Assembly: GCF_044324785.1 (NCBI RefSeq)
Contig: NZ_CP172127.1
Origin: Escherichia coli
GTDB lineage: Bacteria; Pseudomonadota; Gammaproteobacteria; Enterobacterales; Enterobacteriaceae
DNA: 64,000 bases
Reading direction: 5' to 3' (one strand)
Shown: in pieces, positions 1 to 64,000 of the stretch
Position numbering within the stretch: position 1 is the first letter of the stretch
Layout of the letters: the number at the start of each line of letters is the position of its first letter
The notes under the pieces: generated by a model
Databases searched by the model: none
Told to the model about the DNA's origin: nothing
The model's input: only the letters and a program-made list of their open reading frames with translations
Translations under genes and position numbers: made by a program

Positions 1-15118: not shown

Positions 15119-15218
15119 GCCTGATGCGCTACGCTTATCAGGCCTACGAGACTCCTGCAATATATTGAATTTGCATGATTTTGTAGGCCGGATCAGACGT
15201 TAACGCCGCATCCGGCAA
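15119..15218. repeat. REP/BIME element (two inverted REP-like units) downstream of gyrB
   Basis: GCCTGATGCGCTACGCTTATCAGGCCTAC and GTAGGCCGGATCAGACGTTAACGCCGCATCCGGCA match the REP palindromic-unit pattern. Confidence 0.7.
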
Positions 15219-15229
15219 GAAGCTATAAG

Positions 15230-15262
15230 AAAAGGGCGGAGATCATCTTCGCCCTTTTTATT
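15230..15262 (+). terminator. Intrinsic terminator-like hairpin (AAAAGGGCG...CGCCCTTTT followed by T-run)
   Basis: GC-rich stem followed by TTTTTATTT. Confidence 0.5.
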
Positions 15263-15336
15263 TCTGCAATCCGCAATTATCATCCCGCAGATCTATACTT
15301 TTTGAGTCAACACGTAACGCTTTACAGGTGATTATC

Positions 15337-15735
15337 ATGGGGCTTTTTGATGAAGTTGTCGGTGCCTTTCTGAAAGGCGATGCGGGGAAATATCAGGCCA
15401 TTTTGAGCTGGGTTGAGGAGCAGGGCGGCATTCAGGTGCTGCTGGAAAAACTGCAAAGTGGCGGTTTAGGTGCCATTCTCTCAACCTGGCTGAGTAATCA
15501 ACAGGGCAACCAACCAGTTAGCGGCGAGCAACTGGAATCAGCGCTCGGCACAAATGCGGTGTCCGATCTCGGGCAAAAACTGGGCGTGGATACCAGTACA
15601 GCTTCCAGTTTACTGGCAGAACAATTGCCGAAGATTATTGATGCACTCTCACCGCAAGGTGAAGTGACAACACAAGCCAATAACGATCTGCTTTCCGCAG
15701 GCATGGAACTGCTGAAAGGGAAACTCTTCCGCTAA
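15337..15735 (+). CDS. yidB: Conserved protein YidB (DUF937), 132 aa
   Basis: MGLFDEVVGAFLKGDAG start preceded by AGGTG Shine-Dalgarno. Confidence 0.85.
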   Translation: MGLFDEVVGAFLKGDAGKYQAILSWVEEQGGIQVLLEKLQSGGLGAILSTWLSNQQGNQPVSGEQLESALGTNAVSDLGQKLGVDTSTASSLLAEQLPKIIDALSPQGEVTTQANNDLLSAGMELLKGKLFR

Positions 15736-15849
15736 GCAAAAGGGGAGCATGCAACGCGCGTTGCATCCCCCTTTTCCCTCGGGTGTTGTACTGATTTTTG
15801 AGCGGAATCGCGTTAGCATGGGTCAGGAACCAATCTACCTGGGGAACTC

Positions 15850-16662
15850 ATGGCTATCAAACTCATTGCTATCGATATGGATGGCACCCTTCTACTGCCC
15901 GATCACACCATTTCACCCGCCGTTAAAAATGCGATTGCCGCAGCTCGCGCCCGTGGCGTGAATGTCGTGCTAACGACGGGTCGCCCTTATGCAGGCGTTC
16001 ACAACTACCTGAAAGAGCTGCATATGGAACAGCCTGGCGACTACTGCATTACTTATAACGGCGCGTTGGTACAGAAGGCCGCCGATGGTAGCACCGTGGC
16101 GCAAACCGCTCTCAGCTATGACGACTACCGTTTCCTGGAAAAACTCTCTCGCGAAGTCGGTTCTCATTTCCACGCCCTGGACCGCACCACGCTGTATACA
16201 GCAAATCGCGATATCAGCTACTACACGGTGCATGAATCCTTCGTTGCCACCATTCCGCTGGTGTTCTGCGAAGCGGAGAAAATGGACCCCAATACCCAGT
16301 TCCTGAAAGTGATGATGATTGATGAACCTGCCATCCTCGACCAGGCCATCGCGCGTATTCCGCAGGAAGTGAAAGAAAAATACACCGTGCTGAAAAGTGC
16401 GCCGTACTTCCTCGAAATCCTCGATAAACGCGTTAACAAAGGTACGGGTGTGAAATCACTGGCCGACGTGTTAGGTATTAAACCGGAAGAAATCATGGCG
16501 ATTGGCGATCAGGAAAACGACATCGCAATGATTGAATATGCAGGCGTCGGTGTGGCGATGGATAACGCTATTCCTTCGGTGAAAGAAGTGGCGAACTTTG
16601 TCACCAAATCCAACCTTGAAGATGGCGTGGCGTTTGCCATTGAAAAGTATGTGCTGAATTAA
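15850..16662 (+). CDS. yidA: HAD-family sugar phosphatase YidA, 270 aa
   Basis: HAD motif I DMDGTLL at the N-terminus; Cof-type fold. Confidence 0.9.
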   Translation: MAIKLIAIDMDGTLLLPDHTISPAVKNAIAAARARGVNVVLTTGRPYAGVHNYLKELHMEQPGDYCITYNGALVQKAADGSTVAQTALSYDDYRFLEKLSREVGSHFHALDRTTLYTANRDISYYTVHESFVATIPLVFCEAEKMDPNTQFLKVMMIDEPAILDQAIARIPQEVKEKYTVLKSAPYFLEILDKRVNKGTGVKSLADVLGIKPEEIMAIGDQENDIAMIEYAGVGVAMDNAIPSVKEVANFVTKSNLEDGVAFAIEKYVLN

Positions 16663-16671
16663 TCAGTGGGC

Positions 16672-16690
16672 GGGCAAACTGCGTTTGCCC
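16672..16690. terminator. Bidirectional hairpin GGGCAAACTGCGTTTGCCC between convergent yidA and yidX
   Basis: Perfect inverted repeat in the 38-nt convergent intergenic gap. Confidence 0.55.
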
Positions 16691-16700
16691 GTTTCTCTGA

Positions 16701-17357
16701 TTATTTGCTCACTGCGCTGGCAGCGATTAATTGCAGCGGAGAAGTGATGATATCCAGTGTCAGAGTCACTGGCAGCAAAGCATTAACGGCACCTTTAGGA
16801 ATACCACCTGACGAATAGCGTTTATAGAACCCTACTTTAAATGGATGGTAGAACGCCATCACATTTGAATAATCCATCTTTTTGTTTTTCTCATGGATGG
16901 TGCCTTTCAGGTTTTCCAGTGTCCAGGTACAGTTCTGCACACCACAGGCAAATCCATAATGTATTACCAGAGCTTTGTCTTCTTCCGTGGTCCAGTTGTA
17001 ATAGAGTGATATCTTGCCGGTAAATTCCTTTTTCCCGCTCTCAATGACAAATATCGCGTCATTGGCGGTCTGAATATTATGCCGATTAATTGCTGGATCA
17101 TTGAGCATAACGACCACATCATCCCCTCCGTCAGTTATCAAATAATCCAGAGATTCCCCTACAAAAACATAACCTTTTGTTCCATTGCTATCTTTGGCCA
17201 ACGATAACCCTGTAATGGTGTCGGACTGATATTTATACGTTCCGGATGTTTTATTACCCGTATTGGAAACCAGGGCATACGAGATACAGCCTGAAAGCAT
17301 CAGCGCCAGTGGGAATAAACTGGCAGCCTTAAAAAATCCCTTAAAATTCAACTTCAT
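16701..17357 (-). CDS. yidX: Predicted lipoprotein YidX, 218 aa
   Basis: Start trimmed to MKLNFKGFF...LMLSGC (signal peptide with lipobox). Confidence 0.8.
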
Positions 17358-17634
17358 GATTAATCCTTTAAACGAGTAGCTAAGCCGTTGAAAGCATACT
17401 CTTCTTTCCCTCCTGTATAGCGCCTGATATCCCTTTTCAGATTTCTGCCCGACGCATGTCATTTTTTTATGCATTGTTCTTTTTGTGATCTAAATTGTAG
17501 TACAACAATATAAGTTTGTACTACATTACACGCACGGCAAACGCGAACGTCATCACGCTGGTACTACAAAGTTGCCGCGTTATGCATCGATCGGGGTAAA
17601 GTAGAGAAGAACATACAGAGCATAAGGACTCTCC

Positions 17635-18324
17635 ATGACTCTCAATAAAACCGATCGCATTGTCATTACGCTGGGTAAACAGATCGTTCACGGCAAATAC
17701 GTGCCAGGCTCGCCGCTTCCGGCTGAGGCGGAACTCTGTGAGGAGTTTGCAACCTCGCGCAACATCATCCGTGAGGTGTTCCGTTCGTTGATGGCGAAAC
17801 GGCTGATTGAAATGAAACGTTATCGCGGGGCGTTTGTGGCACCGCGTAACCAGTGGAATTACCTCGACACTGACGTACTGCAATGGGTGCTGGAAAACGA
17901 CTACGACCCACGGCTTATCAGTGCCATGAGCGAAGTGCGAAATCTGGTGGAACCGGCGATTGCCCGTTGGGCAGCAGAGCGCGCGACTTCCAGCGATCTG
18001 GCGCAGATTGAATCGGCGCTGAACGAGATGATTGCCAACAATCAGGACCGCGAAGCGTTTAACGAAGCGGATATTCGCTACCACGAGGCGGTGCTGCAGT
18101 CGGTGCATAACCCGGTGTTACAGCAACTTAGCATTGCGATCAGTTCGCTGCAGCGGGCGGTTTTTGAACGAACCTGGATGGGCGATGAGGCCAACATGCC
18201 GCAAACGCTCCAGGAACATAAGGCGCTGTTCGATGCGATAAGGCATCAGGACGGCGATGCGGCAGAGCAGGCGGCGCTTACCATGATCGCCAGCTCGACA
18301 CGAAGGTTAAAGGAAATCACATGA
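17635..18324 (+). CDS. dgoR: GntR/FadR-family repressor of the D-galactonate operon, 229 aa
   Basis: N-terminal GntR wHTH; first gene of the dgo cluster. Confidence 0.9.
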   Translation: MTLNKTDRIVITLGKQIVHGKYVPGSPLPAEAELCEEFATSRNIIREVFRSLMAKRLIEMKRYRGAFVAPRNQWNYLDTDVLQWVLENDYDPRLISAMSEVRNLVEPAIARWAAERATSSDLAQIESALNEMIANNQDREAFNEADIRYHEAVLQSVHNPVLQQLSIAISSLQRAVFERTWMGDEANMPQTLQEHKALFDAIRHQDGDAAEQAALTMIASSTRRLKEIT

Positions 18325-19199
18325 CAGCTCGCTACATCGCAATTGACTGGGGATCGACCAATCTGCGCGCCTGGCTTTATCAGGGCGACCACTGCCTGGA
18401 GAGCAGGCAATCAGAAGCAGGCGTCACGCGCCTGAACGGAAAATCTCCGGCTGCGGTGTTAGCAGAAGTGACGACCGACTGGCATGAAGAGAATACGCCA
18501 GTGGTGATGGCAGGAATGGTCGGCAGCAATGTCGGCTGGAAAGTTGCACCGTATTTATCCGTTCCTGCCCGTTTTTCGTCTATTGGCGAACAATTAACGT
18601 CTGTTGGCGACAATATCTGGATTATTCCCGGATTATGCGTCTCTCATGACGATAACCATAATGTGATGCGCGGCGAAGAAACACAATTGATCGGCGCGCG
18701 CACTTTGGCTCCTTCCTCTCTTTATGTTATGCCCGGAACCCATTGCAAATGGGTGCAGGCCGATAGCCAGCAAATCAACGATTTTCGCACCGTGATGACC
18801 GGTGAATTACATCATTTACTGTTAAATCACTCATTGATTGGCGCAGGTTTGCCGCCGCAGGAAAACTCTGCCGATGCCTTCGCGGCTGGTCTTGAGCGTG
18901 GCCTCAATGCTCCCGCCATATTGCCGCAGCTTTTTGAAGTTCGCGCCTCGCATGTGCTGGGAACACTTCCCCGCGAACAGGTCAGCGAATTTCTCTCTGG
19001 TTTGTTGATTGGCGCAGAGGTCGCCAGTATGCGCGACTATGTAACCCATCAACACGCCATCACCCTTGTCGCCGGAACATCGCTGACCGCGCGCTACCAG
19101 CAAGCCTTTCAGGCGATGGGGTGCGACGTGACGGCGGTAGCGGGCGACACGGCATTTCAGGCTGGTATAAGGAGCATCGCTCATGCAGTGGCAAACTAA
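18321..19199 (+). CDS. dgoK: 2-dehydro-3-deoxygalactonokinase, 292 aa
   Basis: Overlapping-start operon gene between dgoR and dgoA. Confidence 0.9.
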   Translation: MTARYIAIDWGSTNLRAWLYQGDHCLESRQSEAGVTRLNGKSPAAVLAEVTTDWHEENTPVVMAGMVGSNVGWKVAPYLSVPARFSSIGEQLTSVGDNIWIIPGLCVSHDDNHNVMRGEETQLIGARTLAPSSLYVMPGTHCKWVQADSQQINDFRTVMTGELHHLLLNHSLIGAGLPPQENSADAFAAGLERGLNAPAILPQLFEVRASHVLGTLPREQVSEFLSGLLIGAEVASMRDYVTHQHAITLVAGTSLTARYQQAFQAMGCDVTAVAGDTAFQAGIRSIAHAVAN

Positions 19200-19800
19200 A
19201 CTCCCGCTGATCGCCATTTTGCGCGGCATTACGCCCGACGAGGCGCTGGCGCATGTTGGCGCGGTGATTGACGCCGGGTTCGACGCGGTTGAAATCCCGC
19301 TGAATTCCCCTCAATGGGAGAAAAGCATTCCCGCCATCGTTGATGCATACGGCGATAAGGCGTTGATTGGCGCGGGTACGGTACTGAAACCTGAACAGGT
19401 CGATGTGCTCGCCAGGATGGGCTGCCAGCTCATCGTTACGCCCAATATCCATAGTGAAGTGATCCGCCATGCGGTGGGCTACGGCATGACCGTTTGCCCC
19501 GGCTGCGCGACGGCGACCGAAGCCTTTACCGCGCTCGACGCGGGCGCTCAGGCGCTGAAAATATTTCCGTCATCGGCTTTTGGTCCGCAATACATCAAAG
19601 CGTTAAAAGCGGTATTACCACCGGACATCGCAGTCTTTGCCGTTGGCGGCGTGACGCCAGAAAACCTGGCGCAGTGGATAGACGCAGGTTGTGCAGGGGC
19701 AGGCTTAGGCAGCGATCTCTATCGCGCCGGGCAGTCCGTAGAACGCACCGCGCAGCAGGCAGCAGCATTTGTTAAGGCGTATCGAGAGGCAGTGCAATGA
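19183..19800 (+). CDS. dgoA: 2-dehydro-3-deoxy-6-phosphogalactonate aldolase, 205 aa
   Basis: KDPGal aldolase-like TIM-barrel protein in the dgo operon. Confidence 0.9.
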
Positions 19801-20945
19801 AAATCACCAAAATTACCACGTATCGTTTACCTCCCCGCTGGATGTTCCTGAAAATTGAAACCGATGAAGGCGTGGTCGGCTGGGGCGAGCCCGTGATCGA
19901 AGGCCGCGCCCGTACAGTGGAAGCGGCAGTTCACGAACTGAGCGACTATTTGATTGGTCAGGATCCATCGCGCATCAATGACTTATGGCAAGTGATGTAT
20001 CGCGCCGGATTTTATCGTGGCGGTCCAATCCTGATGAGCGCCATCGCCGGGATCGACCAGGCGTTATGGGATATCAAAGGCAAAGTGCTGAATGCGCCGG
20101 TCTGGCAACTGATGGGCGGCCTGGTTCGCGACAAAATTAAAGCCTACAGTTGGGTCGGCGGCGATCGTCCGGCGGATGTTATCGACGGCATAAAAACCCT
20201 GCGCGAAATCGGCTTCGATACCTTCAAACTGAATGGTTGTGAAGAACTGGGGCTAATTGATAACTCCCGCGCGGTAGATGCGGCGGTCAACACCGTGGCA
20301 CAAATCCGTGAAGCTTTTGGCAATCAGATTGAGTTTGGTCTTGATTTCCACGGTCGCGTCAGCGCGCCGATGGCGAAAGTGCTGATTAAAGAACTGGAGC
20401 CGTATCGCCCGCTGTTTATTGAAGAGCCGGTGCTGGCGGAACAAGCCGAATACTACCCGAAACTGGCGGCACAAACGCATATTCCACTGGCGGCGGGTGA
20501 ACGCATGTTCTCACGCTTCGATTTTAAACGCGTGCTGGAGGCGGGCGGTATTTCGATTCTGCAACCAGATCTCTCTCATGCAGGCGGTATTACCGAATGC
20601 TACAAAATTGCCGGAATGGCAGAAGCCTATGACGTGACCCTTGCGCCACACTGTCCGCTCGGACCGATTGCACTGGCGGCTTGTCTGCATATCGACTTTG
20701 TTTCCTATAACGCCGTACTTCAGGAACAAAGTATGGGCATTCATTACAACAAAGGCGCGGAGTTACTCGACTTTGTGAAAAACAAAGAAGACTTCAGCAT
20801 GGTCGGCGGTTTCTTTAAACCATTAACGAAACCGGGCTTAGGTGTGGAAATCGACGAAGCTAAAGTTATTGAGTTCAGTAAAAATGCCCCGGACTGGCGT
20901 AATCCGCTCTGGCGTCATGAAGATAACAGCGTAGCAGAGTGGTAA
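19797..20945 (+). CDS. dgoD: D-galactonate dehydratase (enolase superfamily), 382 aa
   Basis: [32 protein letters not shown]; mandelate racemase/enolase fold. Confidence 0.93.
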
Positions 20946-21064
20946 TTCCTGCCACGTAAGCCCCTCATCGGGCACTAAAACAGCAATACAAAAATATAAC
21001 CCTCTGTAAATTACAGGGCATGGTGAGCGGCTTCGCTATGCCCAAAATCTGGAGAAAGCTCGCT

Positions 21065-22357
21065 ATGGATATTCCCGTTAATGCAGCAAAGCCGGGGCGT
21101 CGGCGTTATCTGACACTGGTGATGATCTTTATTACGGTGGTCATTTGTTATGTTGACCGCGCTAACCTGGCCGTGGCTTCCGCCCATATTCAGGAAGAGT
21201 TCGGTATTACCAAAGCGGAAATGGGCTATGTATTTTCGGCCTTCGCCTGGCTTTATACGTTATGCCAGATCCCCGGCGGTTGGTTTTTAGATCGCGTAGG
21301 TTCTCGCGTGACTTATTTTATTGCGATATTTGGCTGGTCAGTGGCGACTTTATTCCAGGGCTTTGCCACGGGCTTAATGTCATTAATTGGTCTGCGCGCG
21401 ATAACCGGTATTTTCGAAGCGCCCGCTTTCCCGACCAATAACAGGATGGTGACCAGCTGGTTCCCGGAACATGAACGCGCTTCCGCCGTTGGTTTTTATA
21501 CGTCTGGTCAGTTTGTCGGTCTGGCGTTTCTGACTCCGCTGCTGATCTGGATTCAGGAGATGTTGAGCTGGCACTGGGTGTTCATTGTCACCGGCGGTAT
21601 CGGCATTATCTGGTCGCTGATTTGGTTTAAGGTTTATCAGCCGCCGCGCCTGACCAAAGGTATCAGCAAAGCTGAACTGGATTACATTCGTGATGGCGGC
21701 GGTCTGGTGGATGGTGATGCGCCGGTGAAGAAAGAAGCGCGTCAGCCGTTAACAGCCAAAGACTGGAAACTGGTGTTCCATCGTAAACTGATCGGCGTCT
21801 ATCTTGGGCAATTTGCGGTGGCTTCTACACTGTGGTTTTTCTTAACCTGGTTCCCGAACTATTTAACCCAGGAAAAAGGAATCACGGCGCTGAAAGCAGG
21901 CTTTATGACCACGGTACCGTTCCTCGCGGCGTTTGTCGGCGTCCTGCTCTCTGGCTGGGTCGCGGATCTGCTGGTACGTAAGGGCTTTTCACTGGGCTTT
22001 GCGCGTAAAACGCCGATTATCTGCGGCTTGCTGATCTCCACCTGCATTATGGGCGCTAACTACACTAACGATCCGATGATGATTATGTGCCTGATGGCGC
22101 TGGCATTCTTCGGCAACGGTTTTGCTTCGATTACCTGGTCGCTGGTTTCTTCTCTGGCACCGATGCGCCTGATTGGTTTAACCGGCGGCGTGTTTAACTT
22201 CGCCGGTGGTCTGGGCGGCATCACCGTTCCGCTGGTGGTGGGGTACCTGGCGCAGGGTTACGGTTTCGCACCTGCACTGGTTTATATCTCCGCCGTCGCG
22301 TTGATTGGCGCGCTCTCTTACATACTGCTGGTGGGCGATGTGAAGCGCGTTGGATAA
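21065..22357 (+). CDS. dgoT: D-galactonate:H+ symporter (MFS), 430 aa
   Basis: Start trimmed to [20 protein letters not shown]; 12-TM MFS profile. Confidence 0.9.
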
Positions 22358-23418
22358 TCTTTCAACTGTGGAATATGCGCCACACCACTGCGCATAATCC
22401 ACTTTCTTAAAGCCGGTGCGGTCAGGCATCGGCTTTTTACTATTTTGCCGAAGAGTTTTAAACGCAGTTTGCGGGTGGCGCGCCAGTAGGCGGCGTTGCT
22501 CTTCTCCGGCTGCTTCAGTAACACCGAACGCAGAATCTCTGCGCTATCCAGCGCATAGCTAATTCCCTCCAGCGAGCTGGCGCTGATAAATCCCGCCGCT
22601 TCACCAATCAGAAAGGCATTGTCCTTACCGCAGACAAAATCCTGCCAGCGTGAGGGAAACAACACGGTACATTTCTCACTTTTCACCGCTTTGCCAAACT
22701 GGAACTGAAAGGCGCTCATTTTCTCTTTCAGCGTCGCGAAACGCGTCTGACCGTCTTTCATGGGATAGGCACCGCCAAAGATAAAATAACCGTCTTTGCT
22801 GATACTCCATGAGTAACAGTCAGTTATCGCATTATCAAAGATGCAGGAGTAGAACGGCACCGGATGTTTCTCTGCAAACCACTGCTGGATAGCGACATAT
22901 CTACGAATTTGATGGTCCGGGTAGAGATGTCGCCGCACCATCGAGTTGGCACCATCGGCACCGACCAGATAGCGGGCGGTAATATGCTGCTCCCAACCGT
23001 CTGCACGAAAAATGACATGCCATTTATCATCCTCACGCCAGATTTTCCGGCACAGGCTATCGTGGTAAACCTCAACGCTGGCGGGGATCAGCGATTTCAT
23101 CCACAAGTCGAAAGCATGGCGATTAATATTGATATAGCTTCGCTGGTAGTTACGTGTGAGCGATGCGGCGACGTCGACGGTTTTGACGCTGAAAATCTGC
23201 GGATTGGCGATCACATCGACAGGAAGCGTCAGTCCATCGCGAATAAAAGATCGCTGCGCGTCCGGTGCCAGCAGACCGCCGCAAGGCTTGCTGAAACCTT
23301 CAGTACCATGCTGGTGCTTTTTATCCAGCGCGATCACCTGCATTTTGCCGGCTAACTTTCGTGCCAACGCCGACCCTGCCGGGCCGAGGCCAATAATCGC
23401 CACGTCGAAATGTTCCAT
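22318..23418 (-). CDS. cbrA: FAD-dependent oxidoreductase (geranylgeranyl reductase-like), CbrA/YidS-like; start uncertain (alternative ATG at 23439)
   Basis: N-terminal FAD-binding motif [19 protein letters not shown]; gene order between dgoT and yidR. Confidence 0.8.
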
Positions 23419-23485
23419 TTTTTCACTCACATTCATCACGATGGCAAAAGACTATTGTCTGAAAGTGAAGTCCTTGTGAAGTATG

Positions 23486-24733
23486 ATGGCGGGAACCGTT
23501 TTGTATCAGGACCGCGCCATGAAACAGATAACCTTTGCTCCCCGTAATCACCTGCTCACCAATACCAATACCTGGACGCCCGACAGCCAGTGGCTGGTAT
23601 TTGACGTGCGCCCTTCTGGGGCGTCGTTTACCGGTGAGACCATTGAGCGCGTGAATATCCATACTGGAGAGGTCGAGGTTATCTACCGTGCGTCACAGGG
23701 CGCACACGTCGGCGTGGTGACCGTTCATCCGAAGTCAGAAAAATATGTCTTCATTCACGGCCCGGAAAATCCTGATGAAACATGGTATTACGATTTCCAT
23801 CATCGACGCGGAGTGATTGCTGAAGGCGGCAAGGTGAGCAATCTCGATGCAATGGATATTACCGCGCCATATACGCCAGGAGCGCTGCGTGGCGGCAGTC
23901 ATGTACATGTCTTTAGCCCGAACGGTGAAAGGGTGAGCTTTACCTATAACGACCATGTAATGCATCAACTCGATCCGGCGCTGGATTTGCGAAACGTCGG
24001 TGTTGCTGCGCCGTTTGGCCCAGTCAACGTACAAAAGCAGCATCCGCGTGAATACAGCGGTAGCCACTGGTGCGTGCTGGTGAGTAAAACAACGCCCACG
24101 CCGCAGCCTGGCAGCGATGAAATCAATCGTGCTTATGAAGAAGGATGGGTAGGAAATCACGCGCTGGCGTTTATTGGCGACACACTTTCGCCAAAGGGCG
24201 AGAAAGTGCCGGAGCTGTTTATCGTTGAGTTACCGCAAGATGAAGCTGGCTGGAAAGCGGCAGGTGATGCGCCGTTAAGTGGAACGGAAACAACCCTGCC
24301 CGCACCACCGCGTGGCGTCGTGCAGCGACGTTTAACCTTTACACACCATCGGGCTTATCCGGGATTAGTCAACGTCCCGCGCCACTGGGTGCGCTGTAAT
24401 CCGCAGGGTACGCAAATCGCGTTTTTAATGCGTGATGATAACGGCATTGTGCAACTGTGGCTTATCTCGCCACAGGGCGGCGAGCCGCGCCAGTTAACCC
24501 ATAACAAAACGGATATTCAGTCTGCATTTAACTGGCATCCGTCAGGAGAATGGTTGGGCTTTGTGCTGGATAATCGAATTGCTTGTGCCCATGCGCAAAG
24601 CGGCGAGGTTGAGTATTTAACCGAAAACCACGCCAATCCACCTTCTGCGGACGCCGTGGTCTTCTCGCCGGATGGTCGATGGCTGGCGTGGATGGAAGGC
24701 GGCCAGCTGTGGATCACCGAAACTGATCGCTAA
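23486..24733 (+). CDS. yidR: Conserved protein YidR (predicted beta-propeller/TolB-like), about 415 aa
   Basis: ORF-track protein; position after cbrA; start position approximate. Confidence 0.8.
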   Translation: MAGTVLYQDRAMKQITFAPRNHLLTNTNTWTPDSQWLVFDVRPSGASFTGETIERVNIHTGEVEVIYRASQGAHVGVVTVHPKSEKYVFIHGPENPDETWYYDFHHRRGVIAEGGKVSNLDAMDITAPYTPGALRGGSHVHVFSPNGERVSFTYNDHVMHQLDPALDLRNVGVAAPFGPVNVQKQHPREYSGSHWCVLVSKTTPTPQPGSDEINRAYEEGWVGNHALAFIGDTLSPKGEKVPELFIVELPQDEAGWKAAGDAPLSGTETTLPAPPRGVVQRRLTFTHHRAYPGLVNVPRHWVRCNPQGTQIAFLMRDDNGIVQLWLISPQGGEPRQLTHNKTDIQSAFNWHPSGEWLGFVLDNRIACAHAQSGEVEYLTENHANPPSADAVVFSPDGRWLAWMEGGQLWITETDR

Positions 24734-24734
24734 A

Positions 24735-25067
24735 TCAGTTATCAGGCATTCTGGCGGGTGGAATAACCGCATTGGTGGCTTGCGCGTTGGCTTCGCTTTT
24801 TTCAACGCGTGAGCGCACCGAGCTGTCTTTGCGGAACACATCCCACGGCAGTAAAAGCGTGTCCATCACAGCGGTAAACGGCATATCGAGAATCGCCAGC
24901 GACTTAGTGCCCCAGTTGGTTTCATCGTCGCCAATCATGGTGGCGCTGGCGCGGGTGCCGGGATACGTTCCTTCTTTCCCCCCGGTATGGGACATCACGC
25001 TTGAGCATCCTCCGAGTAATGTCATTCCGCTGCATATCATGAACGCTAACAACACATTTCTTATCAT
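24735..25067 (-). CDS. yidQ: Outer-membrane lipoprotein YidQ, 110 aa
   Basis: Start trimmed to MIRNVLLAFMICSGMTLLGGC (lipobox). Confidence 0.85.
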   Translation of the reverse strand: MIRNVLLAFMICSGMTLLGGCSSVMSHTGGKEGTYPGTRASATMIGDDETNWGTKSLAILDMPFTAVMDTLLLPWDVFRKDSSVRSRVEKSEANAQATNAVIPPARMPDN

Positions 25068-25241
25068 AATAAATTCATCTGTTGATCGTGGGTGTTGGCC
25101 TGATGAGTTATAGCGATCCCTTGCTGAAAATAACATCATCATTACGTCGCACTGTGGCGGCTATCGCACTTTAACGTTTCGTGCTGCCCCCTCAGTCTAT
25201 GCAATAGACCATAAACTGCAAAAAAAAGTCCGCTGATAAGG

Positions 25242-25271
25242 CTTGAAAAGTTCATTTCCAGACCCATTTTT
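25242..25271 (+). promoter_or_regulatory. sigma32 heat-shock promoter of ibpA (CTTGAAA -35, CCCATTTT -10)
   Basis: Close match to the sigma32 consensus about 100 nt upstream of ibpA; the 5' UTR (about 25272-25372) is known to hold an RNA thermometer. Confidence 0.7.
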
Positions 25272-25372
25272 ACATCGTAGCCGATGAGGACGCGCCTGAT
25301 GGGTGTTCTGGCTACCTGACCTGTCCATTGTGGAAGGTCTTACATTCTCGCTGATTTCAGGAGCTATTGATT

Positions 25373-25786
25373 ATGCGTAACTTTGATTTATCCCCGCTTT
25401 ACCGTTCTGCTATTGGATTTGACCGTTTGTTTAACCACTTAGAAAACAACCAGAGCCAGAGTAATGGCGGCTACCCTCCGTATAACGTTGAACTGGTAGA
25501 CGAAAACCATTACCGCATTGCTATCGCTGTGGCTGGTTTTGCTGAGAGCGAACTGGAAATTACCGCCCAGGATAATCTGCTGGTGGTGAAAGGTGCTCAC
25601 GCCGACGAACAAAAAGAGCGCACCTATCTGTACCAGGGCATCGCTGAACGCAACTTTGAACGCAAATTCCAGTTAGCTGAGAACATTCATGTTCGTGGCG
25701 CTAACCTGGTGAATGGTCTGCTGTATATCGATCTCGAACGCGTGATTCCGGAAGCGAAAAAACCGCGCCGTATCGAAATCAACTAA
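25373..25786 (+). CDS. ibpA: Small heat-shock protein IbpA, 137 aa
   Basis: [21 protein letters not shown]; alpha-crystallin domain. Confidence 0.95.
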
Positions 25787-25897
25787 TTCCTTAAGGCCGC
25801 CTGGCGCGGCCTGACATCTCCATGCTCGCCGTCAGGGAGCATATGCGAATCTTCGGATTTGCAGGTACTTACTCGCTTCTTAGAAGGAGAAATGACT

Positions 25898-26326
25898 ATG
25901 CGTAACTTCGATTTATCCCCACTGATGCGTCAATGGATCGGTTTTGACAAACTGGCCAACGCACTGCAAAACGCCGGTGAAAGCCAGAGCTTCCCGCCGT
26001 ACAACATTGAGAAAAGCGACGATAACCACTACCGCATTACCCTTGCGCTGGCAGGTTTTCGTCAGGAAGATTTAGAGATTCAACTGGAAGGTACGCGCCT
26101 GAGCGTAAAAGGCACGCCGGAGCAGCCAAAAGAAGAGAAAAAATGGCTGCATCAAGGGCTTATGAATCAGCCATTTAGCCTGAGCTTTACGCTGGCTGAA
26201 AATATGGAAGTCTCTGGTGCAACCTTCGTAAACGGTTTACTGCATATTGATTTAATTCGTAATGAGCCTGAACCCATCGCAGCGCAGCGTATCGCTATCA
26301 GCGAACGTCCCGCGTTAAATAGCTAA
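25898..26326 (+). CDS. ibpB: Small heat-shock protein IbpB, 142 aa
   Basis: [24 protein letters not shown]; paralog of IbpA. Confidence 0.95.
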
Positions 26327-26341
26327 CTAGCTATTCTCTTT

Positions 26342-26369
26342 GCCCCGCCATTCTGGTGGGGCTTTTTTT
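26342..26369 (+). terminator. Intrinsic terminator after ibpB (CCCCGCCA-loop-TGGTGGGG followed by T7)
   Basis: GC stem plus TTTTTTT run. Confidence 0.75.
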
Positions 26370-26521
26370 GTCTTTCTTCTTCAACAATGCGTTAATTTTC
26401 GCCTGTTTAAGATATTTCGGCACGTTCTTTCCCGTGATAATGTGCGCTATAAGGCAAATCTGCTTCACCGATTCAGCCATAATCCGTAGCAATTAAAATG
26501 TTATCTCAAGAGAAATGGACG

Positions 26522-28183
26522 ATGAGTGATATAGCATTAACGGTCAGTATTCTGGCTTTGGTGGCAGTCGTCGGTTTGTTTATCGGCAACGTCAAATTTC
26601 GCGGCATAGGATTAGGTATTGGCGGCGTGCTGTTTGGTGGGATCATCGTCGGCCATTTTGTTTCTCAGGCGGGGATGACATTAAGTAGCGATATGCTGCA
26701 TGTTATTCAGGAATTTGGCCTGATCCTGTTCGTTTATACCATCGGGATTCAGGTGGGTCCGGGCTTCTTTGCCTCATTGCGCGTCTCCGGATTACGCCTC
26801 AACCTGTTTGCTGTTCTGATCGTCATCATCGGTGGTCTGGTTACCGCCATCCTGCATAAACTGTTTGATATTCCACTGCCGGTAGTACTGGGGATTTTCT
26901 CCGGTGCGGTAACCAATACGCCAGCACTGGGGGCAGGGCAGCAGATCTTGCGCGACCTGGGTACACCAATGGAAATGGTCGATCAGATGGGGATGAGTTA
27001 CGCGATGGCGTATCCATTCGGCATTTGCGGGATTTTGTTCACCATGTGGATGTTGCGGGTTATTTTCCGCGTCAATGTCGAGACAGAAGCCCAGCAGCAC
27101 GAGTCTTCACGCACCAATGGCGGCGCGCTGATCAGGACTATCAATATTCGCGTTGAGAACCCTAACCTGCATGATTTAGCCATTAAAGATGTACCGATTC
27201 TCAACGGCGACAAAATTATCTGCTCGCGTCTGAAACGAGAAGAAACCCTAAAAGTACCTTCGCCAGATACCATTATCCAACTGGGCGATTTGCTGCATCT
27301 GGTGGGGCAGCCAGCGGATTTACATAATGCGCAACTGGTGATTGGTCAGGAGGTCGATACCTCGCTGTCTACGAAAGGCACTGATTTGCGCGTCGAGCGT
27401 GTGGTGGTCACCAATGAAAACGTGCTCGGAAAACGTATTCGCGACCTGCACTTTAAAGAACGCTATGACGTTGTTATCTCGCGCCTGAACCGTGCCGGGG
27501 TCGAACTGGTCGCCAGTGGCGATATCAGCCTGCAGTTCGGCGATATCCTCAACCTGGTGGGGCGTCCGTCCGCAATTGATGCCGTTGCCAATGTGCTGGG
27601 GAATGCGCAGCAAAAACTGCAACAGGTTCAGATGCTGCCAGTGTTTATTGGCATCGGGCTTGGCGTATTGTTAGGTTCTATTCCCGTCTTTGTGCCGGGA
27701 TTCCCGGCCGCGTTGAAACTGGGGCTGGCGGGCGGTCCGCTGATTATGGCGTTGATCCTCGGGCGTATCGGCAGTATTGGCAAGCTGTACTGGTTTATGC
27801 CGCCAAGTGCCAACCTCGCGCTGCGGGAGCTGGGGATCGTGCTGTTCCTCTCGGTCGTTGGTCTGAAATCTGGTGGGGATTTTGTGAATACCCTGGTCAA
27901 TGGCGAAGGGCTAAGCTGGATTGGATATGGTGCCCTGATCACCGCCGTTCCGCTGATTACTGTTGGTATTCTGGCGCGGATGTTAGCCAAAATGAATTAC
28001 CTGACCATGTGCGGGATGCTGGCTGGCTCCATGACCGATCCACCGGCGCTGGCGTTTGCTAATAATCTTCATCCAACGAGCGGTGCGGCGGCGCTCTCTT
28101 ACGCCACTGTCTATCCGTTGGTGATGTTCCTGCGCATTATCACCCCCCAATTACTGGCGGTGCTCTTCTGGAGTATCGGTTAA
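26522..28183 (+). CDS. yidE: AAE-family transporter YidE (two TrkA-C domains), 553 aa
   Basis: Start trimmed to [20 protein letters not shown]; duplicated membrane halves with central soluble domains. Confidence 0.9.
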
Positions 28184-28896
28184 CTCTTCTCCGGGTGGAG
28201 TCGCCGTAAATGGTACTCCACCTGGTATTCGCTGGCATTTCTGAACATCACTGAATAATTCAAAAACTCCCCGCTCTCGCTATATGACAACGAGGTGATC
28301 CGCAGCAGTGGCGTGTGCTCCGCTACCTTCATTTGCCGCGCCAGCAGTCTATCGGCGAGCACCGGCGTCAGGCTTTCATAATTACCGCCAATCAGAATCC
28401 CGCACTCTTGTTCAATATATTCAAACTTCGACCCTTCCAGATGTTGCAGCGAAAGGTTACGGAACAGTTTTACCGGCATATAGCTGTCTTCCAGCATCAG
28501 CGGTTTCCCTTCCACAAAACGAACGCGACGGGAGAAGTAGATCTGCTCGTTGATTTGAATCCGTAACTGGCTGGCAATGGCCGGAGGCGCAGGCATGATT
28601 TCAAAAATCAGCACCTGGCTGGTGACAGTTTTTCCCTGCCGTTTTAACACCTCCACCAGCCCGGTCAGGCTGGCGGTTTGATGCAGTACATCTTTGCGCA
28701 CCAGGTAAGTGCCGCTACCGTGGCGGCGGACCACCAGCCCCCACGCTACCAGCAGGTCAATGGCTTTACGGATGGTCATCCGCGATACCGCAAACTCTTC
28801 CGCCAGCTTTTTTTCACCGGGAAGAAGGCTGTTTAGCGTGAAATCCGCGGAGTTAAGTCGAATTCTTAACCGCTCCGCAATGCTTTTGTAGATCAT
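28180..28896 (-). CDS. yidP: GntR/HutC-family transcriptional regulator YidP, 238 aa
   Basis: Start trimmed to [16 protein letters not shown]; wHTH with [14 protein letters not shown]-type C-terminus. Confidence 0.85.
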
Positions 28897-29191
28897 CTCT
28901 AGATCTCTTTTTTGCCTGCAGGCCCGGGTAATGCGCCCACAAGTTCTGCTTAATCGATTGAAAAAACATCTTTTTTTTAAAGATGTGTTCGATGCTGTGT
29001 ACCAGTGCTCACAGATGTCTACTTTTTTGCGAAAACGTAGATCTCTACCGCCCAACGAAAAGCATGAAAGCGATCACGAATCCCACTGGGTCGTCATGTT
29101 CTGCCGATCGCATCTTCCTATCCTCGCTCCAGGCCTGCCGCATAACCAATCAGGCTTCCTACTTACAGAATTGAGAAAAGAGGATGTGGAA

Positions 29192-33020
<3,829 letters not shown>

Positions 33021-33186
33021 TTTAATATCCCTCCGGCGAATTATGCTCACAACCTGAACTTAACAGAAAACAATCCGTTCAGGGATACGATGTTTGTATT
33101 TTAAGAATCTGACTGCCTGACCCGACGCATTTTACCTCTCCCTATATTCATGCGTCCGGGACATAAACATAAATAAGGGCTATGAG

Positions 33187-34902
33187 ATGAATTCGTTACA
33201 AATCTTAAGTTTTGTCGGTTTTACGCTGCTGGTGGCGGTCATCACCTGGTGGAAGGTCCGCAAAACAGATACCGGATCGCAACAAGGCTATTTTCTTGCC
33301 GGACGTTCACTAAAAGCGCCGGTTATTGCCGCTTCGTTAATGCTAACCAACCTTTCCACGGAACAACTGGTTGGTCTTTCCGGGCAGGCCTACAAAAGCG
33401 GCATGTCGGTGATGGGCTGGGAAGTGACTTCAGCGGTGACGCTGATCTTCCTCGCGCTAATCTTTTTACCGCGCTATCTGAAGCGCGGCATTGCCACCAT
33501 CCCCGATTTTCTGGAGGAACGTTATGATAAAACGACGCGTATTATCATCGACTTCTGCTTCCTCATTGCCACCGGCGTCTGCTTTCTGCCGATTGTTCTC
33601 TACTCCGGCGCGTTGGCGCTCAACAGCCTGTTTCATGTCGGGGAATCGCTACAGATTTCTCACGGTGCAGCGATCTGGCTACTGGTTATTTTGCTTGGTC
33701 TGGCGGGAATTTTGTATGCGGTGATCGGCGGACTGCGCGCAATGGCAGTGGCGGACTCCATTAACGGTATTGGGCTGGTTATTGGCGGGTTGATGGTGCC
33801 GATATTTGGCCTGATCGCGATGGGCAAGGGCAGCTTTATGCAGGGCATTGAGCAACTCACCACCGTTCACGCCGAGAAATTAAACTCAGTCGGTGGCCCG
33901 ACCGATCCCTTGCCGATTGGCGCGGCATTTACCGGTTTGATTCTGGTGAACACCTTTTACTGGTGTACAAATCAGGGCATCGTGCAACGCACGCTGGCGT
34001 CAAAAAGCCTGGCGGAAGGGCAAAAGGGGGCGCTGTTAACGGCGGTGCTGAAAATGCTCGATCCGCTGGTACTGGTGCTGCCAGGGTTGATTGCGTTTCA
34101 TCTGTATCAGGATTTACCTAAAGCCGACATGGCCTACCCGACGCTGGTCAATAACGTTCTGCCAGTGCCACTGGTGGGTTTCTTCGGCGCGGTGTTATTT
34201 GGTGCGGTGATCAGTACCTTCAACGGCTTTCTGAATAGCGCCAGTACGTTATTCAGTATGGGTATTTACCGTCGCATCATTAACCAGAATGCCGAGCCGC
34301 AGCAGCTGGTCACCGTCGGGCGCAAATTTGGTTTCTTTATCGCTATCGTTTCGGTGCTGGTCGCGCCGTGGATCGCCAACGCGCCGCAGGGGCTGTATAG
34401 CTGGATGAAACAGCTCAACGGTATTTACAACGTGCCGCTGGTTACCATCATCATTATGGGCTTTTTCTTCCCGCGCATTCCGGCGCTGGCGGCAAAAGTG
34501 GCGATGGGGATTGGCATAATCAGCTACATCACCATCAACTATCTGGTGAAGTTCGACTTCCATTTCCTCTATGTGCTGGCCTGTACGTTCTGTATCAACG
34601 TGGTCGTGATGCTGGTGATCGGTTTTATCAAACCGCGCGCCACGCCGTTCACCTTCAAAGATGCGTTTGCGGTGGACATGAAACCGTGGAAAAACGTCAA
34701 GATCGCGTCAATTGGCATCCTGTTCGCGATGATTGGCGTCTATGCCGGGCTGGCTGAATTCGGTGGCTACGGTACGCGCTGGTTAGCGATGATCAGTTAT
34801 TTCATCGCTGCCGTAGTGATTGTCTACCTGATTTTTGACAGCTGGCGGCATCGTCACGACCCAGCCGTAACCTTTACTCCCGACGCGAAGGATAGCCTAT
34901 GA
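33187..34902 (+). CDS. yidK: Sodium:solute symporter family transporter YidK, 571 aa
   Basis: Multi-TM SSF-type sequence; operon with yidJ. Confidence 0.9.
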   Translation: MNSLQILSFVGFTLLVAVITWWKVRKTDTGSQQGYFLAGRSLKAPVIAASLMLTNLSTEQLVGLSGQAYKSGMSVMGWEVTSAVTLIFLALIFLPRYLKRGIATIPDFLEERYDKTTRIIIDFCFLIATGVCFLPIVLYSGALALNSLFHVGESLQISHGAAIWLLVILLGLAGILYAVIGGLRAMAVADSINGIGLVIGGLMVPIFGLIAMGKGSFMQGIEQLTTVHAEKLNSVGGPTDPLPIGAAFTGLILVNTFYWCTNQGIVQRTLASKSLAEGQKGALLTAVLKMLDPLVLVLPGLIAFHLYQDLPKADMAYPTLVNNVLPVPLVGFFGAVLFGAVISTFNGFLNSASTLFSMGIYRRIINQNAEPQQLVTVGRKFGFFIAIVSVLVAPWIANAPQGLYSWMKQLNGIYNVPLVTIIIMGFFFPRIPALAAKVAMGIGIISYITINYLVKFDFHFLYVLACTFCINVVVMLVIGFIKPRATPFTFKDAFAVDMKPWKNVKIASIGILFAMIGVYAGLAEFGGYGTRWLAMISYFIAAVVIVYLIFDSWRHRHDPAVTFTPDAKDSL

Positions 34903-36392
34903 AACGCCCCAATTTTCTGTTCATCATGACCGATACCCAGGCCACCAATATGGTCGGTTGCTATAGCGGTAAGCCGCTGAATACGCAAAATATTGATAGT
35001 CTGGCGGCGGAAAGTATTCGCTTTAATTCCGCCTACACTTGTTCACCGGTTTGTACGCCTGCACGCGCCGGACTATTCACCGGTATCTACGCTAACCAGT
35101 CCGGCCCGTGGACCAACAACGTCGCGCCAGGCAAAAACATCTCCACTATGGGGCGCTACTTTAAGGATGCCGGCTATCACACCTGTTACATCGGCAAATG
35201 GCATCTCGACGGTCATGACTATTTCGGCACTGGCGAGTGTCCGCCGGAGTGGGACGCTGATTACTGGTTCGATGGGGCGAACTATCTTAGCGAACTGACG
35301 GAAAAAGAGATTAGCCTGTGGCGCAATGGCCTAAACAGCGTCGAAGATTTACAGGCGAACCATATTGACGAAACCTTCACCTGGGCGCACCGCATCAGCA
35401 ATCGGGCGGTAGATTTTCTGCAACAGCCCGCGCGCGCCGAGGAACCCTTCCTGATGGTGGTTTCGTATGATGAGCCGCATCACCCGTTCACCTGTCCGGT
35501 GGAGTATTTAGAGAAATACGCTGATTTTTACTACGAACTTGGCGAGAAATCACAGGATGACCTGGCGAACAAACCGGAACATCACCGCTTATGGGCGCAG
35601 GCGATGCCATCGCCAGTCGGTGATGACGGGCTTTATCACCATCCGCTCTATTTTGCCTGCAATGACTTTGTTGATGACCAAATCGGACGGGTCATCAATG
35701 CCTTAACGCCAGAGCAACGTGAAAATACGTGGGTCATTTATACCTCCGATCATGGTGAAATGATGGGCGCACATAAGCTGATCAGTAAAGGAGCGGCGAT
35801 GTATGACGACATCACCCGTATTCCGCTGATCATCCGTTCGCCGCAAGGGGAGCGGCGACAGGTTGATACGCCAGTCAGCCATATTGATTTACTACCGACA
35901 ATGATGGCGCTGGCAGATATTGAAAAACCTGACATTTTGCCAGGGGAAAATATCCTCACCACGAAAGAACCACGCGGCGTGATGGTGGAATTTAACCGCT
36001 ACGAGATTGAGCATGACAGCTTTGGCGGTTTTATTCCGGTGCGTTGCTGGGTGACGGATGACTTTAAACTGGTGCTCAACCTCTTCACCAGTGATGAACT
36101 TTACGATCGCCGTAATGACCCAAATGAAATGCATAACCTGATCGATGATATCCGTTTTGCCGACGTTCGCAGCAAAATGCATGACGCCTTATTGGATTAC
36201 ATGGACAAAATTCGCGATCCGTTCCGCAGTTACCAATGGAGCCTGCGTCCGTGGCGTAAAGATGCACGGCCGCACTGGATGGGGGCATTTCGTCCACGCC
36301 CACAAGATGGCTATTCGCCAGTAGTACGCGACTATGACACCGGCCTACCGACACAAGGGGTGAAGGTGGAAGAGAAAAAACAGAAGTTCTGA
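34899..36392 (+). CDS. yidJ: Sulfatase YidJ, 497 aa
   Basis: Sulfatase signature CSPVCTPARAGLFTG (Cys-type active site C-x-P-x-R). Confidence 0.92.
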   Translation: MKRPNFLFIMTDTQATNMVGCYSGKPLNTQNIDSLAAESIRFNSAYTCSPVCTPARAGLFTGIYANQSGPWTNNVAPGKNISTMGRYFKDAGYHTCYIGKWHLDGHDYFGTGECPPEWDADYWFDGANYLSELTEKEISLWRNGLNSVEDLQANHIDETFTWAHRISNRAVDFLQQPARAEEPFLMVVSYDEPHHPFTCPVEYLEKYADFYYELGEKSQDDLANKPEHHRLWAQAMPSPVGDDGLYHHPLYFACNDFVDDQIGRVINALTPEQRENTWVIYTSDHGEMMGAHKLISKGAAMYDDITRIPLIIRSPQGERRQVDTPVSHIDLLPTMMALADIEKPDILPGENILTTKEPRGVMVEFNRYEIEHDSFGGFIPVRCWVTDDFKLVLNLFTSDELYDRRNDPNEMHNLIDDIRFADVRSKMHDALLDYMDKIRDPFRSYQWSLRPWRKDARPHWMGAFRPRPQDGYSPVVRDYDTGLPTQGVKVEEKKQKF

Positions 36393-36438
36393 CGATAATG
36401 CCCGCTGATGATCACCCGGCGGGCATTATTCAGGCTGC

Positions 36439-36888
36439 TTAAACCAGCGAACCGCCGGTCAGGAAGGAAAAGATAAGGAATATCAGCAAAATGCTGCACA
36501 CGATGCCGATACCAAAAAGCAAGGTATGGAAAGCCAGCGTCCCGCCGCCAAAAACCAGCGCGCCGCGAATGCCCCAGCGATTTTCCTTACGCATACCGCC
36601 AATAAATGCGCAAAGTAGCGCAGCAATGGCCAGTGCGATACCGCTTTGATCGAGGATTTTATCGACATCCACGTCCTCTTTTTTCTCCACGGTGGTAATT
36701 TTTTCGCCTTTTATTCCGGCGAGAAGACCTCTTTTAATTTCAGCCGTTTTGTCCGCCACGATGCTTTCAAGCGTTGGCGGTGGTGCGGAAAAAGGGCCGA
36801 ATGAAAAGTGGATAATCCCCATCATTAAAGCGATGGCACCGAACAGCATGCCCAATGAACTGATTTTATTTTGCGCTATGATACCCAT
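36439..36888 (-). CDS. yidI: Inner-membrane protein YidI, 149 aa
   Basis: Small hydrophobic ORF; position. Confidence 0.8.
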   Translation of the reverse strand: MGIIAQNKISSLGMLFGAIALMMGIIHFSFGPFSAPPPTLESIVADKTAEIKRGLLAGIKGEKITTVEKKEDVDVDKILDQSGIALAIAALLCAFIGGMRKENRWGIRGALVFGGGTLAFHTLLFGIGIVCSILLIFLIFSFLTGGSLV

Positions 36889-36996
36889 CTGACCTCCTTG
36901 TAGCGGATGGCAAAAGCATATCAGGAAACGGGCGGACGAAATTCTTAAAAAAAACCGCTAAAGATAGAGCGTTAGTGAAATTGCAAAGGAGCAACA

Positions 36997-37344
36997 ATGA
37001 AAATTTCCCGCCTCGGAGAAGCGCCCGATTACCGCTTCTCGCTGGCTAATGAGCGTACTTTTCTGGCGTGGATCCGTACCGCACTAGGATTTCTGGCGGC
37101 GGGGGTTGGGCTTGACCAACTTGCGCCAGATTTCGCCACGCCCGTCATTCGCGAACTGCTGGCGTTGTTGTTGTGTCTGTTTTCCGGCGGGTTAGCGATG
37201 TATGGCTACTTGCGCTGGTTACGCAATGAAAAAGCGATGCGTCTGAAAGAGGACCTGCCTTACACCAACAGCTTATTAATCATCAGCTTAATATTGATGG
37301 TCGTGGCGGTGATCGTTATGGGACTGGTGTTGTATGCCGGATAG
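36997..37344 (+). CDS. yidH: Inner-membrane protein YidH (DUF202), 115 aa
   Basis: ORF-track; overlaps yidG start. Confidence 0.85.
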   Translation: MKISRLGEAPDYRFSLANERTFLAWIRTALGFLAAGVGLDQLAPDFATPVIRELLALLLCLFSGGLAMYGYLRWLRNEKAMRLKEDLPYTNSLLIISLILMVVAVIVMGLVLYAG

Positions 37345-37696
37345 CCGCAAAGCCAGACGCATTGCCGACCCAGGGCTGCAGCCGGAGCGTACATCACTGG
37401 CGTGGTTTCGTACCATGCTGGGCTACGGCGCGTTGATGGCGTTGGCTATCAAACACAACTGGCACCAGGCGGGCATGTTATTCTGGATTTCGATTGGCAT
37501 CCTCGCCATCGTGGCGCTGATCCTCTGGCACTACACCCGTAATCGTAATTTAATGGATGTCACGAATAGCGATTTTTCCCAATTTCACGTAGTCCGTGAC
37601 AAATTTTTGATCTCCCTCGCGGTGTTATCTCTCGCAATACTGTTTGCTGTAACGCATATACATCAACTTATCGTATTTATTGAGAGAGTCGCATGA
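37334..37696 (+). CDS. yidG: Inner-membrane protein YidG, 120 aa
   Basis: ORF-track; operon yidHGF. Confidence 0.85.
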   Translation: MPDSRKARRIADPGLQPERTSLAWFRTMLGYGALMALAIKHNWHQAGMLFWISIGILAIVALILWHYTRNRNLMDVTNSDFSQFHVVRDKFLISLAVLSLAILFAVTHIHQLIVFIERVA

Positions 37697-38190
37697 CAGG
37701 AAGTCAGGTCATTGATGCTGAAGAGGACAGGCATAAACTGGTTGTAGAGTATAAGGATGCTCTGCAACCTGCCGATTTTTATCACAATTTCAAACAGCGG
37801 GGCATCCGCTCCGTACAGCTTATTCCCCATCTTGAATTTGATGACCGGGGCGATCTGACGGCGGCTTCGGTGACAGCAGAGCTGTGGGGGAAATTTTTAA
37901 TTGCCCTGTTCGAGTGTTGGGTGCGGGCAGATATCAGTCGTATCTCGATTGAGCTTTTTGACGCCACCTTACAAAAATGGTGTGGCAGCGAAAACCCGCA
38001 ACCGCGCCGTGGCTGCCAGGCGTGCGACTGGCATCTGCTGTGTCCGCACGCTCGGGAGGAGACGCCAGACAGCGTGCTTTGTGCGGGCTATCAGGCGTTT
38101 TATTCTTACTCTGCGCCGCATATGCGGGTGATGCGTGATCTGATAAAGCAGCATCGTTCTCCCATGGAGCTGATGACGATGCTGCGGTGA
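37693..38190 (+). CDS. yidF: YidF, 165 aa; resembles a C-terminal fragment of an anaerobic sulfatase-maturating (SPASM-type) enzyme
   Basis: Cys-rich C-terminal segment (WCGSENPQPRRGCQACDWHLLCPH); neighbourhood with the sulfatase yidJ. Confidence 0.75.
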   Translation: MTGSQVIDAEEDRHKLVVEYKDALQPADFYHNFKQRGIRSVQLIPHLEFDDRGDLTAASVTAELWGKFLIALFECWVRADISRISIELFDATLQKWCGSENPQPRRGCQACDWHLLCPHAREETPDSVLCAGYQAFYSYSAPHMRVMRDLIKQHRSPMELMTMLR

Positions 38191-38197
38191 CGTGAGC

Positions 38198-39382
38198 TTA
38201 AACGGGCTGCCCCTGATGCGACATCCGCGTCGCCAGCGGTAGCCAGCACAGCACGATCAACAATCCCATTAAGGTCATCAACAACCCCAGGCTGCCCTGA
38301 CCGGTTTGCGGCAACATCGCAGAGAGCGACGCCAGCACGCCGGAACCAATGTTTTGCAGACCGCCGACCAGCGCGCCCGCGGTGCCAGCCAGGAAGGGGA
38401 ACGGCTCCATCGCGCCGCTGGTCGCCAGCGGAAACAGCATCCCGGCACCGAAAAAGAACAGCGCGGCGGGAACGAGCAGCGTCCAGACATTCATCACGCC
38501 AAACCAGTCGGGGATCCACATCAGCAAGCCAGCCAGCAGGCAGCAGATAACCGACTGCCACATCAACGTTGAGAAGCGTTTATTAGGACGTCCGGCAAAC
38601 CATGCGCCAAAAAATGCCGCCGGAATCGGCAGAATAAACAAAATACTGACCGTCATACTGCTCAGCCCTAATACCGCGCCCATCAGCACGCCGGAGCAGG
38701 CTTCAAAGGCGGCAATCCCTGCCAGACCGCCAATCAGCATCAGCAAATAACAGTTAAAACCGCTGTTACCGAAAAGCGTTTTATAACTGGTAAGCAGGCG
38801 CGTGCGCGGTGCGTCGACCGGACGTGTTTCCGGCATCCAGCGGGCCATACTGAAGGTCACACCGGCGCAAAGTACCAACAAAAAGAGATAACAGGCGCGC
38901 CAGTTCCACATCGTATCCAGCAGACCACCGATTAGCGGTGCGAGCAACGGACTGACAAGAATCCCCATGTTTAACAAGCTGTTAGCGAGGCGCAACTGTG
39001 TCCGTTCATATAAATCACGCGGCAAAGTACGCGCCATTACGCCGCCAACGCCGGTGCCCATGCCCTGCATCGCGCTGGCGGCAATCAATACCGTCAAACT
39101 GGAGGTCGTGACCGCGACCAGCGTTGCCAGCATAAAAATGGACATTCCGACGAGAATCACCGGCCGGCGACCCACACGGTCGGAAATCGGGCCATAAAAC
39201 AGCTGTGAGACACCGTAAGTCAGCAGATAAGCGCCCATTACGCTCTGCACCGCCCCTTCACGGACGTTGAGATCGCGCGCCATATCGGCAATAGCTGGAA
39301 TATAAATGGTTTGCGCCATCTGACCGACGGCCACGAGTAATACCAACATCAATAACAAATTGACGTTTCTATGCCTTTTCAT
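38198..39382 (-). CDS. emrD: MFS multidrug efflux transporter EmrD, 394 aa
   Basis: Start trimmed to MKRHRNVNLLLMLVLLVAVGQ; 12-TM MFS. Confidence 0.93.
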   Translation of the reverse strand: MKRHRNVNLLLMLVLLVAVGQMAQTIYIPAIADMARDLNVREGAVQSVMGAYLLTYGVSQLFYGPISDRVGRRPVILVGMSIFMLATLVAVTTSSLTVLIAASAMQGMGTGVGGVMARTLPRDLYERTQLRLANSLLNMGILVSPLLAPLIGGLLDTMWNWRACYLFLLVLCAGVTFSMARWMPETRPVDAPRTRLLTSYKTLFGNSGFNCYLLMLIGGLAGIAAFEACSGVLMGAVLGLSSMTVSILFILPIPAAFFGAWFAGRPNKRFSTLMWQSVICCLLAGLLMWIPDWFGVMNVWTLLVPAALFFFGAGMLFPLATSGAMEPFPFLAGTAGALVGGLQNIGSGVLASLSAMLPQTGQGSLGLLMTLMGLLIVLCWLPLATRMSHQGQPV

Positions 39383-39555
39383 TATCACGGATGCTTTTAT
39401 AAAAATAATTAGAATAAGTCACTACGCATTCCCATAAATGCGGGAGAGGAATCTATCACATTAATAAATGTTAGCCAGATATACGCCAGGAATGGGGAAT
39501 TGTTTAGCGGCAGAATATGTAAACAAAAGCGGCAATAAATGTTGCCGGAAGGGAT

Positions 39556-39592
39556 GGTAGGGCGGATAAGATGCGTCAGCACCGCATCCGAC
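39556..39592. repeat. REP-like palindromic element
   Basis: GTAGGGCGGATAAGATGCGTCAGCACCGCATCCGACA resembles the REP consensus. Confidence 0.55.
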
Positions 39593-39661
39593 ACCAACCC
39601 GCACGCTAAATATAAAAGGGGAGCGGGTAACCGCTCCCCTTTGGTGCGACTTGAATCTGAA

Positions 39662-39751
39662 TTACTTCAGGTATTTCAGAACAGCATCAAGCAGTTGCAG
39701 TGCTGCAACAATGAGTTTGAGGATAAGAATGGCGATATCCACCAGGCTCAT
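39662..39751 (-). CDS. tisB: Type I toxin TisB (29 aa, MSLVDIAILILKLIVAALQLLDAVLKYLK)
   Basis: Not in the ORF track (too short); reverse-complement translation matches TisB as I recall it, with a single N-terminal difference from K-12. Confidence 0.85.
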   Translation of the reverse strand: MSLVDIAILILKLIVAALQLLDAVLKYLK

Positions 39752-39985
39752 ACGCGTCTCCTGTGGTTCAGGAGCACTGCCAGCTGACGTACCTTTCCGC
39801 TGCCTGTTGCCAGCTGTTGTGCACGCGGTATCTCAAGGAGAAACGTTGTGCTTGTTGACATAACACAGTGTGCTCACGCGGGGTTAAGGCGCTGACGGCA
39901 CCACCCGTTTCAGCCAGGACTTAGTGCGCCGGGTAACGATGCGGCCCCCACATAACACATTGCGTACAGTGATATTATAGAAGTT

Positions 39986-40005
39986 TACTGTATAAATAAA
40001 CAGTA
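39986..40005. promoter_or_regulatory. LexA box (TACTGTATAAATAAACAGTA) of the SOS-regulated tisAB / istR-2 promoter region
   Basis: Near-perfect CTGT-N8-ACAG palindrome with flanking TA/TA. Confidence 0.8.
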
Positions 40006-40109
40006 ATATTTGGACAAAACGCAAACTATGATCGATACTCAACTATGCACTAAATACGTCAAAATTCGTGCCGAAATTGCGCGTTCTGCGCGGAACACGT
40101 ATACTTTCA

Positions 40110-40187
40110 GTGTTGACATAATACAGTGTGCTTTGCGGTTACCAGCCGCAGGCGACTGACGAAACCTCGCTCCGGCGGGGTTTTTTG
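40110..40187 (+). ncRNA. istR: IstR-1 antitoxin sRNA (approximate bounds), ending in an intrinsic terminator CGCTCCGGCGGGGTTTTTTGTT
   Basis: 21-nt stretch GTTGACATAATACAGTGTGCT (40112-40132) is a near-copy of 39854-39874 (20 of 21), so a + strand transcript would be antisense to the tisAB mRNA; terminator hairpin and T-run at about 40160-40187. Confidence 0.6.
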
Positions 40188-40315
40188 TTACCTGCAATTC
40201 AGTACAAAACGTGATCAACCCCTCAATTTTCCCTTGCTGAAAAATTTTCCATTGTCTCCCCTGTAAAGCTGTGCTTGTATAAATATTGTTAAACACAAAA
40301 CCAACAAGGTCCCCA

Positions 40316-40414
40316 ATGACTACTTCCATGTTCAACGCAAAACTACTACCAACTGCGCCATCCGCCGCAGTGGTCGTCGTGCGTGTGGTGGTGGTCGTCG
40401 GCAATGCGCCGTAG
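40316..40414 (+). CDS. ivbL: ilvB operon leader peptide IvbL (32 aa, MTTSMFNAKLLPTAPSAAVVVVRVVVVVGNAP)
   Basis: Val/Leu-rich leader read directly from the sequence; followed by the attenuator. Confidence 0.9.
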   Translation: MTTSMFNAKLLPTAPSAAVVVVRVVVVVGNAP

Positions 40415-40438
40415 GGACTGGAACAACACACGATTCCA

Positions 40439-40475
40439 AAACCCCGCCGGCGCAAACCGGGCGGGGTTTTTCGTT
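40439..40475 (+). terminator. ilvB attenuator terminator (ACCCCGCC...GGCGGGGTTTTT)
   Basis: GC-rich hairpin plus T-run between ivbL and ilvB. Confidence 0.8.
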
Positions 40476-40519
40476 TAAGCACCTCCCGGAAAGTCGGCCC
40501 AGAAGAAAAGGACTGGAGC

Positions 40520-51041: not shown

Positions 51042-52808
51042 TTATTCCGTGACTTCCAGCGTGGTGAAGGCAAACTTCTCGCCATCAAACAGCCCCTGGC
51101 TGGTTAGTTTCAGCGCGGGGATCACTGGCAGGGAAAGAAACGCCATCTGAATAAACGGCTCATCGGGTAACGGACCGCATTCACGGGCGGCGGCTTTCAA
51201 GGCGTCAATTTGCTCCGCCAGTGACTGCGCCGTATCGGTGCTCATTAACCCGGCAATGGGCAACGGTAGATGACTTTGTACCTGGCCGTTATGGACCACG
51301 CACAACCCGCCGCCATCCTGAATCACCTGATTGACCGCCAGCGCCATCTCTTCGGCACTGCGACCGATCACCACAATATTATGGCTGTCATGGCTGACCG
51401 TCGCAGCCAGCGCGCCTTCATTCAGACCAAAGCCGCCGAGCAAACCACAAGCCGGAGCCAGACGTTGCCCGTAACGCTCAAGTACGGCAATAAAGCACAT
51501 ATCATCGCGATCAAAACCATTTTCGCTGTAGACGCTGGAGCGGGAGTGCGTAATCAATTCGTTATGGATGACGTCAATGACCCGATAGCGTTTTCCGGGC
51601 GTGAATTGCAGGGCAAAGTCGCTGGCGGAAACTGGCTGACGGGCAATGGTATTGCCATACGGCGGAGCGGATTGTGCCAGTCTCGCCGACTCTTCCGCCT
51701 GTAAGGTTTGCGCATCAATCGGCTCGCCTTTCACCAGTACCTGCTGCACCGTGACCTTACGCGCATCGCTCAACAGGACGATATCGGCCTGCTTACCGGG
51801 TGCCAGTAAGCCGAGGTGATTCAGACCAAAGTGGCGCGCCGTCGACCAGCTGGCGACGCGATATGCCACATGCAGCGGCACATTGTGTTGTTCGATCAGG
51901 CGGCGAATTAAGGCATCGATATGTCCTTCATGGGCGATCTCCCACGGGTTACGGTCATCGGTACAGAGCATGCATTGCGGGCTGTTAAATTCGTTGATCA
52001 ACGGTGCCAGCGCGTTGAGATTGCGGGCTGCGGACCCTTCGCGGATCATCAACGACATACCGAGTTGTAATTTCCGGCGTCCTTCTTCCAGCTGATAACT
52101 TTCGTGGCAGTTTTCAATACCCGCAGCAATATAGGCGTTAAGTTCTTTACCAACCAAACCCGGGCAGTGACCGTCCAGCGTCAGGTGGCGAAATGCATCC
52201 AGTTTATCGAGCAGCGCATTCTGCCCGCTAATTACGCCAGGGTAGTCCATCATTTCTGCAAGGCCGGTAACCTGCGGATGGTCCCGCCAGGCGAGCATCT
52301 GTTCAAGGGTAAAACTGGCACCGTTAACATCGCAGCCTTCCAGGGCGGGTACGCAAGAGCTGACCTGTAAGTACTGGTTTTGCCTTGCCTGTTCGGCACA
52401 GCGGGCAAACCAGGCGAAACCGGCTTCGCCCATCACGTTGACGATTTCATGAGGATCGCAAATAACAGTTGTCAGGCCGCGCGGCAGGGTGGCGGTTTCA
52501 AAGGTGACCGGCGTCATCATGCTGGATTCAATATGCAGGTGAGCATCAATAAACCCTGGCACCGCCGTTGCGCCGTGGGCATCAATCCGCTGCAAAGCCG
52601 GAGCATCAGTGTATTCTGCGCCAACACCGGCAATGTAACGCCCTTTAATCACAATTGGGCCGGAAATTTCTCCGCCATTGATCAGGTCGAGAATAGAGAC
52701 ATTATCAATAATATAATCGGCAACAGCGTCGCCACGGGAAACGGCTAACAATTCCTGGTATTCCGCCCGGCTAATGTGATGAAATTTATGGTTAATAGAA
52801 TTATTCAT
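51042..52808 (-). CDS. ade: Adenine deaminase, 588 aa
   Basis: Amidohydrolase-superfamily metal-binding motifs (HIDAHLHIE); position next to uhpT. Confidence 0.92.
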
Positions 52809-52982
52809 ATTTTTCTCATTTTGATTTTATCAATTTGATTATTATTTATCATAAAGAAACGTCGCGAGATTATTAAAGAATATCCATTAATGTGCAATTG
52901 AAATGTGATAATTATCACTGAACCGTTGTTGTCATTTGTTTTACAAAAGCAAGGGATTAAATCTCCTCCAATGGACAAAAAA

Positions 52983-54317
52983 ATGAATAATGACAATACC
53001 GATTACGTGAGTAATGAATCAGGGACGCTTTCGCGATTATTTAAACTACCTCAGCATGGGACCACCGTCCGCACAGAATTGATTGCGGGGATGACCACTT
53101 TTTTAACCATGGTGTACATCGTTTTTGTGAATCCGCAAATCCTCGGCGCGGCACAAATGGACCCGAAAGTGGTGTTTGTTACCACCTGTTTGATTGCCGG
53201 TATCGGCAGTATTGCGATGGGGATATTTGCTAACTTACCCGTGGCGCTGGCTCCGGCAATGGGGCTGAACGCCTTCTTTGCGTTCGTGGTCGTGGGGGCG
53301 ATGGGTATCTCCTGGCAGACCGGGATGGGCGCGATATTCTGGGGCGCAATTGGGCTATTTTTGCTCACGCTGTTTCGTATCCGTTACTGGATGATCTCCA
53401 ACATTCCATTAAGTTTACGTATTGGTATCACCAGCGGGATCGGATTATTTATTGCCTTAATGGGATTAAAAAACACTGGCGTTATTGTCGCCAATAAAGA
53501 CACCCTGGTGATGATTGGCGATTTAAGTTCTCACGGCGTGTTGTTAGGTATTTTAGGGTTTTTTATTATAACCGTGTTGTCATCACGTCATTTTCATGCC
53601 GCGGTGCTTGTTTCTATTGTGGTGACGTCTTGCTGTGGATTATTTTTCGGTGATGTTCATTTTAGCGGTGTCTATTCCATTCCGCCTGATATTAGCGGCG
53701 TCATTGGTGAAGTAGATTTGAGCGGCGCGTTAACACTTGAACTCGCCGGTATCATTTTCTCCTTTATGCTGATCAACCTATTTGATTCATCAGGAACATT
53801 AATTGGTGTAACTGATAAAGCTGGCTTAATAGATAGTAACGGTAAATTCCCTAATATGAATAAGGCGCTGTATGTTGATAGCGTCAGTTCGGTGGCGGGT
53901 GCGTTTATCGGCACCTCGTCTGTTACCGCCTATATTGAAAGTACTTCTGGTGTGGCGGTCGGTGGTCGCACGGGGCTGACGGCTGTCGTGGTCGGCGTTA
54001 TGTTCCTGTTAGTTATGTTCTTCTCACCGCTGGTGGCGATGGTTCCTCCTTACGCAACCGCCGGAGCGTTAATCTTTGTTGGCGTGTTGATGACCTCAAG
54101 TCTGGCGCGCGTTAACTGGGATGATTTTACCGAATCGGTGCCTGCGTTTGTTACCACGGTGATGATGCCCTTTACTTTCTCGATCACCGAAGGGATTGCA
54201 CTTGGCTTTATGTCGTACTGCATCATGAAAGTGTGCACTGGGCGCTGGCGCGATCTGAACCTGTGTGTGGTGGTGGTCGCAGCTCTGTTTGCACTGAAGA
54301 TAATTCTGGTGGATTAG
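52983..54317 (+). CDS. adeQ: NCS2-family purine (adenine) permease AdeQ/YicO, about 444 aa; start uncertain (in-frame ATGs at 52905 and 52971)
   Basis: Multi-TM NCS2/AzgA-like sequence; divergent from ade. Confidence 0.85.
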   Translation: MNNDNTDYVSNESGTLSRLFKLPQHGTTVRTELIAGMTTFLTMVYIVFVNPQILGAAQMDPKVVFVTTCLIAGIGSIAMGIFANLPVALAPAMGLNAFFAFVVVGAMGISWQTGMGAIFWGAIGLFLLTLFRIRYWMISNIPLSLRIGITSGIGLFIALMGLKNTGVIVANKDTLVMIGDLSSHGVLLGILGFFIITVLSSRHFHAAVLVSIVVTSCCGLFFGDVHFSGVYSIPPDISGVIGEVDLSGALTLELAGIIFSFMLINLFDSSGTLIGVTDKAGLIDSNGKFPNMNKALYVDSVSSVAGAFIGTSSVTAYIESTSGVAVGGRTGLTAVVVGVMFLLVMFFSPLVAMVPPYATAGALIFVGVLMTSSLARVNWDDFTESVPAFVTTVMMPFTFSITEGIALGFMSYCIMKVCTGRWRDLNLCVVVVAALFALKIILVD

Positions 54318-54369
54318 TAACTGGCGAGGGTTTCCAGATATCATGAGTTCTGATTACGCAGGAGAACTC

Positions 54370-54822
54370 ATGATCTGGATAATGCTCGCCACGCTGGCGG
54401 TGGTGTTTGTGGTTGGTTTTCGGGTGCTGACATCCGGGGCCAGAAAAGCGATTCGCCGTCTCAGCGATCGGCTGAATATCGATGTCGTACCCGTGGAGTC
54501 GATGGTCGATCAAATGGGAAAGTCAGCCGGTGACGAATTTTTACGTTATTTGCATCGCCCGGATGAGTCGCACCTGCAAAACGCCGCGCAGGTGTTGCTC
54601 ATCTGGCAAATTGTCATTGTCGATGGTAGCGAACAGAATCTGCTGCAATGGCATCGGATTTTACAAAAAGCCCGCCTTGCCGCGCCGATTACTGATGCTC
54701 AGGTCAGGCTGGCGCTGGGTTTTCTGCGCGAAACCGAACCTGAAATGCAGGATATTAATGCTTTTCAGATGCGCTATAACGCGTTCTTTCAGCCTGCCGA
54801 GGGCGTTCACTGGCTGCATTAA
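54370..54822 (+). CDS. yicN: Conserved membrane-anchored protein YicN, 150 aa
   Basis: Start set at MIWIMLATLAVV with AGGAG Shine-Dalgarno. Confidence 0.8.
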   Translation: MIWIMLATLAVVFVVGFRVLTSGARKAIRRLSDRLNIDVVPVESMVDQMGKSAGDEFLRYLHRPDESHLQNAAQVLLIWQIVIVDGSEQNLLQWHRILQKARLAAPITDAQVRLALGFLRETEPEMQDINAFQMRYNAFFQPAEGVHWLH

Positions 54823-54937
54823 AATCGCTTCGTCTTATCAGCCTACAGACCGCGCCTGACCTGGTGGGTGGATAAGGCGTGTACGTCGCATCCGGTATCG
54901 GAACTGACAGTAGGTGAACGTATTATCTACGTTCTAT

Positions 54938-55261
54938 TTACAGCAGCACCTCCAGCCCGTGTTTTTGCACAATGCTGAGCAGTTTTAATGAAATGCCATT
55001 GGGGCGTTTAGCGCCACTTTCCCATTTTTGTACAGTTGAAACGCTGGTATTGAGATAGTGAGCGAAGACGGGCTGACTCACTTTTAATTTTTCCCGCAGT
55101 GCTTTTATCTCAACAGGTTGTAAGTCTTGCACGCTGGTCAGGCAGGCTTTGTCAAAAGTACGCATCGTTTCAGCAGAAATAGCATCGACGCTGGACAATC
55201 CAGCCGCTGCGCTGTGAATAGCTTCAAATGCAGGACTTTTAAATTTAGTTTTTGCAGTCAT
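54938..55261 (-). CDS. Xre-family HTH antitoxin (HigA-like), 107 aa
   Basis: Cro/C1-type HTH (VSQPVFAHYLNTSVSTVQKWESGAKRP); overlaps the upstream toxin-like ORF by 17 nt. Confidence 0.7.
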   Translation of the reverse strand: MTAKTKFKSPAFEAIHSAAAGLSSVDAISAETMRTFDKACLTSVQDLQPVEIKALREKLKVSQPVFAHYLNTSVSTVQKWESGAKRPNGISLKLLSIVQKHGLEVLL

Positions 55262-55604
55262 AGCAGATCTCTGTCAGTTCTTTAGTGTTAATCATTGCTG
55301 TTAGTTGGGCTTTCGTCAGGAAGGCATAATGCTTTGCAAGTTCACGAAACCCAGCCAGTTCCTGACTATTAATGTTCGACATATCCTGTTTTGCATATAA
55401 AAACGTGTAAAACCAATTGCTTCCCCCTTTCGCCAGAATAATTGCACGCTCACGATTTTGGTGAAGGCGCTTTTTAAAAACGCCACCGCCAAGTGCATCA
55501 GCTTTACCTTGTTCCGTTTCTAAAATGGCCCGGCACAACTCTTCATCTGTTATTGCATGAGACCTGGCTTCCCTTGCAAACCATTTGGTTTTAAACACGC
55601 GCAT
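55245..55604 (-). CDS. RelE/HigB-like type II toxin, 119 aa
   Basis: Small basic protein directly upstream of, and translationally coupled to, an Xre antitoxin (HigBA-type order, toxin first). Confidence 0.6.
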   Translation of the reverse strand: MRVFKTKWFAREARSHAITDEELCRAILETEQGKADALGGGVFKKRLHQNRERAIILAKGGSNWFYTFLYAKQDMSNINSQELAGFRELAKHYAFLTKAQLTAMINTKELTEICYDCKN

Positions 55605-55831
55605 ATCGTTGAGGTCCTGTTATTAAAGTATATCACCAAGTGCAATACTTTATCCCTTGTTCCCAACACAATCGCGAAAATACATATCACCTTGCCCTAT
55701 GATTTTTATTTCTTCGAGCAGCCTCGAACTTTTCCCACGACACCGTAAAAGTTGCAAAAACGTTAAATGCGTCACACATTTCAATGTTAAAGTGGTCGGC
55801 TTTTCCCCTGAAACATGCCACGGGTAACACC

Positions 55832-57016
55832 ATGAGTGAATTTATTGCCGAAAACCGCGGCGCGGATGTCATCACCCGACCGAACTGGTCAGCCGTATTC
55901 TCGGTGGCGTTTTGCGTCGCCTGTCTGATTATCGTTGAGTTTTTGCCCGTCAGTTTGTTGACGCCAATGGCCCAGGATTTAGGCATTTCGGAAGGGGTTG
56001 CCGGGCAATCGGTGACCGTGACCGCCTTTGTGGCAATGTTTGCCAGTTTGTTTATTACCCAGACAATTCAGGCCACTGACCGCCGCTACGTTGTTATTTT
56101 GTTTGCCGTTTTGCTGACGCTCTCCTGTTTGCTGGTTTCCTTTGCCAACTCATTCAGTTTGCTTTTAATCGGTCGTGCCTGTCTGGGGTTGGCGCTGGGC
56201 GGGTTCTGGGCGATGTCGGCGTCGCTGACCATGCGTCTGGTACCGCCGCGTACGGTGCCGAAGGCGCTGTCGGTGATCTTCGGCGCGGTTTCTATTGCGC
56301 TGGTGATTGCCGCACCGTTGGGCAGTTTTTTAGGCGAGCTTATCGGTTGGCGCAATGTCTTTAATGCGGCGGCGGTGATGGGCGTGCTGTGTATTTTCTG
56401 GATTATCAAATCATTGCCCTCGCTGCCAGGCGAACCCTCGCATCAGAAACAAAATACTTTCCGCTTATTACAACGTCCTGGTGTGATGGCAGGGATGCTC
56501 GCCATCTTCATGTCTTTCGCCGGGCAGTTTGCTTTCTTCACGTATATTCGCCCGGTGTATATGAACCTGGCGGGATTCAGCGTGGATGGCTTAACGCTGG
56601 TGCTGTTGAGTTTTGGTATCGCCAGCTTTATTGGTACGTCGCTTTCGTCGTTCATTCTTAAACGTTCGGTAAAACTGGCCTTAGCAGGCGCGCCGTTAAT
56701 ACTGGCTGTGAGTGCGTTGGTGCTGACGTTGTGGGGAAGCGATAAAATCGTTGCTACCGGCGTGGCGATTATCTGGGGGCTAACTTTTGCATTGGTTCCT
56801 GTCGGCTGGTCAACGTGGATCACCCGCTCACTGGCCGATCAGGCAGAAAAAGCCGGGTCTATTCAGGTGGCGGTTATTCAGCTTGCTAATACCTGTGGCG
56901 CGGCAATCGGCGGTTATGCGCTGGATAATATTGGTCTGACTTCGCCGTTGATGTTGTCCGGCACATTGATGTTGCTGACGGCGTTATTGGTCACCGCAAA
57001 GGTGAAAATGAAGTAA
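55832..57016 (+). CDS. nepI: MFS purine ribonucleoside efflux pump NepI (YicM), about 394 aa
   Basis: Start trimmed to [23 protein letters not shown]; 12-TM MFS. Confidence 0.88.
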
Positions 57017-57217
57017 CGTATTTACAGGAGGGGTTACTGCTCTGGCGGGAAGCTCTCCTGTTCTTCCTCCTGATAATCCTTGATCAGGTATTGTTCTTAT
57101 CTTGTTGTTATTTCCATTATTCCGCCTGTATTCATCATTTGCTAATCATGAATCATCATTTTCTCTCATGTTAAAGAAAGGTCATTTAATCTGAACGCAT
57201 AGCGACAGGGATGACAA

Positions 57218-60200
57218 ATGGCAGGGAAAGCGCATGGGAATGGCGATCGTCGGGGCGATAACACCATATGTGGATTGGGGGATCGTTTACGTCGTCTGAC
57301 CGCAGGTATTTGCCTAATAACACAAACTATTTTCCCTGTTATGGCCGCTGCCCCTACGCATATTAATCCTGCGCACTCGGATACTGCCGCGTCACTGATC
57401 CTGCCGAACGTTAAAACTATTCCATATACCCTGGGTGCGTTGGAATCGCCACCAACGGTCGCGGCACGCTTTGGTATCACCGTTGATGAATTACGTCGCC
57501 TGAATCAGTTCCGTACCTTTGCGCGGGGCTTTGACAATGTGCGTCAGGGCGATGAAATAGATGTGCCCCTCATTAACAGTAACAGCCCTGAAGCGCGCAA
57601 CCTGAAAGCAATGCAGATGGAGCGCGATGGCAAAGATCCGCAAATGCAGGTCGCGGAAGTGGCGCAGCAAAGCGGAACACTTTTAGCGCGCGATATGGAC
57701 AGCGAACAGGCTGCGAGTATGGCGCGTGGCTGGGTGGCTTCTTCTGCATCTGCGCAGGCAACGGACTGGCTCAGTCGTTGGGGAACTGCCCGGGTATCTC
57801 TTGGTGTGGATGAAGATTTCAGCCTTAAAAGCTCGTCATTTGAATTTCTCCATCCCTGGTACGAAACGCCGGATAACCTGGTCTTCAGCCAGCACACACT
57901 TCACCGTACGGATGATCGCACTCAAACCAACCACGGTATCGGCTGGCGTTATTTCACATCGAGCTGGATGTCTGGCGTCAATATGTTTATCGATCATGAC
58001 CTGACCCGCTATCACACCCGAACCGGGATGGGCGTTGAATACTGGCGCGATTACCTGAAACTGAGCGGCAACGGTTATCTGCGCCTCAGTAACTGGCGTA
58101 GTGCACCGGAACTGGACAATGACTATGAAGCACGTCCGGCGAACGGTTGGGATCTTCGCGCCGAAGGCTGGTTACCGGCCTGGCCGCAGCTGGGCGGCAA
58201 GCTGGTCTATGAACAATATTATGGCGATGAAGTGGCGCTGTTTGGTAAAGACGAGCGACAAAATGATCCTCACGCGATTACCGCAGGTTTGAGTTACACC
58301 CCCGTTCCCCTGATCTCCTTTAGTGCCGAGCAACGGCAGGGCAAACAGGGAGAAAACGACACCCGAATTGGTATGGAGTTGACGTTGCAACCCGGTCATT
58401 CACTGCAAAAACAGCTCGATCCGGCTGAAGTTGCAGCACGACGCAGCCTTGTGGGCAGTCGCTATGACCTGGTCGATCGTAATAACAATATTGTCCTCGA
58501 ATATCGCAAGAAAGAGCTGGTGCGGTTGACGCTGACCGATCCGCTGAAAGGCAAGCCGGGTGAGGTTAAATCGCTAGTTTCTTCCTTGCAAACCAAATAT
58601 GCGCTGAAAGGTTATGACATTGAAGCAGCCTCCCTGCAATCAGCGGGCGGAAAAGTAGCTGTTTCCGGCAAGGATATTCAGGTCACTATTCCTCCCTACC
58701 GATTCACGGCAATGCCTGAAACTGACAACACTTACCCGATAGCGGTTACAGCGGAAGATTCGAAAGGAAATTTCTCCCGGCGTGAAGAAAGTATGGTGGT
58801 CGTGGAAAAACCCACACTAAGCCTCGCCGATTCAACGCTTTCTGTCGATCTGCAAATCCTGCTTGCTGATGGAAAATCAACCTCAACGCTGACCTATACC
58901 GCGCGAGATTCCAGCGGCAAGCCAATCCCAGGTATGACGTTAAAAACACAGGTGAAAGGTTTGCAGGATTTCGCCTTAAGCGAATGGAAAGACAACGGTA
59001 ACGGAACCTATACCCAAATAGTTACCGCCGGGAAGACGTCTGGCGCGTTATCGCTGATGCCGCAATTTAACGGCGACGATATCGCTAAGACGCCAGCGCT
59101 GATTGCTATCGTGGCGAATACGGCATCCCGCGCTGACTCCACGATTGAGACAGACCAGGATAATTACGTCGCGGGTAAGCCGATAGTCGTTAAAGTGACC
59201 CTGAGAGATGATAACGGCAACGGGGTTACCGGACGAAAAGAACTTCTCAAACAAACCGTTAAAGTTGACAACACGAAGGCTGATGCCGTTAGTGCCTGGA
59301 CGGAAGAAAGTGAGGGAATTTACAAAGCAAGCTATACGGCCCATCTCATTGGCGACAAATTAACGGCCCAGCTGACGATGCCCGGCTGGCAAACCAAACA
59401 TTCGGATGCGTTCAGTATTGCGGGTGATAAAGATACCGCCAAAATCGCTGCGATGCAGATCACCGCGAATAACGCAGTTGCCAGACGCGATCACAATACC
59501 GTCGCTGTGACGGTCAGGGACGTGCATCAAAATTTACTGCAGGGACAAAATGTTACCTTCACGGTCGTGAATGGTGCGGCGGTTTTTGCCGATCCAAATG
59601 GCGGTATTGTGACGACAGATAAAGACGGGATTGCCAGCATTAACCTTGCCAGTGACCAGGCGGTAAACAGTCTTATCAAGGCCGAGATCAATGGCAGTAG
59701 TCAGTCTGTGGAAGTGAGCTTTATCACTGGCGATATCTCGCAGCTGACCTCCACCATCAAAACGGACGATGTGACATACACCGCGGGTGGCCAGATAAAA
59801 GTGTCCGTCACCCTTATGGATGAGCAGAAAAACCTGGTGAAAGGGATGGCTTCGCTGCTGGCGGGTAGCAGTGTGGTCGAGGTGAGCGGTACAGATAAAA
59901 ATGAAACGGGTAACTGGAGCGAAGAGTCTGATGGCGTTTACACCACCACCCGAACCGCGAAGATTGCTGGCGATCGCCATTACGCCACGCTGAAACTATC
60001 GACATGGAGTAGCGTGCAGCAATCCGATGCGTATGCCATCCGCGAAAGCGGAGCTGTGTTGGCTTATTCCTCCATCGTTACCGACAAAACGGCCTACACC
60101 GCGGGCGGTGCGATAAAAGTTACGGTAGCACTCAAGGATAGCTATGAAAACCTGGTCGGCGGGCAACGAGACGCTGTCAACCAGGCTATCCAGCTGCCAA

Positions 60201-63200
60201 ATACAAAAGCGGAAAGCATCGCCTGGAATGAAGATCAAAAAGGAATTTATACCGCAACGTATACCGCCTTACTCCCTGGCACCGATTTAAAAGCACAGCT
60301 ACAGATGTCCGGATGGGCGAGCGCTTTGACTTCAAATGATTACAGTATTAGTGGCGATGCCGCCAGCGCACAAATTGTCGCGATGCAAGTGACAACGGGT
60401 AACCCGGATGTGCTGGCGAATGGCAGCGATCGACATACGGTGAATGTCCGGGTGGAAGATCAGTTTGGCAATGTGCTGCCGGATCAGACCGTCACCTTTA
60501 CGGTGACGAAAGGGGCGGCTGTATTTGCCAATGCAAGGCAGAGCGCAGATATCAGGACGGATGCGCATGGCATGGCAGAGGTTGATCTGAGCAGTACCGT
60601 AGCGGATGCCAGCACTGTTGAGGCTAAGGTCAATCAAAGCAGCGATAGTAAAACGGTGAACTTTGTTGCTGATGTTAGCACGGGGCAGGTCGCTGAGCTG
60701 GTGGTGACGCAGGACGGCTCAGTGGCAGATGGCGCGACGGCGAACACGCTGCGGGCGAGGGTCACCGATGCGTTCGGGAATGCACTTGCCGGGCAGACGG
60801 TCAGCGTGATGGCGGACAACGGCGCAACGGTCGCTCCGACGGTGATTACAGAGCCGGACGGCACGGTGGAGATCTCAGTCACCAGCCAGACGGCGGGCAC
60901 CAGTGCGGTCACTGCCGGTATCAACAACAGCAGTCAGAGCCGGAACGTGACGTTTGTCGCCGATGTCAGAACGGCGCAGATCGCGAGTCTGGAGGTGACG
61001 CAGGATAACTCAGTGGCTGACGGCGCAATGGCGAACACGCTGCGGGCGAGGGTGACGGATGCGTTCGGGAATGCACTTGCCGGGCAGACGGTCAGCGTGT
61101 TGGCGGATAACGGCGCAACGGTCACTCCGACTGTCATCACAGGGCAGGACGGGACGGTGGAGATCAGTATCACCAGCCAGACGGCGGGCACCAGTGCGGT
61201 CACTGCAACCATCAACAGCAGCAGCCAGAGCCGGGATGTGACGTTTATTGCGGATGTCAGGACGGCGAAGATCGCTGATCTGGTAGTCACCCGGGATAAC
61301 TCAGTGGCAGACGGTGCAATGGCGAACACGCTGCGGGTGAGGGTCACAGATGCGTTCGGGAATACGCTTGCCGGGCAGACGGTCAGCGTGTTGGCGGATA
61401 ACGGTGCCACGGTCGCTTCGACGATGACCACAAAGCCGGACGGGACGGTGGAGATCTCTGTCACCAGCCAGACGGCGGGCACCAGTGCGGTCACCGCCAG
61501 CATCAACAACAGCAGCCTGAGCCAGAGCGTGACGTTTGTCGCGGATGTCAGGACGGCGCAGATCGCGGTGCTGGAAGTGACGCAGGATTACGCCGTGGCA
61601 GATGGTTCGACGGCGAACACGCTGCGGGCGAGGGTGACGGATGCGTTCGGTAATGCGCTGGGCGGACAGACGGTCAGCGTGTTGGCGGACAACGGCGCAA
61701 CGGTCACTCCGACTGTCATCACAGGGCAGGATGGCACGGTGGAGATCAGTGTCACCAGCCAGACGGCGGGCACCAGTGCGGTCACCGCCAGCATCAACAA
61801 CAGCAGCCTGAGCCAGAGCGTGAAGTTTATTGCCGATGTCAGCACGGCGCAGATCGCGAGTCTGGAGGTGACGCAGGATAATTCAGTGGCTGACGGCGCA
61901 ATGGCGAACACGCTGCGGGTGAAGGTCACCGATGCGTTCGGGAATGCGCTGGGCGGGCAGACAGTCAGCGTTTTGGCAGACAACGGTGCCACGACTGCTC
62001 CGACGGTCACCACGCAGCCGGATGGCACGGTGGAGATCTCAGTCACCAGCCAGACCGCCGGAACCAGTGTGGTCACCGCCAGTATCAACAACAGCACCCT
62101 GAGCCGGGACGTGACGTTTATTGCGGATGTCAGGACGGCGCAGATCGCGGATCTGGTGGTCATCCGGGATAACTCGGTGGCGGATGGTTCGACGGCGAAC
62201 ACGCTGCGGGCGAGGGTGACCGATGCGTTTGGTAATACGCTTGCCGGGCAGACGGTCAGCGTGTTGGCGGACAACGGCGCAACGGTCGCTCCGACTGTCA
62301 TCACAGGGCAGGATGGCACGGTGGAGATCAGTGTCACCAGCCAGACCGCCGGAACCAGTGTGGTCACCGCCAGCATCAACAACAGCAGCCAGAGCCAGAA
62401 CGTGACGTTTATCGCCGTTGTCAGCACGGCGCAGATCGCGGATCTGGTGGTCATTAAGGATGGTTCAGAGGCGGACGGTTCGACGGCGAACACGCTGCGG
62501 GCGAGGGTGACCGATGTGTTCGGTAATGCGCTTGCCGGGCAAACGGTCAGCGTGACGGCAGACAATGGCGCAACGGTGTCTCCGACGGTCACCACGCAAC
62601 CGGACGGTACGGTGGAGATCAGTGTCACCAGCCAGACGGCGGGGATCAGTGCGGTCACAGCCAGCATCAACAACAGCAGTCTGAGCCGGAACGTGACGTT
62701 TATCGCCGATGTCGGCACGGCGCAGATAGCGAGTCTGGAGGTGACGCAGGATAACTCAGTGGCTGACGGCGCAATGGCGAACACGCTGCGGGTGAAGGTC
62801 ACCGATGCGTTCGGTAATGCGCTTGCCGGCCAGACGGTCAGCGTGACGGCAGACAATGGCGCAACGGTGTCTCCGACGGTCACCACGCAACCGGACGGTA
62901 CGGTGGAGATCAGTATCACCAGCCAGACAGCAGGAACCAGTACAGGCACTGCCAGCATCAACAACAGCAGCCTGAGCCGGAACGTGACGTTTATTGCGGA
63001 TGTCAGGACGGCGAAGATCGCTGATCTGGTAGTCACCCGGGATAACTCAGTGGCAGACGGTACGACGGCGAACACGCTGCGGGCGAGGGTGACCGATGCG
63101 TTCGGTAATGCGCTTGCCGGGCAGACGGTCAGCGTGTTGGCGGACAACGGTGCAACGGTTGCCCCAACGGTGATTACAGAGCCGGACGGCACGGCGGAGA

Positions 63201-64000: not shown

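Follow-up and report, generated by a model that had tools for sequence, protein, structure and literature searches.

A selectively maintained remnant of an anaerobic sulfatase maturase, YidF, encoded downstream of the Cys-type sulfatase YidJ in Escherichia coli

The yid region of Escherichia coli encodes a Cys-type sulfatase, YidJ, and a short protein, YidF, that resembles part of a sulfatase-maturating enzyme of the anaerobic type (anSME). This arrangement raises the question of what activates the sulfatase and why the shortened maturase gene is still there. We analyzed a 64-kb stretch of E. coli DNA (the window), of which positions 33187-38190 hold yidK-yidJ-(yidI)-yidH-yidG-yidF. All open reading frames were confirmed at the coordinates given below, and the RefSeq gene names are identical in the closest E. 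coli genome.

Divergent from yidK lies yidL (32127..33050, minus strand), encoding an AraC-family regulator that RefSeq annotates as a helix-turn-helix regulator and whose orthologs match Pfam HTH_AraC/HTH_18. The product of yidK (33187..34902, plus strand) is a sodium:solute symporter (SSF), as originally predicted, with matches to Pfam PF00474 (2.7e-50, 171.9 bits against a cut-off of 22.8) and to NCBIfam NF007790 (856.6 bits against a curated equivalog cut-off of 401). It is presumed to import the sulfated substrate, and a galactose growth phenotype has been described for a ΔyidK mutant (PMC5293155). The start of yidJ (34899..36392, plus strand) overlaps the yidK stop. YidJ is a cytoplasmic S1 sulfatase (Pfam Sulfatase PF00884, 2.8e-71, 240.7 bits against a cut-off of 25; SGSH_C, 1.7e-16); because the sulfatase domain begins at residue 4, there is no room for a signal peptide. 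The predicted C-x-P-x-R formylglycine maturation motif is found in the translation as C52-T-P-A-R56 (codons 35052..35066, plus strand), and it forms part of a complete (C/S)-x-P-x-R-x4-T-G signature, the sequence CTPARAGLFTG being invariant in 23 orthologs.

The opposite strand then carries yidI (36439..36888, minus strand), which encodes a small membrane protein and splits the ancestral operon; in the Enterobacter cloacae complex no yidI separates yidJ from yidH, and in Citrobacter rodentium the gene is present. Two DUF202 (PF02656, gathering score 23.4) membrane proteins follow, YidH (36997..37344, plus strand; 2.8e-19, 69.8 bits) and YidG (37334..37696, plus strand; 7.1e-12, 46.0 bits), and in every related locus examined yidH is directly 5' of yidG-yidF. 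The yidG stop and the yidF start overlap as ATGA (junction sequence GCATGACAGG). The gene yidF (37693..38190, plus strand) encodes a 165-amino-acid remnant of a radical-SAM/SPASM anSME. It had been placed three genes downstream of yidJ; it is in fact the fourth gene after yidJ, which lies 1.3 kb upstream with three genes between. The region as a whole is probably a sugar-sulfate utilization module with a regulator (YidL), a Na+-coupled importer (YidK) and a cytoplasmic Cys-type sulfatase (YidJ), in which yidH-yidG-yidF would be what remains of the accessory operon 3' of the sulfatase genes.

Domain searches of E. coli YidF with Pfam Radical_SAM (PF04055) and SPASM (PF13186) gave no match even at E ≤ 10. 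The similarity to maturases on which the original prediction depended was nevertheless found with NCBIfam anSME models, with syntenic orthologs and at the level of the fold. YidF matches the anSME model TIGR03942 with an E-value of 3.2e-20 and 72.5 bits, below the curated family cut-off of 349.45, and the match is limited to profile positions 160-245 and a second, C-terminal stretch. With residues 158-370 of a 370-amino-acid syntenic ortholog it shares 36% identity. An AlphaFold2 model of YidF (pLDDT 81-84, pTM 0.80-0.82 with either alignment), which may partly reflect a memory of the anSME fold, is of low confidence over the Cys-rich loop (pLDDT 54-67); its best fold matches in the PDB are to anSMEcpe of Clostridium perfringens (Foldseek E 4e-6, TM 0.63-0.66). 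Sequence, fold and synteny with a sulfatase gene thus show common descent of YidF with the anSMEs.

Relative to the full-length reference, two segments are deleted, residues 10-151 (about 142 N-terminal residues) and 244-302 (about 59 residues of the SPASM domain). As predicted, the radical-SAM core is gone: neither CX3CX2C nor the GGEP-type motif for SAM binding is left, and about four of the six units of the barrel are missing. The description of YidF as only the Cys-rich C-terminal part holds for its origin and needs amending in extent: a highly conserved C-terminal helix and the final third of the barrel also remain, and the Aux I half of SPASM has been deleted, with the equivalents of C246, C252, C267, C322 and the catalytic Asp D268. 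What is left of the cluster ligands are C108, C111, C117 and C130 (codons 38014..38082, plus strand). Aligning the full-length family profile to structure 4K36, together with a per-site table, equates these with the Aux II [4Fe-4S] ligands C317, C320, C326 and C348 of anSMEcpe (ligand numbering from PMC5715301). In the per-site table every intact short form retains C309, C312, either C318 or C322, and C335, and the four-cysteine set is lost only in one pseudogene (L047). In the short forms of Citrobacter A the third Aux II position is occupied by Tyr, and C322 may be used instead. Since only the four Aux II cysteines are kept, YidF should be unable to act as a radical-SAM maturase, and with these motifs missing, SAM-dependent conversion of Cys or Ser to formylglycine by YidF would be very unlikely.

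At the same position many Enterobacteriaceae encode a full-length radical-SAM/SPASM anSME of 367-376 amino acids after yidH-yidG. We found 24 such syntenic loci with genes of 369-376 amino acids, each with CX3CX2C and each directly 3' of yidG with a stop/start overlap or a gap of a few nucleotides. The full form contains both Radical_SAM and SPASM domains (PF04055 at 3.8e-21 in ortholog L024), and its profile matches anSMEcpe (4K36) from end to end (E 4e-82). These proteins constitute a third anSME paralog, sharing 45% identity with each of AslB and YdeM, and occur in C. rodentium, C. braakii, C. werkmanii, C. sedlakii, the Enterobacter cloacae complex and Kluyvera as well as in Trabulsiella, Atlantibacter, Yokenella, Pseudocitrobacter and Kosakonia. 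They share with E. coli yidF the locus, the upstream yidH-yidG pair, the yidG-coupled start, the MTG(C) N-terminus and the C-terminal tail APHMRVMRDLxKQHRSPxEL; unlike E. coli YidF, they retain the Asp base and the full set of 3+8 cluster cysteines. The AraC-type regulator of the Enterobacter cloacae complex adjoins a contiguous SSF-sulfatase-DUF202-DUF202-rSAM/SPASM series (yidK-yidJ-yidH-yidG-yidF). C. rodentium has the gene order of E. coli with a YidF of 370 amino acids, S. enterica has DUF202-DUF202 followed by a 176-amino-acid form and no sulfatase, and Erwinia rhapontici has yidH-yidG without yidF. Decay intermediates of 197-363 amino acids are all in frame and all 3' of DUF202-DUF202.

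Short forms of YidF occur in at least seven lineages. Rather than by repeated erosion, they could have arisen once, as an ancient truncated allele that was then spread between genera by recombination. A single allele would fit the mid deletion, which lies at nearly the same place in all short forms (from reference residues 244/246 to 297/302), and the N-terminal junction 10-151 common to Escherichia, Citrobacter and Salmonella. It would also fit a synonymous divergence of yidF above that of its flanks (for example 0.75 versus 0.17-0.26 in Leclercia) and the way short and full alleles of the C. freundii complex are interleaved on the tree of the flanks. Against it, N-terminal junctions differ among clades, C-terminal tails are lineage-specific, forms of 310-315 amino acids have a mid deletion bounded elsewhere and an N-terminus that has degenerated without being deleted, and two loci (L034 and L035) have independently lost small pieces of the same region. 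Short forms moreover group with the full-length forms of their own lineage (Leclercia/Silvania, 87% bootstrap); long-branch attraction would have produced a false monophyly, whereas polyphyly is observed. We regard a single origin as unlikely.

The truncation is not peculiar to one strain, as the original prediction had framed it: of 5426 complete E. coli genomes, 5420 carry the 165-amino-acid form, which other Escherichia species have too. A functionless fragment, left open and conserved by historical accident, would be compatible with the lack of a Pfam domain and with a rate of amino-acid change 5-15 times that of the full-length sisters (23-66 versus 3-8 unique changes), which indicates much weaker constraint than on the full-length enzyme. 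The gene also carries a frameshift in the type strain of E. albertii and an internal stop in L. adecarboxylata NCTC13032, and some E. coli assemblies have frameshifted variants of 145 amino acids, so it is dispensable at least sometimes. However, yidF has dN/dS values of 0.09-0.29 within Escherichia and of 0.09-0.36 in seven short-only clades, with pN/pS below 1 (Fisher p 5e-4 to 7e-23). In a neutral simulation only 0.1-5% of 165-codon reading frames were still open after 0.2-1.0 substitutions per site; at the synonymous divergence within the short-only clades (0.2-2), at most 5% of neutral frames stay open. All but two short loci of good quality keep the reading frame between the yidG-coupled ATG and the original stop, and the four-cysteine set persists in the intact forms as described above. 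This purifying selection shows that yidF is not a mere leftover, and a dead fragment appears improbable to us.

If YidF is unable to cleave SAM, it is not the maturase of YidJ. The original prediction was right that the window has no full-length maturase and cannot by itself tell what activates YidJ: tblastn searches of the 64 kb with AslB, YdeM and a full-length YidF ortholog detected no other anSME-like sequence. Elsewhere in the genome, where a search had been proposed, both maturase genes are near-universal among 5426 complete E. coli genomes (>98% each), with aslB found in 5424 of them and ydeM in 5334. One reading of the truncated dedicated maturase is that YidJ is cryptic and never activated in E. 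coli, and the papers searched report neither an activity nor a substrate of YidJ. Yet YidJ evolves with dN/dS of 0.05-0.10 across Escherichia species, all of which have the short YidF, so it is under strong selection; its maturation motif is invariant, two full-length anSMEs are available, and heterologous Cys-type sulfatases, among them human enzymes, have been produced in active form in E. coli, with higher activity upon AslB overexpression (PMC11215262). A cryptic YidJ is for these reasons quite improbable. Selection on YidJ and the invariance of its motif instead point to maturation in trans. Candidate maturases would be the paralogous anSMEs AslB and/or YdeM, acting anaerobically, and possibly the AslB/YdeM-independent system reported for E. 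coli, a third formylglycine-generating system that is suspected in this species (PMC8379841).

That YidF itself still helps to make formylglycine on YidJ, as this third system or as recruiter of another radical-SAM enzyme, is scarcely credible: its anSME homology, its linkage to a Cys-type sulfatase gene, the third system being described as still unidentified (PMC8379841 and, going by its title, Benjdia et al. 2007) and a literature search that found no report of yidF being tested leave room for it, but CX3CX2C, the SAM-binding motifs, the Aux I ligands and an equivalent of the catalytic Asp277 are all missing, and short forms are kept under selection where the locus has lost yidK/yidJ (among others in S. 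enterica, Klebsiella, Raoultella and the C. freundii complex).

Overall, we consider it probable, with some reserve, that YidF is a shrunken, non-catalytic protein with a retained second role and that YidJ is matured in trans. As selection keeps yidF although catalysis would be lost, a different function is probable. In the ancestral enzyme the C-terminal half may have had a second, non-catalytic role that outlived the maturase role, most likely that of a cytoplasmic protein with a single Aux II-type cluster that partners the membrane pair YidH/YidG. The N-terminal and Aux I parts would then have eroded by in-frame deletions only, because the C-terminal half can be translated only from the yidG-coupled start. 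More tentatively, this mini-YidF could be a working protein of an undescribed kind, a SPASM remnant free of radical SAM that bears only a surface Aux II-type [4Fe-4S] cluster and acts with YidH/YidG; it might, for instance, serve a small anion/sulfate channel as its redox or iron-sulfur-dependent subunit in the cytoplasm. If true, such a role would explain why YidF has persisted beyond the loss of its catalytic domain and, in many genomes, of the sulfatase as well. By extension, mini-YidF might even be part of the AslB/YdeM-independent formylglycine system of E. coli, which we consider highly improbable.

Among known systems, the anSMEs, represented by anSMEcpe (PDB 4K36-4K39) and by AtsB of Klebsiella, are the family from which YidF descends. 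The four Aux II ligands are common to anSMEcpe and E. coli YidF; an anSME has about 370 amino acids against 165 in YidF, which is without the radical-SAM motif, the SAM-binding core, all Aux I ligands and the catalytic Asp. AslB and YdeM belong to the same family and, like YidF, are encoded near a sulfatase, each gene adjoining one (aslA and ydeN, respectively). Unlike YidF they are intact (411 and 385 amino acids) and have no DUF202 genes upstream; YidF from the window is 21-26% identical to them in partial alignments. Twitch-domain radical-SAM enzymes resemble YidF as a natural reduction of SPASM to a single auxiliary cluster. Their SPASM is shortened, the radical-SAM domain and Aux I are kept and CX2CX5CX3C is absent (PMC5715301). 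We considered YidF as a Twitch-domain protein and rejected this assignment, because YidF is the reverse of Twitch: it has neither the radical-SAM domain nor Aux I and has kept the Aux II set, CX2CX5C with its distal Cys.

The interval from 33187 to 38190 holds six open reading frames, all known E. coli genes and arranged as the original prediction of a sulfatase module described: yidK (33187-34902, + strand), yidJ (34899-36392, +), yidI (36439-36888, -), yidH (36997-37344, +) and yidG (37334-37696, +), the latter two encoding DUF202 membrane proteins, and yidF (37693-38190, +), encoding 165 amino acids (aa). Each of the pairs yidK/yidJ, yidH/yidG and yidG/yidF shares a few bases; the divergent AraC-type gene yidL lies upstream of the module and the convergent emrD downstream. 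Among 5426 complete E. coli genomes, 5110 contain at least 80% of the length of this 5.4-kb stretch, with 95-99% identity; the best listed matches reach 98.4-98.6% with identical RefSeq gene names. Directly upstream of yidL (28931-32130) lie an ORF of the PTS EIICB type and a glvA-type gene for an intact 6-phospho-alpha-glucosidase of 440 aa, which directly adjoins yidH in many genera without yidLKJ. Between yidJ and yidH, yidI runs on the opposite strand in Escherichia, C. rodentium and some members of Citrobacter and Salmonella; the Enterobacter cloacae complex is without it and has yidK-yidJ-yidH-yidG-yidF contiguous, and yidI looks like a later insertion splitting the operon. The stops of yidF and emrD are 7 nt apart (38188-38200) with no terminator-like hairpin found between them, and a promoter/terminator scan gave fewer promoter-like sites than shuffled sequences and nothing usable for operon boundaries.

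A domain search of YidF returned zero Pfam matches even at E<=10. The NCBIfam models for anaerobic sulfatase-maturating enzymes (anSMEs) TIGR03942 and PRK13745 did match (3.2e-20 and 1.3e-18), only from profile position 160 on and with 72 bits against a cut-off of 349. Similarity to maturases is therefore present, and YidF is a maturase fragment, as originally proposed. With YidF alone, phmmer against PDB sequences yielded only chance matches (ribosomal protein eL40, E 0.6); the link to the Clostridium perfringens enzyme anSMEcpe required a profile of the full-length family and a fold search. YidF-like proteins of 162-178 aa fall into three groups, namely E. marmotae and E. albertii (83-86% identity to YidF), Citrobacter (about 50%) and Superficieibacter, Leclercia, Silvania and Klebsiella (41-48%), and one partial relative of 231 aa carries about 53 extra SPASM residues mid-protein. 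In every listed E. coli genome RefSeq/PGAP labels the 165-aa YidF a 'radical SAM protein', yet the protein contains neither a radical-SAM domain nor the cluster motif. The label, found in thousands of E. coli genomes, would lead readers wrongly to credit YidJ with a dedicated maturase.

The complete enzyme is still found at the same locus in other genera. An alignment scan with YidF across species-representative genomes recovered 59 loci, and mapping the window proteins onto them showed the yidH-yidG-yidF adjacency to be invariant, usually flanked by glvA or yidLKJ on one side and emrD/ilvB on the other. At 24 loci the yidF position is taken by a gene of 369-376 aa whose product begins with MTGCQVMAKPASSRCNLxCRYCFY and whose start is at the yidG stop or within about 20 nt of it. 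Look-ups of YidG homologues added three informative loci. The Enterobacter cloacae complex has an AraC gene followed by contiguous genes for an SSF transporter, a sulfatase, two DUF202 proteins and a 367-aa Radical_SAM+SPASM protein; C. rodentium has exactly the E. coli gene order, yidI included, with a YidF of 370 aa; and S. enterica subsp. enterica has two DUF202 genes followed by a 176-aa form, the sulfatase gene being absent.

Compared with the 370-aa reference, Escherichia YidF is missing residues 10-151, 244-302 and 318-321. Aligning the full-length family profile to the anSMEcpe structure 4K36 allowed us to map the cluster ligands, following the published anSMEcpe numbering (PMC5715301). 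Lost are the radical-SAM cluster ligands C15, C19 and C22 with the SAM-binding core, the ligands C246, C252, C267 and C322 of the auxiliary [4Fe-4S] cluster Aux I (anSMEcpe C255, C261, C276 and C330) and the residue equivalent to Asp277. Retained are C108, C111, C117 and C130, corresponding to the Aux II ligands C317, C320, C326 and C348. Every intact short form has C309, C312, one of C318 or C322, and C335 in reference numbering, and the only short locus lacking two of these cysteines is the pseudogene L047, which has an internal stop. AlphaFold2 predicted a compact fold with both a mixed alignment (pLDDT 83.5, pTM 0.82) and one of short forms only (pLDDT 81.1, pTM 0.80), confidence being low only across the Cys-rich loop, and the sole significant matches of the model among PDB folds were anSMEcpe chains (E 4e-6, TM 0.63-0.66). 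We conclude that YidF can neither bind SAM nor cleave it and is no radical-SAM maturase.

Nevertheless, short YidF is not a dead fragment and is under purifying selection. Pairwise Nei-Gojobori dN/dS between short forms is well under 1 in every clade: 0.09-0.29 in Escherichia, 0.11-0.25 and 0.22-0.27 in Citrobacter groups A and B, 0.10 in Salmonella, 0.24-0.36 in Klebsiella/Raoultella, 0.27-0.33 in Leclercia/Silvania and 0.19-0.27 in Superficieibacter, compared with 0.03-0.26 for full-length genes and 0.01-0.33, mostly below 0.12, for the genes on either side in those genome pairs. For 12 short-short pairs pN/pS was below 1 (Fisher p 5e-4 to 7e-23). In a substitution-only simulation, 5% of 165-codon ORFs were still open at 0.2 neutral changes per site and 0.1% at 0.7-1.0; the observed synonymous divergence within short-form clades is 0.1-2. 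In three-taxon counts, short branches carried 23-66 unique amino-acid changes and their full-length sisters 3-8, so short YidF is truly constrained, though far less tightly than the enzyme. An overlapping antisense ORF does not explain the low ratios, as dS is high rather than depressed and the antisense ORFs are short. In Pluralibacter-type genes dN/dS was 0.51 for the degenerate N-terminal and 0.29 for the conserved C-terminal parts, and in MGYG110-type genes 0.45 and 0.42, a trend in the expected direction from few sites. Of 5426 complete E. coli genomes, 5420 carry the complete 165-aa form, and a minority of assemblies have 145-aa frameshift variants. An internal stop occurs in yidF of L. 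adecarboxylata NCTC13032, and the gene is frameshifted in the E. albertii type strain, which has also lost yidK/yidJ. At that locus (E. albertii NBRC 107761, 2784-4745) yidK and yidJ are deleted and yidL is a fragment next to the frameshifted yidF, and yidH and yidG are 98-99% identical to those of E. coli.

In reference numbering, Escherichia, Citrobacter A and B and Salmonella share a common N-terminal deletion junction (10-151). The deletion spans 25-150 in C. amalonaticus ku-bf3, where a CX3CX2C remnant is still there, 23-113 in the MGYG110 type, 42-151 in Superficieibacter, 7-153 in Leclercia and about 10-148 in Klebsiella/Raoultella, and all these lineages have a mid deletion from about 244/246 to 297/302. 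An exhaustive profile search recovered in-frame intermediates of 363, 310-315, 249 and 220 aa. The motifs of the 363-aa form are degenerate, and the 310-315-aa forms combine a mid deletion of other boundaries with a degenerate, undeleted N-terminus; all intermediates whose context was fetched follow two DUF202 genes in loci without yidK/yidJ. In Kosakonia-type loci without yidJ (L034, L035, L045, L051) an otherwise long yidF has altered catalytic positions (C252F, C267Y/D268A, C19S, small in-frame deletions 257-279 and 261-274) with the Aux II cysteines intact. Lineage-specific C-terminal tails are common to short or intermediate forms and the full-length forms of their own genus. A gene tree of 157 columns groups the Leclercia/Silvania short forms with a Leclercia full-length gene (87% bootstrap), and the flanking-protein tree does not separate short from full states but interleaves them (L029 with L041, 100%; L021 with L054, 100%; L019 with L053, 88%), the C. 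freundii complex being mixed. We read the short forms as products of repeated, stepwise erosion, the number of independent events not being firm. Within a genome pair (L029/L041, L002-L005), yidF has 2-4 times the synonymous divergence of the genes that flank it; in Leclercia, for instance, its dS is 0.75 and theirs 0.17-0.26, and in Escherichia 0.92 and 0.2-0.6. Exchange of old alleles through recombination, or else weak codon constraint, is the suggested cause; taken with the junction common to Escherichia, Citrobacter and Salmonella, the higher dS indicates that old alleles were also exchanged or retained.

Loss of yidK/yidJ as a constant driver of truncation holds only partly. yidJ accompanies 14 of the 24 full-length genes and about 8 of the 30 short forms; it is kept beside a short YidF in Escherichia, S. 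arizonae and Superficieibacter, and Kosakonia has long forms without it. Leaving aside the poorly assembled L059, all truncated loci but two maintain one reading frame between the yidG-coupled ATG and the original stop. Most simply, selection would act on the C-terminal module, translatable only from the coupled start, in which case only in-frame upstream losses would be tolerated. The locus offers a graded natural series (370, 363, 350-360, 310-315, 249, 220, 197 and 165-178 aa) of an enzyme whittled in frame to a retained sub-domain that would be expressible only from an upstream coupled start.

A present role with YidH/YidG is supported by the invariant adjacency, the conserved translational coupling and the joint retention of yidH, yidG and yidF under selection in sulfatase-less genomes (yidH/yidG dN/dS 0.01-0.33). 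In anSMEcpe, Aux II is proposed to pass electrons from the buried site out to the surface of the protein (PMC5715301), which makes a YidF with Aux II only plausible as a small redox or cluster-binding subunit. Evidence that the partnership is not obligate comes from Erwinia rhapontici (5664-7781), where a yidH-yidG pair lacks yidF. This pair, whose YidG is 80% identical to that of E. coli, has IS, integrase, transposase and type VI secretion genes around it and was probably acquired horizontally. YidH came up in a screen for D-alanine exporters, but it did not reduce intracellular D-alanine (PMC10299036). By linking the uncharacterised YidH/YidG to an anSME-derived partner, the locus provides a first handle on DUF202 function.

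Pfam and NCBIfam identify YidJ as an S1 sulfatase and YidK as a sodium:solute symporter. The YidJ domain begins at residue 4, hence there is no signal peptide, and C52-TPARAGLFTG forms the formylglycine maturation signature. Among Escherichia species, all with short YidF, YidJ dN/dS is 0.05-0.10, and CTPARAGLFTG is identical in 23 orthologues, next to long and short YidF alike; hence the sulfatase remains in use and continues to need formylglycine. No other anSME-like sequence was found within the 64-kb window, from which, as originally noted, activation of YidJ cannot be read alone. The genome search that had been proposed located full-length anSMEs in the closest complete genome, aslB (411 aa) beside aslA and ydeM (385 aa) beside ydeN; across E. 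coli, aslB is present in 5424 and ydeM in 5334 of 5426 genomes. A passage in PMC11215262 (citing Gene 2017;634:53) states that AslB overexpression made Cys-type human sulfatases produced in E. coli up to 4.6-fold more active, and one in PMC8379841 refers to a suspected third formylglycine system of E. coli, independent of AslB and YdeM. YidJ would most likely be matured in trans by AslB, YdeM and/or the third system, and with a selected, motif-intact YidJ next to a reduced dedicated maturase, such maturation is expected to work. Benjdia et al. 2007, going by its title, reportedly bears on the third system. With YidJ as natural substrate, aslB/ydeM/yidF make a clean genetic design for the E. 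coli formylglycine question, open since 2007. For the module as a whole, deletion of yidK reportedly gives a growth phenotype on galactose (PMC5293155). Among sulfatases of known structure, those nearest to YidJ use sulfated carbohydrates or choline sulfate, which would fit a sulfated hexose as substrate. Outside the window, the closest complete genome (NZ_CP076709.1, locus 12591-14567) encodes an alkyl/aryl-sulfatase of the metallo-beta-lactamase-type class near ydcC, so formylglycine-independent sulfatases coexist with three S1 sulfatases.

A literature search found no paper on yidF as a reduced, selected, DUF202-linked anSME paralogue. We believe it to be new that yidF is a reduced third anSME paralogue, which sister genera still carry at full length in the same place, that it retains exactly the Aux II ligand set, and that the reduced forms are widespread, in frame, under purifying selection and accompany the DUF202 pair, not the sulfatase. 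The chief uses are correction of the 'radical SAM protein' label and an entry to E. coli sulfatase maturation and DUF202 function. Compared with known maturases, the full-length YidF family matches anSMEcpe (4K36) from end to end (E 4e-82), with both Pfam Radical_SAM and SPASM matching. It is 45% identical to AslB and 45% to YdeM, which are 41% identical to each other, and thus constitutes a third anSME paralogue group.

What the first reader, a model, noticed from the sequence alone, without database searches (positions are those of the whole stretch)
39662..40187. tisB / istR-1 type I toxin-antitoxin locus with LexA box, including a 21-nt near-duplicate
The 29-aa TisB toxin ORF (minus strand, absent from the ORF track), a near-consensus LexA box (39986-40005) and a + strand sRNA-like unit ending in a strong terminator (about 40110-40187) are all present. 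The sequence 40112-40132 nearly duplicates 39854-39874, which is exactly what is needed for IstR-1 to base-pair with the tisAB mRNA. TisB differs from the K-12 sequence I recall at residue 2 (S versus N).
Basis: partly seen in the sequence, partly recalled or inferred. Interest (0 to 1): 0.4.

Follow-up and report, generated by a model that had tools for sequence, protein, structure and literature searches.

The report
Known E. coli tisB/istR-1 toxin-antitoxin locus

Summary
These are the 29-aa TisB ORF (39662-39751, minus strand), a LexA box (39986-40005), the IstR sRNA with its terminator (IstR-1 about 40112-40186, IstR-2 40047-40186), and a 21/22-nt direct repeat (39853-39874 vs 40111-40132) with one mismatch.

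The region is colinear with E. coli K-12 istR-tisAB, lies in the same emrD–ysdE / ivbL–ilvBN neighbourhood, and differs at about 7 of 651 positions. Rfam istR scores 150 bits (threshold 45). NCBIfam TisB scores 69.9 bits (cut-off 53).

The single repeat mismatch gives a G·U wobble and is also present in K-12. In 14 Enterobacteriaceae loci from at least six genera, 98% of duplex positions stay paired and one pair shows compensatory change. The target, the IstR-1 5' end and the LexA box are better conserved than the tisB coding sequence.

The N2S difference from K-12 is real. It is the majority E. coli allele (3289 of 4358 genomes here) and was published as such in 2024, with toxicity confirmed.

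The mechanism is the established one: LexA-repressed toxin mRNA, 5' processing, ribosome standby, IstR-1 competition and RNase III cleavage.

Verdict: already known, low interest.

The parts
39615..39642 (-). tisAB intrinsic terminator: perfect 12-bp stem, 4-nt loop, then a U tract on the minus strand.
   Evidence: I1. It aligns to the K-12 terminator; the stem is identical and only the loop differs.
39662..39751 (-). tisB CDS: 29-aa hydrophobic inner-membrane toxin, N2S allele.
   Evidence: ORF; NCBIfam equivalog, 69.9 bits against a cut-off of 53; one SNP relative to K-12, at 39747.
39757..39774 (-). tisB Shine-Dalgarno AGGAGA (39757-39762) sequestered in a local hairpin with the anti-SD CUCCUG.
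   Evidence: Sequence. The predicted folds of the +1, +42 and +106 forms all pair the SD. The RBS AGGAGA is reported 100% conserved in E. coli (PMC11264685).
39748..39861 (-). tisA: 37-aa upstream ORF whose stop overlaps the tisB start (ATGA). Probably not a real coding gene.
   Evidence: There is no Pfam or NCBIfam match. An ATG-initiated ORF is missing in most other genera, which carry a 34-nt indel here. The literature reports no evidence of translation.
39854..39874 (-). IstR-1 target and ribosome standby site in the tisAB 5' UTR, about 95-110 nt upstream of the tisB SD.
   Evidence: It is the most conserved block of the locus across genera: 96%.
39875..39926 (-). 5' structured element of the processed (+42) tisB mRNA, upstream of the standby site.
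   Evidence: 92% conserved across genera. Assignment is by homology to K-12 and PMC6690012. The +42 coordinate is inferred from the -10 position, ±2 nt.
39927..39967 (-). First ~41 nt of the primary tisAB transcript (inferred +1 at about 39967). In the predicted fold it pairs with and sequesters part of the standby region.
   Evidence: The role of the +1 to +41 segment is from PMC6690012.
39974..39979 (-). tisAB promoter -10 hexamer, TATAAT.
   Evidence: Sequence. It is the same hexamer annotated in PMC11264685 Table 1. It is 92% conserved across genera.
39986..40005 (.). LexA (SOS) box TACTGTATAAATAAACAGTA. It overlaps the -35/spacer region of the tisAB promoter and lies 5 nt upstream of the istR-2 -35.
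   Evidence: CTG-N10-CAG is invariant in the 13 aligned loci (one has CTGG in place of CTGT).
40011..40039 (+). istR-2 promoter: TGGACA, 17-nt spacer, GATACT.
   Evidence: The hexamers match PMC11264685 Table 1.
40047..40186 (+). IstR-2: the 140-nt SOS-induced long form, which shares its 3' part with IstR-1.
   Evidence: Mapped from the K-12 RefSeq ncRNA annotation. Rfam istR covers 40057-40186.
40077..40105 (+). istR-1 constitutive sigma-70 promoter: TTGCGC, 17-nt spacer, TATACT.
   Evidence: Sequence. The hexamers match PMC11264685 Table 1. It is identical to K-12.
40112..40186 (+). IstR-1 antitoxin sRNA, about 75 nt (RefSeq annotates 73 nt from 40114). It has a single-stranded 5' tail, an internal hairpin at 40124-40158 and a terminator at 40161-40186.
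40112..40132 (+). IstR-1 5' antisense segment that pairs with 39874-39854 of the tisAB mRNA.

Best explanation
This is the intact chromosomal istR-tisAB type I toxin-antitoxin locus of E. coli, and it works as established for K-12.

The steps below come from the literature on K-12 and are inferred here from near-identity of sequence:
- In unstressed cells LexA binds the box at 39986-40005 and represses the tisAB promoter and the divergent istR-2 promoter.
- IstR-1 is made constitutively from its own promoter.
- DNA damage removes LexA, and the primary tisAB transcript is made. It is translationally inert, because its first ~41 nt sequester the standby region and the tisB SD sits in a hairpin.
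- 5' processing to the +42 form exposes a single-stranded standby site (39874-39854) next to a 5' structure. A 30S subunit with protein S1 loads there and slides about 100 nt to the tisB RBS.
- IstR-1 pairs through its free 5' end with exactly this site (21 bp), blocks standby binding and triggers RNase III cleavage to the inert +106 form.
- When tisB mRNA exceeds IstR-1, the 29-aa TisB peptide inserts into the inner membrane, dissipates the proton motive force, lowers ATP and promotes dormant, drug-tolerant persisters.

Shown here directly: all sequence elements are present, intact and in the right order, and the pairing is retained across genera.
For: - Identity and synteny. The alignment to K-12 is about 99% identical and colinear, and every functional element is identical except TisB N2S. 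The neighbourhood is the same, emrD-ysdE on one side and ivbL-ilvBN on the other.
- Family models. Rfam istR scores 150 bits against a gathering score of 45. NCBIfam TisB equivalogs score above their cut-offs.
- LexA box. It is unique in the window, with 0 of 100 shuffles matching.
- Pairing. The 21-bp duplex is -33.5 kcal/mol, against -14.0 ± 2.1 for shuffles. In 14 enterobacterial loci 98% of duplex cells pair, and one pair covaries C-G to U-A.
- Conservation across genera. Target 96%, IstR-1 5' end 92%, 5' leader structure 92%, LexA box 90%, tisB CDS 86%.
- Predicted folds. The SD is sequestered in all three mRNA forms, and part of the standby site is sequestered by the 5' end of the +1 form.
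- Promoters. The hexamers equal those annotated in PMC11264685.
- Mechanism from the literature. PMC4147584, PMC6690012 and PMC11264685. The last also shows that the N2S variant is toxic.
Against: Nothing substantive.
- No expression data exist for this particular strain.
- The transcript ends (+1, +42, +106) are inferred from promoter position and homology, not measured.
- The thermodynamic fold of the +42 form shows the standby site only partly open (mean P(unpaired) 0.47), which is less clear-cut than the published structure probing.
- Covariation support is thin. Sixteen of 21 pairs never vary, so conservation of the duplex could partly reflect other constraints on each copy, such as S1/30S binding.
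Confidence: 0.97

Rival explanations
1. The locus is a decayed or silent remnant. The sequence resembles istR-tisAB, but one or more of the differences from K-12 inactivate it: N2S in TisB, A at 39950 in the leader, A at 40028 in the istR-2 promoter spacer, or the terminator loop.
For: There are about 7 differences from K-12 in 651 nt. The 39950 change turns a predicted G-C pair of the inhibitory 5' helix into G·U.
Against: - None of the differences touches a promoter hexamer, the LexA box, the SD, the start or stop codons, the duplex or a terminator stem.
- The same alleles occur in many E. coli genomes. The exact 57-mer around N2S is in 3289 of 4358 genomes. The A at 39950 and the A at 40028 are shared with strain 1190. 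The GTAA loop is shared with strains N3 and 042.
- N2S is experimentally toxic, more so than the K-12 form at low induction (PMC11264685).
Confidence: 0.02
2. The 21-nt repeat is a relic of a local duplication with no pairing function, and IstR acts on other targets or not at all.
For: - The repeat is direct, as a duplication would leave it.
- A weaker third copy exists at 39950-39962.
- Most duplex positions are invariant, so covariation evidence is limited.
Against: - The repeat is kept at the same spacing (247-258 nt) in at least six genera, while the sequence between and around it diverges to 29-78% identity.
- The one variable internal pair changes on both sides in 6 of 14 loci.
- Published genetics and biochemistry in K-12, which has identical sequence, show IstR-1 binding, standby competition and RNase III cleavage at this site.
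Confidence: 0.01

Closest known systems
E. coli K-12 MG1655 istR-tisAB locus (b4616 istR, b4618 tisB; NC_000913.3 3853118-3853642)
   Same: The order and orientation of all elements and the flanking genes are the same. IstR-1, IstR-2, the LexA box, the three promoters, the standby/target site (including the G·U wobble), the SD hairpin and 28 of 29 TisB residues are identical.
   Different: - TisB N2S (39747).
- A for G at 39950 in the leader (about +18).
- A for G at 40028 in the istR-2 promoter spacer.
- C for T at 40191, after the IstR terminator.
- Terminator loop GTAA where K-12 has TTTC.
All are polymorphisms seen in other E. coli genomes.
Consensus non-K-12 E. coli tis/istR locus with TisB-N2S (Fozo laboratory survey, PMC11264685)
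   Same: It carries the dominant S2 allele and the same promoter hexamers, LexA box, RBS and standby site reported as 94% to over 99% conserved in that survey. The best complete-genome matches are 99.5% identical.
   Different: Nothing of note. The three differences from the best hits lie in or beside the tisB terminator loop.
Other SOS-regulated, divergently encoded type I systems of E. coli (dinQ/agrB, zorO/orzO, shoB/ohsC)
   Same: The architecture is the same: a small hydrophobic toxin with a long, processed 5' UTR, and a divergent sRNA pairing far upstream of the RBS (PMC4147584).
   Different: The sequences and families are different. This locus is tisB/istR by both family models and by synteny, and it is not one of these systems.

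Membership tests
tisB/istR-1 type I toxin-antitoxin system | 29-aa TisB toxin ORF that matches the curated TisB family model | tested here: met
   NF011340 scores 69.9 bits (cut-off 53) and TIGR04459 scores 61.5 bits (cut-off 38), both full length 1-29. It is 28/29 identical to K-12.
tisB/istR-1 type I toxin-antitoxin system | IstR sRNA gene matching the Rfam covariance model RF01400 above its gathering score | tested here: met
   150.1 bits against 45, model positions 1-130 of 130, at 40057-40186 on the plus strand. It is the only copy in the window.
tisB/istR-1 type I toxin-antitoxin system | Divergent toxin and antitoxin genes sharing an intergenic region with a LexA box at the tisAB promoter | tested here: met
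   tisAB is on the minus strand and istR on the plus strand. The LexA box at 39986-40005 lies 6 nt upstream of the tisAB -10. It is identical to K-12 and conserved across genera.
tisB/istR-1 type I toxin-antitoxin system | About 21 nt of complementarity between the IstR-1 5' end and the tisAB 5' UTR, about 100 nt upstream of the tisB RBS | tested here: met
   The duplex has 20 Watson-Crick pairs and one G·U, at -33.5 kcal/mol. The target at 39854-39874 lies 92-117 nt upstream of the SD at 39757-39762. Across 14 loci 98% of cells are paired.
tisB/istR-1 type I toxin-antitoxin system | Constitutive sigma-70 promoter for istR-1 and a separate upstream promoter for istR-2 | tested here: met
   TTGCGC-17-TATACT at 40077-40105 and TGGACA-17-GATACT at 40011-40039. 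They equal the annotated K-12 hexamers. Promoter activity itself was not tested.
tisB/istR-1 type I toxin-antitoxin system | Chromosomal position between emrD/ysdE and ivbL-ilvBN, as for the E. coli orthologue | tested here: met
   Annotated neighbours in strain 1190 and K-12 align to the window. ivbL is recognised by NCBIfam.
tisB/istR-1 type I toxin-antitoxin system | SOS induction of tisAB, 5' processing to +42, IstR-1-dependent RNase III cleavage to +106, and TisB toxicity or membrane depolarisation | not testable with these tools
   These are known for K-12 and for the N2S allele from the literature. They are inferred here from sequence identity.

The most novel reading that the evidence does not exclude
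The most novel reading that is not excluded has two parts. First, the Escherichia-specific U at IstR-1 position 11 (40122) turns a G-C pair found in all other genera into G·U, 2 nt from the inferred RNase III cleavage site. Second, IstR-1's 5' end has a weaker complementary site at the extreme 5' end of the primary tisAB transcript (39950-39967; -19.2 kcal/mol, better than all 500 shuffles). Together these could tune IstR-1 repression in Escherichia in a way not yet described. The second site is more simply explained as a by-product of the near-palindromic ACACAGTGT core. The literature also states that the unprocessed +1 mRNA does not interact with IstR-1.
Probability: 0.05. Interest if true: 0.2.

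Novelty: already known. Interest (0 to 1): 0.05.

Why it matters
It matters only as a correct annotation. RefSeq-style CDS tracks in many E. coli genomes list tisB but omit the IstR sRNAs. This locus is the model system for ribosome standby and for SOS-induced persister formation. Confirming that it is intact here, with the dominant N2S toxin allele, says this strain has the standard TisB-dependent route to ciprofloxacin tolerance. It adds no new biology.

Tried and rejected
1. Is the window from a divergent Escherichia? The best 20-kb match was only 97.2-97.5%. A binned comparison showed normal 98-99% identity. The low figure comes from a variable segment at about 42600-45600. Rejected.

2. 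Is the TA locus unusually conserved relative to its flanks within E. coli? It is not. It shows 6-10 differences in 575 nt, similar to neighbouring bins.

3. Is the extended IstR-1/tisAB duplex beyond 21 nt real? It scores -78 kcal/mol in duplexfold and rests on a 12/14 similarity of 40169-40182 to 39872-39885. It requires melting both IstR-1 hairpins, including the terminator, and duplexfold ignores intramolecular structure. Treated as an artefact.

4. Is the third partial repeat at 39950-39962 a second IstR-1 site? The energy is better than shuffles. However, the region is only moderately conserved (78%), and the literature says the +1 RNA does not bind IstR-1. Not adopted.

5. Is tisA a real gene? 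It has no family match, and the ORF is not conserved outside E. coli. Rejected as a conserved coding gene.

6. Three pattern hits in Agathobacter and Meiothermus have no repeat and no TisB-like ORF. They are chance matches.

7. The first Python duplex script timed out and was re-run in reduced form.

Full report
**Observation**

Reading 39400-40500 on both strands shows a 29-aa ORF at 39662-39751 on the minus strand, MSLVDIAILILKLIVAALQLLDAVLKYLK. A 37-aa ORF (39748-39861, minus) precedes it, and its stop overlaps the start of the 29-aa ORF (ATGA). The sequence TACTGTATAAATAAACAGTA lies at 39986-40005. It is the only site in the 64-kb window within three mismatches of the palindromic LexA consensus, and none of 100 shuffles produced any match. 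The core CTGT-N8-ACAG occurs only twice in the window.

The repeat finder reports a 22-nt direct repeat, 39853-39874 vs 40111-40132, with one mismatch. About 1.5e-6 such repeats are expected by chance in this 901-nt region. A GC-rich hairpin followed by a T run ends at about 40186 on the plus strand.

**Identity**

- Rfam's istR model (RF01400) matches 40057-40186 on the plus strand over its full length, at 150.1 bits against a gathering score of 45. It is the only istR copy in the window.
- The 29-aa ORF matches both NCBIfam TisB equivalog models above their curated cut-offs.
- A megablast of 39600-40250 finds the segment in 4360 of 5426 complete E. coli genomes, always chromosomal. The best identity is 99.5%, and tisB is annotated under the match.
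- The annotated neighbours are emrD and ysdE on one side and ivbL-ilvB-ilvN on the other, in strain 1190 and in K-12 MG1655.
- The direct alignment to K-12 is colinear.
- Identical to K-12 are the IstR-1 and IstR-2 sequences, the LexA box, the promoter hexamers, the target repeat including its single mismatch, the Shine-Dalgarno region and 28 of 29 TisB codons.
- Mapping the K-12 RefSeq features gives IstR-2 at 40047-40186 and IstR-1 at 40114-40186. A 75-nt IstR-1, 7 nt downstream of the TATACT -10, would start at 40112.

**Differences from K-12**

- 39747 (AAC to AGC, giving N2S).
- 39950 (A for G, about +18 of the tisAB leader).
- 40028 (A for G, in the istR-2 promoter spacer).
- 40191 (after the IstR terminator).
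- The tisB terminator loop.

None touches a known functional element. The exact 57-mer centred on the N2S SNP is present in 3289 of 4358 E. coli genomes that carry the locus. S is therefore the majority allele and K-12's N the minority. This is published: a survey of more than 2000 E. coli genomes reported serine at position 2 in 85% of loci. It showed TisB-N2S to be toxic, more so than the K-12 form at low induction, with no difference in ciprofloxacin persistence (PMC11264685).

**The pairing**

tisAB is transcribed leftward and istR rightward, so the direct DNA repeat makes the two RNAs complementary. The IstR-1 5' end GUUGACAUAAUACAGUGUGCU pairs with AGCACACUGUGUUAUGUCAAC of the mRNA. The duplex has 21 bp (20 Watson-Crick pairs and one G·U) at -33.5 kcal/mol. 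Shuffled 21-mers against the whole mRNA give -14.0 ± 2.1 kcal/mol, with a minimum of -19.9. The C/T mismatch of the repeat (39864 vs 40122) produces the G·U wobble.

IstR-1 alone folds to -32.5 kcal/mol (z = -4.05). Its first 12 nt are unpaired, followed by an internal hairpin and the terminator.

**Related loci**

One pattern scan of 100,044 species-representative genomes used the less variable IstR-1 positions. It returned 14 Enterobacteriaceae loci and three chance hits. The 14 loci were:
- Escherichia;
- seven Citrobacter;
- Salmonella arizonae and S. diarizonae;
- Pseudenterobacter, Siccibacter and Franconibacter;
- two unnamed lineages.

In every enterobacterial locus with enough upstream sequence, the 21-mer recurs 247-258 nt upstream with 0-2 mismatches. 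In most of these loci a simple motif search also found a TisB-like 29-aa ORF on the opposite strand. In two loci (UBA3516 and Citrobacter 18056) it was recovered only by the broader search on the alignment, and the S. arizonae locus lacks the sequence that would hold it.

I counted the intermolecular helix on mRNA-linker-IstR chimeras:
- 98% of 294 cells form standard pairs, against 15-49% when the register is slid.
- 16 of 21 pairs never vary.
- One pair changes on both sides: C-G in six loci, U-A in six, with two unpaired intermediates.
- The G·U at 39864/40122 is seen only in the two Escherichia sequences; all others have G-C.

Covariation evidence is therefore modest, but conservation is striking. 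In a 13-locus alignment, mean identity to the window is:

| Block | Identity |
|---|---|
| IstR-1 target / standby site | 96% |
| IstR-1 5' end | 92% |
| Leader between +42 and the target | 92% |
| LexA box | 90% |
| tisB CDS | 86% |
| IstR-2-specific part | 65% |
| 34-nt segment inside tisA (deleted in eight loci) | 29% |

An ATG-initiated tisA ORF is absent from most other genera, and tisA has no family match. This agrees with the published view that it is not translated.

**Mechanism**

The mechanism is taken from the literature on the identical K-12 sequence. It is inferred here, not measured.
- LexA represses tisAB, and istR-2 is transcribed only during the SOS response. IstR-1 is constitutive (PMC4147584; PMC11264685).
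- The primary +1 mRNA is untranslatable.
- Removal of 41 nt gives the +42 mRNA. Its single-stranded standby site, together with a 5' structure, binds 30S/S1. The ribosome then reaches the structured tisB RBS about 100 nt downstream.
- IstR-1 pairs across the standby site, and RNase III cleaves the duplex to the inert +106 form (PMC6690012).
- TisB depolarises the inner membrane and promotes persisters.

Placing +1 at about 39967, 7 nt from the TATAAT at 39979-39974, puts +106 at 39862, inside the duplex. That is consistent with this scheme. Folding the three forms from the window sequence shows the SD paired to an anti-SD in all of them. It also shows the first ~20 nt of the +1 form pairing with the 5' half of the standby region. 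The +42 form is only partly open in the prediction (mean P(unpaired) 0.47), which is a limit of thermodynamic folding.

**Verdict**

The finding is correct in observation and in interpretation, and it describes a textbook locus. Novelty: already known. Interest: low.

Minor side observations are listed separately:
- a terminator-loop flip;
- the ysdE start codon;
- an accessory segment between ilvN and uhpA;
- the IvbL L6F change;
- a weak second IstR-1-complementary site at the mRNA 5' end.

Noticed in passing
window 39615-39642: The 4-nt loop of the tisB terminator hairpin is GTAA here, as in E. coli N3 and 042. In strain 1190 it is TTAC, the exact reverse complement, and in K-12 it is TTTC. 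The 12-bp stem is identical in all. This looks like a hairpin-loop inversion ('flip') polymorphism segregating in E. coli.
   Followed up: partly
window 39464-39538 (+): The small protein gene ysdE starts with ATG in K-12 but has ATA at that position here, as in strains 1190 and 18KM2445, where it is still annotated as YsdE. The window also has an extra G-to-A change one base upstream. A 30-aa ORF in another frame (39468-39560) overlaps it.
   Followed up: partly
window about 42600-45600: A segment between ilvN and uhpA does not align to K-12. It is only 76-95% identical to the best-matching E. coli strain (18KM2445), which annotates two hypothetical proteins there. It is a variable accessory island, and it explains the low 97% identity of the 20-kb comparison.
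   Followed up: no
window 40316-40414 (+): The ilvBN leader peptide IvbL is intact (NCBIfam, 80 bits) and carries L6F relative to K-12: MTTSMFNAK… against MTTSML… as recalled for K-12.
   Followed up: no
window 39950-39967 (-): The extreme 5' end of the inferred primary tisAB transcript contains a third, partial copy of the target motif (ACATAACACATTG). It could pair with the IstR-1 5' end at -19.2 kcal/mol, better than all 500 shuffles. This is probably a by-product of the near-palindromic ACACAGTGT core. The literature says the +1 RNA does not bind IstR-1.
   Followed up: partly
E. coli genome collection (not the window): About 20% of complete E. coli genomes (1066 of 5426) have no megablast match to the tis/istR locus, and a few have up to 4 places. 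Copy-number variation and a pathotype link are discussed in PMC11264685.
   Followed up: no
window 39817-39851 and loci L009, L011, L012, L014, L016-L019: A 34-nt segment inside the tisA ORF is present in Escherichia, two Citrobacter and S. diarizonae. It is absent from eight other enterobacterial loci, which removes or reframes tisA while leaving the flanking RNA elements conserved.
   Followed up: yes
window 9583-9663 (-), 15140-15182 (-), 25307-25379 (+): Three other Rfam matches above gathering score occur in the window: AsdA (antisense RNA of dnaA mRNA), ES036/CssrF sRNA and a ROSE_2 RNA thermometer.
   Followed up: no

Follow-up and report, generated by a model that had tools for sequence, protein, structure and literature searches.

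A predicted HigBA2/ToxP-type toxin–antitoxin gene pair between yicN and nepI of Escherichia coli, probably ancestral to the species and lost on the lineage leading to K-12

The window analysed here, a stretch of 64,000 nucleotides of Escherichia coli DNA (contig NZ_CP172127.1, assembly GCF_044324785.1), carries two small overlapping genes between yicN and nepI. We consider it highly probable, taking the explanation as a whole, that these genes form a toxin–antitoxin (TA) operon of the HigBA2/ToxP type, and that this operon is an ancestral module which was lost once, towards phylogroups A, B1 and C. By homology, the most likely products are a ribosome-dependent mRNA endonuclease and an antitoxin which represses its own operon. 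The first-pass annotation of this region is thereby amended on two points: the subfamily is HigBA2/ToxP and not classic HigBA, and the difference from K-12 would reflect a deletion in K-12 rather than an insertion here.

The positions of both genes and of the neighbouring elements are listed in table 1. The arrangement described at first reading, i.e. two minus-strand open reading frames (ORFs) with the longer one upstream, was recovered with the same coordinates and the same overlap. These ORFs are not a product of chance, as their exact proteins are both found on at least 1000 public contigs and their dN/dS ratios against other Escherichia lineages are 0.06–0.12, indicative of purifying selection. 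PGAP names them ‘type II toxin-antitoxin system RelE/ParE family toxin’ and ‘helix-turn-helix domain-containing protein’. The AT-richness noticed earlier in the spacer between the toxin gene and nepI was also found (41.4% GC, against 51–52% in the flanks), the value for the whole cassette being 43.4%. At the yicN-side junction, a REP-like element matches the REP-derived Rfam family naRNA4 with 29.8 bits (E = 0.0095), which is under the gathering score. Its arms form an inverted match at 15 of 17 positions; arm 1 is common to the genomes with an empty site, and arm 2, the inverted one, is specific to the cassette. This element may act as a stem–loop at the 3′ end of both convergent transcripts.

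Table 1. Features of the yicN–nepI region in the window (antitoxin domains in residues of the 107-aa protein).
Feature	Position	Strand	Remarks
yicN, flanking gene	ends 54822	+	
REP-like element at yicN-side junction	54866..54942	+	weak Rfam naRNA4 match
Presence/absence segment	54898..55740		about 843 bp; from alignment of occupied and empty sites
Antitoxin gene	54938..55261	-	107-aa ORF, ATG start; XRE-HTH
Antitoxin, N-terminal conserved segment	residues ~5-45		motif SPAFEAIHSAAxGL
Antitoxin, XRE-type helix-turn-helix domain	residues 46-102		C-terminal
Overlap of toxin 3′ end and antitoxin 5′ end	55245..55261	-	17 nt
Toxin gene	55245..55604	-	119-aa ORF, ATG start; PF06296 ‘RelE’ / HigB2-ToxP type
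Possible Shine–Dalgarno AGGA	55615..55618	-	10 nt upstream of toxin ATG; inferred from sequence
Inverted repeat TAAAGTATTGCAC-TTG-GTGATATACTTTA (minus-strand reading)	55624..55652		19 nt upstream of toxin ATG
Extended -10-like element TGATATACT	55627..55635	-	in promoter-proximal palindrome arm; by eye
Extra half-site-like copy GGTGATATGTATTTT	55677..55691	-	54 nt upstream of the operator's promoter-proximal arm
nepI, flanking gene	starts 55832	+	

The upstream ORF had been proposed as a small basic protein of the RelE/HigB kind, a proposal that the HMM search upholds: the protein has a pI of 9.2, and its residues 1–113 align with the full length of the Pfam model PF06296 ‘RelE’ (positions 1–120 of 120; E = 9.8e-42, 142 bits). 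No other Pfam family was matched at E ≤ 10, including PF05015 (the family of Rts1 HigB and V. cholerae HigB-1) and PF09907 (that of K-12 HigB/YgjN), and the searches against NCBIfam models and against the PADLOC models of anti-phage defence were likewise negative. Hence the first reading of the pair as a HigB/HigA-like module stands as far as a toxin-first type II system is concerned, but the type is more precisely that of HigBA2 (PF06296), and neither that of Rts1 HigB nor that of K-12 HigB.

Neither the toxin sequence nor either of two family profiles matched any PDB sequence, even at E ≤ 10, so that the link to V. cholerae HigB2 is made through Pfam, hhalign and fold comparison. HigB2 (our reference sequence was verified as identical to PDB 5JA9_C) is itself a peripheral member of PF06296, with E = 3.3e-8 over model positions 8–96 of 120, and was also placed in this family by others (PMC11980606). 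An AF2 model of the toxin, built with 34 homologues, reached a pLDDT of 92.4. When this predicted model was compared with the PDB by Foldseek, ranks 1–11 were all VcHigB2 chains (probability 1.00, approx. 20% identity), with TM-scores of 0.55–0.62 normalized by target length and 0.44–0.57 by query length. HigB of S. pneumoniae, HigB of E. coli, RelE, YafQ and ParE all ranked below HigB2; the E. coli HigB structures 6KML and 5IFG came low, with a TM-score of approximately 0.35, and RelE chains had E-values of at least 0.2.

In the register given by hhalign (probability 17%, i.e. of low confidence), residues K44, R46, R53, Y70 and K72 of the toxin correspond to K49, R51, R64, Y82 and K84 of HigB2. 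With this low-confidence alignment backed by the fold match, we predict that these five residues form the active site. No substitution of K44, R46, R53 or K72 was found among 29 aligned pairs, and position 70 is either Y or F. In HigB2, alanine at R51, R64, Y82 or K84 lowers activity 170- to 3000-fold (PMC5416850), and K49 is listed with these four as an active-site residue (PMC10098735). Purifying selection is evident from a toxin dN/dS of 0.065–0.12 against two other Escherichia lineages, at dS values of 0.16–0.31.

The downstream product does contain a Cro/C1-type helix-turn-helix, as first suggested (Pfam HTH_3, E = 1.2e-7, residues 52–96); the C-terminal part of MqsA_antitoxin was also matched in Pfam (E = 1e-5). 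Among PDB sequences, the top phmmer match was V. cholerae HigA-2 (5JAA/5J9I; E = 8e-10), residues 46–102 being aligned with residues 38–94. Matches to the NCBIfam models for the MqsA family and for NadS (the latter with E = 1.4e-10) scored 41 bits, under curated cut-offs of 61.8 and 60, respectively. Indeed, for TIGR03830 (41.1 bits, cut-off 61.8) the alignment covers profile positions 47–119, which are the HTH half only, and the 107-aa protein contains no CxxC motif. PADLOC returned generic HTH matches only. Residues 1–45 match no domain but show strong conservation, I15 and H16 being invariant; no sequence similarity was detectable between this N-terminus and that of HigA2, in which an intrinsically disordered N-terminal segment neutralises the toxin. 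In an AF2 model of the toxin and antitoxin fused by a linker, considered for its confidence values only, residues 1–45 form two helices with a pLDDT of approximately 90. The antitoxin dN/dS against the same two Escherichia lineages is 0.056–0.079.

The association of the two genes was assessed in the best 80 of 498 related loci found by scanning one genome per GTDB species, a set that ranges over Enterobacterales, Betaproteobacteria and Acetobacteraceae. In all 80, the toxin gene is immediately followed on the same strand by a gene for an antitoxin homologue, nearly always with an overlap or a gap of a few base pairs (offsets between alignment ends from −13 to +8 nt). The toxin-first order put forward at first reading is thus a constant of these loci, and the overlap of 17 nt in the window suggests that both genes share one transcript and are translationally coupled.

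Upstream of the toxin gene lies an inverted repeat with arms of 13 nt that are 85% complementary, which we predict, from its sequence, to be the operator bound by an antitoxin dimer. The related loci share a palindrome with the consensus TA-TAGCAC-N3-GTGCTA-TA, located upstream of the toxin gene at a median distance of 25 nt from its start. In a scan of the 130 nt upstream of the toxin (background 0.006 per 130 nt), its core TAGCAC-N3-GTGCTA, of the GCAC-N3-GTGC type, was found in strict form in 64 of 79 loci and with one base changed in 11 more (75/79). Both arms of the Escherichia palindrome depart from this consensus, with the recognition helix unchanged. The extended -10-like element within the promoter-proximal arm is a candidate operon promoter; a scan of the region for consensus promoters (both hexamers required) and terminators yielded no sites. 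The operator of V. cholerae HigA2 likewise consists of one inverted repeat lying over the -10 element (PMC11006873). The extra half-site-like copy is one unit of a direct repeat, D2 (ATATCACC), that is found in other Escherichia loci too.

Taken together, these features point to a chromosomal type II TA operon of the HigBA2 or ToxP–AntitoxP kind, which could function as follows. One promoter, with its extended -10 embedded in the palindrome, would drive the toxin gene and then the antitoxin gene. The toxin would be a ribosome-dependent mRNA endonuclease of RelE fold, cleaving mRNA in the A-site by means of K44, R46, R53, Y70 and K72 and so halting translation. Neutralisation would be carried out by the conserved N-terminal segment of the antitoxin, the C-terminal XRE domain of the antitoxin dimer being placed on the palindrome to repress the operon. 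Loss of a labile antitoxin would then free the toxin. That the toxin is toxic and cleaves RNA, and that the antitoxin neutralises it and binds DNA, is thus expected by analogy with the characterized relatives; the literature searched yielded no experimental work on the E. coli pair.

Comparison with other E. coli bore out the earlier remark that the pair is absent from the yicN–nepI region of K-12, MG1655 carrying a short version of this spacer. In a set of 5426 complete genomes of E. coli, the cassette was found in 1716, always on the chromosome and in single copy, with 95–99.8% identity. A further 3667, including MG1655, have one junction in common, with 100% identity in nearly all cases. 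When occupied and empty sites were aligned, the latter proved to have 43 nt in place of the presence/absence segment. On the same strand, this scar matches toxin codons 29–35 (ETEQGK) at 17 of 19 positions, both mismatches being synonymous, a score reached by 7 of 5000 shuffled sequences; from this similarity, the match is probably a remnant of the toxin gene. One apparent decaying intermediate, E. coli HS-02 (79% identity, ‘frameshifted’ toxin), was rejected, as its differences consist of runs of C, T and G such as a low-quality assembly produces. In the E. coli phylogeny, phylogroups A, B1 and C form a derived clade. According to a published survey, these three are the only phylogroups that lack the RelE-domain toxin (PMC10790755).

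The order nepI–pair–yicN is not restricted to E. coli. It was found in two other Escherichia species-level genomes, in Citrobacter amalonaticus, in one further Enterobacteriaceae genome and in Klebsiella indica, K. michiganensis, K. grimontii, K. oxytoca and K. pneumoniae. In K. spallanzanii, yicN lies downstream of the pair (the locus starts at the toxin gene, which leaves the nepI side outside), and in Salmonella the pair adjoins nepI, while a different set of genes occupies its other flank. In every host, the module has a GC content of 44–48%, including Klebsiella, where nepI is at 61–62%. Accordingly, AT-richness, which had been taken to fit an acquired cassette, is no sign of a recent arrival in E. 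coli. From the synteny, the near-identical scar, the remnant, the phylogroup pattern and the uniform GC content across hosts, we favour a module that was ancestral in E. coli and was lost in a single event on the common stem of phylogroups A, B1 and C, to which K-12 belongs, leaving the 43 nt scar. The deeper history is less certain. In Klebsiella the module is 10–15 GC points under its host, without the amelioration expected of an old resident, which weakens the case for a module ancestral to the family but not for one ancestral to E. coli. In addition, a neighbour-joining tree of toxin plus antitoxin does not cleanly unite the nepI-linked copies, and contains a tight, nearly identical subclade spanning several Enterobacterales families, which is suggestive of a PF06296 toxin–antitoxin family that is also mobile.

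This mobility bears on the initial idea of a pair inserted into a plain yicN–nepI spacer, by which the lineage in the window would have recently acquired a mobile cassette. We regard this scenario as very unlikely, even though the cassette is poorer in GC than its flanks, is missing from K-12 and two-thirds of E. coli, and belongs to a family which can move, as indicated by the above subclade and by relatives on plasmids (183 records in a tblastn search, 19 of them from Coxiella). Indeed, the nepI-adjacent position is already filled in other Escherichia, Klebsiella, Citrobacter and Salmonella, and copies from cryptic clades have diverged as vertical descent predicts (dS of 0.16–0.31 and dN/dS of approximately 0.1). 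No sign of an integrase, an IS, a tRNA or a target-site duplication was seen at the junctions. Nor is the empty site clean: its 43 extra bases with a toxin-like remnant are near-identical in 3667 genomes, and the absence is limited to phylogroups A, B1 and C. Low GC in all hosts also argues against this scenario, and the claim of an insertion is therefore not retained.

Another reading concerns function: the module could have decayed or been domesticated, with a toxin that is no longer toxic and an antitoxin that persists as an ordinary regulator of transcription and may act on the promoter of the divergent nepI. Among eight sampled carriers, three have ATA in place of the toxin ATG, one of which is also frameshifted with its antitoxin intact, and since such alleles lack the start codon or the frame, the module may be less active in certain lineages. 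The degenerate Escherichia operator and the long-term linkage to nepI across genera could be understood in the same way. However, both ORFs of the window allele are intact with all predicted catalytic residues kept, toxin and antitoxin have similarly low dN/dS ratios, and the operator lies at least approximately 90 nt beyond the nepI upstream region kept by empty-site strains, which makes an overlap with the nepI promoter unlikely; a decayed or domesticated module thus appears decidedly improbable. As for the target, the generic PGAP name and a superfamily that includes both activities (PMC11980606) would accommodate a ParE-like gyrase poison, or a toxin with some other target than RNA. We judge this to be extremely improbable, because the sole Pfam match is to PF06296, whose tested members HigB2 and ToxP inhibit translation, because ParE structures fall far under HigB2 in the fold search (E > 0.3), and because the toxin retains the active-site tyrosine and basic residues of HigB2. 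A more speculative variant, which we hold to be unlikely, would make the pair a long-domesticated resident whose divergent linkage to nepI, a purine-nucleoside efflux gene, predates the separation of Escherichia, Salmonella, Citrobacter and Klebsiella. In that event, low GC would have been kept throughout and the Escherichia operator re-tuned. The antitoxin, or activation of the toxin, might then feed into nepI or purine physiology. As a separate point, the full-length PF06296 toxin is perhaps neutralised in another manner than HigB2.

On the preferred reading of an ancestral HigBA2/ToxP-type operon with a single loss, the ‘plain’ spacer of K-12 would be a deletion scar, the pair would mark E. 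coli outside phylogroups A, B1 and C, and K-12 would offer a natural null background for its study. The genes are already annotated by PGAP, the Pfam family is established, a report on the distribution among phylogroups exists, and two relatives have been characterized in detail. The pair thus matters little for discovery, and its uses are modest. The E. coli toxin nevertheless represents the core full-length architecture of PF06296, for which no solved structure exists.

Among known systems, RelBE of E. coli K-12 shares with this pair the RelE-type fold and a basic active site, ribosome-dependent cleavage of mRNA in the A-site being the expected activity. It differs by its antitoxin-first order and its ribbon-helix-helix antitoxin, and RelE is classified in another Pfam family, PF05016 (PMC11980606). 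E. coli MqsRA is toxin-first, as here, and the C-terminal HTH of the antitoxin resembles that of MqsA, as it does that of NadS/YiaG-type HTH proteins. However, MqsA has an N-terminal zinc-finger domain which is absent here, and the toxin is not MqsR.

HigBA2 of V. cholerae (VCA0468/VCA0469; PDB 5JA8, 5JAA, 8A0X) resembles this pair in several respects. Both toxins belong to PF06296, HigB2 is the closest solved fold, and the two systems have in common the toxin-first order, five active-site positions (by alignment), a homologous C-terminal XRE domain in the antitoxin and a single inverted repeat over the -10 element, here a predicted one. HigB2 is known to cause growth arrest that is rescued by its antitoxin, and to cleave mRNA in a ribosome-dependent manner (PMC5416850). 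There are also differences. The toxins have approximately 20% identity, undetectable by PDB sequence search, and HigB2 has a long basic β2–β3 loop that the present toxin does not have. Conversely, the N-terminal strand (residues 2–6) and the C-terminal helix and strand (residues 98–115) found here are absent in HigB2, and the details of neutralisation may therefore differ. The operators also diverge (TGTACGC-N5-GCGTACA for HigA2, the TAGCAC-N3-GTGCTA type here), which fits the replacement of all four base-contacting residues, R68, E71, N72 and R77 of HigA2 being S75, Q78, K79 and A84 in the present antitoxin.

The ToxP/AntitoxP system of the Coxiella burnetii plasmid QpH1 (CBUA0028/CBUA0027), the nearest relative that has been studied experimentally, has the same toxin-first overlapping organization. 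ToxP is 31% identical to the toxin over the full length, including the N-terminal strand and the C-terminal extension, and AntitoxP is 55% identical to the antitoxin over residues 5–106, including the N-terminal segment. ToxP is toxic, also in E. coli, and blocks translation, and AntitoxP binds both ToxP and its own promoter (PMC10098735). These systems also differ: the Lys/Arg-rich β2–β3 loop, of the GKGKRGG type, is longer in ToxP and short in the toxin of the window, and the Coxiella pair is plasmid-borne and serves plasmid maintenance, whereas the E. coli pair is chromosomal and, most probably, vertically inherited.

The toxin gene of the cassette (the presence/absence segment between yicN and nepI that holds the toxin–antitoxin (TA) pair) is annotated by RefSeq/PGAP as 117 aa from a GTG in all sampled carriers (L090-L095 and L001 among the loci compared), including those that retain an intact ATG upstream. 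We favour the 119-aa form, as the N-terminus of the family alignment reads MRVFKT and the AF2 model predicts a strand at residues 2-6. The start codon itself varies among carriers. It is ATG in the window, and ATA replaces it in three of the eight sampled carriers, namely O157:H7 SS TX 313-1 (L001), the blood isolate 5283 (L090) and MRY15-131 (L094). Translation of an ATA-start gene would need the GTG two codons downstream, which lies far from the AGGA (a possible Shine-Dalgarno motif); these lineages may thus produce less toxin.

In MRY15-131, the toxin gene is moreover frameshifted (a pseudogene according to PGAP) and the antitoxin is intact, a case of toxin-first decay. The cassette of E. 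coli HS-02 (L085, NZ_CP172818.1) displays just 79% identity, the differences being extended C, T or G tracts, which look like a low-quality part of the assembly rather than true divergence. Separately, a deletion in the E. coli soil strain SC455 (L004) takes out the entire spacer between yicN and nepI together with the 5' end of nepI, which PGAP annotates as a partial pseudogene, and adeQ is annotated as frameshifted in O157:H7 SS TX 313-1 (L001 1162-2495).

Elsewhere, a subclade of near-identical toxin–antitoxin pairs is common to Erwinia, Edwardsiella, Enterobacter, Tenebrionibacter, Serratia and Pectobacterium (L008-L011, L014, L016, L021, L025-L030 and others). The settings of these pairs are unrelated, and the subclade seems to represent a branch of this TA family that has been mobile recently. 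In seven copies (L012, L015, L018, L023, L038, L047 and L087), no sign of amelioration of the TA module was found, since its GC content stays at 44-48% versus 57-62% for the adjoining nepI; a reading of these copies as old residents leaves this absence unaccounted for. Cassette copies were also retrieved on two approximately 1-kb contigs of a 'Collinsella sp.' MAG, one (L006) matching the E. coli cassette at 97-100% identity, the other (L046) near-identical to that of K. pneumoniae; both are probably contaminating contigs in the Collinsella bin.

At the yicN-side junction, one arm of a REP-like element is common to empty-site genomes (E. coli without the cassette), and the inverted second arm is cassette-specific.

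Features at the yicN-side junction and upstream end of the toxin gene
Feature	Coordinates	Remark
REP-like element	54866-54942	Lies across the junction of the presence/absence segment on the yicN side; matches Rfam naRNA4 weakly (E 0.0095, under the gathering score)
Toxin start codon	55602-55604	
Predicted operator	55624-55652	
Extra half-site-like copy	55677-55691	Further to the predicted operator

The predicted Escherichia operator (in the window, L005 and L007) reads TTGCAC...GTGATA and departs on both arms from the family consensus TAGCAC-N3-GTGCTA, even though the recognition helix of the antitoxin is unaltered.
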